The notes below the pieces were generated by a model. It saw nothing but the letters and a program-made list of their open reading frames with translations, searched no databases and was not told the origin of the DNA. A stretch of 64,000 nt of DNA from Spirochaetia bacterium (GTDB taxonomy: Bacteria > Spirochaetota > Spirochaetia > UBA9216): contig CAXXYH010000004.1 in assembly GCA_963677925.2 (NCBI GenBank), positions 1,696,001 to 1,760,000 of the forward strand, written 5' to 3'. The translations under genes and the position numbers were made by a program. How positions within the stretch are numbered: position 1 is the first letter of the stretch; the number at the start of each line of letters is the position of its first letter. This document shows positions 1 to 64,000 of this stretch, piece by piece.

Positions 1-665
1 ATTTTTTCGCTTCCGGTACACTTTGCCAGACCTGTGAGGCCGGTGGATGCAAGATGCAGTCCGCCGCATGCGACGCAGTCTGTGCCCGGGATTTCAACTA
101 TCCTTATTTTACCGCTTCGTTTGGTGGGCCTTCTCAGGTTGAACTCACTGAGACCCACATCATCGGTTACAACGGCCTTAATCGGAAGATTGCGACATAT
201 AATTCTGTTTACCTCAGATTCAACTTCGGCTATAGTCAGAGCATCTATCTCTTCGGCCGAGGTTTCTATTGCTGTGTATTCTTCACCCTGGTGAACCGAA
301 ACAGTCTGAATATCTGCAACCTTTACGAGTGCCGCGGAAACAAGGTGCTGACCGGTATGCTGCTGCATATAGTCCAAACGGTGCTCCATATCAACTTCAC
401 ATTCAGCTGTGCTGCCTTCAGCGGGCAGTTCATCCCCATTTTCCCCTGTTTCAATATAATGAAGGACTGCATCGTCCGTTTTTTGTACATCGGTTATATT
501 AAGTCCCGCAATGCTTCCCTTATCGGCAGGCTGTCCGCCCCCTTCGGGATAAAAGCACGTTCGATCAAGAATCAGGGAGACGCCTCTCTTATCTTCTCTG
601 ATTTCGAGTATTTTAGCGGAAAATAAACTGCGATCAGGTTCGCTGTAATAAATCAGTTCTGTCAT
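1..665 (-). CDS. AlaX-type alanyl-tRNA editing protein (3' end runs off the window)
   Basis: Manual translation from ATG 665: MTELIYYSEPDRS...FYPEGGGQPADKG...YMQQHTGQHLVS...CVACGGLH. Gly-rich motif plus HxxxH and CxxxH Zn-binding editing motifs. Not in the ORF track because it is open-ended. Confidence 0.9.
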   Translation of the reverse strand, partial: MTELIYYSEPDRSLFSAKILEIREDKRGVSLILDRTCFYPEGGGQPADKGSIAGLNITDVQKTDDAVLHYIETGENGDELPAEGSTAECEVDMEHRLDYMQQHTGQHLVSAALVKVADIQTVSVHQGEEYTAIETSAEEIDALTIAEVESEVNRIICRNLPIKAVVTDDVGLSEFNLRRPTKRSGKIRIVEIPGTDCVACGGLHLASTGLTGLAKCTGSEK

Positions 666-707
666 GACTTAAGTATATCAGAGGTTGAAATTGATATTAA
701 GTCTAAA

Positions 708-2006
708 TTGTTGTATTTTACTTCTGTGCGAAAGTTATACTTTTTAATAGTGATTCTGCTTGCAGGCAATTTTCCGGCATTTTCAGACACAGCCCTTGTT
801 TTTTCAGGCGGGGGAGCTATGGGTGCCTATCAGATAGGTGTATGGAAGGCTCTTACCGACCTGGAAGTTGATATAAGTGCTGCCTACGGATGTTCAGTCG
901 GAACAATAAACTCTGCTGCTGTAGCCATGCATGATTACAAACTGGCCTACAATATGTGGCTTAAACTTAAAAAATCAGATGTCATAGATCTCAGTACATC
1001 CCAGGAGGATGTTCTTGACGGGGAATTCAACCTGAGGCAGCTGATGCGTGCATCCCGACTTGCCTATAACGAGGAAGGTCTGGATGCTTCTCCGCTCTCA
1101 GAAACTCTTTCAAGATTTGTTGATGAACAGAAGGTAAGAAATTCCGATATTGATTTCGGACTTTTAACCTATAATCTAACGGATATGGAAGAGGAAAGCC
1201 TCTTTATTGAAGATATTCCTGAAGGTCAGCTGGCTGATTACATTGCTGCAAGTGCTAATTTCCCGCTGTTTCAGAGAAAGACTATAGACGGCAAGGTTTT
1301 TATTGACGGCGGGGTTGCAAACAATATACCTGTTAAGCTTGCGGCAGACAGGGGCTACAGGGATGTTGTCATCGTCGTGCTTGAACTGATAACCCCGGGT
1401 GATTTTGCCGATTATTATTCAAACTACAGCGATTACAATTTTGATCCTGTTGTGATAAGTCCGTCCGGGGATATCGGAGGGTTTCTTGATTTTGATCCTG
1501 ATAACGCCGTAAAGGCAATGAAGCTGGGATATCTGGATACCCTGAAGGCCATGGGTGCTATATGCGGCCGGAACTACCTGTTCGCAGACTGTGAGGATAT
1601 TTTCCGGGATATGTTTATCAATCTTCCATATGAGAAACAGGCTGAGGCGGCTGAACTTCTCGGAATGCTTTTTACTTCCATTGATAATCCTTCTGATTTT
1701 TATGATGAAAAGATTTTTCCCGTACTTTATGAGAACCTTCCATTTTTAGAGGATATGAAAACTCCATCCGCCGCACTTATTGAATACAGTGCGGAACTTG
1801 CCGGCATAGATAACAAACCGTTCTATTCGCAGGTTTCACTGTTTGACAGGATTATTTCAAGATACATCGGAAGTATCTTCCAGATTAAGCAGTTTGAATT
1901 CGCGGTGTACCTGAGACTTAATTCGGGATATAATCCTTACAGACCGGCTGAACCGTCCGGGCTTTATGCGGAAAGCTATTACAGTCTTGGGAAGCTGCTT
2001 GAATGA
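708..2006 (+). CDS. Patatin-like phospholipase, probably exported (start may be GTG 726)
   Basis: GGGAMGAYQIG oxyanion loop, GCSVG nucleophile elbow, DGG motif; hydrophobic N-terminus resembling a signal peptide. Confidence 0.88.
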   Translation: MLYFTSVRKLYFLIVILLAGNFPAFSDTALVFSGGGAMGAYQIGVWKALTDLEVDISAAYGCSVGTINSAAVAMHDYKLAYNMWLKLKKSDVIDLSTSQEDVLDGEFNLRQLMRASRLAYNEEGLDASPLSETLSRFVDEQKVRNSDIDFGLLTYNLTDMEEESLFIEDIPEGQLADYIAASANFPLFQRKTIDGKVFIDGGVANNIPVKLAADRGYRDVVIVVLELITPGDFADYYSNYSDYNFDPVVISPSGDIGGFLDFDPDNAVKAMKLGYLDTLKAMGAICGRNYLFADCEDIFRDMFINLPYEKQAEAAELLGMLFTSIDNPSDFYDEKIFPVLYENLPFLEDMKTPSAALIEYSAELAGIDNKPFYSQVSLFDRIISRYIGSIFQIKQFEFAVYLRLNSGYNPYRPAEPSGLYAESYYSLGKLLE

Positions 2007-2443
2007 ATTATAATACCGATAACGTAACTACAAAAAAAATAATCCCTCCGAACGTAAAATATGCGGTAAGGTGGTCTGATTATGAAAAAGTGAATCCCTA
2101 CGTTATCACCTCAAAGGTTCCGTCCAGACCCGGGATATTTGAGCTTTTCTACGAGCTTGAAAACAGTGAGCTTCAGCGTTTTTACATGGAAAGAGTATGG
2201 TACGGAGGTCTGCGGGCCGAGATAAGGCGATCAACCGAGCCCGATGCTGTTCCGGATCCTGCACGCAGGGAGGTTCTTTTGAACAAAACCTGCTACTACA
2301 GATATACAATTATCGAGACCATGAATGACATGCTCGATTTAATATATCATTATTCCTGTGTGTATCTCCCGGAAAGGGAACCTCCCGCACATTCGGGGAG
2401 GTATGAAAAGATTTTTGTGGTCGAAGATCCTGAGAAATACTGA
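2003..2443 (+). CDS. Hypothetical protein, weak GIY-YIG-like N-terminal motif
   Basis: 146-aa ORF with ATGA overlap on the patatin stop; contains VPSRPGIFELFY. Confidence 0.7.
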   Translation: MNYNTDNVTTKKIIPPNVKYAVRWSDYEKVNPYVITSKVPSRPGIFELFYELENSELQRFYMERVWYGGLRAEIRRSTEPDAVPDPARREVLLNKTCYYRYTIIETMNDMLDLIYHYSCVYLPEREPPAHSGRYEKIFVVEDPEKY

Positions 2444-2674
2444 TTATCTATGCAGGGCTCTTTCAATCTGATCCTTGTTAAATCCGACAAGTATTCTTCC
2501 GTTTATATCGAGAACCGGAACTCCCATCTGTCCTGATTTCCTGGTCATTTCTTCTGCGCGGCGGGTGTCTGCGGCTACATTGTATTCTGTGAAGTTAATC
2601 TTATGCTGTCTGAAGTAGTCCTTTGCCAGTCTGCAGTATGTGCAAGTCGGTGTAGTATACATTGTTACTGCCAT
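2444..2674 (-). CDS. Glutaredoxin (NrdH/YruB-like)
   Basis: CTYC active site, GVP cis-Pro motif, GF end motif; GGAGG RBS upstream. Confidence 0.93.
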   Translation of the reverse strand: MAVTMYTTPTCTYCRLAKDYFRQHKINFTEYNVAADTRRAEEMTRKSGQMGVPVLDINGRILVGFNKDQIERALHR

Positions 2675-2823
2675 ATTATTATCCTCCTGTAAATTACATA
2701 TATAAAATAATTAAGCTGTTTGAAAAAGTCAATCCATATATAATAAAAATAATATATATAAAGATAAAATATATGTCCCAATGTTTAGACTCAAACGTAA
2801 ATTTCTATTATACTTTCTTTATC

Positions 2824-3744
2824 ATGAATTTTAACAAAGAAATACTGATTTTTGACGGTGCCTGCGGCACAAGCATACAGAATATGGAACTCGGTGATGA
2901 AGTCTGGGACGGCAACGAAGGATGCAACGAGTATCTTAACATAACAGTACCGGAAAAGATAACCGGGATGCATCTGGAGTTTCTGGAAGCCGGAGCTGAT
3001 ATAATAGAAACAAACACCTTCGGTGCCAACAGGATAGTACTTGCCGAGTATGGGCTTGAAGGCCGGGTAGAAGAGATAAATGCCGCTGCTGTAAAAGCGG
3101 CAAGAGCTGCAGTTGAAAAATACGGCAGCGGTATAATTGCCGGATCCATCGGACCGGGTACAAAGATGCCGACTCTGGGTCATATCACTGTGGAGGAACT
3201 TGAAGCCTCATACCGTGAGCAGGTTGCGGCGCTTATTGATGCCGGTGTGGATATGTTCATGCTTGAAACAGCACAGGATATACTTCAGCTGAAGACTCTG
3301 CTGGTCACCACCTTCGATGTGATGAGGGAAAAATTGAAAGAGCTTCCCGTCGTTGTTTCTGTTACCATAGAAAAGACCGGTACAATGCTTGCCGGAACCG
3401 ATATTGCCGCAGCTGCGGCAATCATCGAACCATTTCCTGTCTTTGCCTTCGGCCTAAACTGTGCCACGGGTCCGGAAGACATGGTTTCAAGCATTAAATG
3501 GCTCAGCCATAACTGGGGAGGCCGGATATCATGTCTGCCAAACCAGGGAATACCCGAAATAGTTGACGGGAAGACCTGCTACCCGATGAGTCCTGAACAT
3601 TATTCGGGGGAACTCGGGCATTTTGTAAAAGATCTGGGTGTCTCGGTTGTAGGCGGCTGCTGCGGGTCAACACCTGCCCATATTGCTGCGCTTAAGCAGG
3701 CTGTCGGCGGTATGAGTCCGGCAAAGAGGGAGGTGGAGGCATGA
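2824..3744 (+). CDS. metH: Methionine synthase, homocysteine-binding module (N-terminal half of a split MetH)
   Basis: DGACGT, GADIIETNTFGA, GLNC and GGCCG Zn ligands. Start taken at ATG 2824 because the ORF-track extension is AT-rich intergenic DNA. Confidence 0.92.
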   Translation: MNFNKEILIFDGACGTSIQNMELGDEVWDGNEGCNEYLNITVPEKITGMHLEFLEAGADIIETNTFGANRIVLAEYGLEGRVEEINAAAVKAARAAVEKYGSGIIAGSIGPGTKMPTLGHITVEELEASYREQVAALIDAGVDMFMLETAQDILQLKTLLVTTFDVMREKLKELPVVVSVTIEKTGTMLAGTDIAAAAAIIEPFPVFAFGLNCATGPEDMVSSIKWLSHNWGGRISCLPNQGIPEIVDGKTCYPMSPEHYSGELGHFVKDLGVSVVGGCCGSTPAHIAALKQAVGGMSPAKREVEA

Positions 3745-6188
3745 ACCCTTCCGTAGCTAGTCTGTATGAAAGTGTTGATCTCATTCAGCCGATTAAGCCG
3801 CTGATAATCGGCGAGCGCTGCAACTCAAACGGTTCCAAACGGTTCCGCGAATGTCTTCTTGCCGATGACTGGAACTCATGCCTTACAATCGCAAAGGAGC
3901 AGCAGAGTGCCGGTGCTCATGTGCTTGACCTCTGCACCGCTTATGCCGGCCGTGATGAGTTTGCCGACATGAGCATGCTTATTCCGATGTTCTCAACATC
4001 GCTGAAGACCCCGCTCATGATTGACTCAACTACGCCCGAGGTGATTGAGCATTCGCTTAAGATTTATCCCGGACGCAGCATAATAAATTCGGTAAACCTC
4101 GAAGACGGCGGGAAGAATATTCACCGCGTGCTTCCTCTTGTTAAGAAATACGGAGCTGCTGTTGTTGCTCTTACCATCGATGAGGATGGAATGGCAATGA
4201 CCGCGGAAAAAAAGCTGGAGGTCGCGAAGCGTATCCACAGCATTGCTGTTGATGAGCACGGCCTGCGTCCTCAGGATATCCTCTTTGATCCATTGACTTT
4301 TACGGTAGGTGCGGGCGACGAGAATCTAAGGGATGCGGCGGTTCAGACTCTCGATGCAATGAAGCTGATAAAGCAGCAGCTTCCCGGCTGTCTTACAGTG
4401 CTGGGCCTTAGCAATATCAGCTTCGGGCTTTCTCCGAAATCAAGGAAAATTCTTAACGCTGTATTTTTGCATGAGGCTCTTGAAGCCGGGCTTGATGCCT
4501 GCATTATCGATGCGGCAAAGATCATCCCGCTTGCCTCCATTTCCGAAGAGGACAGGGAAGTCTGCCTGGATCTTCTGTATGACAGGGTAAAAGATGAGGT
4601 CAAGTCTCCGCTTTTGACATTTATTGATCACTTCGGAAACAGAAGCGACAGCGACGACAGCGAAGATCAGACATGGAAACCTGCCGAACAGCAGCTCTAT
4701 GATCATATCGTTGACGGAAGCAGGGAGGATCTTGAAGACATTCTTGATATGCTTCTTCAGCGGCGTTCGCCGATTGGAATTATCAATGAAATCCTGATAC
4801 CCGCAATGCGGCACGTCGGAGAGCTTTTCGGAAAGGGCGAGCTTCTTCTGCCCTTTGTTCTGCAGTCGGCTGAAACTATGAAGGCTTCAGTCAGCTATCT
4901 TGAACCGCTCATGGAGAAAAAGGACGACGGAGCAGCAGTGAAGATTCTGCTTGCTACGGTTCAGGGAGATGTTCACGATATCGGTAAAAACCTGGTAGAG
5001 ATTATTCTAAGCAACAACGGCTATACCGTTTACAATATCGGGATCAAGGTTCCTGCAGAAACGATAATAGAGAAGGCTAAGGAGCTTGATGTTGATATAA
5101 TCGGACTCTCGGGCCTGCTTGTGAAATCGGCAATGGTAATGAAGGACAGCATGGAGCAGTACGCTGAGGCCGGGTTCAAGATTCCAATCTTTCTAGGCGG
5201 AGCGGCTCTCACAAGGAAATTTGTTGCAGAAAGCTGTGTTCCGGGTTATCCGGGCCCGGTTGTTTATAATTCGGACGCTTTTGACGGACTGAAGCATGTG
5301 CGGGAATTTGAAGCCGGAACCCTTGAAGCAACCACCTGGGAAGCAAATCCTGATGCAGTGTCGGTTAAACCCGGCAGAAAGGATATGACTATAGTCCGCG
5401 ACAACCCGGTTCCTGAACCTCCGTTTAAGGGCGGCAGAGTGACAGAGGATATTGACCTGGAAGAGGTTCTTACTTTGGTCAACAAGCAGGCGCTTTTCCG
5501 CGGACGCTGGGGCTACCGACGGGGCAAGATGAGCGCCTCTGAATATGATGAACTTATTAAAACCAGGGTGGAACCCCTCTATGAATCCTTCAGGAAGGAA
5601 TTTGTGGAAGGACGGCTTGTCCGTCCAGCGGCGGCCTGGGGCTGGTTTGACTGTGAGAGCAGGGACAACCTGCTGGTTCTAAAAGATTCAGGAAAGGAAT
5701 ACAGCTTTGATTTTCCAAGACAGTCGGAGGCTCCCTTTCTCTGTCTTTCGGATTACTATAAAAATGCTGAGGAAGGCGGCGATGTCGCAGGTCTCTTTGT
5801 AGTAACAATAGGACCGGAGGTCTCAAAGCGCACAGCCGAACTCTATGAGGCAAACGAATACCATGACTACCTGATGCTTCACGCCTTCAGTGTAGAGGTG
5901 ACTGATGCCCTTGCCGAATACTGGCATAAGCAGATGAGAAAGGAACTTGGAATTGCGGTCGATGAACCTGAGAATATCCACGGCTACGTTACCCAGCAGT
6001 ACCAGGGCTCAAGATACGGCTTCGGCTACCCCTCATGTCCGGACCTCAGTGCCCATGAGATAGTATTTGAACTGATAAAACCTGAAAGAATCGGTATAAG
6101 CCTGACAGAGAATTACGAGATGGTTCCGGAGCAGAGTACATCAGCTCTTGTTGCCCATCATCCGCAGGCCAAATACTTTGCTGTATAA
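3741..6188 (+). CDS. metH: Methionine synthase, pterin-binding + B12-binding + activation domains (C-terminal part of a split MetH)
   Basis: IIGERCN, GDVHDIGKN (DxHxxG cobalamin motif), SGLL, RYGFGYPSCP, PEQSTSA; ATGA overlap with the upstream half. Confidence 0.95.
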   Translation: MNPSVASLYESVDLIQPIKPLIIGERCNSNGSKRFRECLLADDWNSCLTIAKEQQSAGAHVLDLCTAYAGRDEFADMSMLIPMFSTSLKTPLMIDSTTPEVIEHSLKIYPGRSIINSVNLEDGGKNIHRVLPLVKKYGAAVVALTIDEDGMAMTAEKKLEVAKRIHSIAVDEHGLRPQDILFDPLTFTVGAGDENLRDAAVQTLDAMKLIKQQLPGCLTVLGLSNISFGLSPKSRKILNAVFLHEALEAGLDACIIDAAKIIPLASISEEDREVCLDLLYDRVKDEVKSPLLTFIDHFGNRSDSDDSEDQTWKPAEQQLYDHIVDGSREDLEDILDMLLQRRSPIGIINEILIPAMRHVGELFGKGELLLPFVLQSAETMKASVSYLEPLMEKKDDGAAVKILLATVQGDVHDIGKNLVEIILSNNGYTVYNIGIKVPAETIIEKAKELDVDIIGLSGLLVKSAMVMKDSMEQYAEAGFKIPIFLGGAALTRKFVAESCVPGYPGPVVYNSDAFDGLKHVREFEAGTLEATTWEANPDAVSVKPGRKDMTIVRDNPVPEPPFKGGRVTEDIDLEEVLTLVNKQALFRGRWGYRRGKMSASEYDELIKTRVEPLYESFRKEFVEGRLVRPAAAWGWFDCESRDNLLVLKDSGKEYSFDFPRQSEAPFLCLSDYYKNAEEGGDVAGLFVVTIGPEVSKRTAELYEANEYHDYLMLHAFSVEVTDALAEYWHKQMRKELGIAVDEPENIHGYVTQQYQGSRYGFGYPSCPDLSAHEIVFELIKPERIGISLTENYEMVPEQSTSALVAHHPQAKYFAV

Positions 6189-6218
6189 TGCCCGGGGAAG
6201 GGGCAGGGAGTTTTTTTT

Positions 6219-6377
6219 ATGAAATATATATGTGTTAACTGCGGATATATCTATGATCCCGAGGCGGGTGACCCGATGGGAAATATCCCTCCGGGGACAG
6301 CCTTTGATGATCTTCCCGACAGCTGGGTATGTCCGCTCTGCTATACCTCTAAGGATATGTTCGACCCGCTGGATTAG
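6219..6377 (+). CDS. Rubredoxin (52 aa, absent from the ORF track)
   Basis: Manual translation [52 protein letters not shown], with CxxC...WVCPxC; GGAG RBS upstream. Confidence 0.95.
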
Positions 6378-6396
6378 GAATAATGGTCCGGCCGGA

Positions 6397-7689
6397 TTAA
6401 AGCTCACCGGTCGGATGTGTCTGCCGCCATTCCGGGTCGACGGGGCATATCATCTTTCTTATTGACAGAAGGGCTGCAAGGGGAAGCAGGGCAGCTGCCG
6501 GAAATACAGCCTTCCATCCGAAGAATGTTACCGCCGGGGCCAGAAGCAGCGGGAATAGGGCTGCCGTCAGATTAAGCGCCCCGTAAATTCCTGAATACAG
6601 TGCCCGTTTTCCGTCAGGGCTAATCTGAACAAGAACCGCTTCCGACGACATCTTCTGCGCGCCGGCAAGGGCGCCGAGCAGCGGAATGATGATGAACATT
6701 GTAATCCGTCCTGCCCCGGCCGCTGTCATCACGGCTGCTGTAACCGGAAGGACAAATCCCATAATCGACTGAATTCTAAGCATCCCCTTGAATCCTGCCT
6801 TCCTCACTGCTGAAGGCCAGATCAGGTTGGATATAACCATTCCGCCTATCTGAAGCAGGACGATAACCCCTATGAAGTCTCCGCTTATTTTGTACTCTTT
6901 CATAAAGGATGGAATATAGAATGGAATCATAACGATTGCCGAGGAGAGCAGGTTTGCTGTGATTGTGTAGTTTCTGAAGGTGTTGTCGGTTTTTAGGATT
7001 TCCCGCATGGAGCCGAGAACCTTGAGTATTCCCGCTTTTGCGGCGCCTGTATCCTTTTTTTCACGGATCAGCCAGAAGCCTATGGAACCTGCTGCAAGCA
7101 TTGATGCTGCTGCAAGAAAGAGAAAGCCGTAGCGTTCAAGCCCCTTTTCAGCCGAGATTATAAAACGGGTCAGAATGCCCGAGATAAATACTCCTATACT
7201 CCAGAATACCTGCTTGTTAAGAAAAAAACGCTTCCGCAGGCTGTCGGGAATTGTTGTGCCTATCAGGGTCACATAGGTGATGCCGGCAAAGGCTCCGCTC
7301 AGCGTAAAGACAATCAGTCCCGCATAAATAAGCAGCAGCACCAGTGCTGTATTGAAAAGTCCCGAGTTAAGAAGCAGAAATCCTATCAGATAAAAGGAAA
7401 TCATCCTGGCGTATATCCCTCCAAGAAGAAATGGTTTCTTTCTCTTCCTTGACTGCAGAAACGGTGAGAACATCAGCTGTGAAACCAGAGGCAGTCCGGT
7501 CATAATAGTTGAGAGTATGCCGATATGGATTGCAGCACCGCCTGCCTGTACCACCATTGCCGGAAGGACTGTGTTGATTTCAGTGAATGTGACCGCGAGC
7601 GCAAGGAAAATTCCGTGAACCATGAATCCTGAATAACTGAGCTTCTGATCTTTATCGGCTTGCGCCCAGGCTGTTTTTTTTCTTTCCAT
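6397..7689 (-). CDS. MFS transporter
   Basis: 430 aa with about 12 hydrophobic segments. Confidence 0.8.
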   Translation of the reverse strand: MERKKTAWAQADKDQKLSYSGFMVHGIFLALAVTFTEINTVLPAMVVQAGGAAIHIGILSTIMTGLPLVSQLMFSPFLQSRKRKKPFLLGGIYARMISFYLIGFLLLNSGLFNTALVLLLIYAGLIVFTLSGAFAGITYVTLIGTTIPDSLRKRFFLNKQVFWSIGVFISGILTRFIISAEKGLERYGFLFLAAASMLAAGSIGFWLIREKKDTGAAKAGILKVLGSMREILKTDNTFRNYTITANLLSSAIVMIPFYIPSFMKEYKISGDFIGVIVLLQIGGMVISNLIWPSAVRKAGFKGMLRIQSIMGFVLPVTAAVMTAAGAGRITMFIIIPLLGALAGAQKMSSEAVLVQISPDGKRALYSGIYGALNLTAALFPLLLAPAVTFFGWKAVFPAAALLPLAALLSIRKMICPVDPEWRQTHPTGEL

Positions 7690-7747
7690 GAATCAATAAT
7701 AACCGATTTTATTCATCATTCAAAATAAATATGATACAGTTATAACG

Positions 7748-8389
7748 ATGATTTACCATACCAGAGTATTTGAGAAGCTTTCCGACGAAAAGAAGAACCG
7801 AATCCTGACCACTGCCGCAGCCGAATTTTCAGTCTGCGGATATCAGGCCGCGAATATTAATGTCATTGCAGATAAATGCGGTGTCAGCGTGGGAGCTCTT
7901 TATAAGTATTTCACAACAAAGGAAAATCTCTTTCTTACCGTATGTATGGATGCAGTCCGCCAGCTTTCTGAGAGTCTAAAAGCTGTTGAAGAGCTCGGCG
8001 GCGGAATATTTGAAAAAGTTGAAAATGTAATTCGTACCATCCTTTCACATTCCCGCAGATACAGCGAACTCATCAATCTTTATATAGAAATAACCACCGA
8101 AGGAAACAGTGAACTGGCCTCCAAGCTGTCATACCAGATGGAGTCGGTTTCAGCCGAATACTACCGCAGGCTTATCAGGCAGGCTGTCGACTCTGGAGAA
8201 TTGAAGTCCGGATGTGATGCCGGGATGGCTGCATTCTGCATGGATAACCTGTTCATGGCTCTTCAGTTTTCATACGCCTCTGAGTACTGGAAGGAGCGCA
8301 TGAAGATATATGTTGATGAGAATATCTTCGATGATGATGAGCGTGTAGTTTCCGGTATGATGAATTTCATAAAAAATGCACTTAAATAG
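7748..8389 (+). CDS. TetR/AcrR family regulator
   Basis: N-terminal HTH IADKCGVSVGALYKYFTTKENLF. Confidence 0.93.
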   Translation: MIYHTRVFEKLSDEKKNRILTTAAAEFSVCGYQAANINVIADKCGVSVGALYKYFTTKENLFLTVCMDAVRQLSESLKAVEELGGGIFEKVENVIRTILSHSRRYSELINLYIEITTEGNSELASKLSYQMESVSAEYYRRLIRQAVDSGELKSGCDAGMAAFCMDNLFMALQFSYASEYWKERMKIYVDENIFDDDERVVSGMMNFIKNALK

Positions 8390-8411
8390 CTCTGCTGCAG
8401 CATAAGAATGA

Positions 8412-8466
8412 TTGACTTTCTGAGAAGACGTGGTAAACTTAAAAAGTGAGTGACTGCTCACTTTTT
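8412..8466 (+). promoter_or_regulatory. sigma70-type promoter with adjacent palindromic operator
   Basis: TTGACT (8412)-16 bp-TAAACT (8434) with an extended -10 TG, then AAAAAGTGAG-TGACTG-CTCACTTTTT (8441-8466). Confidence 0.65.
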
Positions 8467-8488
8467 ATAAAATCTACAGGGGGACATT

Positions 8489-9949
8489 ATGTCATTCTCT
8501 ATTTCAGAATATCCTGATACCGCAGCTGTAACTGCTGATCTGCAGAGGCTTGTCAAGCTTCCGGTGCCGGCATTCACAGATGAATACTCAAAGAAGATCG
8601 ATTCCTACTTCGAAGATAAATGCTCCGGGTCTAAGGCCATGATTGAAACTGCGAAGCAGCGGATACCCGGCGGAGTTCAGCATAACCTTGCATTCAACCA
8701 TCCCTTTCCGCTGGTAATAACAAAGGCCGAAGGCGCCTACCTTTATGATACCGACGGAAATAAATACATCGATTTCCTGCAGGCCGGCGGACCGACAGTT
8801 CTCGGAAGCAATATGCCCTCAGTGCGCGAGAAGGTTATCAGCCTGCTTAATGACTGCGGCCCTTCAACCGGACTCTTTCATGAATACGAATTTCTGCTTG
8901 CCGACAAGATTGCTCAGCTTTTTCCGTCGGTGGAGATGTTTCGAATGCTTGGAAGCGGAACCGAATCATGCATGGCTGCAATACGAGTGGCCAGGCTTGC
9001 GACCGGAAAAAAGAATGTTGTGAAAATGGGCGGTGCCTATCACGGCTGGAGCGATCAGCTTGCCTACGGAATACGTCTTCCGGGCAGCATGCACTTCGAG
9101 GCCCACGGGGTACCGAGGTATATATTCAAAAATACCCAGGAATTTTATCCCAACGATCTGGGCAGCCTTGAAAGGGTACTCAAGCGCAACCAGCTGCGCG
9201 GCGGAACCGCAGCGGTGCTGATTGAACCGATGGGCCCCGAGAGCGGAACCAGACCGCTGGACCGTGATTTTAATGCGGGTGTCAGAAGACTCTGTGATAA
9301 ATACGGTGCACTTCTGGTTTTTGATGAAGTAGTTACCGCCTTCAGGATAGGAATGTCCGGAGCTCAGGGGTACTTCGGAGTAAGCCCCGATCTGACAGTC
9401 TTCGGGAAGGTAGTTGCAGGCGGTTATCCTTCGGCAGGAGGGCTTGGCGGAAAGCGCGAATACATGAAATTCCTGGCAGCCGGAATACAGACCGGACAGA
9501 AGAAGGCTCTCATTGGCGGAACAATGGCCGCCAACCCTCTGAGTTCAGCGGCAGGATATTTCACTCTCTGCGAGATGGAAGAGCAGAAGGCCTGCGAGAA
9601 GGCGGGTACTGCTGCCGACAGACTTACCAAAGGGCTGCAGAAAATAATCAGTGAACTGGCTCTTCCCTTTGTAGCCTTCAACCAGGGTGCAATATGCCAT
9701 CTTGAAACCAGTGCTGCAATGCTTCTTGATATCGACATTAAAAGATTCTGGACAATAAAAAATACTATAAAGAATGCCCATGACCGAAAAGCCTCTATGG
9801 AACTTTTCGGTGCCGCCTATACCATGGAAGGGCTTATAACCCTGGCAGGAAGCAGACTGTATACGAATGCTGAGGATACCGATGAGGTGATTGATGAAGC
9901 TCTTGAAGGTTTTAGACATGTATTTTCGAATGTAAGGAAGATGATATGA
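8489..9949 (+). CDS. Class III PLP aminotransferase, HemL/GSA-aminomutase-like but with a divergent substrate site
   Basis: SGTESCM, YHGWSD, FDEVVTAFR, FGK PLP lysine, GGTMAANPL. IPGGVQHNLAF replaces the HemL motif PGGVNSPVRAF. Confidence 0.88.
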   Translation: MSFSISEYPDTAAVTADLQRLVKLPVPAFTDEYSKKIDSYFEDKCSGSKAMIETAKQRIPGGVQHNLAFNHPFPLVITKAEGAYLYDTDGNKYIDFLQAGGPTVLGSNMPSVREKVISLLNDCGPSTGLFHEYEFLLADKIAQLFPSVEMFRMLGSGTESCMAAIRVARLATGKKNVVKMGGAYHGWSDQLAYGIRLPGSMHFEAHGVPRYIFKNTQEFYPNDLGSLERVLKRNQLRGGTAAVLIEPMGPESGTRPLDRDFNAGVRRLCDKYGALLVFDEVVTAFRIGMSGAQGYFGVSPDLTVFGKVVAGGYPSAGGLGGKREYMKFLAAGIQTGQKKALIGGTMAANPLSSAAGYFTLCEMEEQKACEKAGTAADRLTKGLQKIISELALPFVAFNQGAICHLETSAAMLLDIDIKRFWTIKNTIKNAHDRKASMELFGAAYTMEGLITLAGSRLYTNAEDTDEVIDEALEGFRHVFSNVRKMI

Positions 9950-10605
9950 CAGAAGCCGATGCCAGAATAATTCTGCGTGATGCAGGATTCCGCTTTGTGG
10001 AATCAGGCCTGACTACCGGAACCTGGGGAAATATCAGTCTGCGGTTTTCAAATGATGAGATGCTTGTTACGCCCAGCGGCGCCGATTATCTGTCGATACA
10101 GCCGGCAGACCTTACTCTTGTAAAAATATCTGATGACAGCTGGAGCGGTTCTGCTAAACCTTCCAGCGAATACAAGCTGCATTCTGCAATTTACCGTGAC
10201 CGAAGGGATATTAATGCTGTCATCCACACTCACAGTACGAATGCCAGTGTTGCCGCCGCGGCCAGACGCGAGGTTCCGCCGGTGCTTGATGATCTTGCCC
10301 AGATTATCGGACCGACAGTAAGGGTTGCCGATTATGCTTTGCCAAGTACGAAGGCAATTGTGAAAAAGACACTGAAGGCGCTTAAGGGGCGGAATGCGGC
10401 TTTGATGGCCAATCACGGTGCAGTCTGTCTGGGCCGGGATATCGATGAGGTATTTACTGCAGCGGAGGTTCTTGAGAAGGGCTGTAAAGCCTTTATTGAA
10501 GCAGAATTCCTGGGCGGGGCAAAATCAATAAATAAGTTTGAGGCCGGACTGATGCATCAGATCTACCTTAAAAAATATTCAAAAATCAGGATGAAAGAAA
10601 AATGA
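9946..10605 (+). CDS. Class II aldolase, L-fuculose-1-phosphate aldolase-like
   Basis: GNIS, TPSG, PSSE (catalytic Glu), HTHS and NHG Zn ligands. Confidence 0.88.
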   Translation: MTEADARIILRDAGFRFVESGLTTGTWGNISLRFSNDEMLVTPSGADYLSIQPADLTLVKISDDSWSGSAKPSSEYKLHSAIYRDRRDINAVIHTHSTNASVAAAARREVPPVLDDLAQIIGPTVRVADYALPSTKAIVKKTLKALKGRNAALMANHGAVCLGRDIDEVFTAAEVLEKGCKAFIEAEFLGGAKSINKFEAGLMHQIYLKKYSKIRMKEK

Positions 10606-12206
10606 AAAGCGAAACCTGCATCCTTGCTTATGATATAGGAACTACGAGTATCAAAACCTGTCTGTACCGGACCGGTGATGTGTTTGAACTGCTTGGGAGC
10701 TCGATGCAGGAATATTCCATTACAATATCTGCCGGCGGTGCTGCGGAGCAGAATCCTGAGAACTGGATAGAGGCCCTTACCGCGACCACACAGGAAGTGA
10801 TAAACGAATCAGGCATGGATCCTGCGGCTGTAACAGCTGTTTCATTTTCATCGCAGATGCAGGGTCTGGTTCTTACCGATGCTGAAGGCCTCCCGGTAAG
10901 GCCTGCGATGAGTTATATGGATCAGCGGGCCGTGAAGCAGAAGGCTGATTTCGGCCGCGGATTAAAAATCGAGGGGATCCCGGTATTTACTCTTCTTTCA
11001 AGCATTAAAATTACAGGAATTGCTCCTACAAGCGTAAAAGATCCGCTTTGGAAGTATCACTGGGTAAAGGAAAATGAGCCTGAGGTTTTTAAAAAGACTG
11101 CATACTGGTTTGACGTAAAGGATTTTATAATCTTCAGGCTTACCGGAAAGGCTGTTGCCACAAGGGATTCCGCCTGTGCAGCAGGTCTGTTTGACAACCG
11201 TCCGGGTAGAAACTGCTGGAGCAAATCCCTGTGCAGACGATACGGAGTTAATTTTGAGCATCTTCCCTCTATTATAGAATCACATGAACCGGCCGGGGTT
11301 CTGCTTCCGGAATGGGCTGAGGCTATGGGTTTGGCGCCGGGTACAATCGTATTCGGCGGCGGCGGAGATGCTTCGATGATAGGGCTTGGCGCCGGAGCGG
11401 TCAGTGAAAACTCAGCCCACATCTACATGGGAACTTCAGGCTGGGTCTCTGCCGTTACAAAGCAGCGAAGGCTTGATCTTGAGCACAAAATTGCATCCAT
11501 AACATGCGCTGTTCCCGATCGCTATCATTATTTCTGTGAGCAGGAAACCTCAGGGAAATGCCTGGAGTGGGTGAAGGATCATCTTGCACTTGATGAAATC
11601 GGAATCTACCTTAAGAAAACTTCGGTGACTGATGATCCGGAATCGATATACAGAAATCTTTTTGAATACCTCAATGAGGTAATCGGTGATACTGAACCCG
11701 GCTGTGACGGGGTCATTTTTACTCCCTGGCTTCACGGAAGCCGTTCTCCATTTGAGGATCCGAACGCCAGGGGGATCTTTTTCAATATAGGACTGAGCAG
11801 CGGAAAGAGAGACATGATAAGGGCTGTTGTTGAAGGCCTTGCCTACAGTACCAGGTGGATGCTTGAAAGCATTGAAACAAGGGTAAGATGCAATAAACGG
11901 CTGAGATTTGCAGGCGGCGGAGCTCTTTCTCCGGTAACTGCACAGATAATGGCTGATATCACCGGGCATGAAATTGAAGTTCCCGAGAATCCTCATAATG
12001 CCGGAGCTCTCGGGGCCGCCCTTACGGCAGCCTTCGGGCTTGGAATGATATCCTCCTTTGATGAAATACCCTCAAGAATTAAGCAGCAGGATGTGTATTG
12101 CCCCGATCTTAGCAATAAGCCGGTTTATGATCGCAACTATAAAGTTTTCAAAAATTTATATAAACAGAACAGGACCTTATTCTCAATGATGAACAGCTGC
12201 GGTTAA
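10602..12206 (+). CDS. FGGY family carbohydrate kinase
   Basis: YDIGTTSIK, SQMQG, DQRA, GGGD, MGTSGW, GSRSP..D..ARG, GGGA. Confidence 0.92.
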   Translation: MKSETCILAYDIGTTSIKTCLYRTGDVFELLGSSMQEYSITISAGGAAEQNPENWIEALTATTQEVINESGMDPAAVTAVSFSSQMQGLVLTDAEGLPVRPAMSYMDQRAVKQKADFGRGLKIEGIPVFTLLSSIKITGIAPTSVKDPLWKYHWVKENEPEVFKKTAYWFDVKDFIIFRLTGKAVATRDSACAAGLFDNRPGRNCWSKSLCRRYGVNFEHLPSIIESHEPAGVLLPEWAEAMGLAPGTIVFGGGGDASMIGLGAGAVSENSAHIYMGTSGWVSAVTKQRRLDLEHKIASITCAVPDRYHYFCEQETSGKCLEWVKDHLALDEIGIYLKKTSVTDDPESIYRNLFEYLNEVIGDTEPGCDGVIFTPWLHGSRSPFEDPNARGIFFNIGLSSGKRDMIRAVVEGLAYSTRWMLESIETRVRCNKRLRFAGGGALSPVTAQIMADITGHEIEVPENPHNAGALGAALTAAFGLGMISSFDEIPSRIKQQDVYCPDLSNKPVYDRNYKVFKNLYKQNRTLFSMMNSCG

Positions 12207-12225
12207 ACAGGTCCGGGAGGAAGTA

Positions 12226-13503
12226 ATGCAGGAAGATTACAAGGTATACGGTTACAGGTGGGTGGTTCTTGCCGCCTTCATGGCAGTCACTGTGGTGATA
12301 GAGATACAGTGGCTTGCGCATGCCTCGGTGGCCCGGGCTGCTGAAGCTTTCTACATAGGCCAGTTCAGTCCGGATTCGGTTGTTAATATTGATTTTCTGG
12401 CAATGTCGTATATGTTTGTTTTTTTAATTATATGTATTCCTGCTTCATATGTGATCGACACCTTCGGAATAAAAACCGGACTTGGAATAGGCTGTGTCCT
12501 TACAGCTGCATTCAGCCTGCTCAAGGGCTTCGGTGGAGGAAGTTTTAATCTGGTTATGATTGCCCAGATGGGACTGGCTGTAGCCCAGCCTTTTATTCTT
12601 AATGCCGTGACTGCCGTCACAGTCCGGTGGTTTCCTCTTGAAGAACGGGGAACAGCTGCGGGACTTGCCGCGCTTGCCCAGTATATAGGGATAGCCATAG
12701 CCATGGCTGTGACGCCGATGCTTGTTTCAGGTTCTCCTTCCGACCCCGACTACGGACAGGGAATTGATACCATGCTGATGATCTATGGTCTTATCAGCGC
12801 TGTGACTGCAGTTGCGGCATTCGTGCTTATCAAGGAAAAGCCTCCGACACAGCCTTCCGGTGAAGAGTATGTTCATACCAAATTTTCCGAAGGATTCAAA
12901 TATATCTTCGGAAGCAGGGACATGGTTCTGACCATCGTTCTGTTTTTTATCGGCCTCGGGATATTCAACGCTGTAAGTTCAATGGTTGACTCAATTTCAG
13001 GCGCACTGGGAGTGGATGACTCGGACGGCATGATCGGTGTGCTGATGATCGTCGGAGGAGTTATAGGTGCGATTTTAATTCCGATGCTTTCAGATAAGTT
13101 CCGCAAGCGGAAACTGTTTCTTGTTATATGCATGGCCGGTATGATTCCCGGGGTTGCAGGTCTTGCTTTTTCAGACATCCTGTTCAGTTCTGCTGATGCT
13201 GTCTATACAGCGGCTCTTGTTTCGGCCTTCGTCCTCGGTTTCTTTGTTATGAGTGCAGGTCCGGTCGGTTTTCAGTATGCCGCTGAAGTCAGTTACCCGG
13301 CTCCCGAATCCAGCTCACAGGGGCTTCTCCTTCTTGCAGGCCAGATCACCGGTCTTGTTTTTACAGCGCTTATGAGCCTCAGGAGCAATCAGTACCTCGG
13401 TACAATGATGAGTCTTTTCAGTCTTCTTGCAGTCGCCGCACTGATTCTGATACTTATGGTGAAGGAATCACCTATGATGGGTGTATCTGCTAAAAAAGAG
13501 TAG
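12226..13503 (+). CDS. MFS transporter resembling the FLVCR/SLC49 family
   Basis: N-terminal YKVYGYRWVVL, WFPLEERGTA, C-terminal PVGFQYAAEVSYPAPESSSQGLL; about 12 TM segments. Confidence 0.85.
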   Translation: MQEDYKVYGYRWVVLAAFMAVTVVIEIQWLAHASVARAAEAFYIGQFSPDSVVNIDFLAMSYMFVFLIICIPASYVIDTFGIKTGLGIGCVLTAAFSLLKGFGGGSFNLVMIAQMGLAVAQPFILNAVTAVTVRWFPLEERGTAAGLAALAQYIGIAIAMAVTPMLVSGSPSDPDYGQGIDTMLMIYGLISAVTAVAAFVLIKEKPPTQPSGEEYVHTKFSEGFKYIFGSRDMVLTIVLFFIGLGIFNAVSSMVDSISGALGVDDSDGMIGVLMIVGGVIGAILIPMLSDKFRKRKLFLVICMAGMIPGVAGLAFSDILFSSADAVYTAALVSAFVLGFFVMSAGPVGFQYAAEVSYPAPESSSQGLLLLAGQITGLVFTALMSLRSNQYLGTMMSLFSLLAVAALILILMVKESPMMGVSAKKE

Positions 13504-13884
13504 CGCCTGCAATACTTTCAGGTTCTGACTCAGATTCTGATATTACAATAAGTTCTTTAAGGTTCCGATGCAGAACCTCTATGTTCATATTTATTTCAGA
13601 TGCGGAACCTGCAACTTTCTGGTTTTCCTGTTTCAGACTCTGAATAGAATGCATGATTACGTTTCCGCTGGAGGATATTTCCTGTGCCTCACTTGAATCA
13701 TCAATGATACTGCGGGCCTGCTGGGTGCAGGCATCGATACATACGCCGCATCCGATGCATCGGTCGTGTAATATTTTTACGTATCACCGGAACCGTCAAT
13801 ACAGAAATTAACCGGACATACAGAGATACACATGTGACAGCTGTTGCATTTTTCGATATCAACATTAATGACTGGTTTTAGCAT
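13490..13884 (-). pseudogene. Frameshifted, apparently internally deleted 2x[4Fe-4S] / MCP-tail sensor remnant
   Basis: ATG 13884 gives MLKPVINVDIEKCNSCHMCISVCPVNFCIDGSGDT*. Shifting frame near 13780 continues VKILHDRCIGCGVCIDACTQQARSIIDD, then a coiled-coil tail, stop at 13490. Confidence 0.75.
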
Positions 13885-14103
13885 TTCTTTACCTTGATTA
13901 AAACGTTAACGTATTTATTAAGCACATCGATAATCTATCATGTGAGTATTAAGCAAAAATTAAAAAATAATTAAAAAGAATTAAATATAGTTTAAAAAAA
14001 TTAGTTTATTTGTCATTTCAATTTTGTTCCCCTATAATAATATACAGAAAGCTGATGTATTGAATGCCGTAAAAGTTTAGTTTTTAAAGTAGCGGAGTTC
14101 CGG

Positions 14104-15924
14104 ATGAAAATATTCTCAAAAATCCTGGTATCAATACTGATAATGATTCTAGGATTTTTTTCAGCCTTCGCAGTGTTATTATATTCCTATAGCTATACTG
14201 AGAAGGTTCAAAATATTAGAGAGACTTCACTTCTCTGTATTAACTACTATACCAGGATGAATGATCGTACCTTAGCTCTTCTTTCAAGTGATATTTCTCT
14301 TGAGATCATGTATTTTCAGTGGCAGCAGTCTGTCAGTGATTTTAAGGAGATTTATCAAATAATGCAGACTCATCCTTCAAGGAATCTGTTTTCAGATAAA
14401 TCTGATGACCAGCTTAATCAGATAGAAACTTTGTGGATGCTGCAGCTGGATATTTTTAAAGAGTTATACAATGATTTTTCTATAATTTTTACTTCTGATA
14501 ATTTTTTTGATTCCGAAAAAACAGGTATACTTCTTATGATCCAGGCAGATCGAAACAGAGGGTCTGATTCGGGTAAAGATTTTGCTACTCTCATCAGGAT
14601 TAGGAAGAACCTCGAATCACTTTCGCAGGTTTATTCAGAAAGAATGCTGGATGCTCTTTCCTTAAACTCTGAGAATTTAAACACTGAAATTATTATGTCC
14701 AACAATAGAAGAATGAAAATATCAATGACTATTGTTGCGTTGATTGTAGTCTTTACCATTTATATATCTGTAAAATTCAGTCAAAAGCTATGGGATTCAA
14801 TGAGGCTGAAAAATGAGGAGCTTGAACTCAAGGTTTATGAACGGACTGCCCAGCTTGAGGAATCAAACAGTGAACTTGAGACTGCTAATAATAACCTTAT
14901 CAGAACAAATACGAAACTTGAAACGGCAATGAACTCACTCAAGCAGACACAGGACCAGCTGATATTTTCCGAAAAAAAAGCAGTTCTTGGACAGCTGGCT
15001 GCAGGACTTTCTCATGAAGTTAATACACCGCTTGGAGCAATCAAATCATCTACCAGGACGCTCAGGAATCAGCTTGATGAAATTCTTAAGGCAATTAGCG
15101 GTGAAATAATTGAATGGGACTCAAAGGAGGTTGAAGCGTTTAAAGTGCTGATTCTGGGAATACAGAAGGATAAAGAAGGTATGTTTCTTTCTGCTGATCG
15201 TCATCTTAGGAATATCGTTAAAGCCGGTCTTGTTGAAAATGGAATAAATAATCCGGAGCTGTTCTCTCATTATTTTATGGAACTGAAATTTCACCCGGAA
15301 GATCTGGAGAAGTTTATAAAAATTTTAAAACTGAAGCATGGATACGGAATAGTCACAACAGCCTCAATTATATCCACCCTGTATTCGATAGGTGAAGTTA
15401 TTGAAAGCTCCGAAGAGAAGATGTCCGTTGTAATAAAATCTCTCAGAGCTCTTGCTTATACAGAATCCGAAGGAGTCCTTACAGCAGTAAATCCTGCAGA
15501 ATCAATTGATAATGTACTCAAACTCTATTTCACCAAAACTGTCGGTAATGTGGCAATTGCAAAATTCTATAATTCGGAGAAAAAGATTATCTGCTTCGAA
15601 GATCAGCTGAATCTAATCTGGATAAATCTGATCAACAACGCCCTTCAGGCGATGCGCTATTCCGGCAGACTTGAGATCAAAATAAATGAAGTTCCGGATG
15701 GTCTTTCTGTCTCATTTACAGATACCGGGCCAGGAATACCTGAAGAAATACAGTCGATGATTTTTAATTCCTTTTTTACCACCAAGAAATACGGAGAGGG
15801 GAGCGGAATAGGCCTTAATCTGGTAAAGAATATTCTGAACAGGATAGACGGTGATGTAACTTTCAGCAGTATACCCGGTAATACTGTTTTTTCAATACTA
15901 TTCAGGAGGATTGATGAAGGGTAA
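14104..15924 (+). CDS. Membrane sensor histidine kinase (NtrB-like core)
   Basis: Two TM segments flanking an extracytoplasmic domain; H-box SHEVNTPL, N-box NLINNA, DTGPG, FFTTK, GSGIGL. Confidence 0.93.
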   Translation: MKIFSKILVSILIMILGFFSAFAVLLYSYSYTEKVQNIRETSLLCINYYTRMNDRTLALLSSDISLEIMYFQWQQSVSDFKEIYQIMQTHPSRNLFSDKSDDQLNQIETLWMLQLDIFKELYNDFSIIFTSDNFFDSEKTGILLMIQADRNRGSDSGKDFATLIRIRKNLESLSQVYSERMLDALSLNSENLNTEIIMSNNRRMKISMTIVALIVVFTIYISVKFSQKLWDSMRLKNEELELKVYERTAQLEESNSELETANNNLIRTNTKLETAMNSLKQTQDQLIFSEKKAVLGQLAAGLSHEVNTPLGAIKSSTRTLRNQLDEILKAISGEIIEWDSKEVEAFKVLILGIQKDKEGMFLSADRHLRNIVKAGLVENGINNPELFSHYFMELKFHPEDLEKFIKILKLKHGYGIVTTASIISTLYSIGEVIESSEEKMSVVIKSLRALAYTESEGVLTAVNPAESIDNVLKLYFTKTVGNVAIAKFYNSEKKIICFEDQLNLIWINLINNALQAMRYSGRLEIKINEVPDGLSVSFTDTGPGIPEEIQSMIFNSFFTTKKYGEGSGIGLNLVKNILNRIDGDVTFSSIPGNTVFSILFRRIDEG

Positions 15925-16303
15925 ATATATTATATGCGTTGATGATGAAGCCATTATTCTCTATGCATTAAAGCTGGAGCTTATGAATTATTTCGGCGGA
16001 AAATTTTCATATGAAACTGCCGTAAACGGAATTGAAGCTCTGGAGATTATTGATGAAATTTACGAAGAAGGCGGTTCTGTTTTCCTCATCATTTCCGACT
16101 GGGTCATGCCCGGTATGAGCGGTGATGAATTTCTTCTGAAAGCTGATGAAAAGCATCCTGAAACACATAAAATGATAATAACCGGACAGAGAGATGATGG
16201 TGCTATATCAGCTTTGAGAGAAAAGCTCAGACTTGAGAGCGTAATAACCAAACCATGGGACTTCAGTCAGATTGCTGAGAAAATAGAAGAACTGTCCGGT
16301 TAG
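15911..16303 (+). CDS. Single-domain response regulator
   Basis: CVDDE, SDWVMPGMSG, ITG, TKPW; no output domain. Confidence 0.92.
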   Translation: MMKGKYIICVDDEAIILYALKLELMNYFGGKFSYETAVNGIEALEIIDEIYEEGGSVFLIISDWVMPGMSGDEFLLKADEKHPETHKMIITGQRDDGAISALREKLRLESVITKPWDFSQIAEKIEELSG

Positions 16304-16309
16304 GCTGAT

Positions 16310-17698
16310 ATGAAAACATCGCTTATTTTTATTCTTATTGCCGGTTTAGCCTTCTTTTCGGGATGCGGTACCAAAAAATCCTCCACAGAACAGAAAATAG
16401 AACCCTCTGTAGAATCTCTGGGTTTCAGCTGGGAATCTCAGTCCGGTGAAGTAATAGAAGTAGAATTTAATCAGCATCCCTATTCCGAAGCTGTAATAAA
16501 GCATCTCCGGAAATTTGAGAACCTTACGGGGATTAAAGTTAATTACTCTTTCACACCTGAAGAAAACTATTTTGACAGAATAAACTACATGCTCGAATCT
16601 GAATCCGGAAATCCCGATGTCTTTATGACCGGCGCGTATCAGATTTGGGACTACAGTGCGAGAAGTCTTCTTGCTGATTTTGACGATTTCCTCGAAGACA
16701 GTCGAATCACATCCGAAGATTACGACGTGCTGGATTTCTTTCCCAACATCATAGGAGCATTCAGGTGGGATACCGTCACAGGTCATCGTCCCGGAAACGG
16801 TCCGCTCTGGGCCATTCCAATGGGATTTGAGCAGTATGTTCTTGCATACAACAAAAGAATCTTTGATGAAATGGGTCTGTCTCCGCCTGCTACGATGAAG
16901 CAGCTGCTTGAGCTCTGTTATTCACTTGATGGGTTCGGAGGTCCGGGAACTTATGCTATTGCATTGCGGGGAACGGGAAACTGGGCAACCATACATCCCG
17001 GTTTTATGACTACGTATGCCAATTACGGTGCTGTGGATTTTCTGCTTAATGACGGCAGACTTGTCTCAGCCGTAGATTCGGTACAGTCAGTGGAGATGAT
17101 CAGCAAATGGATAGAAATTATCCGGGCCGGAGCTTCTCCGCAATGGCCGTCATATACCTGGTATCATGCTTCAAAAGATTTTGGTGCCGGAAAAGCTGCA
17201 ATGCTTTTTGATGCAGATATTGTCAGTTATTTTCAGAATGTTGAGGGAGCTTCCCGTGAATCTGGAAATATAGCCTGGGTAAAAGCTCCGATGCCGGAAT
17301 CGGCGCTGGGAATGAGTTCAAAGTCAAATCTATGGGTGTGGGGGCTTGCAATTAACAGCAGGTCTAAGAGTAAAAACGCTGCATGGATGTTTGTGCAATA
17401 TTTTACAGGAAGAGAATTCCAGCTTGATGCTGCTGTCAGTGCCAAATCCGTTAATCCGCCGCGTCAATCTGTTTTCTATGATCCTGCGTTCATCGAAATG
17501 ATAAGTGAAGCTGAAACTTATCTTGAAGCTTTTAATGCAACAATTGATGGTACTTCAATTCTTTTTACTCCCGAACCCTACTTTTTTGAATTTGCGACAG
17601 AATGGGCGGAGCTCCTGCGGATGCTTGCAGAAGATGAAACTCTGTCTGTAGAGGATGAACTTATAAAGTTTAAAGAGAGAATTGATCTGCTGTTCTAA
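16310..17698 (+). CDS. Sugar ABC-type solute-binding lipoprotein
   Basis: Lipobox FSGC; LAYNKRIF, FGAGKAAM, WGLAINSRSKSKNAAWMF. Confidence 0.88.
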   Translation: MKTSLIFILIAGLAFFSGCGTKKSSTEQKIEPSVESLGFSWESQSGEVIEVEFNQHPYSEAVIKHLRKFENLTGIKVNYSFTPEENYFDRINYMLESESGNPDVFMTGAYQIWDYSARSLLADFDDFLEDSRITSEDYDVLDFFPNIIGAFRWDTVTGHRPGNGPLWAIPMGFEQYVLAYNKRIFDEMGLSPPATMKQLLELCYSLDGFGGPGTYAIALRGTGNWATIHPGFMTTYANYGAVDFLLNDGRLVSAVDSVQSVEMISKWIEIIRAGASPQWPSYTWYHASKDFGAGKAAMLFDADIVSYFQNVEGASRESGNIAWVKAPMPESALGMSSKSNLWVWGLAINSRSKSKNAAWMFVQYFTGREFQLDAAVSAKSVNPPRQSVFYDPAFIEMISEAETYLEAFNATIDGTSILFTPEPYFFEFATEWAELLRMLAEDETLSVEDELIKFKERIDLLF

Positions 17699-17711
17699 TT
17701 CAGGCTCTTAC

Positions 17712-18191
17712 TCAGACGGTCCGGTTTATATAGGACGAATAATCCTTGAGTACCGGTTTATAGTCAGATTTGAACAGGGGTGATGAGATCATATAGTCAG
17801 CTGTAGATCTGTTGTTTGCAATCGGTACATTATACAGAACCGCAATTCTGGTAAGTGCTTTAACATCAACATCATGGGGCTGGGGTTCCATTGGATCCCA
17901 GAGAAATATCATAATATCGATTTTCCCTTCTGATATCAGCGCTCCAAGCTGCTGATCCCCGCCGAGTGGTCCCGATTTCATCTTTTCAAGCTTCAGATCC
18001 TTCTCTGTGAAATTATTGTTTTCAGAATCTCTGGCAATTTTTGCAAGAATGGCCTGTTCAACCAGGCTTCCTGTGGTTCCAGTGCAGTAAAGTTTGTGAG
18101 GGATCAGTGTTTCCCAGTTGAATTCGACCCATTCAATAAGGTCTTTTTTCCGGTTATCGTGAGCCACAAGGGCAATTTTTTTCTGTTTCAT
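17712..18191 (-). CDS. mgsA: Methylglyoxal synthase
   Basis: IALVAHD..K, TGTTG, SGPLGGDQQ, PHDVDVKAL. Confidence 0.97.
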   Translation of the reverse strand: MKQKKIALVAHDNRKKDLIEWVEFNWETLIPHKLYCTGTTGSLVEQAILAKIARDSENNNFTEKDLKLEKMKSGPLGGDQQLGALISEGKIDIMIFLWDPMEPQPHDVDVKALTRIAVLYNVPIANNRSTADYMISSPLFKSDYKPVLKDYSSYINRTV

Positions 18192-18219
18192 GATTGAATA
18201 ATAACCCCTAAGGTTTTAT

Positions 18220-19287
18220 CTATTCAACCTCAATCCGGTTCCTTCCGAGGCTTTTTGCCCTGTAAAGGGCCTTGTCGGCACGGCTGAACATAGTATCCAG
18301 CCTGTCTCCTGCAAGACCTTCAGTGAGACCGATGCTGACCGTTATTTGGCGGCCAATCCCGAAGTTGTATTTTGAGACTGTTTCAAGGATACGGCCTGCA
18401 ACAATCAAACCTGCATCCAGATCCTGTCCGGTGAGGATGGCTATAAACTCCTCACCGCCCCATCGGTAGGAGGAATCGCCCTCTCTCAGGCTGCTGTCAA
18501 GAAGGACTGAAAACTCCTTTAAAACGCGATCGCCCTCTTCATGTCCGAAATCATCATTGACCGATTTAAAGAGATCAAGGTCTATTATCATCATTGTCCG
18601 TACAGTTTCCGATGTAAGGCCGCGGGTATATAATTCTTCAAGTTTTCTGCGGTTGGCCAGTCCGGTAAGCGGATCTGTCAGCGCCAGGGCTTCAAGCTTC
18701 TGCGATTCGTGAATTTCCTTCTCAATGATTCTTGTGACAAAATCGGCTGTAAGAGTAAAAATAATTCCGCTTGCTATGGCATAAAGGGTCTGGGTAAAGG
18801 CTGATTCCGGAAGTCTTCCCATACGGATGTAGTATGAAACAATAAACGGACGGCAGATCAGCAGAATATTGAAATAGGTATAGATGAAATAAGTCTGAAT
18901 TCTGTAAAGGAAAATTACGCTGATTGCCAGTACGACCAGATAGTACTGAGAGTAGAAGTGCACCGATTCGGGAATAAAAAAGACCTGAATCCCCCTGAGG
19001 CAGCCCAGTGCGGTAAGGGCCCAAGATATAAATTTAATTTTTCCGGTTCTGAGAATAATGATTAATGTAAGGATAATGAGGTAGTAGAGAAAGTAGGACA
19101 GAATTTCAATGGGTTTAACATCAGTAGTGATAAAATCAATAATTATAGTCGGTATGATGTACAGCAGCAGAAGCAGCATAAAGGCTGATGAGTATTCGGC
19201 CTTTCTTCTTTCATAGAAGCTGTAGCCATCGTATCTTCCGAGTATAAATCTGCTCCATTTTTCACGGATCTGCCTTAAAAAATCCAT
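18220..19287 (-). CDS. Membrane diguanylate cyclase (GGDEF)
   Basis: Multi-TM N-terminus; TDPLTGLANRR, DLDLFKSVND, RWGGEEF. Start chosen at ATG 19287. Confidence 0.92.
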   Translation of the reverse strand: MDFLRQIREKWSRFILGRYDGYSFYERRKAEYSSAFMLLLLLYIIPTIIIDFITTDVKPIEILSYFLYYLIILTLIIILRTGKIKFISWALTALGCLRGIQVFFIPESVHFYSQYYLVVLAISVIFLYRIQTYFIYTYFNILLICRPFIVSYYIRMGRLPESAFTQTLYAIASGIIFTLTADFVTRIIEKEIHESQKLEALALTDPLTGLANRRKLEELYTRGLTSETVRTMMIIDLDLFKSVNDDFGHEEGDRVLKEFSVLLDSSLREGDSSYRWGGEEFIAILTGQDLDAGLIVAGRILETVSKYNFGIGRQITVSIGLTEGLAGDRLDTMFSRADKALYRAKSLGRNRIEVE

Positions 19288-19431
19288 TAAAACAACTATA
19301 AACCAATATGCAGTGCTAATCAATTTGTTAAAGTTTATAGCTAATTGTTATGAAGTTTATGCAGTAATTGAATTAGACAGCAGGTATCCCATAATTTATA
19401 ATTGCCGGAGTCTATTTTATAGGAGAAGTGA

Positions 19432-20742
19432 ATGCTTTCTGTTCTGGGAATTGTTTGTGCAATAGTGTTTTTAAGTGTGGCAATTTATAAGGGGCTGAAT
19501 CCTGCCATCGCAGCCTTTGTCGGAACTCTGATGATTGTGGTAACCGGTGCTTCGGGGGTGACCCGGGGCTGGAATGACGCTATGGGTATGGCCGGCGGTG
19601 TTTTCACGATGATGGGACCTCTTTTCATCCTCGGCGGCATAATGGGGCTGCTCTACGCAAGATCAGGCGCCATTAAATCACTTGCAGATTTTCTGATGGC
19701 TCCGGTTGATAAAATCAATGAAGGCAGAGGCCGTTACTTTGCTGTAATCTGGGTTATCATCCTTGTGAGATTTCTACTTGGTCTGGCCGGTATAAGTGCC
19801 GGTGCGGATATCCCTACCATGACAGCAATGGGTGTTGTTGCCTTCAGGAAGGCTAACATGCCCAGCAAGTATATTCCTGCTCTTATAATGATTGCATCAA
19901 GTATCGGAAACCTTATTCCCGGAACTCCGACTATTGTAAACATGATGCTTGAAAAGTTCATCCCTGACTTTACAACAGGAAGTATGATGGTTCTTCGTCT
20001 TGTTATGATGCTTCTCTGGCTTCTGCTGAGTTCAATGCTCCTCACATACAAGGTTGACAAGGATGTTAAAGCCGGTTACCGGTATACTGAGGTTGAATTC
20101 AGGGTGCCTGAAGAATTTGGACCGAGAAAACCTCACTGGATTCTCTCACTTATTCCCCTTTTTGCAGTTTTCGGAACATACAACTACTTCCATCTTCAGG
20201 GATGGCAGGCTCTGATGATTGGCGCCCTGCTTTCAGCTGTGATGTTCGGCCCCTTCATGGTTGCAGAAGAAGGGAAAACAAAATTCGGTACTGTTATTTC
20301 AACCATGAATACAGGAACCCTGGCTCTTCCTCTTGCTTTCATGATGATTATGGTTCCTGCCATGGCTATGGCCACATCTTCAGGAATGCAGATTATTACT
20401 GATTTCCTCGGAGCAAGCGGAATGCCTGTTACCCTTATAATGATTATACTCTGTCTCATCATGATGGGATTTGCCGGGCCTTCAGGTGCCGCGGTTGTCG
20501 GAACTCTTTACCTCTCAATCGGAGCTCCTGCAGGAATGAGCGGACTTGGAATAGCTCTTATTGCAATCTGGAGTTCTCAGGTATTTGACTCACTTCCGAA
20601 CAATCCATCTGTTCCGCTCTGTGCAAGTATGATGGGATTGTCGGTTAAGGAAATTTATCCGAGTATATTCCAGACGACAGTTATCCTGACTTTTGTAATG
20701 ACTGTAGCGGCTGCAATTATTGCAGGACTTGGACTTGTATAA
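19432..20742 (+). CDS. GntP/IT-superfamily permease
   Basis: Highly hydrophobic; IPGTPTIVN and FDSLPNN motifs; AGGAG RBS. Confidence 0.8.
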   Translation: MLSVLGIVCAIVFLSVAIYKGLNPAIAAFVGTLMIVVTGASGVTRGWNDAMGMAGGVFTMMGPLFILGGIMGLLYARSGAIKSLADFLMAPVDKINEGRGRYFAVIWVIILVRFLLGLAGISAGADIPTMTAMGVVAFRKANMPSKYIPALIMIASSIGNLIPGTPTIVNMMLEKFIPDFTTGSMMVLRLVMMLLWLLLSSMLLTYKVDKDVKAGYRYTEVEFRVPEEFGPRKPHWILSLIPLFAVFGTYNYFHLQGWQALMIGALLSAVMFGPFMVAEEGKTKFGTVISTMNTGTLALPLAFMMIMVPAMAMATSSGMQIITDFLGASGMPVTLIMIILCLIMMGFAGPSGAAVVGTLYLSIGAPAGMSGLGIALIAIWSSQVFDSLPNNPSVPLCASMMGLSVKEIYPSIFQTTVILTFVMTVAAAIIAGLGLV

Positions 20743-20754
20743 TATTCTGCAGCG

Positions 20755-21933
20755 ATGAAAAAGATTCTACTTAAAAATGCGGCTGTCCATGATGCTCTCA
20801 ACTGGGGAATGACTTCGGATATTCTTGTTGAGGGTGATGTAATTGCAGAACTCGGAACAGGGCTTTCCGGTGATATTGAAATTGATATGAAGGGGGCAGC
20901 TGTGCTGCCCGGCTTCTTTGATGCCCATGTTCATCTTGTTAGCGGTGATGAAAAGCTTTCCGATGAAGCCCTGAGGCAGTGGGCTTTTAACGGGGTAACG
21001 ACAGTAAGGGATATGGGGTTCGGCGGAAAGCAGAGTCTTGAAGATTTCATGAACTGGGTCAATAAAACTTCCGCCTCTGAGCAGATGAGTAAATGTCCTG
21101 CGGCCGGACGCTTTGTAACCGCCCTGCACGGCTACGGGCATATAATGGGCGGCCACGAAAACGGAATTCCGGTAGGATTTCCGGACGAGGCGAGGGCTGC
21201 AGTGCGGAAGCTTTATTCGCTCGGCGCCTCAGGCATAAAGACTGCAGCAGACAGGGAGCCCGGCAGGGATGACACTCCGGTTCTTTCAACAGAGACCTTT
21301 GCCGCGATTGCTGATGAATGTGAAAAGCTTGGAATCTGGTGCGGTGCACATGTTCTGTCTGCTGATTTTCTTCCTTTGCTGGTGGAAGCAGGCATTCCGG
21401 AGATGGCTCATATTCCGCTTGATCATATACCGGATGAACTGCTTGATGAAATGGTGCGCAAGGAAATCTATATAACACCTACGCTCCAGCCCATCAATGC
21501 CCCAAGGCCGCCGCTGCCTCCGGGAGAACTTCCGCCCGAAATGAAGAAGATTATCGAAGCAATGTCAAAGATTGATACGGCCGAACAGGAGCGTATTGCC
21601 ATAGATAATGTTAAACGCTTCTTTAAGAAAGGCGGAAGGGTCGCCTTCGGAACTGATACAATGCGTATGCAGGGAAGTCCCGAGGTTCAGGGAATTGCTG
21701 TAAAGGAACTTCAGCTGCTGCATAAAGCCGGACTTTCGGTGAAAGATGCGGTAACAGCAGCTACGCTTAACTCCGCCCATGTATGTAAAATGGATAAGAC
21801 TCACGGAACCATTGAAACCGGTAAAAAAGCGGATATAATTGCCGTCGGTTCCGTGATCGATGAGACCTTTGAAGCCTTCAGCAGCATCACTTTTGTCATG
21901 AACAAAGGCGTTATAATAAGACAGGAATTATAA
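20755..21933 (+). CDS. Metal-dependent amidohydrolase
   Basis: PGFFDAHVH, GVTTVRDMG, GIK, AH, AH, FGTD, GKKADII. Confidence 0.9.
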   Translation: MKKILLKNAAVHDALNWGMTSDILVEGDVIAELGTGLSGDIEIDMKGAAVLPGFFDAHVHLVSGDEKLSDEALRQWAFNGVTTVRDMGFGGKQSLEDFMNWVNKTSASEQMSKCPAAGRFVTALHGYGHIMGGHENGIPVGFPDEARAAVRKLYSLGASGIKTAADREPGRDDTPVLSTETFAAIADECEKLGIWCGAHVLSADFLPLLVEAGIPEMAHIPLDHIPDELLDEMVRKEIYITPTLQPINAPRPPLPPGELPPEMKKIIEAMSKIDTAEQERIAIDNVKRFFKKGGRVAFGTDTMRMQGSPEVQGIAVKELQLLHKAGLSVKDAVTAATLNSAHVCKMDKTHGTIETGKKADIIAVGSVIDETFEAFSSITFVMNKGVIIRQEL

Positions 21934-22605
21934 AAGTTCCTGTACTTTCTTTTTATAAACAGGAGCCCGGGATCCTGAAAAACCGGAAAGTACGAACCAG
22001 ACCAGCTGCAGTATCCCGAAAATTATTGTTAAATTTGTCAGGATCGGAATAACTGTAATGATGCCGACGCTCCCTATGATTATTCCGAATATACCCATAA
22101 AATTGGAAAAATGATCATCCGTAAACATGGCAATACCGAAACATAGTGTCATTAGTCCACCGAGAATCTCACCATTTCCGTTTCCGATAGCAGTAGCAAC
22201 AGTATCCAGTATCTGCCATAAATACACTGCCTGTTCCTGGTTTTCAGCAAAAAGTCCTGAAACAGGCCCTATTGCCGCATTTGTTATCATTCCGCTTGCC
22301 GTGAGGGAGCCCGCCCAGATGAATCCGATTACTGATGCGAACCTTACAGGAAGTGTTTCGCGATTTGCCATTCGGGATTTCAGGAATAGAATAAACAAAA
22401 CCAGAACCGGTCCAAAAAGAACGTACATAAGTAAATGGCAAATGAAAAATATCGATTTCATTTCTGCAATCATTTTGACTTTTTCAATTTCATCAGTAAT
22501 GGCTGGATATTTCAGAACTGCGACAAATATGATTATTCCGGCCAGATAGGCTGATGCGAGATACAGGCTGGCAGCCTTTCCGATAATGTGTTGGTTAGCT
22601 TTCAT
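21928..22605 (-). CDS. Integral membrane protein (DUF4386-like)
   Basis: About 6 TM segments; lies directly downstream of the Crp/Fnr gene. Confidence 0.65.
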   Translation of the reverse strand: MKANQHIIGKAASLYLASAYLAGIIIFVAVLKYPAITDEIEKVKMIAEMKSIFFICHLLMYVLFGPVLVLFILFLKSRMANRETLPVRFASVIGFIWAGSLTASGMITNAAIGPVSGLFAENQEQAVYLWQILDTVATAIGNGNGEILGGLMTLCFGIAMFTDDHFSNFMGIFGIIIGSVGIITVIPILTNLTIIFGILQLVWFVLSGFSGSRAPVYKKKVQELL

Positions 22606-22700
22606 ATAAACATCTCCTGCGCTATATTTGATTTATTAATATTTAATGTACAGGCGCAGGTCCGGATAATCCATTGACTTTGGTTAAGAAAGAACGGGTA

Positions 22701-23276
22701 TTATATTCTTTTAGAGATTCTTTTTCGAATCCGGCTGAGCGATTCAGGTTTTATTCCGAGGTAGCTGGCTATCTGATACTGAGGAACCCTTTGTATAAGC
22801 TCAGGTTTTCTTTGAACCAGATTTTGATAGCGCTCTTCCGGGGTAGATGTTTTAAAATCATCAAAGGATTCTTTATATTCAATCATCATCTTATCAGCAA
22901 TAATTCTCGACATTGTTTCAAGCTGCGGATATTTTAGATACATGTCTTCTTCAACCTCCGGAGTTCCTATAACTGCAACAGTGTCTTCAAGACATTCCAG
23001 CGTAATATCTGAGGCTGTCTTTTTTCCATAACTTGACGGCGTGACTGAATGTTCTTCCAGATAAAAATCAACAGTGACTTCTTCATCTTTTTTCAGGCAA
23101 TAGCTGCGGATTAATCCTTTCAGAATAAAATAACATTCATTACAGAAATCTCCCTGCCTGAGCAGAACTGTCCCTCTGGGGAATTCTTTGATAAAGAGAT
23201 TTTCTTCTAAAGCCTTTTCCAGTTCCGAGTTGATTTCTATATATTTTGACAGGTAATGGACAAGATTATTTTTCAT
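22701..23276 (-). CDS. Crp/Fnr family regulator
   Basis: cNMP domain (LLRQGD, YFILKGLIR) and HTH IASYLGIKPESLSRIRK. Confidence 0.92.
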   Translation of the reverse strand: MKNNLVHYLSKYIEINSELEKALEENLFIKEFPRGTVLLRQGDFCNECYFILKGLIRSYCLKKDEEVTVDFYLEEHSVTPSSYGKKTASDITLECLEDTVAVIGTPEVEEDMYLKYPQLETMSRIIADKMMIEYKESFDDFKTSTPEERYQNLVQRKPELIQRVPQYQIASYLGIKPESLSRIRKRISKRI

Positions 23277-23411
23277 ATTAATACAAAAAACTCCTCCATT
23301 TCAAAAGGTTACTTTATACACCTATCATAGACCTATTTATGGTCCAGGTCATCCCGTAAAGGCTTCAGTTTTTAATTATGAGCAAATTTATAAGAAAAAA
23401 ATATCTTTTTA

Positions 23412-23441
23412 TTGACATATAGAGAATCCCGTACATAGAAT
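23412..23441 (+). promoter_or_regulatory. sigma70-type promoter of the Mrp-Mbx operon
   Basis: TTGACA-18 bp-TAGAAT about 100 bp upstream of the first gene. Confidence 0.55.
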
Positions 23442-23543
23442 GATATATATGTATCGATATAAATTTGCACTTTAAAATGACATCAACTAAGCTGAAAGTA
23501 TATCGTTCTGATTCATTCAATAAAAAGATACGGGGGGAATAAT

Positions 23544-24035
23544 GTGAGGGTAAAAGCCGCATTCGTATCGCTGGTACTCGGCTTCCTGATTTGGCTGGGT
23601 ATAAACAGCAGCATGAAAACCGATGTATTAACTGCAGGTATAATTATCACAGTTATAACATCGCTTTTCTATCTCGGCTCGGGCATGTTTACAGAAGTCA
23701 GGCTGACGCCGAGGGCTCTGGCAGCTCTGATTGCCTGGATAGTCGTTTTTCTGATAGAGCTGATCAAATCAAATATTGACGTGATGTCCAGGGTTGTAAC
23801 TCCGAAGGTCAGGATAAATCCTGCAATCGTGGAAGTTAAAACAAAACTGAAATCACCGCTTGGCAGGCTTGCTCTTGCCAATTCCATCACTCTGACTCCG
23901 GGTACCCTTACTGCGGATATTGTCGGAGACACTTTATTCATTCACTGGATTGATGCCTCAAGTACTGATGTTGAAGGTGCTACAGAGAAGATTGTAGCCA
24001 AATTCGAACGGCATCTGGAGGTGCTCTTTGGCTGA
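23544..24035 (+). CDS. mnhE: Mrp subunit E (MbxA-like)
   Basis: LANSITLTPGTLT and LFIHWID. Confidence 0.93.
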   Translation: MRVKAAFVSLVLGFLIWLGINSSMKTDVLTAGIIITVITSLFYLGSGMFTEVRLTPRALAALIAWIVVFLIELIKSNIDVMSRVVTPKVRINPAIVEVKTKLKSPLGRLALANSITLTPGTLTADIVGDTLFIHWIDASSTDVEGATEKIVAKFERHLEVLFG

Positions 24036-24288
24036 CAAAATTATTTTAATAGCGGCGCTTATTACTTTGTTAAGCGTATTCATCTCGCTTATAAGGTTTA
24101 TTAAAGGCCCCACAGTTCTGGACAGGCTTGTAGCATTCGATGCAATAAGCATCATGGCTATTTCTGTGATAGTTATGCTTGCCTGGATGGTCAAAAGGTT
24201 TATCTATGTTGACGTTGCCCTTGTTTACGGCCTGCTCAGCTTTCTGGGTGTGCTGGTAGTTGCAAGATATTTTGAGAGGGGGCTGTAA
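24028..24288 (+). CDS. mnhF: Mrp subunit F (MbxB-like)
   Basis: KGPTVLDRLVAFD; three TM segments. Confidence 0.92.
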   Translation: MADKIILIAALITLLSVFISLIRFIKGPTVLDRLVAFDAISIMAISVIVMLAWMVKRFIYVDVALVYGLLSFLGVLVVARYFERGL

Positions 24289-24629
24289 TGGAATTAGCCG
24301 GTTCAATTCTTGTACTTATCGGTTCGCTGGTATTTTTTCTGAGTGCTCTCGGAATTATCAGAATGCCTGATGTTTACAACCGTATTCAGACAGGTACGAA
24401 GGCAACTACGCTTGGTACCATTTTTGTCATGATCGGCATTTCTCTTATCCTTCCAGGCTGGGCTCCGAAGCTTGCTGTGCTGATTATTTTTATCATTCTG
24501 ACTAACCCTGTTTCCTCTCATGTTGTTGCCAGGGCAGCCCACTTTAATAAAGAACCCATGACAATACTTACAGTTGAAGACAGGATGGAGGATATGGAAA
24601 GTATCGAAACTGAAGGAGAGAAGGTATGA
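24288..24629 (+). CDS. mnhG: Mrp subunit G (MbxC-like)
   Basis: RMPDVYNR...KATTLG and NPVSSH. Confidence 0.92.
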   Translation: MELAGSILVLIGSLVFFLSALGIIRMPDVYNRIQTGTKATTLGTIFVMIGISLILPGWAPKLAVLIIFIILTNPVSSHVVARAAHFNKEPMTILTVEDRMEDMESIETEGEKV

Positions 24630-24868
24630 ATATAATTTTCATTGTTATTGCAGCTATGACGATTATTACCGCTCTCACCGCGGTTATAGTTAAAGACAGG
24701 ATAGTAGCAATACTTGCTGCAGGAGCTGTCGGTCTGTTTGCTGCAATTCTATTCATTATAATGGCCGCGCCTGATGTTGCCATGACCGAGGCCGCCATAG
24801 GCAGCGGTCTTACAACCTTTATATTCTTTTTCGCTCTGAAAAAGATAAGGGGGCGCAACGATGGTTAA
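24626..24868 (+). CDS. MbhD/DUF4040 membrane subunit
   Basis: APDVAMTEAAIGSG. Confidence 0.9.
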   Translation: MNIIFIVIAAMTIITALTAVIVKDRIVAILAAGAVGLFAAILFIIMAAPDVAMTEAAIGSGLTTFIFFFALKKIRGRNDG

Positions 24869-25565
24869 AAAGGGGTTTCTTCTTTTATTGATTGTTGCGG
24901 TGGCCGTCATTTTCTCCGGATATATTCTGCAGTATTCGGAAAAATCCGAGCTGCCGGCTGTTTCTTCCCATTATCTTACGGAAGGACCTGAGGAACTGGG
25001 CTCTGCAAACATTGTGACATCTGTAGTTGTTACCTACCGCGGACTTGATACTCTGGGTGAGGTTACCATCCTTTTTGCCGCCTCCACTGTAGTTGGTCTG
25101 CTTATCCATCTGAATAAAAACGAGAACCGCAGAAGAAGGGAGGGAAGTGAACTGCTTAAAACCTCTTCCAGACTCCTTTTTCCGCTTCTGCTCATGTTCG
25201 GAATATACGTTTTTATAAACGGACATCTCAGTCCGGGCGGAGGTTTCCAGGGCGGTGCAATTATTGCTTCGGCAATAGTCCTCAGGGTGCTTGCCGAACC
25301 TAACCGGAAGACCGGTCATACAGTTATGTCTGTGATTGAATCACTTTCCGGCCTTGCCTATATCGGAATAGGTGCCGCCGGAGCACTGCTGATTGTGAAC
25401 GGCTTTCTTGACAATAGACTGATTCCACTTGGAGCCTACGGCAGCCTGTTCAGTGCAGGTTTAATTCCTGTGATCTACTCTGTTGTCGGCCTGAAGGTTG
25501 GATCTGAGCTGAGTTCGGTAGTTGTTACACTCAATGGTGAATCAACAGAGGAGGCGGCAGAATGA
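24861..25565 (+). CDS. mnhB: Mrp subunit B (MbhE+F-like)
   Basis: NIVTSVVVTYRGLDTLGE and GHLSPGGGFQGG. Confidence 0.92.
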   Translation: MVKKGFLLLLIVAVAVIFSGYILQYSEKSELPAVSSHYLTEGPEELGSANIVTSVVVTYRGLDTLGEVTILFAASTVVGLLIHLNKNENRRRREGSELLKTSSRLLFPLLLMFGIYVFINGHLSPGGGFQGGAIIASAIVLRVLAEPNRKTGHTVMSVIESLSGLAYIGIGAAGALLIVNGFLDNRLIPLGAYGSLFSAGLIPVIYSVVGLKVGSELSSVVVTLNGESTEEAAE

Positions 25566-25912
25566 TAGGTACTGCAGCACTTGTAACCGGAGTCCTTCTG
25601 TTTCTTATAGGGTTATGGGGAGTTCTTACAAATAAAGACATTATCCGTATAACTGTAGGATTCACAATATTTGATGTCGGAATTCACCTGATAATGATAA
25701 GTGCCGGCTATGTAACAGGAGGTACTGCGCCAATTATATCAAGTCTTTCGGAAATCGGGGCAGAATATGTCGACCCGGTTCCGCAGGCCCTTGTTCTTAC
25801 GGCAATCGTTATCGGTCTTGGAATCACAGCCTTTATGCTTACATATGCTGTGAGCATGTACAATAAAAAGGGAAGTCTTGAAATAGACAGGTTCGAGGAG
25901 CTCAAATGGTAA
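25562..25912 (+). CDS. mnhC: Mrp subunit C / NuoK-like
   Basis: DPVPQALVLTAIVIG. Confidence 0.93.
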   Translation: MIGTAALVTGVLLFLIGLWGVLTNKDIIRITVGFTIFDVGIHLIMISAGYVTGGTAPIISSLSEIGAEYVDPVPQALVLTAIVIGLGITAFMLTYAVSMYNKKGSLEIDRFEELKW

Positions 25913-28900
25913 ATCCGATTTATATAATTGTAATAACCCTCGGTGCCGCGTTTCTTATCGGATTGTTCCGAAAAACAGGACCGGGAATTCATGTAGCATT
26001 GGCCCTTATTGCAACGGCCGCTATTACTGCTGTTTCCGCTCAGTGGACTATAGGAATCCTGGCCGGAAGTGTTGAGGACATAAACATTTTTACGGCCGGT
26101 ATGAATCCGCCGCTTTCAATAAATCTATATATGGGAAAAATCGAAGCGGTTTTAACGCTCATAGTTAATGCAGCCGTTTTTCTGAGTACCATGTACATTG
26201 GGCGTGAATACAGAAAATCATCTGTTTTCACCTTCATGCTTCTGCTCGTTTTTGCAATGGGACTGAACGGAATAATACTTACAAGAGATCTTTTCAACCT
26301 CTTTGTGTTTATAGAGATTGTCAGCATTGCCTCCGCAGGTCTGATCGTCCTTAACAGCGATATTAAGCAGCTGGGTGCAGGTTTTAAATATGTTATTGCA
26401 GGTGCTCTTGCAAGCGGCTTTATGCTGATTGGAATAATATTCACTTACTACCGCACAGGTTCACTGAATATAGATGTGATTACCGGCATGTTCAGTTTTG
26501 AGCTGGTTAAGGCCTGCTACGTCGGAATGTTTCTTCTGTTTATCGGTATTATTATCGAGCTGAAACCCTTTCCGGCAAACGGCTGGGGACTTGATGCCTA
26601 TGAAGCATCAGCCAGTCCAGTCGGGGCAATGCTTGCCGGCGGAACAGCTACGGCAATGTTTTTTGCATACACAAAAATCAACCAGCTTTCTGGCGGTACA
26701 TTTCTGAATGCGTCTCTCTACATAGGTGCGCTCACGTTTGCAGGAATGAACATCCTGGCTTTGAAGCAGACAAGTGCTAAACGTCTTCTTGGCTATTCAT
26801 CAATTTCACAGATAGGAATGGTTGTGATGGTTTATGCCATGGTCAACTTCTTTGATATTGAAAACGGCATGATGATCGTACTCGCGCTTCTTGTGACTCA
26901 TGCTATTGCCAAGGCTGTCCTGTTCTGGCTTTCGGGTATAATCGGTAAGGCCGGTACAGATGAATGGGGAATTATCCGCAAACGGAACATCCTTATAGCT
27001 GTTTTTGCGATTGCTGTTGGAGCGCTTCTGGCGCTGCCCCCATTCCCTTCATTCTATGCTAAATGGGAACTTGTAATGAAGTTGGCAGCTTCAGGGCATT
27101 ACGGATGGATTTTTATTCTTCTGGGCGGAGCCCTCATCGAAGCTGTTTATCTTATGAGATGGTTCGGCAATGCTGTTAAGAATGATTATTCAGAAGAGGA
27201 TAAGCTTGATTTCAGGTTCGGAACAGCAGTTCCTGTTCTTGCAGGTGCAGCAGCCCTGCTTGCTCTGGGTTATTTTTCTGCTGATTATTCCTCCTTTGGA
27301 AATACGGTCAACTGGCTGCTTCCTGCAGCCGTAGTTGTTCTTATGCTGCTGGATTTCCTTCCTGCAATTGTAAAGAACATTCTGCTAATTGCCGCGGTGG
27401 CATATTACGGCTATCCGCTGCTTATGGAAATCGGCGGCTACCGTTCAATTTTTGCAGGAATTTTCATTGTGGGAGCACTTGTTACCCTGCTTCCGGGATT
27501 CATGAAAAAAGATCGCCGTATGGGCTTTTACCCGTCTGTGAGTATGATGTTTGCAGGCCTTGTAGGAATACTCGAAGCGACTGATATGCTTTCGTTCTTC
27601 TTTTTCTGGGAACTTATGACCCTCGGCTCATACTTTCTCATCCTGAGAGGAAAGAATTCAAAACCGCATGCCTTAAGCTATATGCTCTTTTCGCTCGGCG
27701 GTGCATATTTGATAATGAGCGGTTTCGCTCTTTCATACGCCCAGACCGGGGCTTCCTCGATTGCCCTTTCGATACTCCCTGAGGCAGCCTCAGGACCTTT
27801 ACCCGGTATAACGATGCTGCTTCTGTCGGTAGGATTCATGACAAAGATGGCCTCTGCAGGGCTTCATATCTGGCTGCCGGGCGCCCACGCTGAAGCTGAG
27901 ACCGATGTATCCCCGATGGTATCCGGTATTCTGCTTAAAGCCGGTGTATTCGGGCTTCTTATGACCTTTATCGCCTTCGGCGAGCAGACAATCGGCCGGG
28001 TCAATATTCCATATGTTCTAAGCTGGGTAGGCGTAATTACCGCCCTGGTTGCAAACTACATGGCTGCCCTGCAGGAGGATGCGAAGCGGATGCTGGCCTA
28101 TTCAAGTATAGGGCAGATGGGTTATGTCCTTTTCGGCCTTGCCCTGATGTCCCACCTCGGATGGCTGAGTGCGCTCTCTCTATCATTGGTACATTTCATT
28201 TACAAGGTTGTTCTCTTCCTTGCTATCGGCGGTGTTGTTTACAGGGTTAAGACCCGCAACATGTATCAGATGGGCGGCCTTATTACTAGAATGCCTCTGA
28301 GTTTTTTCAATGTACTTGTCTGTATTATCGCTCTTTCGGGAATTCCTCCTCTGGCGGGATTCGGCGGACGCTGGCTGACCTATAACGCTGTTATAGAGAA
28401 GGGCTGGCTGCTGCAGGGTGTTGTTGCCGGTATTGCAGGCCTTGTAGCCTTTCTCTACCTCTTCAGACTTATTGCAACTATTTTTCTCGGGCAGCTGAAG
28501 GATGAGCATCGCAAAGTCAAAGAGGCTCCGTTCTTTATTATGCTGCCTCAGCTGATTCTGATTCTGGCGGTTATCTATCTGTCATTCTTCCCGGGATCCT
28601 TTCTCAAGCCGATTGGTGAGATCCTGATGGATTTCCATACTGAGGGAGCTCTGACCTGGAACGGTTCGCTTGCTATTTCAGACTACGGATACTGGAACGG
28701 TCAGATGGTAATGTGGGTTTTTATTGGACTGTTTGCAGTTTTCTTTGTGATTCTGTTTCTTACCAACAGGCACAACCAGCAGATCAAACAGTTTAATATC
28801 GTCTACGCTGCTGAACGTCCGGCCCGTCCGGAAACCACACATTTTGCATACAATATGTTTGCACATTACAGGAAGGCCGTTGGTTTTCTTGAATATCCTT

Positions 28901-29052
28901 TGACTACCAAATTCTGGAACTCCATTTCCGAACTGCTGCATGCGGTATCCGGATTTTTCAGAAGAATCTACACCGGCAACGGGCAGACATATCTGCTTCA
29001 GATGCTGCTGTTTGTAGTCATCTGCTATCTGCTTGACAATGGAGGTTTTTAG
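25906..29052 (+). CDS. Fused double antiporter-like subunit (two MrpD/NuoM-N-type modules)
   Basis: Two full motif sets: DLFNLFVFIE / KRLLGYSS / HAIAK / PPFPSFYAKW and DMLSFFFFWE / HIWLPGAH / KRMLAYSS / GIPPLAGF; C-terminal YTGNGQTY. Confidence 0.9.
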   Translation: MVNPIYIIVITLGAAFLIGLFRKTGPGIHVALALIATAAITAVSAQWTIGILAGSVEDINIFTAGMNPPLSINLYMGKIEAVLTLIVNAAVFLSTMYIGREYRKSSVFTFMLLLVFAMGLNGIILTRDLFNLFVFIEIVSIASAGLIVLNSDIKQLGAGFKYVIAGALASGFMLIGIIFTYYRTGSLNIDVITGMFSFELVKACYVGMFLLFIGIIIELKPFPANGWGLDAYEASASPVGAMLAGGTATAMFFAYTKINQLSGGTFLNASLYIGALTFAGMNILALKQTSAKRLLGYSSISQIGMVVMVYAMVNFFDIENGMMIVLALLVTHAIAKAVLFWLSGIIGKAGTDEWGIIRKRNILIAVFAIAVGALLALPPFPSFYAKWELVMKLAASGHYGWIFILLGGALIEAVYLMRWFGNAVKNDYSEEDKLDFRFGTAVPVLAGAAALLALGYFSADYSSFGNTVNWLLPAAVVVLMLLDFLPAIVKNILLIAAVAYYGYPLLMEIGGYRSIFAGIFIVGALVTLLPGFMKKDRRMGFYPSVSMMFAGLVGILEATDMLSFFFFWELMTLGSYFLILRGKNSKPHALSYMLFSLGGAYLIMSGFALSYAQTGASSIALSILPEAASGPLPGITMLLLSVGFMTKMASAGLHIWLPGAHAEAETDVSPMVSGILLKAGVFGLLMTFIAFGEQTIGRVNIPYVLSWVGVITALVANYMAALQEDAKRMLAYSSIGQMGYVLFGLALMSHLGWLSALSLSLVHFIYKVVLFLAIGGVVYRVKTRNMYQMGGLITRMPLSFFNVLVCIIALSGIPPLAGFGGRWLTYNAVIEKGWLLQGVVAGIAGLVAFLYLFRLIATIFLGQLKDEHRKVKEAPFFIMLPQLILILAVIYLSFFPGSFLKPIGEILMDFHTEGALTWNGSLAISDYGYWNGQMVMWVFIGLFAVFFVILFLTNRHNQQIKQFNIVYAAERPARPETTHFAYNMFAHYRKAVGFLEYPLTTKFWNSISELLHAVSGFFRRIYTGNGQTYLLQMLLFVVICYLLDNGGF

Positions 29053-29997
29053 ATGGGTGAATTTGAATACATAAAAATTCTATATGCACTCGTAACCATC
29101 TTTCTGCTGATAATTTACGGACTTGTTCTGCAGGGAATTATAGGAAAGATATATGCAAGGGTTGGTAAACGCCGCGGTATCAGGATTTATCAGCCGTTTA
29201 TAAACATAATAAGGCAGTGGGCCACCCGCTCATCAGTTTCACACGGAGTTATGTTCTACATCGCTCCTGTATTCCGCTTTGTCGGCGGAGCAGGCATACT
29301 GCTTTTTATTCCGCTGATCTACGGCGCTCCGCTGTTTTCATCATTCTCTTTCTCAGGCGACCTGGTTCTCATTTCCTATTTTATATTTCTGGGAACCCTG
29401 GGAATGGCGCTTGGCGGTGCTGAGGCCGGTCATCCTTATTCAATGATTGCGGTAAGCCGCGGTCTTGCCCAGGTTACTGCGGCTGAGATTCCTCTGATAA
29501 TGGCCGTCTACTCAATGGCTGTTCAATACGGAACACTTAATATCACCGAGATCGTAGCCGCCCAGCAGGGGAGCTTTCTCAACTGGACACTGTTTACAAA
29601 TCCCGTGGCTGTCGCCGCGGCAATGCTCGGCTTCCTCGGTTCAATGATGCGTTCTCCCTTCGATATAGTAATTGCTCCGCAGGAAATACCAATCGGACCG
29701 CCCACCGAAATGCAGTCGCACTTTCTGGCAATGCTGATGACTAACAGGACTATATTTCCTGTTGCCAAGACTGTGCTTTACGTGAATTTCTTCTTCGGCG
29801 GAGTAGCCCTTTACAGCAACTGGTTTCTCACATTTGTTGTCTTCTTCCTCAAGACATTTCTTCTGTACATGTGGTCGGTTTTTGTCGGGCTTTCGTTTCC
29901 GAGATTCCGGGTGGATCACAGCATCCGCTGGTTTATAAAGTATCCGCTGATTATCGGATTAATCTCAATTATCCTCGTATATATAAGGTACTATTGA
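29053..29997 (+). CDS. NuoH/MbxM-like membrane subunit
   Basis: IYQPF, RSPFDIVIAPQEIPIGPPTE, FPRFRVD. Confidence 0.9.
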   Translation: MGEFEYIKILYALVTIFLLIIYGLVLQGIIGKIYARVGKRRGIRIYQPFINIIRQWATRSSVSHGVMFYIAPVFRFVGGAGILLFIPLIYGAPLFSSFSFSGDLVLISYFIFLGTLGMALGGAEAGHPYSMIAVSRGLAQVTAAEIPLIMAVYSMAVQYGTLNITEIVAAQQGSFLNWTLFTNPVAVAAAMLGFLGSMMRSPFDIVIAPQEIPIGPPTEMQSHFLAMLMTNRTIFPVAKTVLYVNFFFGGVALYSNWFLTFVVFFLKTFLLYMWSVFVGLSFPRFRVDHSIRWFIKYPLIIGLISIILVYIRYY

Positions 29998-29998
29998 T

Positions 29999-30664
29999 AT
30001 GGCAAAGATGAACTATAGAAAAAGATCGGCAGATCTTGAAAAACGAATGGTTACCTCTCCTGACGGCGAGCAGTTTGAGGTTGATCCATATAAAGATTAT
30101 TTTTCGGATGCAAAACCGAAGGTCCACAAACCCAACCCGATAACCCCGCTTGAAAAATTCGCAAACTGGTGCCGCGCCGAGTCTATTTACATCCTCGGAT
30201 TCGGAACAGGCTGCGGCGCAATTGAGATGCGCCCCCTTATGAGTCCCATGTACGACGCCTTCCGCTTCGGAATTCACTGGCGTCCGACTCCAAGGCAGTC
30301 CACTGTCTTTCTTATCGGAGGCTACGCCTCGGTTAAGACAATTAAGCGTATTGTCCGCAGCTATGAGCAGATGCAGGGCCCCAAGTGGGTTGTAGCCGTA
30401 TGCAGCTGTACAATAAACGGCGGAATGTACTGGGACAGCTACAACACAATAAACAGGCTCGATCACTATATTCCTGTTGATGTTTATGTTACCGGATGCA
30501 TGCCCAGGCCGGAAGCCCTGCTTGATGCCTTTGAATCTCTGAAGGTAAGAATCAAGGAAGGCCGCGGTGAAGGCGCAAATAAATACGCTGAAAATTTTGA
30601 ATGGTATAAGGCAAACCAGAAAAAGATAATCAAAGACTGGGATATGCCTGACTATAACTGGTAG
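29999..30664 (+). CDS. NuoB/MbxJ-like Fe-S subunit
   Basis: GTGCGAIE, PRQS, SCTINGG, PVDVYVTGCMPRPE. Confidence 0.92.
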   Translation: MAKMNYRKRSADLEKRMVTSPDGEQFEVDPYKDYFSDAKPKVHKPNPITPLEKFANWCRAESIYILGFGTGCGAIEMRPLMSPMYDAFRFGIHWRPTPRQSTVFLIGGYASVKTIKRIVRSYEQMQGPKWVVAVCSCTINGGMYWDSYNTINRLDHYIPVDVYVTGCMPRPEALLDAFESLKVRIKEGRGEGANKYAENFEWYKANQKKIIKDWDMPDYNW

Positions 30665-30672
30665 GGGGAATC

Positions 30673-31221
30673 ATGGAAAAGGTAATTGATAATATTAAAA
30701 AACATTTTCCCTTATCAGACGTCACTTCGGCACACGGCTGGTATCTGACCTGCGAAAAGAAGGATACAGTCAGCCTGCTTGAATACCTGAAAACAAGGGA
30801 AGGCTTCACACATCTTATACTGATAACAGCAGTGGACTGGATAGAGGATAACCGCTTCCAGCTGACCTATCTGCTGAATAATCCGGCTGAAAAAACAAGG
30901 CTCGGTGTCCGTACCTATATAGAACGGTCAGTCTGGCCTGAGGAATCTGAGATGTTTACAGCCCACCACCTCTGGCCGGCAGCAAAAACCTACCAGAGGG
31001 AACTGCACGAAATGTTCGGTATAGACTTTCCGAACAGCCCTGAGGTGAACGAACCACTCATCCTTGAATACTGGGATGATATTCCTCCCTACCGAAGAGA
31101 CTTCGATACAAAGAAGTATTCGGAGGAAACATACTTTCCAAGGGAAGGCCGGAGCACAAATGATCCCGCCGGGTACATGAAAGAAAAGATGTATCCGAAT
31201 GAAGGAGAGAAGAATGCTTGA
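30673..31221 (+). CDS. NuoC/MbxK-like subunit
   Basis: ITAVDW, YQRELHEMFGIDFP, PPYRRDF. Confidence 0.9.
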   Translation: MEKVIDNIKKHFPLSDVTSAHGWYLTCEKKDTVSLLEYLKTREGFTHLILITAVDWIEDNRFQLTYLLNNPAEKTRLGVRTYIERSVWPEESEMFTAHHLWPAAKTYQRELHEMFGIDFPNSPEVNEPLILEYWDDIPPYRRDFDTKKYSEETYFPREGRSTNDPAGYMKEKMYPNEGEKNA

Positions 31222-32395
31222 CTATGGTGTAAAAAACAGGGAACTTTTTCCCGAGACCCGCAGTGACGGAACAGTTGATATAGATCTTTCCAGCGGGAAA
31301 TATACTAAGATCTGGCAGGGTCCGAACCATCCGGGGATTACAGGAAACATGTCGCTTGAGCTTACAGTTCTTGGCGATGAGGTAATGGAATCAAAGACCC
31401 ATGTAGGATACCTGCACCGCGGTTTTGAGAAGCTGATGGAACGCAGACGTTTCATCAACAACTTTCCGCTTGTCTGCAGGGTCTGTGTGCCTGAGCCGGA
31501 CTTCAATGAGTACTGCTATGCCGCGGCGCTTGAAGAACTTGCCGGTATTGAAATACCAGAGAATGCTCTGTGGATTCGTACCCTGATTCTTGAAATGGCA
31601 AGGCTTCAGTCATACCTCATGTGGTTAAGCGGCCAGGTAGGCTCCTTCGGAATGGGAATACCCAGCCAGTGGATGCTTTACAGCAGGGACCGTGTACTTC
31701 AGATGTTTGAAGAGCTAACAGGCGGCCGAATCTACCATATATTCATCATCCCCGGCGGAGTACGGGACAACCTTACAAAGGGCTTCAAGCAGAGAATGCT
31801 TGAAGTACTGGATGAGATTGTGCCGCTTCTAAAGGATTATGAGAGGGTAGTGTTCAATAACTCTGTATTCAAAAAGAGGGCTAAAGGCCTTGGATATATC
31901 AATCCTGACTGGGTGGATGAATGGGGAATAACCGGACCGAATGCAAGGGGCGCCGGCATTCCGAAGGATATCCGTAAGGACTATCCCTACCTGAAGTATC
32001 CGGAGCTTGATTTTGAACCTGTAATAGAAACAGATTCTGATGTTTATGCAAGGGCCAGGCTCAGATGGCGCGACTGCATGATGACAATCGATCTAATAAA
32101 ACAGATACTTGATTCAACTCCAGAAACAGGAGTCTTCAAGGCTGATATGCCCAGCGTCCTTCACTGGAAGATTCCTGCCGGAGAAGCTTATGTCAATGCG
32201 GAATGTACCCGAGGCGAATATGGTTACTATATTGTCACAGACGGTTCAGGATATCCCAGACGTGTTAATGTAAGAGGACCATCCTATACCCATGCCGTTA
32301 CACTTGCCGAGAAAATGCTTGTTAACTGCAATTTAGCCGATGTTGCCGGAACCCTGGTTTCGCTGCACACATATCCGCCTGAGGTAGAGAGGTAA
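31214..32395 (+). CDS. NuoD/MbxL-like subunit lacking NiFe motifs
   Basis: GPNHPG, GYLHRGFEKL, RVCVPEPDFNE, C-terminus SLHTYPPEVER. Start at ATG 31214 after a GGAGA RBS. Confidence 0.92.
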   Translation: MLDYGVKNRELFPETRSDGTVDIDLSSGKYTKIWQGPNHPGITGNMSLELTVLGDEVMESKTHVGYLHRGFEKLMERRRFINNFPLVCRVCVPEPDFNEYCYAAALEELAGIEIPENALWIRTLILEMARLQSYLMWLSGQVGSFGMGIPSQWMLYSRDRVLQMFEELTGGRIYHIFIIPGGVRDNLTKGFKQRMLEVLDEIVPLLKDYERVVFNNSVFKKRAKGLGYINPDWVDEWGITGPNARGAGIPKDIRKDYPYLKYPELDFEPVIETDSDVYARARLRWRDCMMTIDLIKQILDSTPETGVFKADMPSVLHWKIPAGEAYVNAECTRGEYGYYIVTDGSGYPRRVNVRGPSYTHAVTLAEKMLVNCNLADVAGTLVSLHTYPPEVER

Positions 32396-32398
32396 ATC

Positions 32399-34240
32399 AT
32401 GAGTTGGAAAGACGTACTATACCCGTTTACGGTGTGGAAAAACATTGTAAAGGAACCGGTTACCATGAAGGATCCCCATTCCAATGAAGGATCTGAAAGG
32501 TACCGCGGGTTTCATATAAATGATATAGATAAATGCATTGGCTGCGGCACCTGTGAAGAGATCTGTCAGAATGCCGCTATCGATCTTGTCCCTGTTGAGG
32601 GGATCGAGTCCAAACCTGGTGACAGCGGTCTTCGTCCCAGGATTGATTACGGCCGCTGCTGCTGGTGCGCCCTATGCGTAGACATCTGCACAACCAATTC
32701 CCTGCGGATGTCAAACCGCTTCAGGTGGTCGGTTGAAGGTGAAAATGCCGATGAGGCAATAGACCGTGATAAGTTCGGCAGTCCCGATGACTACCGCTTT
32801 GTTGCGGGTGCTGAAAATAAATACTGGGACAGGGTAGAGGAAGGCTACAGAAAGCCCGATAACTATGATCTTACCCCGCCTGAAAGAGTTCCGATGGATC
32901 ATCTTAACGCTGAGCAGCGGGGAAGCTCTTTTATTGAAATGATGAAGGGCTACTCTAAGGAACAGGCTCTCAAGGAAGCTGATCGCTGTGTTGAATGCGG
33001 AATCTGTACTGCAACCTGTCCTGCCCATATGGGTATTCCGGCTTATATCAATGCTATTCGTGAGGATGATCTGGAAGAGGGGCTGCGGATCCTGTATGAA
33101 ACAAATCCCCTTCCCGAGGTTTGCGGACGAATCTGTACCCATAAATGTGAAACCGTCTGCTCTATAGGCAACAAGGGCGATGCGGTTTCTATACGCTGGC
33201 TCAAGCGTTATATAGCCGATAACGTTCCTGCTGAAAAATATAAGGAAATACTCGGAACCGATAAGATTGTTAAAAACGGGAAAAAAGTTGCCGTTGTAGG
33301 CGCCGGACCATCAGGTCTGTCTGCGGCTCACTATCTGTCAACAATGGGATATGAGGTAACAATATTTGAGGCTCTGCCCGAGGCAGGCGGTATGATGCGC
33401 TACGGTATTCCCGAGTACAGGCTTCCCTATGAGCAGATAGACAAGGACGTAAACTACATACTGTCGCTTGGTGCTGAACTTAAAACAAACTGCAGAGTCG
33501 GAACTGATATTACTCTTGAAAAACTGAAAAATGATTTTGATGCTGTATTCGCCGGAACCGGTCTGCATCTTGGCCGTTCTACGATGCTTGAAAATGCCGA
33601 TCACAAAAAGGTTTTTCAGTCCATCGACCTGCTCCGGAAGATCACCCTCGGTGAAGAAATCTATGTACCTGAAAAGATTGTTGTCATTGGCGGAGGTAAT
33701 GTTGCTATGGATATTACACGTTCACTGGCACGAATTCAGAAGCAGAAATACGGAAAGGTTGATGTGACTGCAACATGTCTTGAACCAGCAGATGCAATGC
33801 CTGCCGATGATGAAGAAGTAGTTGAGGCACGTGAGGAAGGGGCTGTAATAACCCCGGGCTATGGTCCGATAGGAATTCAGATAACTGATTCCGAGAATGT
33901 TAGGGGTCTTGATGTTGCCAAATGTCTTTCAATATTTGATGATGAGGGCCGGTTCAATCCAAAGCTTGATATGGATGACAAGAACTTCTATGAGGCTGAT
34001 ATGATCGTTGAATCAATCGGCCAGGCTGCAAATCTTGAATACATTCCGGACGGTCTGAAGGAAAATATTAAATTCAGTCCGAGAAGGCAGATTGTAACAG
34101 ATCCGGATTATCAGGTAAAAGAAGAACCCTGGCTGTTCTCAGGAGGAGACATAGTAAAGGGGCCGGATGTAATTACAGGAATTGCTACGGGTCACCTTGC
34201 AGCAGTGGGTATTGACCGGTATCTGACGGGAAAGGAGTAG
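32399..34240 (+). CDS. NuoI/MbxN-like 2x[4Fe-4S] domain fused to a GltD/NfnB-like FAD/NAD(P)H oxidoreductase
   Basis: RYRGFH, CIGCGTCEEIC, CCWCALCVDIC; then RCVECGICTATCP, CGRICTHKCETVC, GAGPSG, GGMMRYGIPEYRLP, GGGNVAMD. Confidence 0.93.
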   Translation: MSWKDVLYPFTVWKNIVKEPVTMKDPHSNEGSERYRGFHINDIDKCIGCGTCEEICQNAAIDLVPVEGIESKPGDSGLRPRIDYGRCCWCALCVDICTTNSLRMSNRFRWSVEGENADEAIDRDKFGSPDDYRFVAGAENKYWDRVEEGYRKPDNYDLTPPERVPMDHLNAEQRGSSFIEMMKGYSKEQALKEADRCVECGICTATCPAHMGIPAYINAIREDDLEEGLRILYETNPLPEVCGRICTHKCETVCSIGNKGDAVSIRWLKRYIADNVPAEKYKEILGTDKIVKNGKKVAVVGAGPSGLSAAHYLSTMGYEVTIFEALPEAGGMMRYGIPEYRLPYEQIDKDVNYILSLGAELKTNCRVGTDITLEKLKNDFDAVFAGTGLHLGRSTMLENADHKKVFQSIDLLRKITLGEEIYVPEKIVVIGGGNVAMDITRSLARIQKQKYGKVDVTATCLEPADAMPADDEEVVEAREEGAVITPGYGPIGIQITDSENVRGLDVAKCLSIFDDEGRFNPKLDMDDKNFYEADMIVESIGQAANLEYIPDGLKENIKFSPRRQIVTDPDYQVKEEPWLFSGGDIVKGPDVITGIATGHLAAVGIDRYLTGKE

Positions 34241-34242
34241 AT

Positions 34243-34689
34243 ATGAGTACAGGAGATATGAAGATTTCTGATATCCTCAAATATTCAATAAAAATTGAGC
34301 ACGAGAGTATGCTTTTCTACGGAAAGGCGGCTTCGCTGGATGTTAATGAACCGGTTAAGGAACTTCTGCTTCAGCTTGAGGCGGAAGAGGTTAAGCATGA
34401 ATCAAGGCTTTCGAATATCCTTGATTCCACGCCTGACGGAGATGCGGCTGGTTTTGATCATGACAGCCTTGAAAAACTGATTCAGAACCGGGTAATACCG
34501 GATGGTGCCGATGCCCGGACGGTACTGGGCATCGCACTTGAACGCGAAGAGCATACAAGAGATTTTTACCGGCAGGTAATGACTATGACCAATCTTTCAG
34601 CCGATGTTGTTGATCTTTTTACCATGCTTTTCAACCAGGAAAGCGGACATGTTAAAAGAGTTTCAAATATGATAGCAAAGCTTGATTAA
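34243..34689 (+). CDS. Ferritin-like (rubrerythrin-family) di-iron protein
   Basis: E..SMLFY, EEVKH, E..TRDFY, QESGH (paired ExxH motifs). Confidence 0.87.
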   Translation: MSTGDMKISDILKYSIKIEHESMLFYGKAASLDVNEPVKELLLQLEAEEVKHESRLSNILDSTPDGDAAGFDHDSLEKLIQNRVIPDGADARTVLGIALEREEHTRDFYRQVMTMTNLSADVVDLFTMLFNQESGHVKRVSNMIAKLD

Positions 34690-34735
34690 GGAGTCCGATT
34701 AAAAAGGTGCAGGCTGACGCCTATCAGGAGGATGG

Positions 34736-34769
34736 AGCGGTTTTGGAATTATTCCAGAACCGCTTTTTC
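34736..34769 (+). terminator. Rho-independent terminator of the Mrp-Mbx operon
   Basis: AGCGGTTTTGGAAT-T-ATTCCAGAACCGCT hairpin followed by a T tract. Confidence 0.75.
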
Positions 34770-34874
34770 ATTTTACATAGAATTATTTTCATATTTATAA
34801 TATCGAATTGGTAACATAAATCGCTTTTTCCTGAAATTAATAGCTGTATAAAACTCAATAATCAGGAAAAGTAT

Positions 34875-35828
34875 ATGAGTAAATCATTCCTCATTTTTGT
34901 AATATTTTTTTTCACTTTTTATAATGTACAGCCGATTGCAGGTGATTCCGGGGTATTAAGTTCACCATTTTTATTTATTGGAACAGAGAGCTCTCAAAAT
35001 TTCCTCGGATTATTTTCCGAATATGGGACACATCGAACCGGTGCCGGTTTTGATGGACAATTTCTGACTTATACCGATTTCTCACTATTGAGCATGCTTC
35101 CTCTTCAGGGGATAAATGAATTATCTGAAAGTATCGGGTTTTACAGTAGAATTGACGCTCTTTACTTTGAAAAAGATTTCGGGATTCCCGGAGAGAAATT
35201 CACGTGTGAGCTGAATCTTTCCGCCATTTATTCTGCAGGAGCAGAGAATAAACTTTTTTCAGACTTCCCGATGGTTTACGGTAACCGGCAGCATAACTTG
35301 CGATTTGGATATACTGGATATCTCTGTACCGATTCGACAAGCCAGATAACCGGACAACTTGATTATACATTTATAAATAAAAGAAGCATATTCATGATGA
35401 ATTATGAGAATGATACAATGCTGTTCTATTTAACAGACAGCTACCGCACCGCAGCTTTTAAGCTCTCCTGGCTCTATGCCCTGGAAAATTCGGTAATAGG
35501 CTGTTCGCTTGGATTCACTCTCTGGGCCGGAGAGCGGCAGAACTTATGGGGATTTTCAAATGATGGTGATTTTTATATCTCAGACGAAGCCGGTCGTGAA
35601 AATACTGTAACCTTTATCTCTGCCGGGGAATATGCGGCCGATGTGGTATATTTGTCATTTATTTACAATAACTACAGTTTGTCAATCGGATATGATTCAG
35701 AGCTGTTCAAACAATATATCCACAACAGCATTCATTATGTCCTGGACGATGCAATGCTTCCGATATTCGATAGGCCGGACAGATTTTATATATCATTCAG
35801 GATTGGATTTCCGGATGATTTGTTTTAG
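34875..35828 (+). CDS. Exported protein with Ntox23/LpxR-like motifs
   Basis: Signal-peptide-like N-terminus; beta-rich; YEND...TDSYRTAA and GYDSE...IHNSIH. Confidence 0.6.
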   Translation: MSKSFLIFVIFFFTFYNVQPIAGDSGVLSSPFLFIGTESSQNFLGLFSEYGTHRTGAGFDGQFLTYTDFSLLSMLPLQGINELSESIGFYSRIDALYFEKDFGIPGEKFTCELNLSAIYSAGAENKLFSDFPMVYGNRQHNLRFGYTGYLCTDSTSQITGQLDYTFINKRSIFMMNYENDTMLFYLTDSYRTAAFKLSWLYALENSVIGCSLGFTLWAGERQNLWGFSNDGDFYISDEAGRENTVTFISAGEYAADVVYLSFIYNNYSLSIGYDSELFKQYIHNSIHYVLDDAMLPIFDRPDRFYISFRIGFPDDLF

Positions 35829-35969
35829 GTAGAGAAGGAAATATTATATCAATTAAATGCTCTTAAAATTATAAATTCTTCTCTTGAAGTCTGATTTTTA
35901 TATGCTATTATATTGTTGCTCCGGGGATGTTCCGGTTGATGAAAAAAGTGTTTTTAAAAAGGATAATAA

Positions 35970-37862
35970 ATGAAACGTCTTATAATTCCCTTTCTAGCTG
36001 TAGTAATAATGTATTCCTGTAATCTCTCCGGAGATGAAGTTCTTGACGGTTCTGTCACTCTTCAGGTTGAGTCCGCATCCAGAACAATAATTCCTGATTT
36101 GTCTATGAATGTGGACTCCTATCATATTCTGGGTACCGGAGTTTCCGAAAGTGTGGACGTAACCGTAAAATCATCGAAAACTGAAATAACCCTAAGTGCG
36201 TTAGAGGATGGAGAATGGAGTTTTACTGTTTATGGACTCAATGATGAAGATACTGTTATAACTGAAGGCAGTGTTATTGTGACTGTAGAATCAGATTCAA
36301 GAGTAACTGCAACTGTATCATTGACCCCTATATCCGGAGAGGGCAATTTTATTATTAGTGCAAGCTGGCCGGAAGGTCTTTTGTTCTCTCCATTGTTTGA
36401 CGGAGAATATAAGGCTCTTGGCGAAACCGAATGGCATAATATTGCTTTTTTTGCAGGATCCCTCTCCGCATCAAGGAATTTATCATTACCGAATGGTTAC
36501 TATACAGTAAATTTCAGACTTAAAGAAGGTTCCTCGGAGGTCTGGTCGATTACTGAGGTCCTCAGAATTGTCTCCGACAACACATCAACGGTCCGGTATG
36601 AGCTTGCTGAATCGGATATGTCTTATAACTTTAATGATGACAGTATTCTGTCCTTACAGAATAATTCAAATAACCCTTATGAAATCAATTACACTCTACC
36701 TTCTGACATTCTTAACGGGGATGCCCTGGAAATTACACGATTTGCAGTTTCTCCTGCCCTGACCGAAGATTCTACGGTTGAATGGTATCTCAATGAAAGG
36801 CTTCTACCAAGTTCTACCGGAACACTTCCTGATCCGGAGATTCTGACATCCGGCATCTATAATCTGTCTGCATTTGTCTATGACGGTGATAAAGCCGGAT
36901 CAGAGACTACAAGTATGAAAGTTTCTGCCTACATACCTAGTCCCTCAGATCTTGGAATTGTTCAGGATATTAAGGCGGTCGACGAAAATAATATTGTATA
37001 TGCAATAGATGAATCAAACGCAAGATTGTACCGTGTTGATCTTACAGCGGGAGGCGTGACTGCTGAATATTCCCTGCCTTATAATTCTCCGTATGGCATG
37101 GATTATTCCTCTGCTGAGAATGCACTTTTTATTATTTATAAGAATATTGGTGTATTGAGTAAATTCAGCTGTGAAGATCAGAGTATTGAAAATTTAAGAT
37201 ACAGTACTGCGTTTGCCGGAAGGGATTTGATAGTTGCTGATGATATTTCAAGGGTTTTTGTTAAGGCTTCAACGGGTTTATATATCATCAGCACCCAGGA
37301 TTTATCCATCCTAAAAGATCGGATAACAGTCGACGGTTCAAAAGTCGCCTATTCCGTAGCCACTGGTGAGCTTATTACAGGAGACTCCGGCAGTTCTCCA
37401 TCATCCCTGATGCGCTATAGTATTTCAGATGATACCCTGACCCTTGAACAGGAAAGACATAATGCAGGTTCTAATGGACGGGATTTGATTACCAATAAAG
37501 CCGGAACATCTATTGTTTTTCCCTGTGGCGGAGGTAACGGATCAGGTTATACTTTCTTTGATTTTGATCCTGCAGATCTTGACAATTATTTTGGTGAATG
37601 GTCCGCCGGAACATATCCCAAATATGCTGCTTTCAGCTATGATGACTCGATACTGTTTGCTGCCATAGGTGATCCATACGACACCGGTATTAAGGTTATG
37701 GATGCTCATAATTACCAGCTTATAAAAGAACTTTCAATGCCCAATACTGATGATTTTGTTCGCTTTGAACCGGCTAAATCGGGTCTGGCGGCTCTTGGGT
37801 TCAGCTATGACGATTATAATGAAGATGATTTCCGTTTCTATTATTTTGATAATTTCGAATAA
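35970..37862 (+). CDS. Surface lipoprotein with beta-sandwich domains and a probable C-terminal beta-propeller
   Basis: Lipobox MYSC; beta-strand-rich; repeated blade-like segments in the C-terminal half. Confidence 0.7.
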   Translation: MKRLIIPFLAVVIMYSCNLSGDEVLDGSVTLQVESASRTIIPDLSMNVDSYHILGTGVSESVDVTVKSSKTEITLSALEDGEWSFTVYGLNDEDTVITEGSVIVTVESDSRVTATVSLTPISGEGNFIISASWPEGLLFSPLFDGEYKALGETEWHNIAFFAGSLSASRNLSLPNGYYTVNFRLKEGSSEVWSITEVLRIVSDNTSTVRYELAESDMSYNFNDDSILSLQNNSNNPYEINYTLPSDILNGDALEITRFAVSPALTEDSTVEWYLNERLLPSSTGTLPDPEILTSGIYNLSAFVYDGDKAGSETTSMKVSAYIPSPSDLGIVQDIKAVDENNIVYAIDESNARLYRVDLTAGGVTAEYSLPYNSPYGMDYSSAENALFIIYKNIGVLSKFSCEDQSIENLRYSTAFAGRDLIVADDISRVFVKASTGLYIISTQDLSILKDRITVDGSKVAYSVATGELITGDSGSSPSSLMRYSISDDTLTLEQERHNAGSNGRDLITNKAGTSIVFPCGGGNGSGYTFFDFDPADLDNYFGEWSAGTYPKYAAFSYDDSILFAAIGDPYDTGIKVMDAHNYQLIKELSMPNTDDFVRFEPAKSGLAALGFSYDDYNEDDFRFYYFDNFE

Positions 37863-37901
37863 AAATACATAAATATTTATAGATAAAATAATATTTAAAA
37901 C

Positions 37902-37930
37902 TTGACAAGCCGGTAATCCTGTTTAATAAT
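37902..37930 (+). promoter_or_regulatory. sigma70-type promoter of maoC-bcd-etf
   Basis: TTGACA (37902) about 17 bp before TAATAAT. Confidence 0.5.
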
Positions 37931-37967
37931 AATGAGAGATGATTCACTACTAATCTGGAGGGCTCAA

Positions 37968-38387
37968 ATGAAGGGTATTACCATATCTGAAATGAAAGAA
38001 GGCGACAGCGCTTCCTTTACCAAAACCGTTACAGAGACTGACGTTGTTCTGTATGCCGGTATAACCGGTGATTTTAATCCGGCGCATATCAACGAAGAAG
38101 AGGCCCGGGCAGGTATGTTCGGAAGGCGTATAGCTCATGGAATGCTCAGCGTCGGATTCATATCAAATGTACTCGGAACAACACTTCCGGGACCGGGCAC
38201 TATCTACATGGGACAGGAGTTGAGATTCACAAAACCTGTTTTTATAGGTGATACTGTGACTGCCACCGTCAGCGTGAAAGAAATGAATATTGAAAAAAAC
38301 CGGGTAAAACTGGAAACTATCGTTACTAACCAGGATGGTGAAGATGTGATTACCGGTATAGCAACCGTTATGCCGCCCAAAGCCTGA
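37968..38387 (+). CDS. MaoC/PhaJ-type (R)-specific enoyl-CoA hydratase
   Basis: TGDFNPAH, IAHGML, LPGPGTIY. Start at ATG 37968 after GGAGG. Confidence 0.92.
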   Translation: MKGITISEMKEGDSASFTKTVTETDVVLYAGITGDFNPAHINEEEARAGMFGRRIAHGMLSVGFISNVLGTTLPGPGTIYMGQELRFTKPVFIGDTVTATVSVKEMNIEKNRVKLETIVTNQDGEDVITGIATVMPPKA

Positions 38388-38409
38388 AACAGGAATCTGG
38401 AGGAAATAT

Positions 38410-39549
38410 ATGACTTTTCAAGAAACAAGGGAGCAGACTCTGCTTCGGACAATGGTCCGGAAGTTTGCAGAAAATGAGGTAGAGCCCATTGCAGCAGAAA
38501 TTGATGAAACCGGACGTTTCCCTGATGAAACTGTCGCAAAGATGAAAAAACTGGGACTTTTAAGCATCCCCTTTCCCGTAGAATACAGCGGTGCCGGCGG
38601 GGACAATATCTCTTACGCTATTGCTGTTGAGGAACTCTCCCGTGTCTGCGGAACTACAGGTGTTATCTGCTCTGCACATACATCATTATGCGCATGGCCG
38701 ATATATCACTTTGGAACTGAAGAGCAGAAAAAGAAATACCTTGTGCCGCTATTAAACGGTGAGAAACTCGGAGCTTTCGGCCTCACCGAACCCAACGCCG
38801 GAACTGATGCCGCGGGTCAGCAGACCAGGGCTGTACGCGACGGTGACTCATGGATACTCAATGGATCAAAGATTTTTATCACAAACGGCAGCAAGGCTGA
38901 TACCTATGTAGTTATGGCAATGACTGATAAATCAAAGGGCACCCGTGGAATCAGCGCATTTATAGTTGATGGGAAAACTGAGGGTTTTTCAATAGGCAAG
39001 AAAGAAGACAAGATGGGTATCCGAGCTTCGGCTACATCCGAACTTATCTTTGAAAACTGCCGTGTCCCTGCAGAAAACCTGCTCGGTCAGGAAGGCAAGG
39101 GATTTAAGGTTGCAATGACTACCCTTGACGGCGGACGTATCGGAATTGCCGCTCAGGCTCTGGGAATAGCTCAGGGTGCATTCGATAAAACAGTTGCCTA
39201 CCTTGACCAGAGGAAGCAGTTCGGTATGAAGCTGAATAAGATGCAGGCCCTGCAGTTCGAGATTGCTGATATGAAAACCAGGATCGAGGCTGCAAGACTG
39301 CTTGTTTACAGCGCCGCCTGTAAAAAACAGGAAGGTAAGCCTTATGGAACCGAGGCTGCCATGGCAAAACTTTTCGCATCAGAAACTGCGATGTATGTTA
39401 CTACCAAGGCCGTGCAGCTTCACGGCGGATACGGTTATACAAGGGATTACCCCGTTGAGAGGATGATGCGCGACGCTAAGATTACCGAAATCTATGAAGG
39501 TACATCAGAGGTTCAGAAGATGGTTATTGCAGCCTCTGCGCTGAGATAG
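38410..39549 (+). CDS. bcd: Butyryl-CoA (short-chain acyl-CoA) dehydrogenase
   Basis: FGLTEPNAGTD, KIFITNG, LDGGRIGIAAQALG, GGYGY, EIYEGTSEVQ. Confidence 0.92.
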   Translation: MTFQETREQTLLRTMVRKFAENEVEPIAAEIDETGRFPDETVAKMKKLGLLSIPFPVEYSGAGGDNISYAIAVEELSRVCGTTGVICSAHTSLCAWPIYHFGTEEQKKKYLVPLLNGEKLGAFGLTEPNAGTDAAGQQTRAVRDGDSWILNGSKIFITNGSKADTYVVMAMTDKSKGTRGISAFIVDGKTEGFSIGKKEDKMGIRASATSELIFENCRVPAENLLGQEGKGFKVAMTTLDGGRIGIAAQALGIAQGAFDKTVAYLDQRKQFGMKLNKMQALQFEIADMKTRIEAARLLVYSAACKKQEGKPYGTEAAMAKLFASETAMYVTTKAVQLHGGYGYTRDYPVERMMRDAKITEIYEGTSEVQKMVIAASALR

Positions 39550-39569
39550 CGATTTTTTTTGGAGAAATT

Positions 39570-40358
39570 ATGAAGATTATTGTTTGTGTAAAACAGGTGC
39601 CTGACACCAATGAAGTAAGAATAGATGCTAAAACAGGAACTCTCATCAGGGAGGGGGTTCCATCCATTATGAATAACGACGACGCCAACGCACTTGAAGC
39701 TGCACTTAAGCTGAAGGATGCGGACCCGTCAGTTCATATAACTCTGGTTTCAATGGGCCCTCCGCAGGCCGATGTAATGCTGCGTGAAGGTCTTGCAATG
39801 GGCGCTGATGAGGCTGTTCTGCTTTCAGACAGAGCCTTTGCCGGCTCAGATACCTGGGCAACCTCCAACTGTATATCTGCGGCAATAGAGAAAATAGGCG
39901 ACTACGATCTTATCCTGGCCGGCCGTCAGGCAATCGACGGAGATACAGCCCAGGTCGGCCCCCAGATTGCGGAAAAACTCGGACTTGCTCAGGTGACCTA
40001 TGTTGAGGATTTCGAAGTAGCCGGAGATACACTCAATGTAAAGCGTGCCCTCGAAGACGGTTATGAGATGCTTGAGGTTAAACTTCCATGTCTTTTAACA
40101 GCAATTAAAGAGCTTAATACTCCCCGCTATATGAATGTTGGCGGAATATTTGCAGCTTATAAAAAAGGCATAACTCTATGGTCTGCAGCAGACCTTGGGA
40201 TCTCCTCAGATATAGTAGGGCTTGATGCATCTCCGACAAATGTTTTCAGATCCTTTACTCCTGAACCCAAGGGCAAAGGAAAGATGATTGAAGGTGATAC
40301 ACCCGTCGAGTTGGTTTCCGGACTCATTTCCGAGCTGAAAGCCAAACACTTAGTTTAA
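39570..40358 (+). CDS. etfB: Electron transfer flavoprotein beta subunit
   Basis: [39 protein letters not shown]. Confidence 0.96.
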
Positions 40359-40374
40359 TGAACAGGAGAAGATA

Positions 40375-41562
40375 ATGGCTGTTATAATAATTGAAGATAA
40401 ATGCAGGGGCTGTACCAAATGTGTTAAGGCTTGTCCCTTTGATGCGATAGAAATGCAGGGAAGACTCGCAGTAATCAATGAAAAGTGTACTGCCTGCGGT
40501 CAGTGTATCGAAGCCTGCCCCTTTGATGCGATTGAGAACACTGCCGAGCAAAAGGAGACTGCAGATCTTTCCGCTTACAAGGATGTCTGGGTTTTTGCAG
40601 AACACCGCGGCGGAGAGCTCATGGGTGTGACAATTGAACTGCTTGGTGAGGCCGGCAGACTGGCAAAGCAGCTTGGTGTATCAGTCTGTGCTGTTATTGC
40701 CGGTTCGGATGTAAAACCGATGCTGAGCGAGCTGTCCTCCTTCGGTGCCGAGAAGATCATCACTATTGAGAACCCGCTCCTGGAAAACTTTACCACAGAT
40801 GCCTACACAAAGGTTCTTACAGATGCAGTCCTTGAATATAAACCCGAGATCGTACTTTTCGGTGCTACTCACATCGGCCGTGATCTTGCACCCCGTATTG
40901 CTGCCAGACTTAATACCGGTCTTACAGCTGACTGTACAAAGCTTGAAATTGATACGGAAAACAGAAGACTGCTTCAGACAAGGCCGGCGTTCGGCGGCAA
41001 CCTGATGGCTACAATTGTATGTCCGAAGACCAGGCCCCAGATGTCTACGGTTCGTCCCGGCGTTATGGACAGGCTTGAAAAAGATGAAACCCGTAAGGCT
41101 GAAATAATCGAATTCAAGCCCGTCCTGTCAGCAGCTGATGTAAGGACAAAGGTTAAAGAAATAGTGAAATCAGCTAAAAAGCATGCCTCACTTCTTGATG
41201 CTGAAATAATCTGTGCGGGGGGACGCGGTCTTGGAAGTTCCGAGGGTTTCAAGCTGATCGGTGATCTTGCCGAGGCTGTCGGAGGCACTGTCGGAGCCTC
41301 CAGAGCTGCAGTTGATTCAGGCTGGATAGACCATACCCAGCAGGTCGGTCAGACCGGAACTACAGTTAAACCAAAGATCTACTTTGCATGCGGAATCTCA
41401 GGAGCGATTCAGCATCTAGCCGGTATGCAGACCTCGGACATAATTATTGCGATCAATAAAGACCCCGAGGCTCCGATCTTTGAAGTCGCAGATTACGGTC
41501 TTGTCGGGGATCTTTATAAAATTATTCCCGAACTGATTTCCCAGTGGAACGGAGCTGCATAG
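40375..41562 (+). CDS. etfA: Electron transfer flavoprotein alpha subunit with an N-terminal 2x[4Fe-4S] domain
   Basis: [12 protein letters not shown] and [12 protein letters not shown], then [28 protein letters not shown]. Confidence 0.96.
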
Positions 41563-41611
41563 AGCTAATTTCGACAGTGCAGAAATAAATCAAAACAGGC
41601 TGATTTTCGAA

Positions 41612-42295
41612 TCAAATCAGCCCGTGTTCGGAAAAACTGTAGAAACCGGTTTCCGAGATAATCAGATGATCAAGCAGGCCTATCCCCAGGATATCGCCTG
41701 CTTTTTTTAACCTCTCAGTAAGCTCAATATCCTCCCGGCTCGGCTCGGTATTACCCGATGGATGGTTGTGTGCACAGATGATTCCCGCTGCATGTTCCTT
41801 AATAGGATCAGCAAAAACTTCACGGGGGTGTACTATAGTCCGGTTAAGCGTTCCTATAGACACAACCCTCAGTGCAATCACCTCATGAGCGCCGTTAAGT
41901 GAAATACAGAGAAAATGCTCTTTTTTGCTCGATGCGTAATAGTAAAGCAGGGGAGCTGCATCGGCAGGTGATGAGATCCGTTTGGCAAGAGGTTTGATTC
42001 TTCTTCTGGCAAACTCAATTGCCGCTGAAAGCTGGGCTGTTTTAGCCGTTCCAAGCCCGTTTACCCTCATTAAGGTTTCAGGCATTACTGTATCAACCGG
42101 ATTTTCATTATACAGTTCCAGAACTGACTGCGAAAGCTTGATAACATTATTTCCCTTTGAGCCTGATCCCAGCATTATCGCCATAAGCTGAATATCACTA
42201 AGGTATTCCGGGCCGTGTTCAAAAAGCAGTTCCCGCGGCCTCTCAGATTTTGGAAGTGCTGAAATATCGGGGTATGTATCGGTATAGAAGTTCAT
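41612..42295 (-). CDS. radC: RadC/JAB domain protein
   Basis: ERPRE, HPREVF, HNHPSG..EPS..D, LLDHLII. Start at ATG 42295, or 42322. Confidence 0.93.
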   Translation of the reverse strand: MNFYTDTYPDISALPKSERPRELLFEHGPEYLSDIQLMAIMLGSGSKGNNVIKLSQSVLELYNENPVDTVMPETLMRVNGLGTAKTAQLSAAIEFARRRIKPLAKRISSPADAAPLLYYYASSKKEHFLCISLNGAHEVIALRVVSIGTLNRTIVHPREVFADPIKEHAAGIICAHNHPSGNTEPSREDIELTERLKKAGDILGIGLLDHLIISETGFYSFSEHGLI

Positions 42296-42429
42296 ACAGC
42301 ACAACAATCCCTGTTTATTCACGCTGATTCAGTTAATGCTGTCAGTTTCATAATGTTCAATTGTTTCGAAGCCGGGATTTTAGTGTTATATTCTTTATTG
42401 TTAATAAAATACTAAAAGTGAGGATTATA

Positions 42430-45228
42430 ATGTTTATATCTCAAAAAACCCGGAAACTTACGCAGATTGCGGCAGTTCTTATTTCTTCATTAATTCTTAT
42501 TTCATGTCCTGACCTTGATATTCCTGAAGCGGTGTCTGTTGATGTAAGTTTTAACTTAAGCGGTTCAGACGGATATTTCAGTCAGGCTTCTTTCTCTGCA
42601 GAAACATCAAGTATATCTCTTAATGCCCCGTCTGGACTTGAATCTATCGATATTGAACTGGAATCAGATCCTGAAGGCTTGAGTATTAAGATTAATGATG
42701 AGGAACTGATAGCCGGTTCAGCGGTTACAGTTCCAATCAGTGACGGTACCAATGTGATTACAATCGAAGTTACTCCTACCGGCGGAGATGCCGTAAAATA
42801 TACGCTCAATATAACAAAGGCTGCTCCATCAGATGATGCGGATTTATCCGATCTTGAACTCAGCATCGGCACGCTTTCTCCTTCCTTTTCTGCAGATGTC
42901 TTTGTTTACACTGCAAGTGTATCAACAGCTACTAATGCAGTTACAGTAACTCCAAGCCTTAATGATGAAGATGCAGCAGTTACGGTTGACGGTACAACTG
43001 TTGCTTCCGGAGCCTCATCCGATTCTTTGAGTCTTGAAGTCGGGGCGAATGAAATATCTGTTGTAGTAACTGCAGAGGATGGTAAAGCCACCAGGACCTA
43101 CACAATCACAATCACTCGTCTTGCCGAAACTGATTCTGAACCGCCGGTGATTACTCTGATTGGTGATGAAAACATGACTGTTGCATCAGGAAGCTCCTTT
43201 ACCGACCCTGGAGCAAATGTAAGCGATAACCTTGACGGCAGCTGGGTTATTTATTCAGAAGATGAAGTTGACACCTCTGTGGTAGGGGATTATGCACTCA
43301 GATATAATGCATCTGACAGCGACGGCAATGATGCTGTCGAGGTAATCAGAACAGTTACTGTAGAAGCTGCTGCTGATCCTATAGAATTGGCTGAGTATTT
43401 TTATTGGAACCCGGATGAGGAAGACTATATACATTTTAAACTGGGTGACGGAATATACACTATTAACAGTCAGACTGATGGGCAGATCGATTCGGGAAGT
43501 ATTTACAGCTACAGTAATGATGAAAAACGTGCTGTTTTATACAGCACCTCCAATGACTGGTATTTAAGGATTGTCTGGTCTGACTTCTCAAGCGGTAGTT
43601 TCACAAATACACTGTACGGCGTTTTCGATACTGCTGCAGAGGCTGCAAGCGGGACTTATGGTGAAGCTCAGTTTGAAGCATATACTTCACCTGAATATGT
43701 CCCGCCCATGCTGGTCCTAAACGGAGATGCATCGGTTACCATAGAACAGGGTGAGGCCTGGACAGACCCTGGTGCAGTTGCATATGACTGGGGCTCTGAT
43801 CCTGAAACCGTAATTCCGGACGGTGAAGACCTTGACGGTCTGGATAAGGATAACCCTTCAGCCGGCAGTTATACAATTACTTATTATTTTGAAGATGATG
43901 ATTTAAACTCCGATACGCTTGAAAGACAGGTTGATGTAATTATTCCGGCTACAAACGACTGGGGATTTACCGGAGGCTATACTCTTGACGGCACAATAGA
44001 CTTTTCTGCGTTAAGCAGCAGGGATGATGTTCAGTTTCTGGGAATCTTTGTTCAGGGGATGGAAGGTCCTGAATACCTGGCTCATTCAATTCCTCAGTCT
44101 GTGTTTACTGGTTATGAAGCCGATTACAGCATCATTAATCTTGAACCCGGAGCACAATACAGCGTCATAATTTATGCAGTTGGGCCTTCAAATGAGACTC
44201 TCTCATATAATACCTCCGTTCTGCAGTCAGATGAATCATTAATCAGAGATTATAGTCTTAGAGCTGCAAATGACTGGGGGTATTCCGGAGGGAATGAACT
44301 CAACGGAACAATTGATTTCAGCGGCATGCTTGCTCCTTCGGCTGTTGAAGAGATAACTGTACATTTGCAGCCTGAAGATGATGCAATGGTTTATATAAAC
44401 TATCCCCTCTCATCTGATGATTTTGACGGATATTCCGTGGACTATAGTTTTATCAACCTTGAACCCGGTGTTGAATATGAAGTCAGTGCCATGATTTTTG
44501 ATGATCAGAACTATGCTTATTGGCGGGATAGTGAAACTTTCGTTTCAAGCGGGACGCAAACTGAGGACCTGTATATTTTTGATCCGAATGATCTAAGGCA
44601 TGACGGAGGGGGAGACCTGAGCGGAAGCATAGATATTAGCAGATTATCTTTTGCCGATGACGCTAACTATATTGTTATTCAATTGACAGGTAAGACCAAT
44701 GGCGATTTGCTTCGTCATACCCTCAGGCCTCCTTTTGCAGGCTCCACTGTGGACTACGAAGTTTTAAATTTTGATCCTGATGATGAGTATAATCTGCTTG
44801 TTTATACTGATGACGATGCAGGCAATCATGCTTCTGTCAGTAAGTTTGATCTGAGTATTCCCGTATCAGGGCTGGAACTTGATCTTGAAATCATGGATCC
44901 CGATAACTGGGGGGCAACAGGAGGTACACTCAGCGGTGAAATAGATTTCAGCGGGGTGTCATTTGCAGCTGATGTAAACTATGTTTACATTATTATGTCC
45001 TATACTGAAAACGGTGAATATTTCAGCCGTACCTTAACTTTTTATACAGACGATTTCAGCGGTCAATCTGTTTCCTACAGCTTTCACAATACCGATCCGG
45101 CACGAACTGATTATGAGCTCAGTGTGGGGGTGTGGGACAATGAAAATATGGATTCTGCATCAGCCTCGGCAAGCAGCATTCAGATCCCTTCCGGCGGATT
45201 GACATATAATTTTACGGTTACAGAGTAA
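42430..45228 (+). CDS. Large surface lipoprotein: cadherin-like sandwiches, two DUF5011-like Ig domains and four ~105-aa repeats
   Basis: Lipobox LISC; VTAEDG..TRTYTITI; PPVITLIG..DPGA twice; very acidic. Start at ATG 42430. Confidence 0.82.
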   Translation: MFISQKTRKLTQIAAVLISSLILISCPDLDIPEAVSVDVSFNLSGSDGYFSQASFSAETSSISLNAPSGLESIDIELESDPEGLSIKINDEELIAGSAVTVPISDGTNVITIEVTPTGGDAVKYTLNITKAAPSDDADLSDLELSIGTLSPSFSADVFVYTASVSTATNAVTVTPSLNDEDAAVTVDGTTVASGASSDSLSLEVGANEISVVVTAEDGKATRTYTITITRLAETDSEPPVITLIGDENMTVASGSSFTDPGANVSDNLDGSWVIYSEDEVDTSVVGDYALRYNASDSDGNDAVEVIRTVTVEAAADPIELAEYFYWNPDEEDYIHFKLGDGIYTINSQTDGQIDSGSIYSYSNDEKRAVLYSTSNDWYLRIVWSDFSSGSFTNTLYGVFDTAAEAASGTYGEAQFEAYTSPEYVPPMLVLNGDASVTIEQGEAWTDPGAVAYDWGSDPETVIPDGEDLDGLDKDNPSAGSYTITYYFEDDDLNSDTLERQVDVIIPATNDWGFTGGYTLDGTIDFSALSSRDDVQFLGIFVQGMEGPEYLAHSIPQSVFTGYEADYSIINLEPGAQYSVIIYAVGPSNETLSYNTSVLQSDESLIRDYSLRAANDWGYSGGNELNGTIDFSGMLAPSAVEEITVHLQPEDDAMVYINYPLSSDDFDGYSVDYSFINLEPGVEYEVSAMIFDDQNYAYWRDSETFVSSGTQTEDLYIFDPNDLRHDGGGDLSGSIDISRLSFADDANYIVIQLTGKTNGDLLRHTLRPPFAGSTVDYEVLNFDPDDEYNLLVYTDDDAGNHASVSKFDLSIPVSGLELDLEIMDPDNWGATGGTLSGEIDFSGVSFAADVNYVYIIMSYTENGEYFSRTLTFYTDDFSGQSVSYSFHNTDPARTDYELSVGVWDNENMDSASASASSIQIPSGGLTYNFTVTE
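43954..45225 (+). repeat. Four degenerate ~315-bp coding repeats
   Basis: Units begin at 43954, 44269, 44587 and 44902 with NDWG..GG..L.G.IDFS-like motifs. Confidence 0.8.
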
Positions 45229-45259
45229 GGTTTTCTGTATCGTTTAATAGAGTATTTTT

Positions 45260-45291
45260 AAGCCCGTTCTGAATACAGGATGGGCTTTTTA
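45260..45291 (+). terminator. Rho-independent terminator
   Basis: AAGCCCGTTCT...AGGATGGGCTT hairpin followed by TTT. Confidence 0.75.
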
Positions 45292-45418
45292 ATATTTAGA
45301 TTCAGTCAGCTGACTCTTATTTCCACATCCATAATATTTCCGGTGTAAGATTAGAATTTGCATATCAGCCTCAGGAACACTATCTTTTAATTATGACCTG
45401 TTTAATAAGGCTGCAGCC

Positions 45419-46762
45419 ATGCTGAGGAGTGTAAGCAGGAGGTATCTCCTTTATTCTGTCAGCTTCGGATTTCTAATGGGAATAATTTTTCCTCTATACA
45501 CTTCGCTTTTTACCGAGTTTAAAAGCAGAACATCAATGTTAATTTATGTTGCAGGCTGTATAGCTGCAGGAATAACAGTCGGGCTTGTTTCCTACCTGAT
45601 AGGAAAAAAAACAATTTTCAGGGTGATAAAAATAATCTCCATGCAGATGCAGGATATATCCAGGAATAGGGGCGATCTTACCGCAAGTGTTGAGCTTGAA
45701 TCAGACGACGAACTTGGAATGCTCACAGAGAACTTCAACGGATTTATACAGAATCTGAGGCTGATGCTGAATTCCATCAAAGATGCACTGAACAGGGTTT
45801 CTGAAATAGGGATGGGGCTGAATTCTCTGGGGGCGCAAACCGGAAGCAGAAATCAGGAGCTGATTTTAAAGATAGCAAAACTGTCCGGTGAACTTGAAGC
45901 TCTTGATGCCGATGTTGTTGAATCAAGAAGGAATACAGGAGAGTTATCCTGTTTTACCTCGGAAGTCCAGAGACTCATTATACATATTTCTGAATCTTCA
46001 CAGACTATGGAAAATGTAATTACACTGATTAATGAAATGCCTGAAAATATATTAAAAAATCTGAACACTCTGACAATGCTTGAAAAGGTAGCCGTTTCAG
46101 GTACTGAATCAATGAATTTAACTATCGAGAATATAAAAATGATTGCAAACTCAACTTCGATAATTCTGGAAATGATAAATGTAATCAACGCTATTGCCGC
46201 GCAGACGAATCTTCTGGCAATGAATGCTGCAATAGAAGCCGCTCATGCCGGTGATTCCGGTAAGGGATTTGCTGTAGTAGCTGATGAAATAAGAAAACTT
46301 GCAGAGAATACCGCTTCCAATGCAAAGAAAATCAGCGGCTCACTTAAAGAGATATCAGAATATATCAATCATTCCAAGGAAAACTCATCGGCTACCGGTG
46401 AGAAGTTTCAAAGTCTGCTCAGCGGTATTCAAAATACTCTATATGATATTTCAAATTTCAGGGACAGTATTTCAAGTCTTGCAGATAAAAGCAGTACTGA
46501 GCTGTCAATTCTCGATAACCTTCTTGATTCATCCAGCCGCGTAAAAAACAGCTCAGATCTGATAAACGTAAGTATTTCAACAATTCAGAAATCACTCTCA
46601 GGGATAGGAAATATTTCAGACAGTATCAAATCAGATTTTCCGGCGATTGAAACGGAGATAGAATCCATATCCGCTGACATAGAAGATTTCATTGCGACAG
46701 CGAACAAAAATGAATCAAATGTTGAAGAAGTTCAGAATTTGATTGGAAAATTCAAAACATGA
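45419..46762 (+). CDS. Methyl-accepting chemotaxis protein
   Basis: Two TM segments, [38 protein letters not shown]. Confidence 0.93.
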
Positions 46763-46820
46763 AAAAGCGGAGAACAGCCCTGGAGGGCTTCCCCGCTTCA
46801 AACCACCATGTCCTGAAATA

Positions 46821-47174
46821 TCAGCTTGCCTTAATCTCAATTTTTCTCGGCTTTTCAGATTCCTTTATTGAAAGTACAACATTAAGGATTCCGTTCTTAA
46901 TTTCCGCATCAATCTTGTCGCGGTCTATGGTGTTGTCAATGGTGAAGACGTGATGGTAATCTCCTTCCCGTATTTCACGTATCCGGAACTCTCCGTCCGG
47001 ATGCCGGAGTTCTTTTCTTCCTGAAATAAACAGTTTGTTATCGTCTACCTTTATTTCAAGATCGTCTTTTGACACTCCTGGCATTTCCATTGTCAGATAA
47101 ACCTTTCCTTCCTGCTCAAAGATATCACAGCACGCGGAAAGTCTGTTTTTTGATACTTTAGTTGCTTCAGCCAT
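46821..47174 (-). CDS. Hsp20 small heat-shock protein
   Basis: EMPGVSK, AEIKNGIL, KPRKIEI. Confidence 0.92.
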   Translation of the reverse strand: MAEATKVSKNRLSACCDIFEQEGKVYLTMEMPGVSKDDLEIKVDDNKLFISGRKELRHPDGEFRIREIREGDYHHVFTIDNTIDRDKIDAEIKNGILNVVLSIKESEKPRKIEIKAS

Positions 47175-47183
47175 AATATCCTC

Positions 47184-47645
47184 CTATTTTACTTTTACGG
47201 CAATCTGCTTTGCCTTCATTTCTTCTTTTTTCGGAACATTTATTGTCAGTATTCCGTTAGAAAGTTCTGCTTTAATTTTTTCGGAATCAATGCTTTCAGG
47301 CATTGAAAGAGTCCGCTGAAATGAGCCGCTCCAGCTCTCCTTCTTGTACAGCTTTCCTTTTTCCTTTACCTCATTTTTGCCTTTCTTCTCACCTTTAATA
47401 GTTATAATGTTTGAAGTAATGCTAAGATCGATGTCTTTCTGTTCAAGTCCGGGCAGTTCACAGATAATTGAAAAATCATGTTCACTTTCAATTATGTCTA
47501 CTGAGGGAGATACACTTCGGTCAAAAAGTCCGGCATTCTCGCTGCGGGGACCGACATCAAAAAGATCATTGATCTCGTTCTGAAGTTTTTGCAGATCCGC
47601 CCAGGGATCATAGGGTGTTCGCTCTTTCCATCTTACAAGTGCCAT
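47184..47645 (-). CDS. Hsp20 small heat-shock protein
   Basis: PSVDIIE, ELPG, GSFQR, AELSNGIL. Confidence 0.94.
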   Translation of the reverse strand: MALVRWKERTPYDPWADLQKLQNEINDLFDVGPRSENAGLFDRSVSPSVDIIESEHDFSIICELPGLEQKDIDLSITSNIITIKGEKKGKNEVKEKGKLYKKESWSGSFQRTLSMPESIDSEKIKAELSNGILTINVPKKEEMKAKQIAVKVK

Positions 47646-47680
47646 AATATATACCTCCTGAATTGGTGTTACTTACATAT

Positions 47681-47697
47681 TGCATAATGTGTGCCAA
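47681..47697 (-). promoter_or_regulatory. sigma54 (-24/-12) promoter of the hsp20 pair
   Basis: Minus strand reads TTGGCACACATTATGCA, an exact GG-N10-GC spacing, about 35 bp upstream of the ATG. Confidence 0.78.
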
Positions 47698-47898
47698 AAA
47701 ATAGCATAGATTCTGAAAAATGTTTAAGTTCTTATATAGCAATTATTTATGGAAATCGAACTGAAGAAAATCTTCCAGGAGTACCGACTATTTTAAAATT
47801 ATTTCAGGGAAAAATGACGCAATTTTGCTGTAAAATTGTGTCAAAATGACTCTTTTTGCAGTCCAAGTTATGTTCAATATTGTTCAAATTGACACGGT

Positions 47899-48984
47899 TT
47901 AAGAACTGATTCTGTCAATTTTGTCCTGCAGTCCTGCTTTGTGAAGAAGTTCAGCAGAGCTTTGCAAAGGATTTTCACCCTTTGAAAGCAGATCAGCCGT
48001 ATGCAGGATTGCTACTCCCTGAAGGAACTCTCCGGTGTACTCAGAAGGGATCCGGTAATATTCTATAGGATCGGTGATAGAAAGCGGGAAGCCCCATAGT
48101 TTCAGCAGGTATGCTCCGGCCTTTTCTTTTGTAGCTTCGCTGAGTTTTTCAAGTTCGGGATTGCCGGAAATCATCTGGCTGCTCGTTTCGCGAAGTCCGC
48201 CTGCAATTCTTATATAACCGGAGGCTGACGGATCCTCTATATCAGATATCAGCTCCTCTATGTACTTACCGAATTTGATATTGCTGCTGTCTCTATTAAC
48301 AGTGCTGCTTGTGTACGGATCAAATATATTGATATTAAGAACAAGAGCTTTAAGAATCTCTGTACCCAGAAGATTGACTGCGTCATAAATTGAATAGATG
48401 TCTCTCTTAAATCCGAAAAAAGCTGAATAATTCAGCTGAAGCAGTTTCGTGGAGATACCCAGATCTTCTGCCACAATTTCTGAAATCTCATCTATTGAAA
48501 TCTCTTCCTGCTCGAGCTTGTTTTTCAGTCTGCTAAGGACTTCCTGATTCACAGGGACCGAAGTAATAGCGGCTATCGGCTGTATCAGATTTTCCGATTC
48601 TTCAGCATCCAGAAGACTGCATGACTGAGTGATTATCTTTTCAAGCAGCTCTACGTCGCAGGGTTTTGCCAGATATTGATGTGCAGTCTCTGTAACCGAC
48701 AGGATCATATCAAGATCGGAATATCCTGAGAGGATAATTCGTATAATACTGCTGTCGATTTCCTTAATGCGTTTAAGAAGCTCAACTCCATCCATTTCCG
48801 GCATTCGCATATCAGATACAATGATCTCAATTTTCTGCTGATTTATGATTCTAAGAGCTTCTTCTCCGCTGATGGCAAAACTCATGTCCCAGATATTATT
48901 CTTTGTTCGGAGCAGCCTTTTCAGGCTGTTAAGTATATTCGGTTCATCGTCTACAAATAGAATTTTTCGTTTCTCGGATACCAT
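47899..48984 (-). CDS. Response regulator with HDOD-like domain
   Basis: FVDDE, SDMRMP, LSG, AKP; DLGISTKLLQLNYSAFFG. Confidence 0.88.
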   Translation of the reverse strand: MVSEKRKILFVDDEPNILNSLKRLLRTKNNIWDMSFAISGEEALRIINQQKIEIIVSDMRMPEMDGVELLKRIKEIDSSIIRIILSGYSDLDMILSVTETAHQYLAKPCDVELLEKIITQSCSLLDAEESENLIQPIAAITSVPVNQEVLSRLKNKLEQEEISIDEISEIVAEDLGISTKLLQLNYSAFFGFKRDIYSIYDAVNLLGTEILKALVLNINIFDPYTSSTVNRDSSNIKFGKYIEELISDIEDPSASGYIRIAGGLRETSSQMISGNPELEKLSEATKEKAGAYLLKLWGFPLSITDPIEYYRIPSEYTGEFLQGVAILHTADLLSKGENPLQSSAELLHKAGLQDKIDRISS

Positions 48985-49123
48985 ATCGACCCCGTAAAAA
49001 TATATGCTGCTTGTATTAATTATATTTCACAGACTTTCAGAAGCAAGTGCAGGATGTAAAAAGACCCGACAAAATGATTGCAACTATACTTTTTTATGTG
49101 TATAAAAAGATCCGGAGATAGAC

Positions 49124-49819
49124 TTGAAGATTCTTTATTTAGACGATATTCCTGTTCTTCTTAAACGTAAGAACGTGAAAAATATCAACCTGTCAATTCA
49201 TCCTCCAAATGGAGAAGTACGCATTACATCGCCGCTTCTTGCAACAGAAAAATCTGTAATGAAGTTTGCATATTCACGTCTTGACTGGATTATCAAGCAT
49301 AGGCAGAAGTACGCTACGAATGAACCGCTTCAGGAGCTAAGGATGATCTCAGGCGAAGTTCATTATTACCGCGGGAAAGCTTATACCCTGAAGCTGATTG
49401 AGGGTGCTGCCCAGTCTGGAATTGAAATTGCAGGAAAGAATATGTACATGTACTGCAGGGGGGAATCAGATTATGAAAGAAGAAAACGGCTTTTATATTC
49501 ATGGTACAGGACTGATCTTGCTGCAAGAATTGATGTCCTCAAACCGAAATGGAAGCATCTGATAAAACTTGAGCCTGAATCGGTGAGTTTTCGTAAAATG
49601 AAGGCAAGATGGGGAAGCTGCAGTATAAGTTCAAGACACATACGCCTCAATACTGAACTGGCAAAACTGTCAGATGCCTGCCTTGAATATGTTTATGTTC
49701 ATGAGCTGGTACATCTTTTGGAAAGGGCGCACAACCGTCGCTTTTACAGCTATATGGACAGCTTCCTCCCCGGCTGGAGAAAAACCAGAGCAATTCTGAA
49801 CGGCAGAAAAACTGTTTAA
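49124..49819 (+). CDS. YgjP/DUF45 (M48-like) metalloprotein
   Basis: RWGSCS, YVYVHELVH, HNRRFY. Confidence 0.88.
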   Translation: MKILYLDDIPVLLKRKNVKNINLSIHPPNGEVRITSPLLATEKSVMKFAYSRLDWIIKHRQKYATNEPLQELRMISGEVHYYRGKAYTLKLIEGAAQSGIEIAGKNMYMYCRGESDYERRKRLLYSWYRTDLAARIDVLKPKWKHLIKLEPESVSFRKMKARWGSCSISSRHIRLNTELAKLSDACLEYVYVHELVHLLERAHNRRFYSYMDSFLPGWRKTRAILNGRKTV

Positions 49820-50796
49820 GAGGCTTTTTTTACCAGCACCCTGTCTGTATTTGAGCTCTTTTCCGGGTTTTTCGGTTTTATCAGTGTAAAAACCGAACCT
49901 GCACTTATCAAAGCTATTCCAACTGCCGTTGTGAACCCTGTCACCTCATTTAGAATAAGATAACTCAATAGGGCTGCAAGAAAGGGCTTTATATAGAATA
50001 CGGAAGAGGCCGCCTGAGCCGATGTGTTTCTTATCGCCAGTGCATAGAGGGTATATCCCAATCCTGTTACAAATATGCTGACATACAGAAGAACCGGAAG
50101 ATTCGAAAGGCTTATTCCTGAAGTAATCGGGATTGATGCAAATATTTCCAGACCTGCACTTTGAAGTAATGAAACTGCCGGATTGAGATGACTGATAAAA
50201 ATGAGAAAAAGCATTTCAAGTCCGGCAGCAATAAAGCTGAAGCAGGTGACTGCCATTACTCCCAGCCGGCTGCTTTTTGTCCGGCCGAGAACCCCGTAAA
50301 GTGAGAACGCTGTTGCGCCGCATATTGTTAAAACAATACCCTGCACAGGTGATGCAGAAATATTAAAAGGGGCGGCAATCAATATGATTCCGGCTGCTGC
50401 CAGAACTGCGCTGAAAACAGTGAAAATGTTAATTTTCTCTTTGAGTATCAGTGCAGCAAATACGGCAGTAAAAACCGGGTTACAGCTGAAAATAACCGCT
50501 ACAACAGATGCAGGAGTCTCAATCAGAGCTGTCTGATAGAAGGCCATGCTGACGGTGATACCAGCAAAGCCGGTAAGCAGAAAGAACAGCAGATCTATTG
50601 CCCTGATTCTGATTCCCTTCCTTCTGAGGTAACTGATAGTGAAGGGAAGCAGGAACAATCCGCCTATAGTAAACCTGATAAAGTTGAGCTGAACGGGATT
50701 GAAATCCCCTGCAATCTGTTTTAGAGCTATTTCCATTGTGCTGAATAGTACAGTTGATGCAGCAATGCAGAATAAGCCTTTTGTACTATGATTCAT
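49816..50796 (-). CDS. EamA/DMT transporter
   Basis: About 10 TM segments in two EamA repeats. Confidence 0.88.
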   Translation of the reverse strand: MNHSTKGLFCIAASTVLFSTMEIALKQIAGDFNPVQLNFIRFTIGGLFLLPFTISYLRRKGIRIRAIDLLFFLLTGFAGITVSMAFYQTALIETPASVVAVIFSCNPVFTAVFAALILKEKINIFTVFSAVLAAAGIILIAAPFNISASPVQGIVLTICGATAFSLYGVLGRTKSSRLGVMAVTCFSFIAAGLEMLFLIFISHLNPAVSLLQSAGLEIFASIPITSGISLSNLPVLLYVSIFVTGLGYTLYALAIRNTSAQAASSVFYIKPFLAALLSYLILNEVTGFTTAVGIALISAGSVFTLIKPKNPEKSSNTDRVLVKKAS

Positions 50797-50992
50797 ATCA
50801 AGTACAGGTAAACATTTTTAACGAAATTAATCAATATAGGTTAACTTTGTTGCGCAGCTTTTTAAGTATTTGTAAACGAAATGTGATGCAGAAATGTTAA
50901 TTATATGAACTGAGTGTAAAATCTGCCTACTTAACTTGACGATCCCCACCTTTCCTGATTATCTATTAATTATCCTATAAAAGGAGTACGAG

Positions 50993-51694
50993 ATGGATAC
51001 AAGGGACAATTATTTTAATCCCGCAATGGCGCGGGAGAGAAGTATTATAAAGAATGTTTATCTTTGGATGACCGGAGGGCTGGCACTTACCGGTGTAATC
51101 GCTTACTGGCTGGCCGGTAATCAGTCGGTAATGTACACGCTGGTTTCAAACCCCATGCTGTTTTTCGGAGCAGTTATCGGAGAGCTCATTCTTGTGATGT
51201 TTATGTCGAGAAGGCTGATGAATATGAGCAGCATGGCTGCAACACTTTCTTTCACTGCCTATGCCGCACTTAACGGTGTGACTTTATCAGTAATTTTTCT
51301 TGCCTATACAGGAGCCACAATATCTCTGGCTTTTTTCACAACTGCGGCTATGTTCGGAGGAATGAGCCTCTATGCCGTGACCACAAAGCGTGAACTTCAG
51401 GGGATGGCTCACTATCTTATGATGGGTCTGATAGGAATTATTATCGCTACGATTATTAATTTCTTTCTTCAGAGCTCAGCACTGTATTACCTTATTTCAT
51501 ATATCGGGGTTGCTGTTTTTATGGGACTGACAGCCTATGATACCCAGCAGATTATGAGAATGAGCAGGCAGTTCAGCGGCGGTGTGGATGAGACCAATTA
51601 CATGCGTCTCTCAATCATGGGTGCGCTTAAACTGTATCTTGATTTTATAAATATTTTCCTCTTTGTTTTGAGAATCTTCGGACGAAGAAGATAG
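50993..51694 (+). CDS. Bax inhibitor-1/YccA family membrane protein
   Basis: VYLWM, AYDTQ, ALKLYLDFINIF. Confidence 0.93.
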   Translation: MDTRDNYFNPAMARERSIIKNVYLWMTGGLALTGVIAYWLAGNQSVMYTLVSNPMLFFGAVIGELILVMFMSRRLMNMSSMAATLSFTAYAALNGVTLSVIFLAYTGATISLAFFTTAAMFGGMSLYAVTTKRELQGMAHYLMMGLIGIIIATIINFFLQSSALYYLISYIGVAVFMGLTAYDTQQIMRMSRQFSGGVDETNYMRLSIMGALKLYLDFINIFLFVLRIFGRRR

Positions 51695-51713
51695 ATTACA
51701 CATTACACACAAC

Positions 51714-51761
51714 AAAAAAATTAGGAGCTGAAAGAAGTAATTCTTCCAGCTCCTTTTTTTT
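51714..51761. terminator. Bidirectional terminator
   Basis: A tract, then AGGAGCTGAAAGAA...TTCTTCCAGCTCCT, then T tract, between convergent genes. Confidence 0.75.
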
Positions 51762-53829
51762 ATCTTTCAGTAATTTTTTTCGTATCGATTTTCTGAATTT
51801 TCAGGCAGATTTTTTCAAGATTTTCAATTTCCAGGGGGATTATTTCCGCCATATATTTTTTCTGATTTTCAAGTTCCTGACTCAATGTTATGAGCTCTTC
51901 CTCAAAATCTGCTTCAGGCTGATTAACCTTTGATTTGAGAGATTGAACTGTTTCCCAAAGATCGGCTGTATGCTGGATCTGATTCGTGCCCCAGAAAAGT
52001 CTATCACTGTTCTCTTTCCCGAAAATTTGATCAATATGATACTGAACAACCTCCCGGCTGAAAAACAGGCTGTACCAGTGGCAGTCGATCTTCTTAATTA
52101 TTCTATCAACTGCATATTCAGCATCACCGGCTTTAAGCCGTGCAACTGCTTCGGCAAGCAGTTCAATATTTCTCTGTGACTGCTCATGGGGGACTATGGG
52201 CACATCGTTCCAGTCGAGATTATATAAGGAGTCCTGAATATCCCTGAAAATATCAAGCATCAGTTTGTTTGCTTTATAGGCGGTATCTTTAATCTGCTTT
52301 TTCTGCTTTTCAGACAGCTCTGAACTGCTTAAGTAATAATCATTCGCTGCCGCTGTCTGTTCGAACAGCCTGGCCCCGGCTTTTTTAAGCTTTTCAGCAG
52401 CAGAAAGCAGCGCCTCAGAATTTACGCCGGCATCATCAAAGGCGGCTGTTCTAATACTTTTTACTATTCTTGCTGCCTGCTGAGAGAAATCAAGTTCCAG
52501 AAAAGGTGAGTTATCCATCTTTATTACAAGAGCACCAAAGTATTCAAGATTGTACCTGAAAACATCTTCTTCCCAGGTCGAAGGATCATCGAACTGGGTA
52601 TGATATTTCTGAAGGTAGAAATCCTGTTCTTTCGGAAAGGTCTTTGAGCCTCTTGCATTGCAGGTCGAAGGTACTCCTGCCTGATTGTAGGAGTAGGAAT
52701 CAGTCCAGCTGCTTATATGGTAATCTATCTCACTGAAACCTTCCGGGTAGAGACTATGCGGATCCGGAGCCTGCTTTCTGAAGCGTTTGAGCATGCTGAA
52801 TAGCTCAGGCGCCGAGTCTATGTAGTATGAGGGATCAAGAATTGTGTGTGCCGGATGCTCGAAATTCAGGAAGGCCAGAGCCTTGCCCTTCCATTCAGGA
52901 TGCACATGGTTAATCTGGTTCCAGGCTCCTATTGCCCAGTCGTAATGTGTTCCTATAGATCCCCATTCTTCCGCTCCGTGGAGTACGAACAGCAGTGTCT
53001 TCTCCGGCTTGTAGCCGGATTTAATGAGCGCATCCGCTATCGATAATACCAGAGCGACACCGGCGGAATCGTCCTGGAAGCCCCAGAAGTGGGTATCGTA
53101 GTGATCTCCGATAATTATTATTTCATCGGAGTTTCCGGGGATTTCACCGACAATGTTATAACTTGTCCCGCCGGCAGAGACTATATTGTCCACTTTAAGA
53201 TTAATCTCAACCTTGCCTTCATCAAGTAATTTTTTCAGTTTAGCTGAATCATTCACACTGATATTTACAGATGGAATGCTCAATCTGCAGGCTGCGTTCT
53301 GTACATTATATGCGTCATTGCTGCAGCGTCCGTAACCTCCGGTACTGCTGCTGATTACCGCGGCGGCTCCGTGCAGTTCCGCTTCAAGGGTGGGGTAGGC
53401 AATTTCCCAGTCGTTATACATGTCTATGTCGATTAAAACAATTTTATCTTTTACATCAAGCCCCTTGTAATCATTCATCGTTCCCCGTCCGGCACAGACA
53501 AGTTCAGCTGTAATACCTTCGGCTGATGTTCCGCCGGTGGCATAGGCGTAGGGAGAAAGAGTCAGCTCAATATCCGGTACTGTCACTGAAAGAGAACTGC
53601 CGTTGAACTGCCAGATATCTGCGGAAAAGCCCTCCTTCCTTACATTCATCAGCCCGATGGATTTCATCTTTTCGACAAGAAAATCTGCAGTGCGGTGTTC
53701 GGCTTCACTTCCGGACTGCCGCCCGCCTAAAGGGCTGTTGAACAGCTCAGGCTTAGTCAGTTCAAGGGCAATGTTATATCCGAAAGATGGATCGGTGTTT
53801 TCAATGAAACGTTTAATGCTTGTGTCCAT
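51760..53829 (-). CDS. M28 family metallopeptidase with PA domain
   Basis: GDHYD, QDDSAG, AEEWG, YHTQFD and a PA insert. Start at ATG 53829 after GGAG. Confidence 0.85.
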   Translation of the reverse strand: MDTSIKRFIENTDPSFGYNIALELTKPELFNSPLGGRQSGSEAEHRTADFLVEKMKSIGLMNVRKEGFSADIWQFNGSSLSVTVPDIELTLSPYAYATGGTSAEGITAELVCAGRGTMNDYKGLDVKDKIVLIDIDMYNDWEIAYPTLEAELHGAAAVISSSTGGYGRCSNDAYNVQNAACRLSIPSVNISVNDSAKLKKLLDEGKVEINLKVDNIVSAGGTSYNIVGEIPGNSDEIIIIGDHYDTHFWGFQDDSAGVALVLSIADALIKSGYKPEKTLLFVLHGAEEWGSIGTHYDWAIGAWNQINHVHPEWKGKALAFLNFEHPAHTILDPSYYIDSAPELFSMLKRFRKQAPDPHSLYPEGFSEIDYHISSWTDSYSYNQAGVPSTCNARGSKTFPKEQDFYLQKYHTQFDDPSTWEEDVFRYNLEYFGALVIKMDNSPFLELDFSQQAARIVKSIRTAAFDDAGVNSEALLSAAEKLKKAGARLFEQTAAANDYYLSSSELSEKQKKQIKDTAYKANKLMLDIFRDIQDSLYNLDWNDVPIVPHEQSQRNIELLAEAVARLKAGDAEYAVDRIIKKIDCHWYSLFFSREVVQYHIDQIFGKENSDRLFWGTNQIQHTADLWETVQSLKSKVNQPEADFEEELITLSQELENQKKYMAEIIPLEIENLEKICLKIQKIDTKKITER

Positions 53830-53950
53830 AATAACTCCCACAGACATATTAATGAGTTTCCGTTTTTGTAACAATATTAAATTGCGAAAATAGTTGTGTG
53901 ATTGCGAATATAGAAGACTATGATAGGTTCCGTACAGCTGTATTTTAACA

Positions 53951-53972
53951 GCTGCGGCCTTTAAGCCGCAGC
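53951..53972 (-). terminator. Hairpin, probable terminator of the leftward sugar operon
   Basis: GCTGCGGC-CTTTAA-GCCGCAGC. Confidence 0.55.
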
Positions 53973-53982
53973 CGCAGAACGG

Positions 53983-54921
53983 CTAATCAAGATTATCAAG
54001 AAGATTTTTTACAGCAGCCTCAGTAGCTCTGTCGATGCTCTCGGCAGTGAAACCGCCTATGTGTGATGTAAGGATTACCTTATCATGTTTTAGGAGCGGA
54101 GATAATTCAGGCGGTTCACTGTCAAAGGCATCAACTGCATACCCGGCAATGATACCCTTGTCCAGAGCTGAAAGCAGGGCGTTCTGATCCACCAGCGCGG
54201 AACGAGCTGTATTTATCAGATAAGTACCTTTCCTGCATAGGCCGAGAGTTTCTGAATTTATCAACGGAATCGAACCGGCAGGACAGTGAAGGCTGATTAT
54301 ATCACTTGAGCTGAAAAGTACATTAATTGATTCATAGCTGAATCCGGGGATCCTTTCCGGCAGTTCGGGGGTCGGGTATGGATCATATGCAATAATCTTC
54401 ATATCCAGCCCGGCAGCCATTTTGGCAGTATACTGACCAATCTGGCCTGTCCCGATAATACCAAGTGTTCTTCCGTCAACTTCAAAGCCTTTTGTTCTAT
54501 GCCATCCTCCGTTTTTTACTGAACTGTTTGTAGAGGAAATATCGCGGAGCAGTGTCAGCATTAGGGTAATGGCAAGTTCTGCAACGCCCCTGGAATTTGC
54601 GCCTCTTGCAACCTGCAGTGATATTCCCATTTCACCGGCTGCCCGGGCATCAACATTATCAATACCGACGCCGTTTCGGCTTATTACACGCAGCTTATCG
54701 CATTTTTTCAGAACTTCTGCACTGACTTTTTCTACACCTGCCAGGTAGCCTGCACATTCCGGGAGAACTGATGATAGTTCCTCTATTGAAGGCTGAACTC
54801 CCGGGAAGGGCATTATAACTTCGTAGCCGGCTTCTCTTAACCTTTCCAGAAATGGGTGCCCGCTCTTACTCAGAGAACGGGGGGTTACCAGAATCTTTCC
54901 TTTGTTTATCTGCATCTTCAT
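53983..54921 (-). CDS. D-isomer 2-hydroxyacid dehydrogenase (SerA-like, no ACT domain)
   Basis: SRNGVGIDNVD, GTGQIG, YDP, INTAR, EP, HIGG. Confidence 0.9.
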   Translation of the reverse strand: MKMQINKGKILVTPRSLSKSGHPFLERLREAGYEVIMPFPGVQPSIEELSSVLPECAGYLAGVEKVSAEVLKKCDKLRVISRNGVGIDNVDARAAGEMGISLQVARGANSRGVAELAITLMLTLLRDISSTNSSVKNGGWHRTKGFEVDGRTLGIIGTGQIGQYTAKMAAGLDMKIIAYDPYPTPELPERIPGFSYESINVLFSSSDIISLHCPAGSIPLINSETLGLCRKGTYLINTARSALVDQNALLSALDKGIIAGYAVDAFDSEPPELSPLLKHDKVILTSHIGGFTAESIDRATEAAVKNLLDNLD

Positions 54922-55499
54922 TCAGTCCATTTTGGGTTATCAATTACTTTCCAGTTTCCTTCTTCTTCAACCACAAGTTTTCTGAAACCCTTTTCTTTTA
55001 TGGCCCCGTAATCATGACCTGCATCAGCCCTGAATACATAAAATGTGATCAGGGTTTCTGTATCAGACAGATTGATGCTCCTGTGTGCATATCGTCCGGG
55101 TACATATACAGCCTGACTGGGCCGCATTTCCTTGTACATGATATCGCCTTCAGGATTTTCCATCATCATCATTCCATAACCGGCCTGGCAGTAGTATATT
55201 TCAGCTGTGTCAATAATTGTATGAAAGTGACCGTTTGTCATGTTGTATTCATTTCCAACCTTGCCGGGGTAGACAATGCTTGTTCCAAAACATAGATCAC
55301 CTGCCTTTTCAGGAACCCCGAAATCATAGAACCGGTAAACCAGATCATTATTGTTTTCTTCCAGTACATGTCTGGCCGCCTCATCGTGATACATGTTTTT
55401 CATATCAGAGTATCTTCTTTCAAGTGCCGGAATGCTGTCGGTTAATCCTGTTGCTGGATCGAAGTAGGTTGGTTTTTCAATAAAAAAAGGTATATCCAT
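54918..55499 (-). CDS. Cupin-type (archaeal-type) glucose-6-phosphate isomerase family protein
   Basis: PGKVGNEY, TNGHFH, AEIYY, YAHRSIN, AGHDYG. Confidence 0.88.
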   Translation of the reverse strand: MDIPFFIEKPTYFDPATGLTDSIPALERRYSDMKNMYHDEAARHVLEENNNDLVYRFYDFGVPEKAGDLCFGTSIVYPGKVGNEYNMTNGHFHTIIDTAEIYYCQAGYGMMMMENPEGDIMYKEMRPSQAVYVPGRYAHRSINLSDTETLITFYVFRADAGHDYGAIKEKGFRKLVVEEEGNWKVIDNPKWTE

Positions 55500-55502
55500 T
55501 AT

Positions 55503-56453
55503 TTAACTCCTTGTCGATGCGGCTATTTCTGATAGTTTTTCAAATTCAGGTCCGCTTGTCGGTATATCAATATGGAAGACTTCTGCTATCACCCTGGTCC
55601 ATCCATGAATGAAGTAGAACCATCCATCCTCTATTCTTAAGTTCTTACTTTTCTTCTGTGCTGAAGCCTGCCCCAGGAATATGAGTTCACCTCTATAGTT
55701 GAAATCCCAGATAATTCCGTTCTCGGGAAACACAACATTATCTGTCAGAGGTGACCCCGGGGAATCCTTACCAAGGCCGGTTGCATTGGCTATTAATGCT
55801 CCCGGACTCAGCTGTGAAACAATCCTGTCGTTGTCTGCTGCGGAAGGACATAGATGATATTCAAACGGGGCATCGGTGTTGAGCTTTTTATGAATTTGCT
55901 TCATTTCGTTCAGTCTCGTTTCTGAACGGTTTGTGATAATAATTTTTTTCGGCAGTATACCGCCGGACTTGTGTTTATTTATAAGATAAAGGCTTAAGGC
56001 CAGTGATGAGCCTCCAGCGCCTATCAGCATCAGCTCCGCTCCGGCGTTTTCCCAGTATTCATCTGAAGCAATAGCTTCCAGGGAAAGTCCGCTGGTTATA
56101 GGGTCTTTTGCATGGGCCCATAATTCTGTGCCGCGTTTTGAAATTGAACTGGCTTCATCAAGGAGCTGTGTATATTCTCCCTTTCCTTCAAAGAGATCTC
56201 CGCAGGCCTTCATCAGATCAAGTTTGTGTGTAGTTACAAGGGCTCCCAGAGACAGCCTGTCATGTTTTATGAAATCGACTGCCTCCCTGTACAATTCCGG
56301 ACTGGAATGCGGTACAAAATCAAAGCCTTTAATAACAGCATTCAATCCAAGATGTTGTGCCCATTTTGGAAAGACTTTCATAATTGATGATTTTCCGGTT
56401 GTGACTCCGATAAAATACATTGTTCTTTCTTCTGCAGGACTGTAGGTATTCAT
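55503..56453 (-). CDS. Shikimate-dehydrogenase-fold oxidoreductase (not canonical AroE)
   Basis: LVTTHK, AKDP, GAGGS, TNRS, NATGLG, DFNY. Start at ATG 56453 after AGGAG. Confidence 0.8.
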   Translation of the reverse strand: MNTYSPAEERTMYFIGVTTGKSSIMKVFPKWAQHLGLNAVIKGFDFVPHSSPELYREAVDFIKHDRLSLGALVTTHKLDLMKACGDLFEGKGEYTQLLDEASSISKRGTELWAHAKDPITSGLSLEAIASDEYWENAGAELMLIGAGGSSLALSLYLINKHKSGGILPKKIIITNRSETRLNEMKQIHKKLNTDAPFEYHLCPSAADNDRIVSQLSPGALIANATGLGKDSPGSPLTDNVVFPENGIIWDFNYRGELIFLGQASAQKKSKNLRIEDGWFYFIHGWTRVIAEVFHIDIPTSGPEFEKLSEIAASTRS

Positions 56454-56481
56454 AATAATTCTCCTGAAGTCTATAAATAAT

Positions 56482-56569
56482 AACAAATGATAATTATATG
56501 TTGCTATATTATGATGATAATTGACGTAAGTCAATAGTAAGTGATAGTATATATTTAGCAAATGATAAT
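56482..56569. promoter_or_regulatory. Divergent promoter region with four TGATA(A/G)T repeats and a TTGAC-N4-GTCAA palindrome
   Basis: Repeats at 56488, 56515, 56542 and 56563; palindrome at 56520-56535. Confidence 0.6.
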
Positions 56570-56593
56570 AAATTGCCAAGAAGGAGATATTAA

Positions 56594-57226
56594 TTGGATG
56601 TATTTAACAGAATAAAAGAAGAGAAACTGGTTCCTGTGATAAAGCTGGAAAATCATTTAAATGCAGTTCCTCTTGCTGAAAGTCTTGCGGCAGGAGGAAT
56701 CAGGGTTGCGGAGATCACCTTTAGAACGGCCGCTGCTGCAGCTTCTATAAAAAGTATCAGAAAAGAATGCCCCGGTATTCTTGTCGGGGCTGGAACTGTT
56801 CTGACTCTTGACCAGCTGGAACAGGCTGTTGAGGCGGGAGCGGAGTTTATTGTGGCCCCTGGCTATAATCCGGTCATTGTCAACGCCTGTCTGAAAAGAC
56901 AGATACCGGTAATTCCAGGGGTAACTAATCCATCCCAGATTGAAGTGGCCATGTACGCAGGTCTTGGTATTCTGAAATTCTTTCCGGCAGCATTGTCTGG
57001 CGGAATTCCCATGCTGAAAACATTTGGAAGCGTGTACAGTGCAGAGTTTATGCCCACCGGCGGATTGAATGAGGTGAATTTTACAGATTATCTGGCTCTT
57101 CCAAATGTATGCGCCTGCGGAGGGAGCTGGATGGTTAAACCTGAGCTGATAAACACCGGTCAATTTGATAAAATCTCTCAATTGAGTGCTTCTGCTAAAA
57201 GTATAATCAACGGTTCGGATAATTAA
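56594..57226 (+). CDS. eda: KDPG/KHG aldolase
   Basis: EITFRT, GAGTV, KFFPA, PTGG, GGSW. Confidence 0.93.
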   Translation: MDVFNRIKEEKLVPVIKLENHLNAVPLAESLAAGGIRVAEITFRTAAAAASIKSIRKECPGILVGAGTVLTLDQLEQAVEAGAEFIVAPGYNPVIVNACLKRQIPVIPGVTNPSQIEVAMYAGLGILKFFPAALSGGIPMLKTFGSVYSAEFMPTGGLNEVNFTDYLALPNVCACGGSWMVKPELINTGQFDKISQLSASAKSIINGSDN

Positions 57227-58072
57227 ATGATTTTCCGCAGAGACAGAAACCCGGTTGAATCATACAGAAGCAAACTTCCGGACAATCCTGTTCTATGGTG
57301 GCTGGGGCAGGCCGGATTTCTGCTTGGTATGGGCGGAAAGAGAATTTTGATTGATCCATATCTGTCTGATTTCCTTGCGCAGAAATACAGTGGGACTGTT
57401 TATCCGCACAAGCGGATGATGCCGCCCCCGCTGAAAATTAGTGATGTGGAAAAAATCGATTACTGTCTGTGTTCACATTCTCATTCTGATCATATGGATC
57501 CCGGACTCTTACCGCTTTTGAGTGTACAAAACCCTTCGTGTATTTTTATTGTACCATATGCTGTAAAAGAAGTAGCTATTGAGCGTGGAGTTCCTTCCGC
57601 CAGGTTGATATGTATAGATGCCGGTGATGAATATCCTTTGGGCGGGGAAATGATGCTTTCCGCTGTTCCATCGGCTCATGAAGAGCTGAAGCAGGATTCC
57701 GAAGGCAGATACTTTTTCCTCGGTTATATCATCAAATGGAATGATTATACTGTCTACCATTCCGGTGACTGTATACCGTATCCTGGACTGGACAGCTGGA
57801 TTATGAAATTTAATATAGATCTTGCCTTGCTGCCGGTGAACGGAAGAAGCCCGGAGTTAAGCCGCAGTGGCATTCTAGGTAACTTTAATATAAATGAAGT
57901 TTGTCAAATAGTGCGCAAGCATGGTATAAAGTATATTATTCCGCATCATTTCGGAATGTTTGATTTTAATACGGTTTCCAGGCAGTCTATTGATTCTGCT
58001 GTAAGGCAGAACAGCCTTGAAGAAAGAGTTTTTCCTGCTGAAACCGGTATAATGTATTCATTAAGCAGGTAA
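57227..58072 (+). CDS. Metallo-beta-lactamase fold hydrolase (UlaG-like lactonase)
   Basis: WLGQAGF, IDPYLS, SHSHSDHMD, HSGD, IPHH. Confidence 0.85.
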   Translation: MIFRRDRNPVESYRSKLPDNPVLWWLGQAGFLLGMGGKRILIDPYLSDFLAQKYSGTVYPHKRMMPPPLKISDVEKIDYCLCSHSHSDHMDPGLLPLLSVQNPSCIFIVPYAVKEVAIERGVPSARLICIDAGDEYPLGGEMMLSAVPSAHEELKQDSEGRYFFLGYIIKWNDYTVYHSGDCIPYPGLDSWIMKFNIDLALLPVNGRSPELSRSGILGNFNINEVCQIVRKHGIKYIIPHHFGMFDFNTVSRQSIDSAVRQNSLEERVFPAETGIMYSLSR

Positions 58073-58077
58073 TATTT

Positions 58078-58881
58078 ATGGCAGAAGAAAACGGGGCGGA
58101 TAAAACCTTATTTGCAGAAGAGCGGAAGAGGCAGATAGTTGATTATATCAATGAAAAAAGAAGGGTAACCGTTCCTGAATTATGTGAATATTTTTCAGTT
58201 TCCGGTGCTACAATGCGCAATGACCTCCGTGAGCTGGGAAAATCAGGGCAGATAACCAGAACACACGGCGGGGCAGTGAGACGCTCACAGACCGGTTATG
58301 AACCGGTGATGGATTTCCGTGCAGATAAAAACATTGAAGCAAAGAGAAAGATTGCCCGGCTTGCCATTAATGAGATTGATGACGGTGATACGATAATACT
58401 CGATACAGGTACCACAATTAAGGAACTTGCTGTTCTTCTTAAGAATAGAAATAATTTGTCTGTTGTCACCAATGATATAAAAGTAGCAGCAGAACTGGAA
58501 AATGCCCCCGGCTGTGAAGTTTATCTTATAGGAGGACTTCTTAGAAAAGGGTTTCACTGCACTGTAGCAAATGAAGTTTTTACAGATCTTCGAAAAATTT
58601 CGGTGGATAAAGTTTTTCTGGGTGCAAATTCTTTCTCTGCAAGAAAGGGGGCCAGTACACCGGATGTTGGACAGTCTGATATTAAGCGTCAGATGATTGA
58701 GATCTCATCAAAAGTCATACTTCTTTGCGACAGTACAAAGCTTGAAACTGATTCATTCATTAATTTCGCATCGACTGAGCAGATTGATCTGCTTATCACA
58801 GATACTGTTTCTGCAGATTTAAAAGAGCTCTATGAGAGTCTGGAAATTAACGTAACCTCCGGGCCGGGAACTGAAGTTTAA
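58078..58881 (+). CDS. DeoR/GlpR family regulator
   Basis: ERKRQI, VSGATMRNDL, RTHGGA, LDTGTT. Confidence 0.94.
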   Translation: MAEENGADKTLFAEERKRQIVDYINEKRRVTVPELCEYFSVSGATMRNDLRELGKSGQITRTHGGAVRRSQTGYEPVMDFRADKNIEAKRKIARLAINEIDDGDTIILDTGTTIKELAVLLKNRNNLSVVTNDIKVAAELENAPGCEVYLIGGLLRKGFHCTVANEVFTDLRKISVDKVFLGANSFSARKGASTPDVGQSDIKRQMIEISSKVILLCDSTKLETDSFINFASTEQIDLLITDTVSADLKELYESLEINVTSGPGTEV

Positions 58882-59017
58882 GAGCCTCTTCAAAGAACCG
58901 CATCACGGGTGCAGTTTTAGCTTTTCTAATCCTTTTCTTTTTCAGAACTAATACTCTTTTAATATCCGCATACTGGTATTACAATAAATTAATAAAAAAA
59001 TAAAAAGGAGCATAAAG

Positions 59018-60829
59018 ATGAAAAGAAAACTCTTACCAGTCTTTTTTTCACTACTCGCAGCAGTCCTGTTAATCACAGGCTGTCTGAGCACTTCGAATCC
59101 GGAAATGGATTACACCGGTGACTTCACGCTTAAAATCATCGAGACAACAGACATGCACGGTTCGATCTTTCCCTATGATTTTATCAACGACAGGGAATCA
59201 AAAACATCGCTGACTCAGGTAATGAGCTATGTTACCGCGGAGAGACAGAAAGAAGGTCAGAAAGTCCTCTTTCTTGACAATGGAGATATCCTTCAGGGGC
59301 AGCCGGTAGTTTACTATTCAAACTTCGTAGCAACCGATAAGCAGCACATAGCAAGTCTTGTGATGAATTATGCCGGCTATGATGCCGGTTCTGTCGGTAA
59401 CCACGATGTAGAAGCCGGACATGCTGTTTATGACAAGCTGATAGATGAGTTTAATTTCCCATGGCTTGCAGCTAATGTAATTGATAAATCAACAGGTGAA
59501 CCCTATTTCACCCCCTATACAATAATCTGGAAGGGCGGAGCTAAGATTGCCGTGCTTGGCATGTGTACTCCGGGTGTTCCCACCTGGCTGCCGGAAAACC
59601 TCTGGGAAGGTATGGAATTCAAGGGAATGGTGGAAACCGCTGAAGAATGGGTTCCGAAAATCCTTGCAGATGAAAAACCTGACCTGCTTATAGGTCTTTT
59701 CCATGCCGGAACAGATTTTACATACGACGGTTATGCAGAAGGCGATGTTCTAAATCCGAATGGTGTTGAGCTTGTGGCTAAGGCTGTATCAGGATTTGAT
59801 GTAATACTTACCGGACATGATCATCAGTCACATAATTACACGGTTAAGGATCCTTCAGGAAATGAAGTTTTAATTGCAGGCGGAACAAATGCAGCACGAA
59901 GTATTGCTTCTGTAAGTGTAAAAATGAGTTATGACAAGGCGTCAAAGTCCTGGAACAAGGATATAAGTGCAGAGGTCATAGAGGGTGATACCCTGGCTGT
60001 GGATGCCGCATTTGCTGCAGAGTTCGAAGGTGTAAAGCAGGAAGTTAAAGACTTTGTTGCAAAGCCTATAGGTGAATTTACAGCAACAATCGGTACTAGA
60101 GAAGCCATGTTCGGCGATTCACCCTTTGTTGATCTTATACACAGGATTCAGCTTGAACTCACCGATGCAGATGTTTCATTTGCAGCACCTCTTTCCTTCG
60201 ACGCCACGATTAAGGAGGGAAAGGTTTACGTACGCGATATGTTCAAACTTTATCAGTATGAAAATCTGCTGTACACAATGAACCTCACAGGTCAGGAGAT
60301 CAAGGATTTTCTCGAGTACTCCTACGCAAACTGGTTTGGAACCATGACCGATACTGATGACAGACTGATTAACTTCAAGCGCGATGAGGCTGGAAAGATG
60401 ATCTACAACGAAAGGTACTCATCATATGATACTGCAACCCGTTACTACAATTACGACTCAGCCGCCGGAATCGACTACACTGTCGATGTATCAAAACCAG
60501 CCGGTCAGAGAGTCGCAATCAAGGGTTTCTCAGACGGCAGAGCCTTTAAAATGAATGAAACCTACCTTGTAGCCATCAACTCATACCGTGCAAGCGGCGG
60601 CGGCGGACACCTAACCCGCGGCGCCGGACTCACCGATGAAGAGCTTGAAACAAGGATGATGTCTTCAACACTTCAGGATCTACGCTATTACCTGATGACC
60701 TGGATTGAAAAGGAAGGGACTGTAAAACCTGCAGCCATCGGCAACTGGTCAGTAGTACCTGCAGACTGGTGGAACAAGGCAAAGGCGGTTGACTATAAAA
60801 TTCTTTATGAAGGACTCATGGTAGACTGA
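59018..60829 (+). CDS. cpdB: 2',3'-cyclic-nucleotide 2'-phosphodiesterase / nucleotidase lipoprotein
   Basis: Lipobox ITGC; TTDMHG, DNGDILQG, GNHD, GHDH, YENLL, NSYRASGGG. Confidence 0.88.
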   Translation: MKRKLLPVFFSLLAAVLLITGCLSTSNPEMDYTGDFTLKIIETTDMHGSIFPYDFINDRESKTSLTQVMSYVTAERQKEGQKVLFLDNGDILQGQPVVYYSNFVATDKQHIASLVMNYAGYDAGSVGNHDVEAGHAVYDKLIDEFNFPWLAANVIDKSTGEPYFTPYTIIWKGGAKIAVLGMCTPGVPTWLPENLWEGMEFKGMVETAEEWVPKILADEKPDLLIGLFHAGTDFTYDGYAEGDVLNPNGVELVAKAVSGFDVILTGHDHQSHNYTVKDPSGNEVLIAGGTNAARSIASVSVKMSYDKASKSWNKDISAEVIEGDTLAVDAAFAAEFEGVKQEVKDFVAKPIGEFTATIGTREAMFGDSPFVDLIHRIQLELTDADVSFAAPLSFDATIKEGKVYVRDMFKLYQYENLLYTMNLTGQEIKDFLEYSYANWFGTMTDTDDRLINFKRDEAGKMIYNERYSSYDTATRYYNYDSAAGIDYTVDVSKPAGQRVAIKGFSDGRAFKMNETYLVAINSYRASGGGGHLTRGAGLTDEELETRMMSSTLQDLRYYLMTWIEKEGTVKPAAIGNWSVVPADWWNKAKAVDYKILYEGLMVD

Positions 60830-60853
60830 GTTTAACATTAGGAAAAAAATTAT

Positions 60854-60878
60854 GGGCCCGGTACTGCCGGGTCCTTTT
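60854..60878. terminator. Terminator between convergent genes
   Basis: GGGCCCGG-TACTG-CCGGGTCC followed by TTTT. Confidence 0.65.
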
Positions 60879-61482
60879 ATAAATATAACTCGTCGGACCG
60901 CAGATCTTCTCTGATGTTATACAGATCTTCAAGAGCTTTTCTCAATTCCATGACTCTGTTGTAGTTTTCTTTTGAAATACACCAGAGCAGTATATTCCCC
61001 CACTGTATTGTAACAGCTGTTCTGCAAAGTGATTCTGCTTCAGAAGAATTCAGTACTTCACCTTTTTTTTGAGCTTCTGTGATCATTGGAACAAGAATTT
61101 TTTCTATCTGTTCTGTCAGTTTTAAATTTGAGTTCGCAGGCTTATCTATAAAATGCTTTATTCGTAGGGCATATAACTCTGATTTTCTGTTGTTTTCAAG
61201 ATCTGAATATAACGCAAGATGTGTTCTGATAATTCTTTCTGATACATGTTCCGCTGAAAAAATCCAGGCCATTCTTTCCGGGGAATAGGATGAAAGTCTC
61301 CCGTAATATGCTGCAACAAGTTCTTCCTTTCCATTAAAATAATTATAAAAAGTGGAACGCCCGATACCCACTTTAGCGCAAATCCCGGCAATTGTTGCGT
61401 TTGCATATCCCATTTCGGTAATCATCTTTATACCGGTTTCAATTATTAAATTTTCAGTCACCTGCTGCTTTGTGATCATCAA
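60877..61482 (-). CDS. TetR/AcrR family regulator
   Basis: ICAKVGIGRSTFYNYFNGKEEL. Confidence 0.9.
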   Translation of the reverse strand: MMITKQQVTENLIIETGIKMITEMGYANATIAGICAKVGIGRSTFYNYFNGKEELVAAYYGRLSSYSPERMAWIFSAEHVSERIIRTHLALYSDLENNRKSELYALRIKHFIDKPANSNLKLTEQIEKILVPMITEAQKKGEVLNSSEAESLCRTAVTIQWGNILLWCISKENYNRVMELRKALEDLYNIREDLRSDELYL

Positions 61483-61511
61483 CCTGCCTTAAACACGGAG
61501 TTATTAGAGGA

Positions 61512-61536
61512 AGGGATCTGCCTTTGGCAGATCCCT
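61512..61536 (-). terminator. Strong hairpin downstream of the flavoprotein gene
   Basis: AGGGATCTGCC-TTT-GGCAGATCCCT. Confidence 0.55.
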
Positions 61537-61601
61537 GATTTCGAAAGAATTATATCATCATAACCCTCAGCCTACAATAACCTGATTTATCAGGGAGCGG
61601 C

Positions 61602-63539
61602 TTACTGTTTAGAGAGTGCTTCGATAGCTGCTGCCCTCAAAGCTTTGCTTGTTACTGTTGCGCCTGTTACTCCGTCAACAGCGTTGATATCCGCTTCAGA
61701 ACCTGCCCCTATAAACTGGGTAGGCATAGCCTCGATAGCCATTGATCCTATACCTGGAGTTTCATTGTTCTTAAGTATTTCAAAAGCAGTGATTTTGCCG
61801 CCTTCAATAGTGGCTCTGATTACGAGATCTCCGCCCATTCCGTCCCCGATTCCGATATACTGATTTTCACCAGTCTCATAGACAACATCCTGGTTGATAT
61901 CTGATTCGTATCCGGGTACATAAACGAGCTTTGATTCAACCTTTTTCCTCTGAACATATTCAGGGAGCGGTTTCTTATTTTTAGCTGCATTCTGACCGGC
62001 AATCTTTCCAAAGATTATGGTTTCTGCCATGTTTCCGCCGGCAGTATACATATTGCTTGTTATGCCACCGAACTCACCGGCAGAGTAAAGATGCGGGATT
62101 GGCTTGTTATTGATATCAAGTATTTCAGTCCTTTCATTTCTTTCAGGACCACCCTGGGTATTGAGAATGTTCGGAACAACTCTGATAGCATAATACGGGC
62201 CTTTACCGCTGAATGCAGCCATATTTCGTGCAGCACGTCCGAGTTTAAGATCTTCGCCTGTCTTTGCAAAATTATTATAAAGACTTATTTCCCTGCTTAA
62301 TCCGGCATAATCTATACCGGTTTTACTGCAGAGTTCTTCAATGGTGTTTCCTACTACTGCTTTCTCATCAATAATTGCAGGAGATACAGTTCCTCGGGCA
62401 TAAAGAGTGTCAAGCGCCATCAGCTCTTCATATTTTGCCTGATCGAAAACAAGATATGCATGTTCAGGTCTTTTAGGTGTTACCCATACTCCTCCCAGTG
62501 AGACATGACCGTGACGGGCACTCTCATCTTCTCTGAGGAATCTCTGACCGTTTTCACCTACATAAATCAGGCTGCCGGTTGCGAATGCATTACTTACAGT
62601 CCATCCGTGCACGCCTTCAAAAGCAACATTTCCGAAAGGCCCCATGCTTCCTTCGTAAACTTCCATGTGCCAGAGTTTTGCACCGACTTCTGTAGCCATG
62701 GTAATACCGTCACCGGTATTGTATGGTGATCCAGAGAATACGTAATCTGTGAGACCGAGAAAGTTTTCAATCATCTCGCGATTGTTTTCAAAACCTCCGA
62801 GAGACATAACAACACCGTTTATTGCACGTATATTCAGTTTTTCACCATTTCTTTCAACAACAACACCGATGATAGTTTTTGTTTCCGGTTCCTGGATCAG
62901 CTTCACTGCAGGAGATTCAAACCATACATCGACATTTGAGTATGATTTCGCTTTTGAGCTAAGCAGTTTATAGAGTGCACTGTTTCCAACATCGGTTCTT
63001 GATAATGAACTGATGTTTACCGCATCAGCACCCTCAAACTCAGGATATTCACTCATGTACATCTGAATCCCTGTAGAGCGCCATTTGAAAATATTTTCCC
63101 TAACTGCTCCAAAATCATTTACAAGCTGATCATAGATGTTTGCCATACCTTTTACATAAGTCTCAAGCATCGTCTCTGAAACGGTTGTAGTTTCACCGCC
63201 CTTGATTTTGTAGTGCTTTAGCAGGCTGTCATAGTCGTCTGTTGACATGAAAAACTGACCGCAGACCCTTGAATTTCCGCCTTCATGGCCCTCAGGTGCT
63301 TTTTCTGCAATAAGGACATTGGCGCCTTCTGCCGCGGCATACTGGGCAGCTACCGAACCTGCACCTCCGAAGCCTATTACTACAACATCGTATTCTCCAT
63401 CCCATGCAATAGTATCTGCATAGGTAAATACATTTTTGGAAGCGTCCCTTCCTGCTGTCTGTGCTGTCTGAACACATGCTGATACCATCAGAATAATAGC
63501 AGCAACAGCAAGCATTTTAAATGCTAAATGCTTTTTCAT
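61602..63539 (-). CDS. Lipoprotein FAD_binding_2 (flavocytochrome c-like) oxidoreductase with a C-terminal FMN-binding flavinylation domain
   Basis: Lipobox VSAC; GFGGAG, GGNS, NTGDG, NTQGG, LYSAGE; ETPGIG and DGVTGATVTS. Confidence 0.9.
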   Translation of the reverse strand: MKKHLAFKMLAVAAIILMVSACVQTAQTAGRDASKNVFTYADTIAWDGEYDVVVIGFGGAGSVAAQYAAAEGANVLIAEKAPEGHEGGNSRVCGQFFMSTDDYDSLLKHYKIKGGETTTVSETMLETYVKGMANIYDQLVNDFGAVRENIFKWRSTGIQMYMSEYPEFEGADAVNISSLSRTDVGNSALYKLLSSKAKSYSNVDVWFESPAVKLIQEPETKTIIGVVVERNGEKLNIRAINGVVMSLGGFENNREMIENFLGLTDYVFSGSPYNTGDGITMATEVGAKLWHMEVYEGSMGPFGNVAFEGVHGWTVSNAFATGSLIYVGENGQRFLREDESARHGHVSLGGVWVTPKRPEHAYLVFDQAKYEELMALDTLYARGTVSPAIIDEKAVVGNTIEELCSKTGIDYAGLSREISLYNNFAKTGEDLKLGRAARNMAAFSGKGPYYAIRVVPNILNTQGGPERNERTEILDINNKPIPHLYSAGEFGGITSNMYTAGGNMAETIIFGKIAGQNAAKNKKPLPEYVQRKKVESKLVYVPGYESDINQDVVYETGENQYIGIGDGMGGDLVIRATIEGGKITAFEILKNNETPGIGSMAIEAMPTQFIGAGSEADINAVDGVTGATVTSKALRAAAIEALSKQ

Positions 63540-63561
63540 TGTGATTCTCCTTTTGAAAAAA

Positions 63562-63625
63562 TAGACAGTGTCTAAAAAAATAAGATATTGTGTGAATTAT
63601 AAGTGCAGTGTTTTATATTTGTCAA
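63562..63625 (-). promoter_or_regulatory. Consensus sigma70 promoter plus palindromic operator
   Basis: Minus strand TTGACA (63625-63620)-18 bp-TATAAT (63601-63596); TAGACA-G-TGTCTA at 63562-63574. Confidence 0.7.
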
Positions 63626-63747
63626 TCAAAATTTATCTATATAAAATGATTTAATTAACTATATATAAAAAGAATTTGACTTATCTTAAAGACACTTCAC
63701 ATATGGAGTAGACAATGAAAAGTGATGTATTTTCAAACTTGAATTAA

Positions 63748-63999
63748 TCATCGTTCGCTCAGCGGCACACCACCGCTTGTCAGCGAGTATTTGCAGAACT
63801 CAAAAACATCAAACCATGAATGCTGGGCTACAGTGTAGGGAAGACCTCCCCTGTCATACTGAATATCGTACAGCAGTGTAGACAGTGCTACCTCAATTCC
63901 ATGCATAATAATAAACTGAGCCGATTGCTCTCTGACAATATCAGTTACAATATGCAGACCGGTAAAGGCGACAATATCAGTGATTCTTGCAGGCCATAC
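63748..63999 (-). CDS. C-terminal fragment of a possible CPBP (CAAX/Abi) membrane protease
   Basis: Open frame from the window edge: ...AFTGLH...YDRGGLPYTVAQHSWFDVF...*; resembles the CPBP FxxxH and HxxxN/D motifs. Confidence 0.45.
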   Translation of the reverse strand, partial: VWPARITDIVAFTGLHIVTDIVREQSAQFIIMHGIEVALSTLLYDIQYDRGGLPYTVAQHSWFDVFEFCKYSLTSGGVPLSER

Positions 64000-64000
64000 A

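Follow-up and report, generated by a model that had tools for sequence, protein, structure and literature searches.

A TetR-controlled transaminase, aldolase and kinase operon from a Spirochaetia bacterium with a proposed role in the breakdown of phytosphingosine-type sphingoid bases

Introduction

What compound is processed by an operon that encodes an FGGY kinase and a fucose-type class II aldolase, but a HemL-like pyridoxal phosphate (PLP) enzyme in place of a sugar isomerase? This question is raised by a locus in a window of 64,000 nucleotides from a Spirochaetia bacterium (GCA_963677925.2, contig CAXXYH010000004.1, positions 1,696,001 to 1,760,000). The first-pass annotation of the locus suggested that a 2-amino-1,3,4-triol is transaminated and so fed into a kinase/aldolase route of the fucose type. 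On the basis of genomic context, we consider it fairly probable that the operon serves, under TetR control, to catabolise or detoxify 4-hydroxy (phytosphingosine-type) sphingoid bases. Most likely, it represents a widespread, undescribed bacterial route by which sphingolipid backbones of the phytosphingosine type are broken down to a fatty aldehyde and an intermediate of glycolysis. The annotation knew of no described pathway with this gene set, and our searches of the literature on bacterial pathways likewise found no description of such a phytosphingosine breakdown route.

Results

Organization of the operon

An ORF check of the window returned the five ORFs at the coordinates previously assigned to them (Table 1). 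The genes encoding TetR, the PLP enzyme (AT), the aldolase (ALD), the kinase (KIN) and the transporter (MFS) form a single unit, in which translational coupling is evident from ATGA overlaps between AT and ALD (9946-9949) and between ALD and KIN (10602-10605), read directly in the sequence; the ATG codon of MFS is preceded by a GGGAGG ribosome-binding site. Coordinates, Pfam matches and direct reading thus agree with the gene set and the two overlaps noted before. The reported lack of a sugar isomerase also holds: none was found in a Pfam search of the five-gene operon, and none recurs among the neighbour genes of the module loci examined.

Table 1. Features of the operon and its upstream region (positions in the window)
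Feature	Position	Strand	Basis
TetR-family repressor	7748..8389	+	TetR_N, 47.1 bits (Pfam)
Candidate sigma-70-like promoter, TTGACT-16-TAAACT with TG extension	8412..8439	+	Consensus scan
Candidate TetR operator, inverted repeat AAAAAGTGAG-TGACTG-CTCACTTTTT	8441..8466	.	Read directly
AT, HemL-like class III PLP enzyme, 486 aa	8489..9949	+	Aminotran_3 (Pfam)
ALD, FucA-like class II aldolase, 219 aa, single-chain form	9946..10605	+	Aldolase_II, 165.5 bits (Pfam)
KIN, XylB-like FGGY kinase, 534 aa	10602..12206	+	FGGY_N and FGGY_C (Pfam)
FLVCR-like MFS transporter, 425 aa	12226..13503	+	MFS_1, 97.2 bits (Pfam)

Conservation of the module and its regulation

The module genes are co-conserved in the loci compared, namely the best 80 of 571 confirmed AT loci from genomes and, from metagenomes, the best 80 of 556 loci. 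Among the former, ALD is present in 69/80, KIN in 44/80 and MFS in 18/80, and in 62/80, from several phyla, ALD lies on the same strand at most 1 kb downstream of AT, in line with the co-conservation that the first-pass annotation proposed to look for. The metagenome set contains an ALD-type match in 61/80 loci, a kinase of the window type in 35/80 and of the Bacteroidota type in 17/80, and a GtrA-like membrane protein in 21/80, mostly in loci with no MFS match. Genes missing from the AT locus may be encoded elsewhere: Leptospira genomes in which AT has no adjacent ALD encode class II aldolases at other sites, by a tandem gene pair in the genomes examined, and 5/5 Acutalibacteraceae genomes with a KIN-less AT locus have a KIN orthologue of 49-51% identity at another site. 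Recurrent neighbours in favour of the proposed role are a class-3-like aldehyde dehydrogenase (ALDH; L014, L036, L046, L173), an acyl-CoA synthetase (L015, L051) and the GtrA-like membrane protein. Against the proposed role, many Clostridia carry AT and a fused ALD amid housekeeping genes, with no TetR, kinase or transporter gene nearby.

A TetR like that of the window is encoded in 33/80 genome and 26/80 metagenome loci of these best-80 sets. The inverted repeat downstream of its gene, at the transcription start, is a candidate TetR operator. A perfect inverted repeat with the same GTGAG..CTCAC core is conserved at most 260 nt upstream of AT in 21/33 TetR-bearing loci, which come from Spirochaetia, Leptospira and Firmicutes. 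TTGACT/TAAACT-type sites are no more frequent in the region than in shuffled sequence, so the candidate promoter is argued only from its adjacency to the operator. TetR likely senses the substrate or its phosphate.

Sequence comparisons of the encoded proteins

AT reaches none of the NCBIfam cut-offs (TIGR00713, 267.8 vs 527.3; NF000818, 287.1 vs 398), and its relatives in several phyla are 60-79% identical. Alignment to E. coli HemL agrees with the earlier observation that the HemL VNSPVR substrate motif is missing: AT reads IPGGVQHNLAFNxPFPL at the position of HemL IPGGVNSPVRAF, a replacement identical in 6/6 aligned family members, and retains the catalytic lysine K307. We propose that AT acts as a transaminase converting the 2-amine of a sphingoid base, or of its 1-phosphate, to a 2-ketone.

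ALD is 25% identical to E. coli FucA and scores under the FucA cut-offs of NCBIfam. Its PSSE (Glu75), HTH (His94, His96) and NHG (His157) residues are retained in the FucA alignment, as previously described. Its proposed role is retro-aldol cleavage between C3 and C4, releasing dihydroxyacetone phosphate (DHAP) and a fatty aldehyde; the replacement of FucA Tyr113 by Asp or Leu speaks against it. KIN is nearest to XylB yet under its cut-off (313.3 vs 380.25), and is proposed to phosphorylate the C1-OH group of a long-chain base, although we know of no FGGY kinase with a lipid substrate. MFS, a proposed amino alcohol importer, has FLVCR1 and FLVCR2 as its only solved homologues (E about 1e-34, nearly full length), described in their PDB titles as choline/ethanolamine transporters. 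These solved relatives move small polar amino alcohols, which counts against a long-chain substrate.

Association with sphingolipid genes

In other lineages, the module is associated with enzymes acting on sphingolipids. In the spirochaete genus g83, one locus (L132) encodes on a single strand a neutral ceramidase (PF04734, E 1e-158), an AraC-type regulator, KIN, ALD, AT and MFS; a second (L133) has the same order plus one inserted opposite-strand gene, and in 9/9 AT-positive g83 genomes the ceramidase and AT genes share a strand and are 5-8 kb apart. In a Leptospira locus (L130), ALD-A, ALD-B and an SDR gene are divergent to TetR and a ceramidase (E 1e-147). Three Bacteroidota loci (L055, L068, L173) contain the module within SusC/D loci with a GH5 protein, whose best solved match is endoglycoceramidase II (E 3e-43 and 6e-40; cellulases about 1e-7); L173 additionally has two GH29, one GH20 and one ALDH. 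Sphingosine-1-phosphate (S1P) lyase is encoded directly 3' of ALD-A/ALD-B in three further loci (L056, L067, L192; E 4e-179 to 3mad), and a comparable lyase occurs in just 4/251 sampled Bacteroidota genomes. Such neighbours strengthen phytosphingosine, one of the two substrates considered in the first-pass annotation, and make the other, a polar 2-amino-2-deoxy-alditol, less likely. Against the proposed role, a sphingolipid-specific neighbour occurs in only 6/160 AT loci of both collection scans, and a ceramidase in 0/80 of the genome-contig scan.

Co-occurrence was also examined genome-wide. In Spirochaetota, PF04734 is found in 76/91 AT-positive compared to 23/310 AT-negative genomes; by genus, 15 have both AT and ceramidase, 7 AT only, 6 ceramidase only and 125 neither. 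Ceramidase occurs in 10 of 251 sampled Bacteroidota genomes, including 3/3 that are AT-positive, in 6/7 AT-positive Bacteroidota genomes reached via loci, and in 0/14 control genomes. Several results do not fit the proposed substrate: AT-positive Firmicutes show a weak PF04734 match in 1/5, AT-positive Actinomycetes, Sphaerochaeta and Thermodesulfobacteriota (one genome each) show none, and the window's own genome encodes a weak, short ceramidase-like protein only (55.6 bits), distant from the operon. In favour of the proposed role, no S1P lyase match was found in genome G000 or in two ceramidase-bearing Leptospira genomes, to which the known lyase route is therefore unavailable. S1P lyase is already able to degrade phytosphingosine-1-phosphate, so the AT/ALD branch looks partly redundant where both occur, which also argues against the proposed role.

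Discussion

Proposed pathway

The context described above suggests a substrate, step order, products and direction for the pathway. 4-Hydroxy sphingoid bases set free from ceramides and glycosphingolipids would be taken up as amino alcohols by the FLVCR-like MFS and phosphorylated at the C1-OH group by the FGGY kinase. The HemL-like enzyme would then convert the C2 amine to a ketone, giving the long-chain counterpart of a ketose 1-phosphate, which the FucA-like aldolase would cut between C3 and C4 into DHAP and a fatty aldehyde three carbons shorter than the base (pentadecanal from a C18 base). D-ribo-phytosphingosine oxidised at C2 presents a 3R,4R (D-erythro) diol, as cleaved by FucA-type aldolases. 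The aldehyde would be oxidised elsewhere and enter beta-oxidation. TetR would occupy the GTGAG..CTCAC palindrome over the promoter until displaced by the base or by its phosphate. Co-conservation and the sphingolipid-gene context support the core of the earlier interpretation; its step order (transaminase, kinase, aldolase) would change, since adjacency of S1P lyase suggests that the kinase acts first, giving the base-1-phosphate, followed by transaminase and aldolase.

Alternative functions

The same enzyme logic could serve a small polar compound, either an amino-polyol or a derivative of an amino sugar (for example 2-amino-2-deoxy-alditol or 2-amino-butanetriol), with DHAP and a short hydroxy-aldehyde as products and an indirect link to sphingolipid genes. 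Sugar metabolism is the classic setting of FGGY kinases and of class II aldolases, choline/ethanolamine transporters are the only solved MFS homologues, and the proteins that recur near the module include GH1 (3 loci), GPH-type transporters (7 loci), sulfatases and further glycosidases. We nevertheless regard this alternative as unlikely: the enzymes that adjoin the module in separate lineages (ceramidase, endoglycoceramidase-like GH5, S1P lyase) each target the lipid part of sphingolipids, the regulators belong to the TetR family and not to the sugar-type ones, and a fatty-aldehyde-type ALDH and acyl-CoA synthetase are among the neighbours. Moreover, Leptospira, which are not known to grow on sugars, commonly carry the module, and we know of no abundant natural polar 2-amino-1,3,4-triol.

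Alternatively, the module could act on sphingoid bases with ALD as an AraD-like epimerase/isomerase or MtnB-like dehydratase, which would accept the 2-keto-1-phosphate from sphinganine or sphingosine and release no DHAP. The class II aldolase family holds epimerases, dehydratases and decarboxylases, all represented among the sub-threshold NCBIfam matches; g83 ALD scores highest, if slightly, with a 4-epimerase subfamily model (133.1 bits; FucA models, 124.9); Tyr113 of FucA is replaced; and the 4-OH group required for aldol cleavage is missing from most animal sphingoid bases. What makes this version quite improbable is that the PSSE glutamate and three histidines agree with FucA and that follow-up enzymes (enolase-phosphatase, thiolase) do not recur in the loci, while an adjacent S1P lyase can take non-hydroxylated bases, leaving 4-hydroxy bases to AT and ALD.

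ALD could also run in the biosynthetic direction, condensing DHAP with an aldehyde to a product that AT would aminate, at least in Clostridia with only AT and fused ALD. The resulting amino-triol phosphate could be a building block of, for example, a lipid or the cell surface. In Acutalibacteraceae, these two genes lie amid SMC, RNase III and TrmFO-like genes with no TetR, KIN or MFS; a histidine phosphatase is encoded 3' of ALD (L053, L061, L060, L190), a CDP-alcohol phosphatidyltransferase sits between AT and ALD (L027), and GtrA-like proteins often neighbour the module. We consider synthesis very unlikely, since the KIN orthologue is still encoded in each of the five genomes with AT and fused ALD, an ATP-dependent kinase suits catabolism or salvage rather than DHAP-based synthesis, and elsewhere the module is under a repressor alongside degradative enzymes.

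Least probable, and hardly to be expected, is assimilation of ethanolamine or phosphoethanolamine (a head-group product of S1P lyase and phospholipid turnover) by a kinase forming phosphoethanolamine, a transaminase yielding glycolaldehyde phosphate and ALD joining the latter to a triose to give a pentulose phosphate: FLVCR-type transporters carry ethanolamine according to PDB titles, S1P lyase, which releases phosphoethanolamine, adjoins the module in three loci, and AraD chemistry involves glycolaldehyde phosphate, but the lyase is missing from G000 and the two tested Leptospira genomes, ethanolamine kinases belong to a different family from FGGY kinases, whose smallest known substrate is, to our knowledge, glycerol, the condensation is unusual in catabolism, and ceramidase and endoglycoceramidase in lyase-free clusters are left unexplained.

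Comparison with known systems

The nearest sequence family of AT is HemL (glutamate-1-semialdehyde 2,1-aminomutase), with which it shares the fold and catalytic lysine. In contrast to HemL, AT scores under the family cut-offs, has GVQHNLAF instead of the substrate-binding motif GVNSPVR, bears an N-terminal extension of ~45 residues and a C-terminal insertion, and occurs in a genomic context unrelated to haem synthesis.

Hydrolysed fumonisin, a substrate with no C1-OH group, provides a precedent for the AT reaction. Fumonisin degradation in sphingomonads involves a carboxylesterase and a class III aminotransferase, which converts the C2 amine of this sphinganine analogue to a 2-ketone (PMC8954241). 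No kinase or aldolase follows there, and AT falls in a separate clade of HemL-like proteins, with 6hbs, the structure matching the fumonisin aminotransferase, as a distant PDB match (E 9e-22). In Pseudomonas aeruginosa, the SphR regulon (cerN ceramidase, sphA, sphBCD) responds to sphingoid bases and links a neutral ceramidase and an AraC-type regulator with genes of sphingosine, sphinganine and phytosphingosine metabolism (PMC11893366). To that extent it resembles the g83 cluster, in which a ceramidase also accompanies an AraC-type regulator; SphB and SphC are, according to the same text, a periplasmic cytochrome and an oxidoreductase, in contrast to the kinase, transaminase and aldolase found here (PMC11893366).

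The route through sphingoid-base kinase and S1P lyase, present in eukaryotes and some bacteria (3mad, 4q6r, 5k1r), resembles the proposed one in C1 phosphorylation, a PLP-dependent step and C-C cleavage releasing a fatty aldehyde, although the enzyme families differ. One lyase there corresponds to a transaminase and an aldolase here; the proposed cut falls between C3 and C4 instead of C2 and C3, so that DHAP would replace phosphoethanolamine, the aldehyde would be one carbon shorter and a 4-OH group would be needed. The known sphingoid-base kinase is DAG-kinase-like, not an FGGY protein. L-Fucose and L-rhamnose catabolism (E. coli FucI-FucK-FucA) likewise employs an FGGY kinase and a metal-dependent class II aldolase, and FucA and ALD have the catalytic glutamate and three histidines in common, which leads one to expect cleavage of a 1-phospho-2-keto-3,4-diol to DHAP and an aldehyde. 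Unlike the fucose route, the operon has no isomerase, has TetR as its regulator and encodes a kinase that is XylB-like rather than FucK-like; a PLP transaminase would supply the 2-keto group, and the substrate would be a lipid amino-triol instead of a deoxy-sugar.

Organization of the operon and its regulatory region

The window operon comprises five co-directional genes, encoding a TetR-type regulator, a HemL-like class III pyridoxal phosphate (PLP) enzyme (AT), a FucA-like class II aldolase (ALD), a XylB-like FGGY kinase (KIN), and an FLVCR-like transporter (MFS). The first-pass annotation had described the same five ORFs; their coordinates proved exact, and the domains, the ATGA overlaps at the AT/ALD and ALD/KIN junctions, and the motif residues that it named were all confirmed, so that this first observation is correct in every testable detail. 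The MFS gene begins 19 nt past the KIN stop codon and is preceded by a GGGAGG site. The genome of the window (G000) has 5.04 Mb and is 99.6% complete.

Features of the window and of related loci (L, loci carrying the module or related genes; G, genomes; coordinates without a prefix refer to the window)
Feature	Coordinates	Strand	Remarks
360-aa ORF	2662-3744		overlaps the 815-aa ORF by 4 nt
815-aa ORF	3741-6188		matches MetH model positions 326-1182 only
Second MFS, 430 aa	6397-7689	-	divergent from TetR, 58-bp gap
TetR	7748-8389	+	TetR_N (Pfam)
Promoter-like site	8412-8439		TTGACT-16-TAAACT, between TetR and AT
Inverted repeat	8441-8466		AAAAAGTGAG-N6-CTCACTTTTT, directly after the promoter-like site
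AT	8489-9949	+	class III PLP enzyme, 486 aa
ALD	9946-10605	+	class II aldolase, 219 aa
KIN	10602-12206	+	FGGY kinase, 534 aa
MFS	12226-13503	+	transporter, 425 aa
Region directly downstream of the operon	14104-17698		histidine kinase, stand-alone receiver protein, sugar-type ABC solute-binding protein
HemL-like paralogue, 435 aa	G000:C4:1380008-1381051 (L083:1486-2793)
Ceramidase-like operon	G000:C3, L134:7767-13280	-	with Abhydrolase_10, MFS, type-B carboxylesterase
AT orthologue of one Bacteroidota genome	G499:C1:155079-156518		one in-frame TAA
Tandem or fused ALD (examples)	L003:9448-10796, L005:9486-10789, L056:9446-10566; fused, e.g., L058:9634-10836
GtrA/DPMS-type small membrane protein	L035:5425-5889		between ALD and AT
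Variant cluster	L199:8757-20181		Planctomycetes-like contig

The regulator belongs to the TetR family by its N-terminal HTH, and the palindrome adjoining the promoter-like site is a candidate operator. Of the 33 TetR-bearing loci, 21 have a perfect palindrome with the same GTGAG..CTCAC core as the window within the 260 nt before AT, exemplified by TGAGTGAATATTCACTCA in Firmicutes and TTGACAaTGAGTGA-N4-TCACTCAtTGTCAA in Leptospira. The other 12 loci show no such repeat within 260 nt upstream of AT, and in several of them AT is not the first gene of its unit. The only PDB matches of the MFS protein are FLVCR1 and FLVCR2, which are choline/ethanolamine transporters (E 9e-35 to 3e-33, residues 6-401), and this full-length similarity marks the protein as FLVCR-like. 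No aldose-ketose isomerase was detected in the operon by Pfam, and none recurred among the neighbors in the loci examined.

Other genes of the window were also inspected. The layout of TetR and the second, divergent MFS is the classic arrangement of a TetR regulator and an efflux pump; this MFS is kept only in the 98%-identical relative (L001), the short intergenic region between the two genes contains no GTGAG palindrome, and the gene probably lies outside the conserved module. The region directly downstream of the operon, with a lower GC content (0.365 at 14001-16000), appears unrelated to the module. Further upstream, the partial MetH match implies that the homocysteine-binding domain is missing from the 815-aa ORF; the overlapping 360-aa ORF may carry it, in which case the two would form a split methionine synthase (2662-6188).

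Characteristics of AT, ALD, and KIN proteins

AT is closest to HemL yet remains under every curated cut-off (TIGR00713, 267.8 bits, cut-off 527.3; NF000818, 287.1 bits, cut-off 398). It has the class III fold (Aminotran_3, 169 bits) and, when aligned with E. coli HemL, keeps the PLP-binding catalytic lysine (K307) unchanged; compared with that enzyme, its N terminus is longer by about 45 residues and its C-terminal domain contains an insertion. The E. coli HemL segment IPGGVNSPVRAF is replaced in AT by IPGGVQHNLAFNxPFPL, which is identical in all six aligned members (the window protein and five others). The family is unusually conserved, with 60-79% identity across phyla, and AT of the nearest public relative of the window is 98% identical. 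The AT orthologue with an in-frame TAA may represent a pseudogene or a sequencing error. G000 also encodes a HemL-like paralogue that passes the model of the guanitoxin transaminase GntE (535.8, cut-off 525) and falls below the hemL model (376.7, cut-off 527.3); both HemL-like paralogues of G000 that were tested stay under the latter cut-off.

ALD is 25% identical to E. coli FucA and scores below both FucA models (TIGR01086, 83.1, cut-off 400.25; NF005302, 144.1, cut-off 264). In FucA, three histidines bind the metal, the glutamate of the PSSE motif is catalytic, and Tyr113 is contributed by the neighboring subunit. ALD keeps PSSE (Glu75), HTH (His94, His96), and NHG (His157) in the alignment with the E. 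coli enzyme, and the stretch aligned with FucA IHYMIA (Tyr113) is VLDDLAQ, without tyrosine. ALD is proposed to act as a ketose 1-phosphate aldolase releasing DHAP and an aldehyde. Three architectures occur: one polypeptide of some 219 aa (the window, Bacteroidota, and g83, a spirochaete genus with a ceramidase beside the module), two tandem genes (ALD-A and ALD-B), and a fusion of some 400 aa. The family loop LDDMAQIIGP and the C-terminal tail ending in YLKKYSK are missing from unit A, which retains the metal/Glu site, and are present in unit B, which has lost most metal ligands. Because the two units divide these features, and because active sites of class II aldolases lie at subunit interfaces, the sequences suggest a hetero-oligomer with divided labor.

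KIN contains FGGY N- and C-terminal domains (136.1 and 101.4 bits) and falls below the XylB model (TIGR01312, 313.3, cut-off 380.25), as do all six module-linked kinases from other lineages. An FGGY and FucU pair near AT in L058 and L069 proved to be a rhamnulokinase (505.8 bits) and was set aside as having no relation to the module.

Distribution and conservation of the module

The module occurs in Spirochaetota, Bacteroidota, Firmicutes, and other phyla, with more than 550 confirmed matches in each of two collections. Cultured carriers among the matches include saprophytic Leptospira (for example, L. fluminis and L. yanagawae), Spirochaeta cellobiosiphila, Evansella tamaricis, Fusibacter ferrireducens, Oceanirhabdus seepicola, and Nanhaiella sioensis. 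A scan of genome contigs with AT confirmed 571 of 594 candidate stretches. Co-conservation with AT, proposed as a check in the first-pass annotation, was borne out: among the best 80 of the 571 loci, ALD was present in 69, and in 62 it followed AT in the same direction at a distance of at most 1 kb. KIN was found in 44 of these 80, a window-like TetR in 33, a window-like MFS in 18, and the complete five-gene set in seven. Among the 11 loci without ALD, four (L029, L043, L023, L022) stop 73-2,468 bases past AT and five are from Leptospira, where the four such genomes tested carry class II aldolase genes elsewhere; three of these aldolase regions were inspected, two of which hold a tandem pair and the third a second ORF without a Pfam match. 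L042 and L065 gave no ALD match in 8.0 and 3.8 kb downstream, respectively.

In the metagenome scan, 556 of 594 stretches were confirmed. The best 80 of these included an ALD-type match in 61, the window kinase type in 35, the Bacteroidota kinase type in 17, TetR in 26, MFS in eight, and a GtrA-like small membrane protein in 21. The usual gene order in the GtrA-bearing loci is TetR-KIN-ALD-GtrA-AT, mostly without an MFS match. This GtrA/DPMS-type protein, encoded between ALD and AT in L208-L229, other metagenome loci, and L035, may stand in as the membrane component that handles an amphipathic substrate. The variant cluster in L199 consists of a divergent AraC followed by AT, ALD, and a distant FGGY kinase (31% identity), together with an alanine-racemase-fold protein, ALDH, GMC oxidoreductase, and sulfatase. 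In L065 and L080, too, the module encloses sulfatase genes, a hint of sulfated substrates.

Sphingolipid-related genes in the neighborhood of the module

The decisive leads on the substrate are neighbor genes in other lineages. In Leptospira (L130), a TetR gene and a gene for neutral ceramidase (PF04734, E 1e-147) are oriented divergently from ALD-A, ALD-B, and an SDR. In g83, ceramidase, an AraC-type regulator, KIN, ALD, AT, and MFS follow one another on a single strand (L132), the same order with one inserted opposite-strand gene is seen in L133, and, judged by coordinates, each of the nine AT-positive genomes of the genus has the ceramidase on the AT strand at a distance of 5-8 kb. Three Bacteroidota loci (L055, L068, L173) have the module within a SusC/SusD/PKD locus that also encodes a GH5 protein, the best solved relative of which is endoglycoceramidase II (E 3e-43 and 6e-40; cellulases only about 1e-7). 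L055 additionally encodes a GH1 beta-glucosidase and a 664-aa protein for which an Atlas look-up gave a glycosidase-like lead only. In L173, AT is immediately preceded by an ALDH gene, and the locus also encodes a GH20 hexosaminidase, two GH29 fucosidases, and a TetR in divergent orientation. Sphingosine-1-phosphate (S1P) lyase is encoded directly 3' of ALD-A/ALD-B in L056, L067, and L192 (E 4e-179 and 600 bits against the enzyme of Symbiobacterium). Of 251 sampled Bacteroidota genomes, only four encode a comparable lyase.

Other recurrent neighbors are compatible with a lipid substrate, among them class-3-like ALDH (L014, L036, L046, L173), acyl-CoA synthetase (L015, L051), amidase (L022), and SDRs; L154, which is most closely related to the window, has an acyl-CoA dehydrogenase upstream. 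When another 53 proteins encoded co-directionally with the module, one per family, were scanned with Pfam, the result was heterogeneous and revealed no recurrent sugar-pathway enzyme. Sphingolipid-specific neighbors were present in only 6 of 160 loci (the best 80 of each scan). A tblastn search with ceramidases against the 80 genome loci and the other loci collected by then gave no match in the 80 and matched only L130, L132, L133, and the weak G000 copy (L131/L134), all of them loci chosen around ceramidase matches; no ceramidase was found in the best 80 metagenome loci.

Genome-wide co-occurrence of AT and ceramidase

Of 401 evenly sampled Spirochaetota genomes, 91 contained AT (E 1e-150 or better) and 99 contained PF04734 (E 1e-10 or better); 76 genomes carried both, 15 AT only, 23 ceramidase only, and 287 neither. 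Since related genomes are not independent, we also counted by genus (n=153), obtaining 15 with both, seven with AT only, six with ceramidase only, and 125 with neither. Among 251 Bacteroidota genomes, the three with AT, one of them the center of that sample, all fell within the 10 with ceramidase, and PF04734 was detected in six of seven AT-positive Bacteroidota genomes reached through their loci and in none of 14 control genomes. Other results weigh against the association: only one of five AT-positive Firmicutes genomes had a PF04734 match over the cut-off, a weak one, and single AT-positive genomes of Actinomycetes, Sphaerochaeta, and Thermodesulfobacteriota had none.

G000 itself likewise has only a short, weakly matching ceramidase-like protein (421 aa, 55.6 bits), which matches the N-terminal part of PF04734 only and is encoded far from the module, in an operon adjoining Opp permeases and a divergent LysR. 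The carboxylesterase and amidase-like genes recall fumonisin-type detoxification. A search of G000 for S1P lyase at a threshold of E 1e-10 found nothing, and the enzyme was not found in two ceramidase-bearing Leptospira genomes either; the proposed route would therefore be the only one in these three. Genomes of g83 possess both the module and the lyase.

Proposed route and alternative explanations

FucA-type aldolases require a 1-phospho-2-keto-3,4-diol, and a 2-amino-1,3,4-triol phosphorylated at C1 and transaminated at C2 would give exactly this structure. The abundant natural compound with such a head is phytosphingosine, found in plants, fungi, and epithelia, and oxidation of D-ribo-phytosphingosine at C2 yields a 3R,4R (D-erythro) diol of the FucA type. 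Cleavage by ALD would release DHAP and an aldehyde three carbons shorter than the base. We propose the order KIN, AT, and ALD; KIN is placed first because S1P lyase requires base 1-phosphates and the lyase-bearing clusters contain no other kinase. AT would pass the reactive keto-phosphate directly to ALD, a transfer that the near-universal adjacency of their genes fits. A study on fumonisin degradation documents a class III transaminase deaminating C2 of a sphinganine analogue (PMC8954241). Overall we infer, with moderate confidence, a pathway built on a ketose-1-phosphate aldolase in which transamination provides the entry and the substrate is a lipid base.

A small polar amino-polyol could also be the substrate, as the sugar-type enzyme families and the small amines carried by solved relatives of the transporter would suggest; alongside the ceramidase, endoglycoceramidase-like, and S1P lyase neighbors, we regard this as unlikely. 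Somewhat less probable still is that the aldolase-family protein performs non-aldol chemistry on non-hydroxylated bases. A biosynthetic direction is very improbable. It draws on AT and ALD amid housekeeping genes in Clostridia and on a phosphatase or CDP-alcohol transferase in a few loci; against it, a KIN orthologue (49-51% identity) is encoded elsewhere in all five genomes tested of Acutalibacteraceae, whose loci hold only AT and ALD amid housekeeping genes. For Clostridia with this pair in such surroundings and without repressor or transporter, it is a long shot that the pair runs in reverse, condensing DHAP with a fatty aldehyde and aminating the product; if so, it would be a serine palmitoyltransferase-free route to 4-hydroxy sphingoid base phosphates in bacteria that are not known to make sphingolipids. 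Phosphoethanolamine assimilation, the least credible explanation, fails in genomes without the lyase.

Significance and comparison with known systems

Plants and fungi supply sphingoid bases as dietary lipids, and these bases also act as antimicrobial lipids on skin and mucosa and as signaling molecules. Their disposal by bacteria is largely an open question, and a 2025 paper on P. aeruginosa sphBC describes the product of bacterial sphingosine metabolism as still unknown (PMC11893366). Degradation of 4-hydroxy sphingoid bases by the module would direct the three head carbons to DHAP, the nitrogen to an amino acid, and the tail to a fatty aldehyde, and a module this widespread would help account for sphingolipid turnover in guts, sediments, and reactors. 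If the proposal is correct, an FGGY "sugar" kinase gains a lipid substrate, a new clade of HemL-like transaminases and a FucA-like aldolase accepting long-chain aldehydes are added, and AT and ALD could serve in the synthesis of chiral amino-triols. Full-text searches of the main texts of openly accessible papers found none that addressed these genes as a set, or the breakdown of sphingoid bases by way of a kinase, a transaminase, and an aldolase.

The module differs from known systems. Pathways of the fucose/rhamnose type encode an isomerase together with the kinase and aldolase, whereas the window operon has none. Canonical sphingoid-base degradation employs S1P lyase, which G000 lacks, while L056, L067, and L192 carry it beside the module. 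The N-terminal GGVNSPVRAF motif of HemL, which binds the substrate carboxylate, contrasts with GGVQHNLAFNxPFPL at the same position in the AT family.
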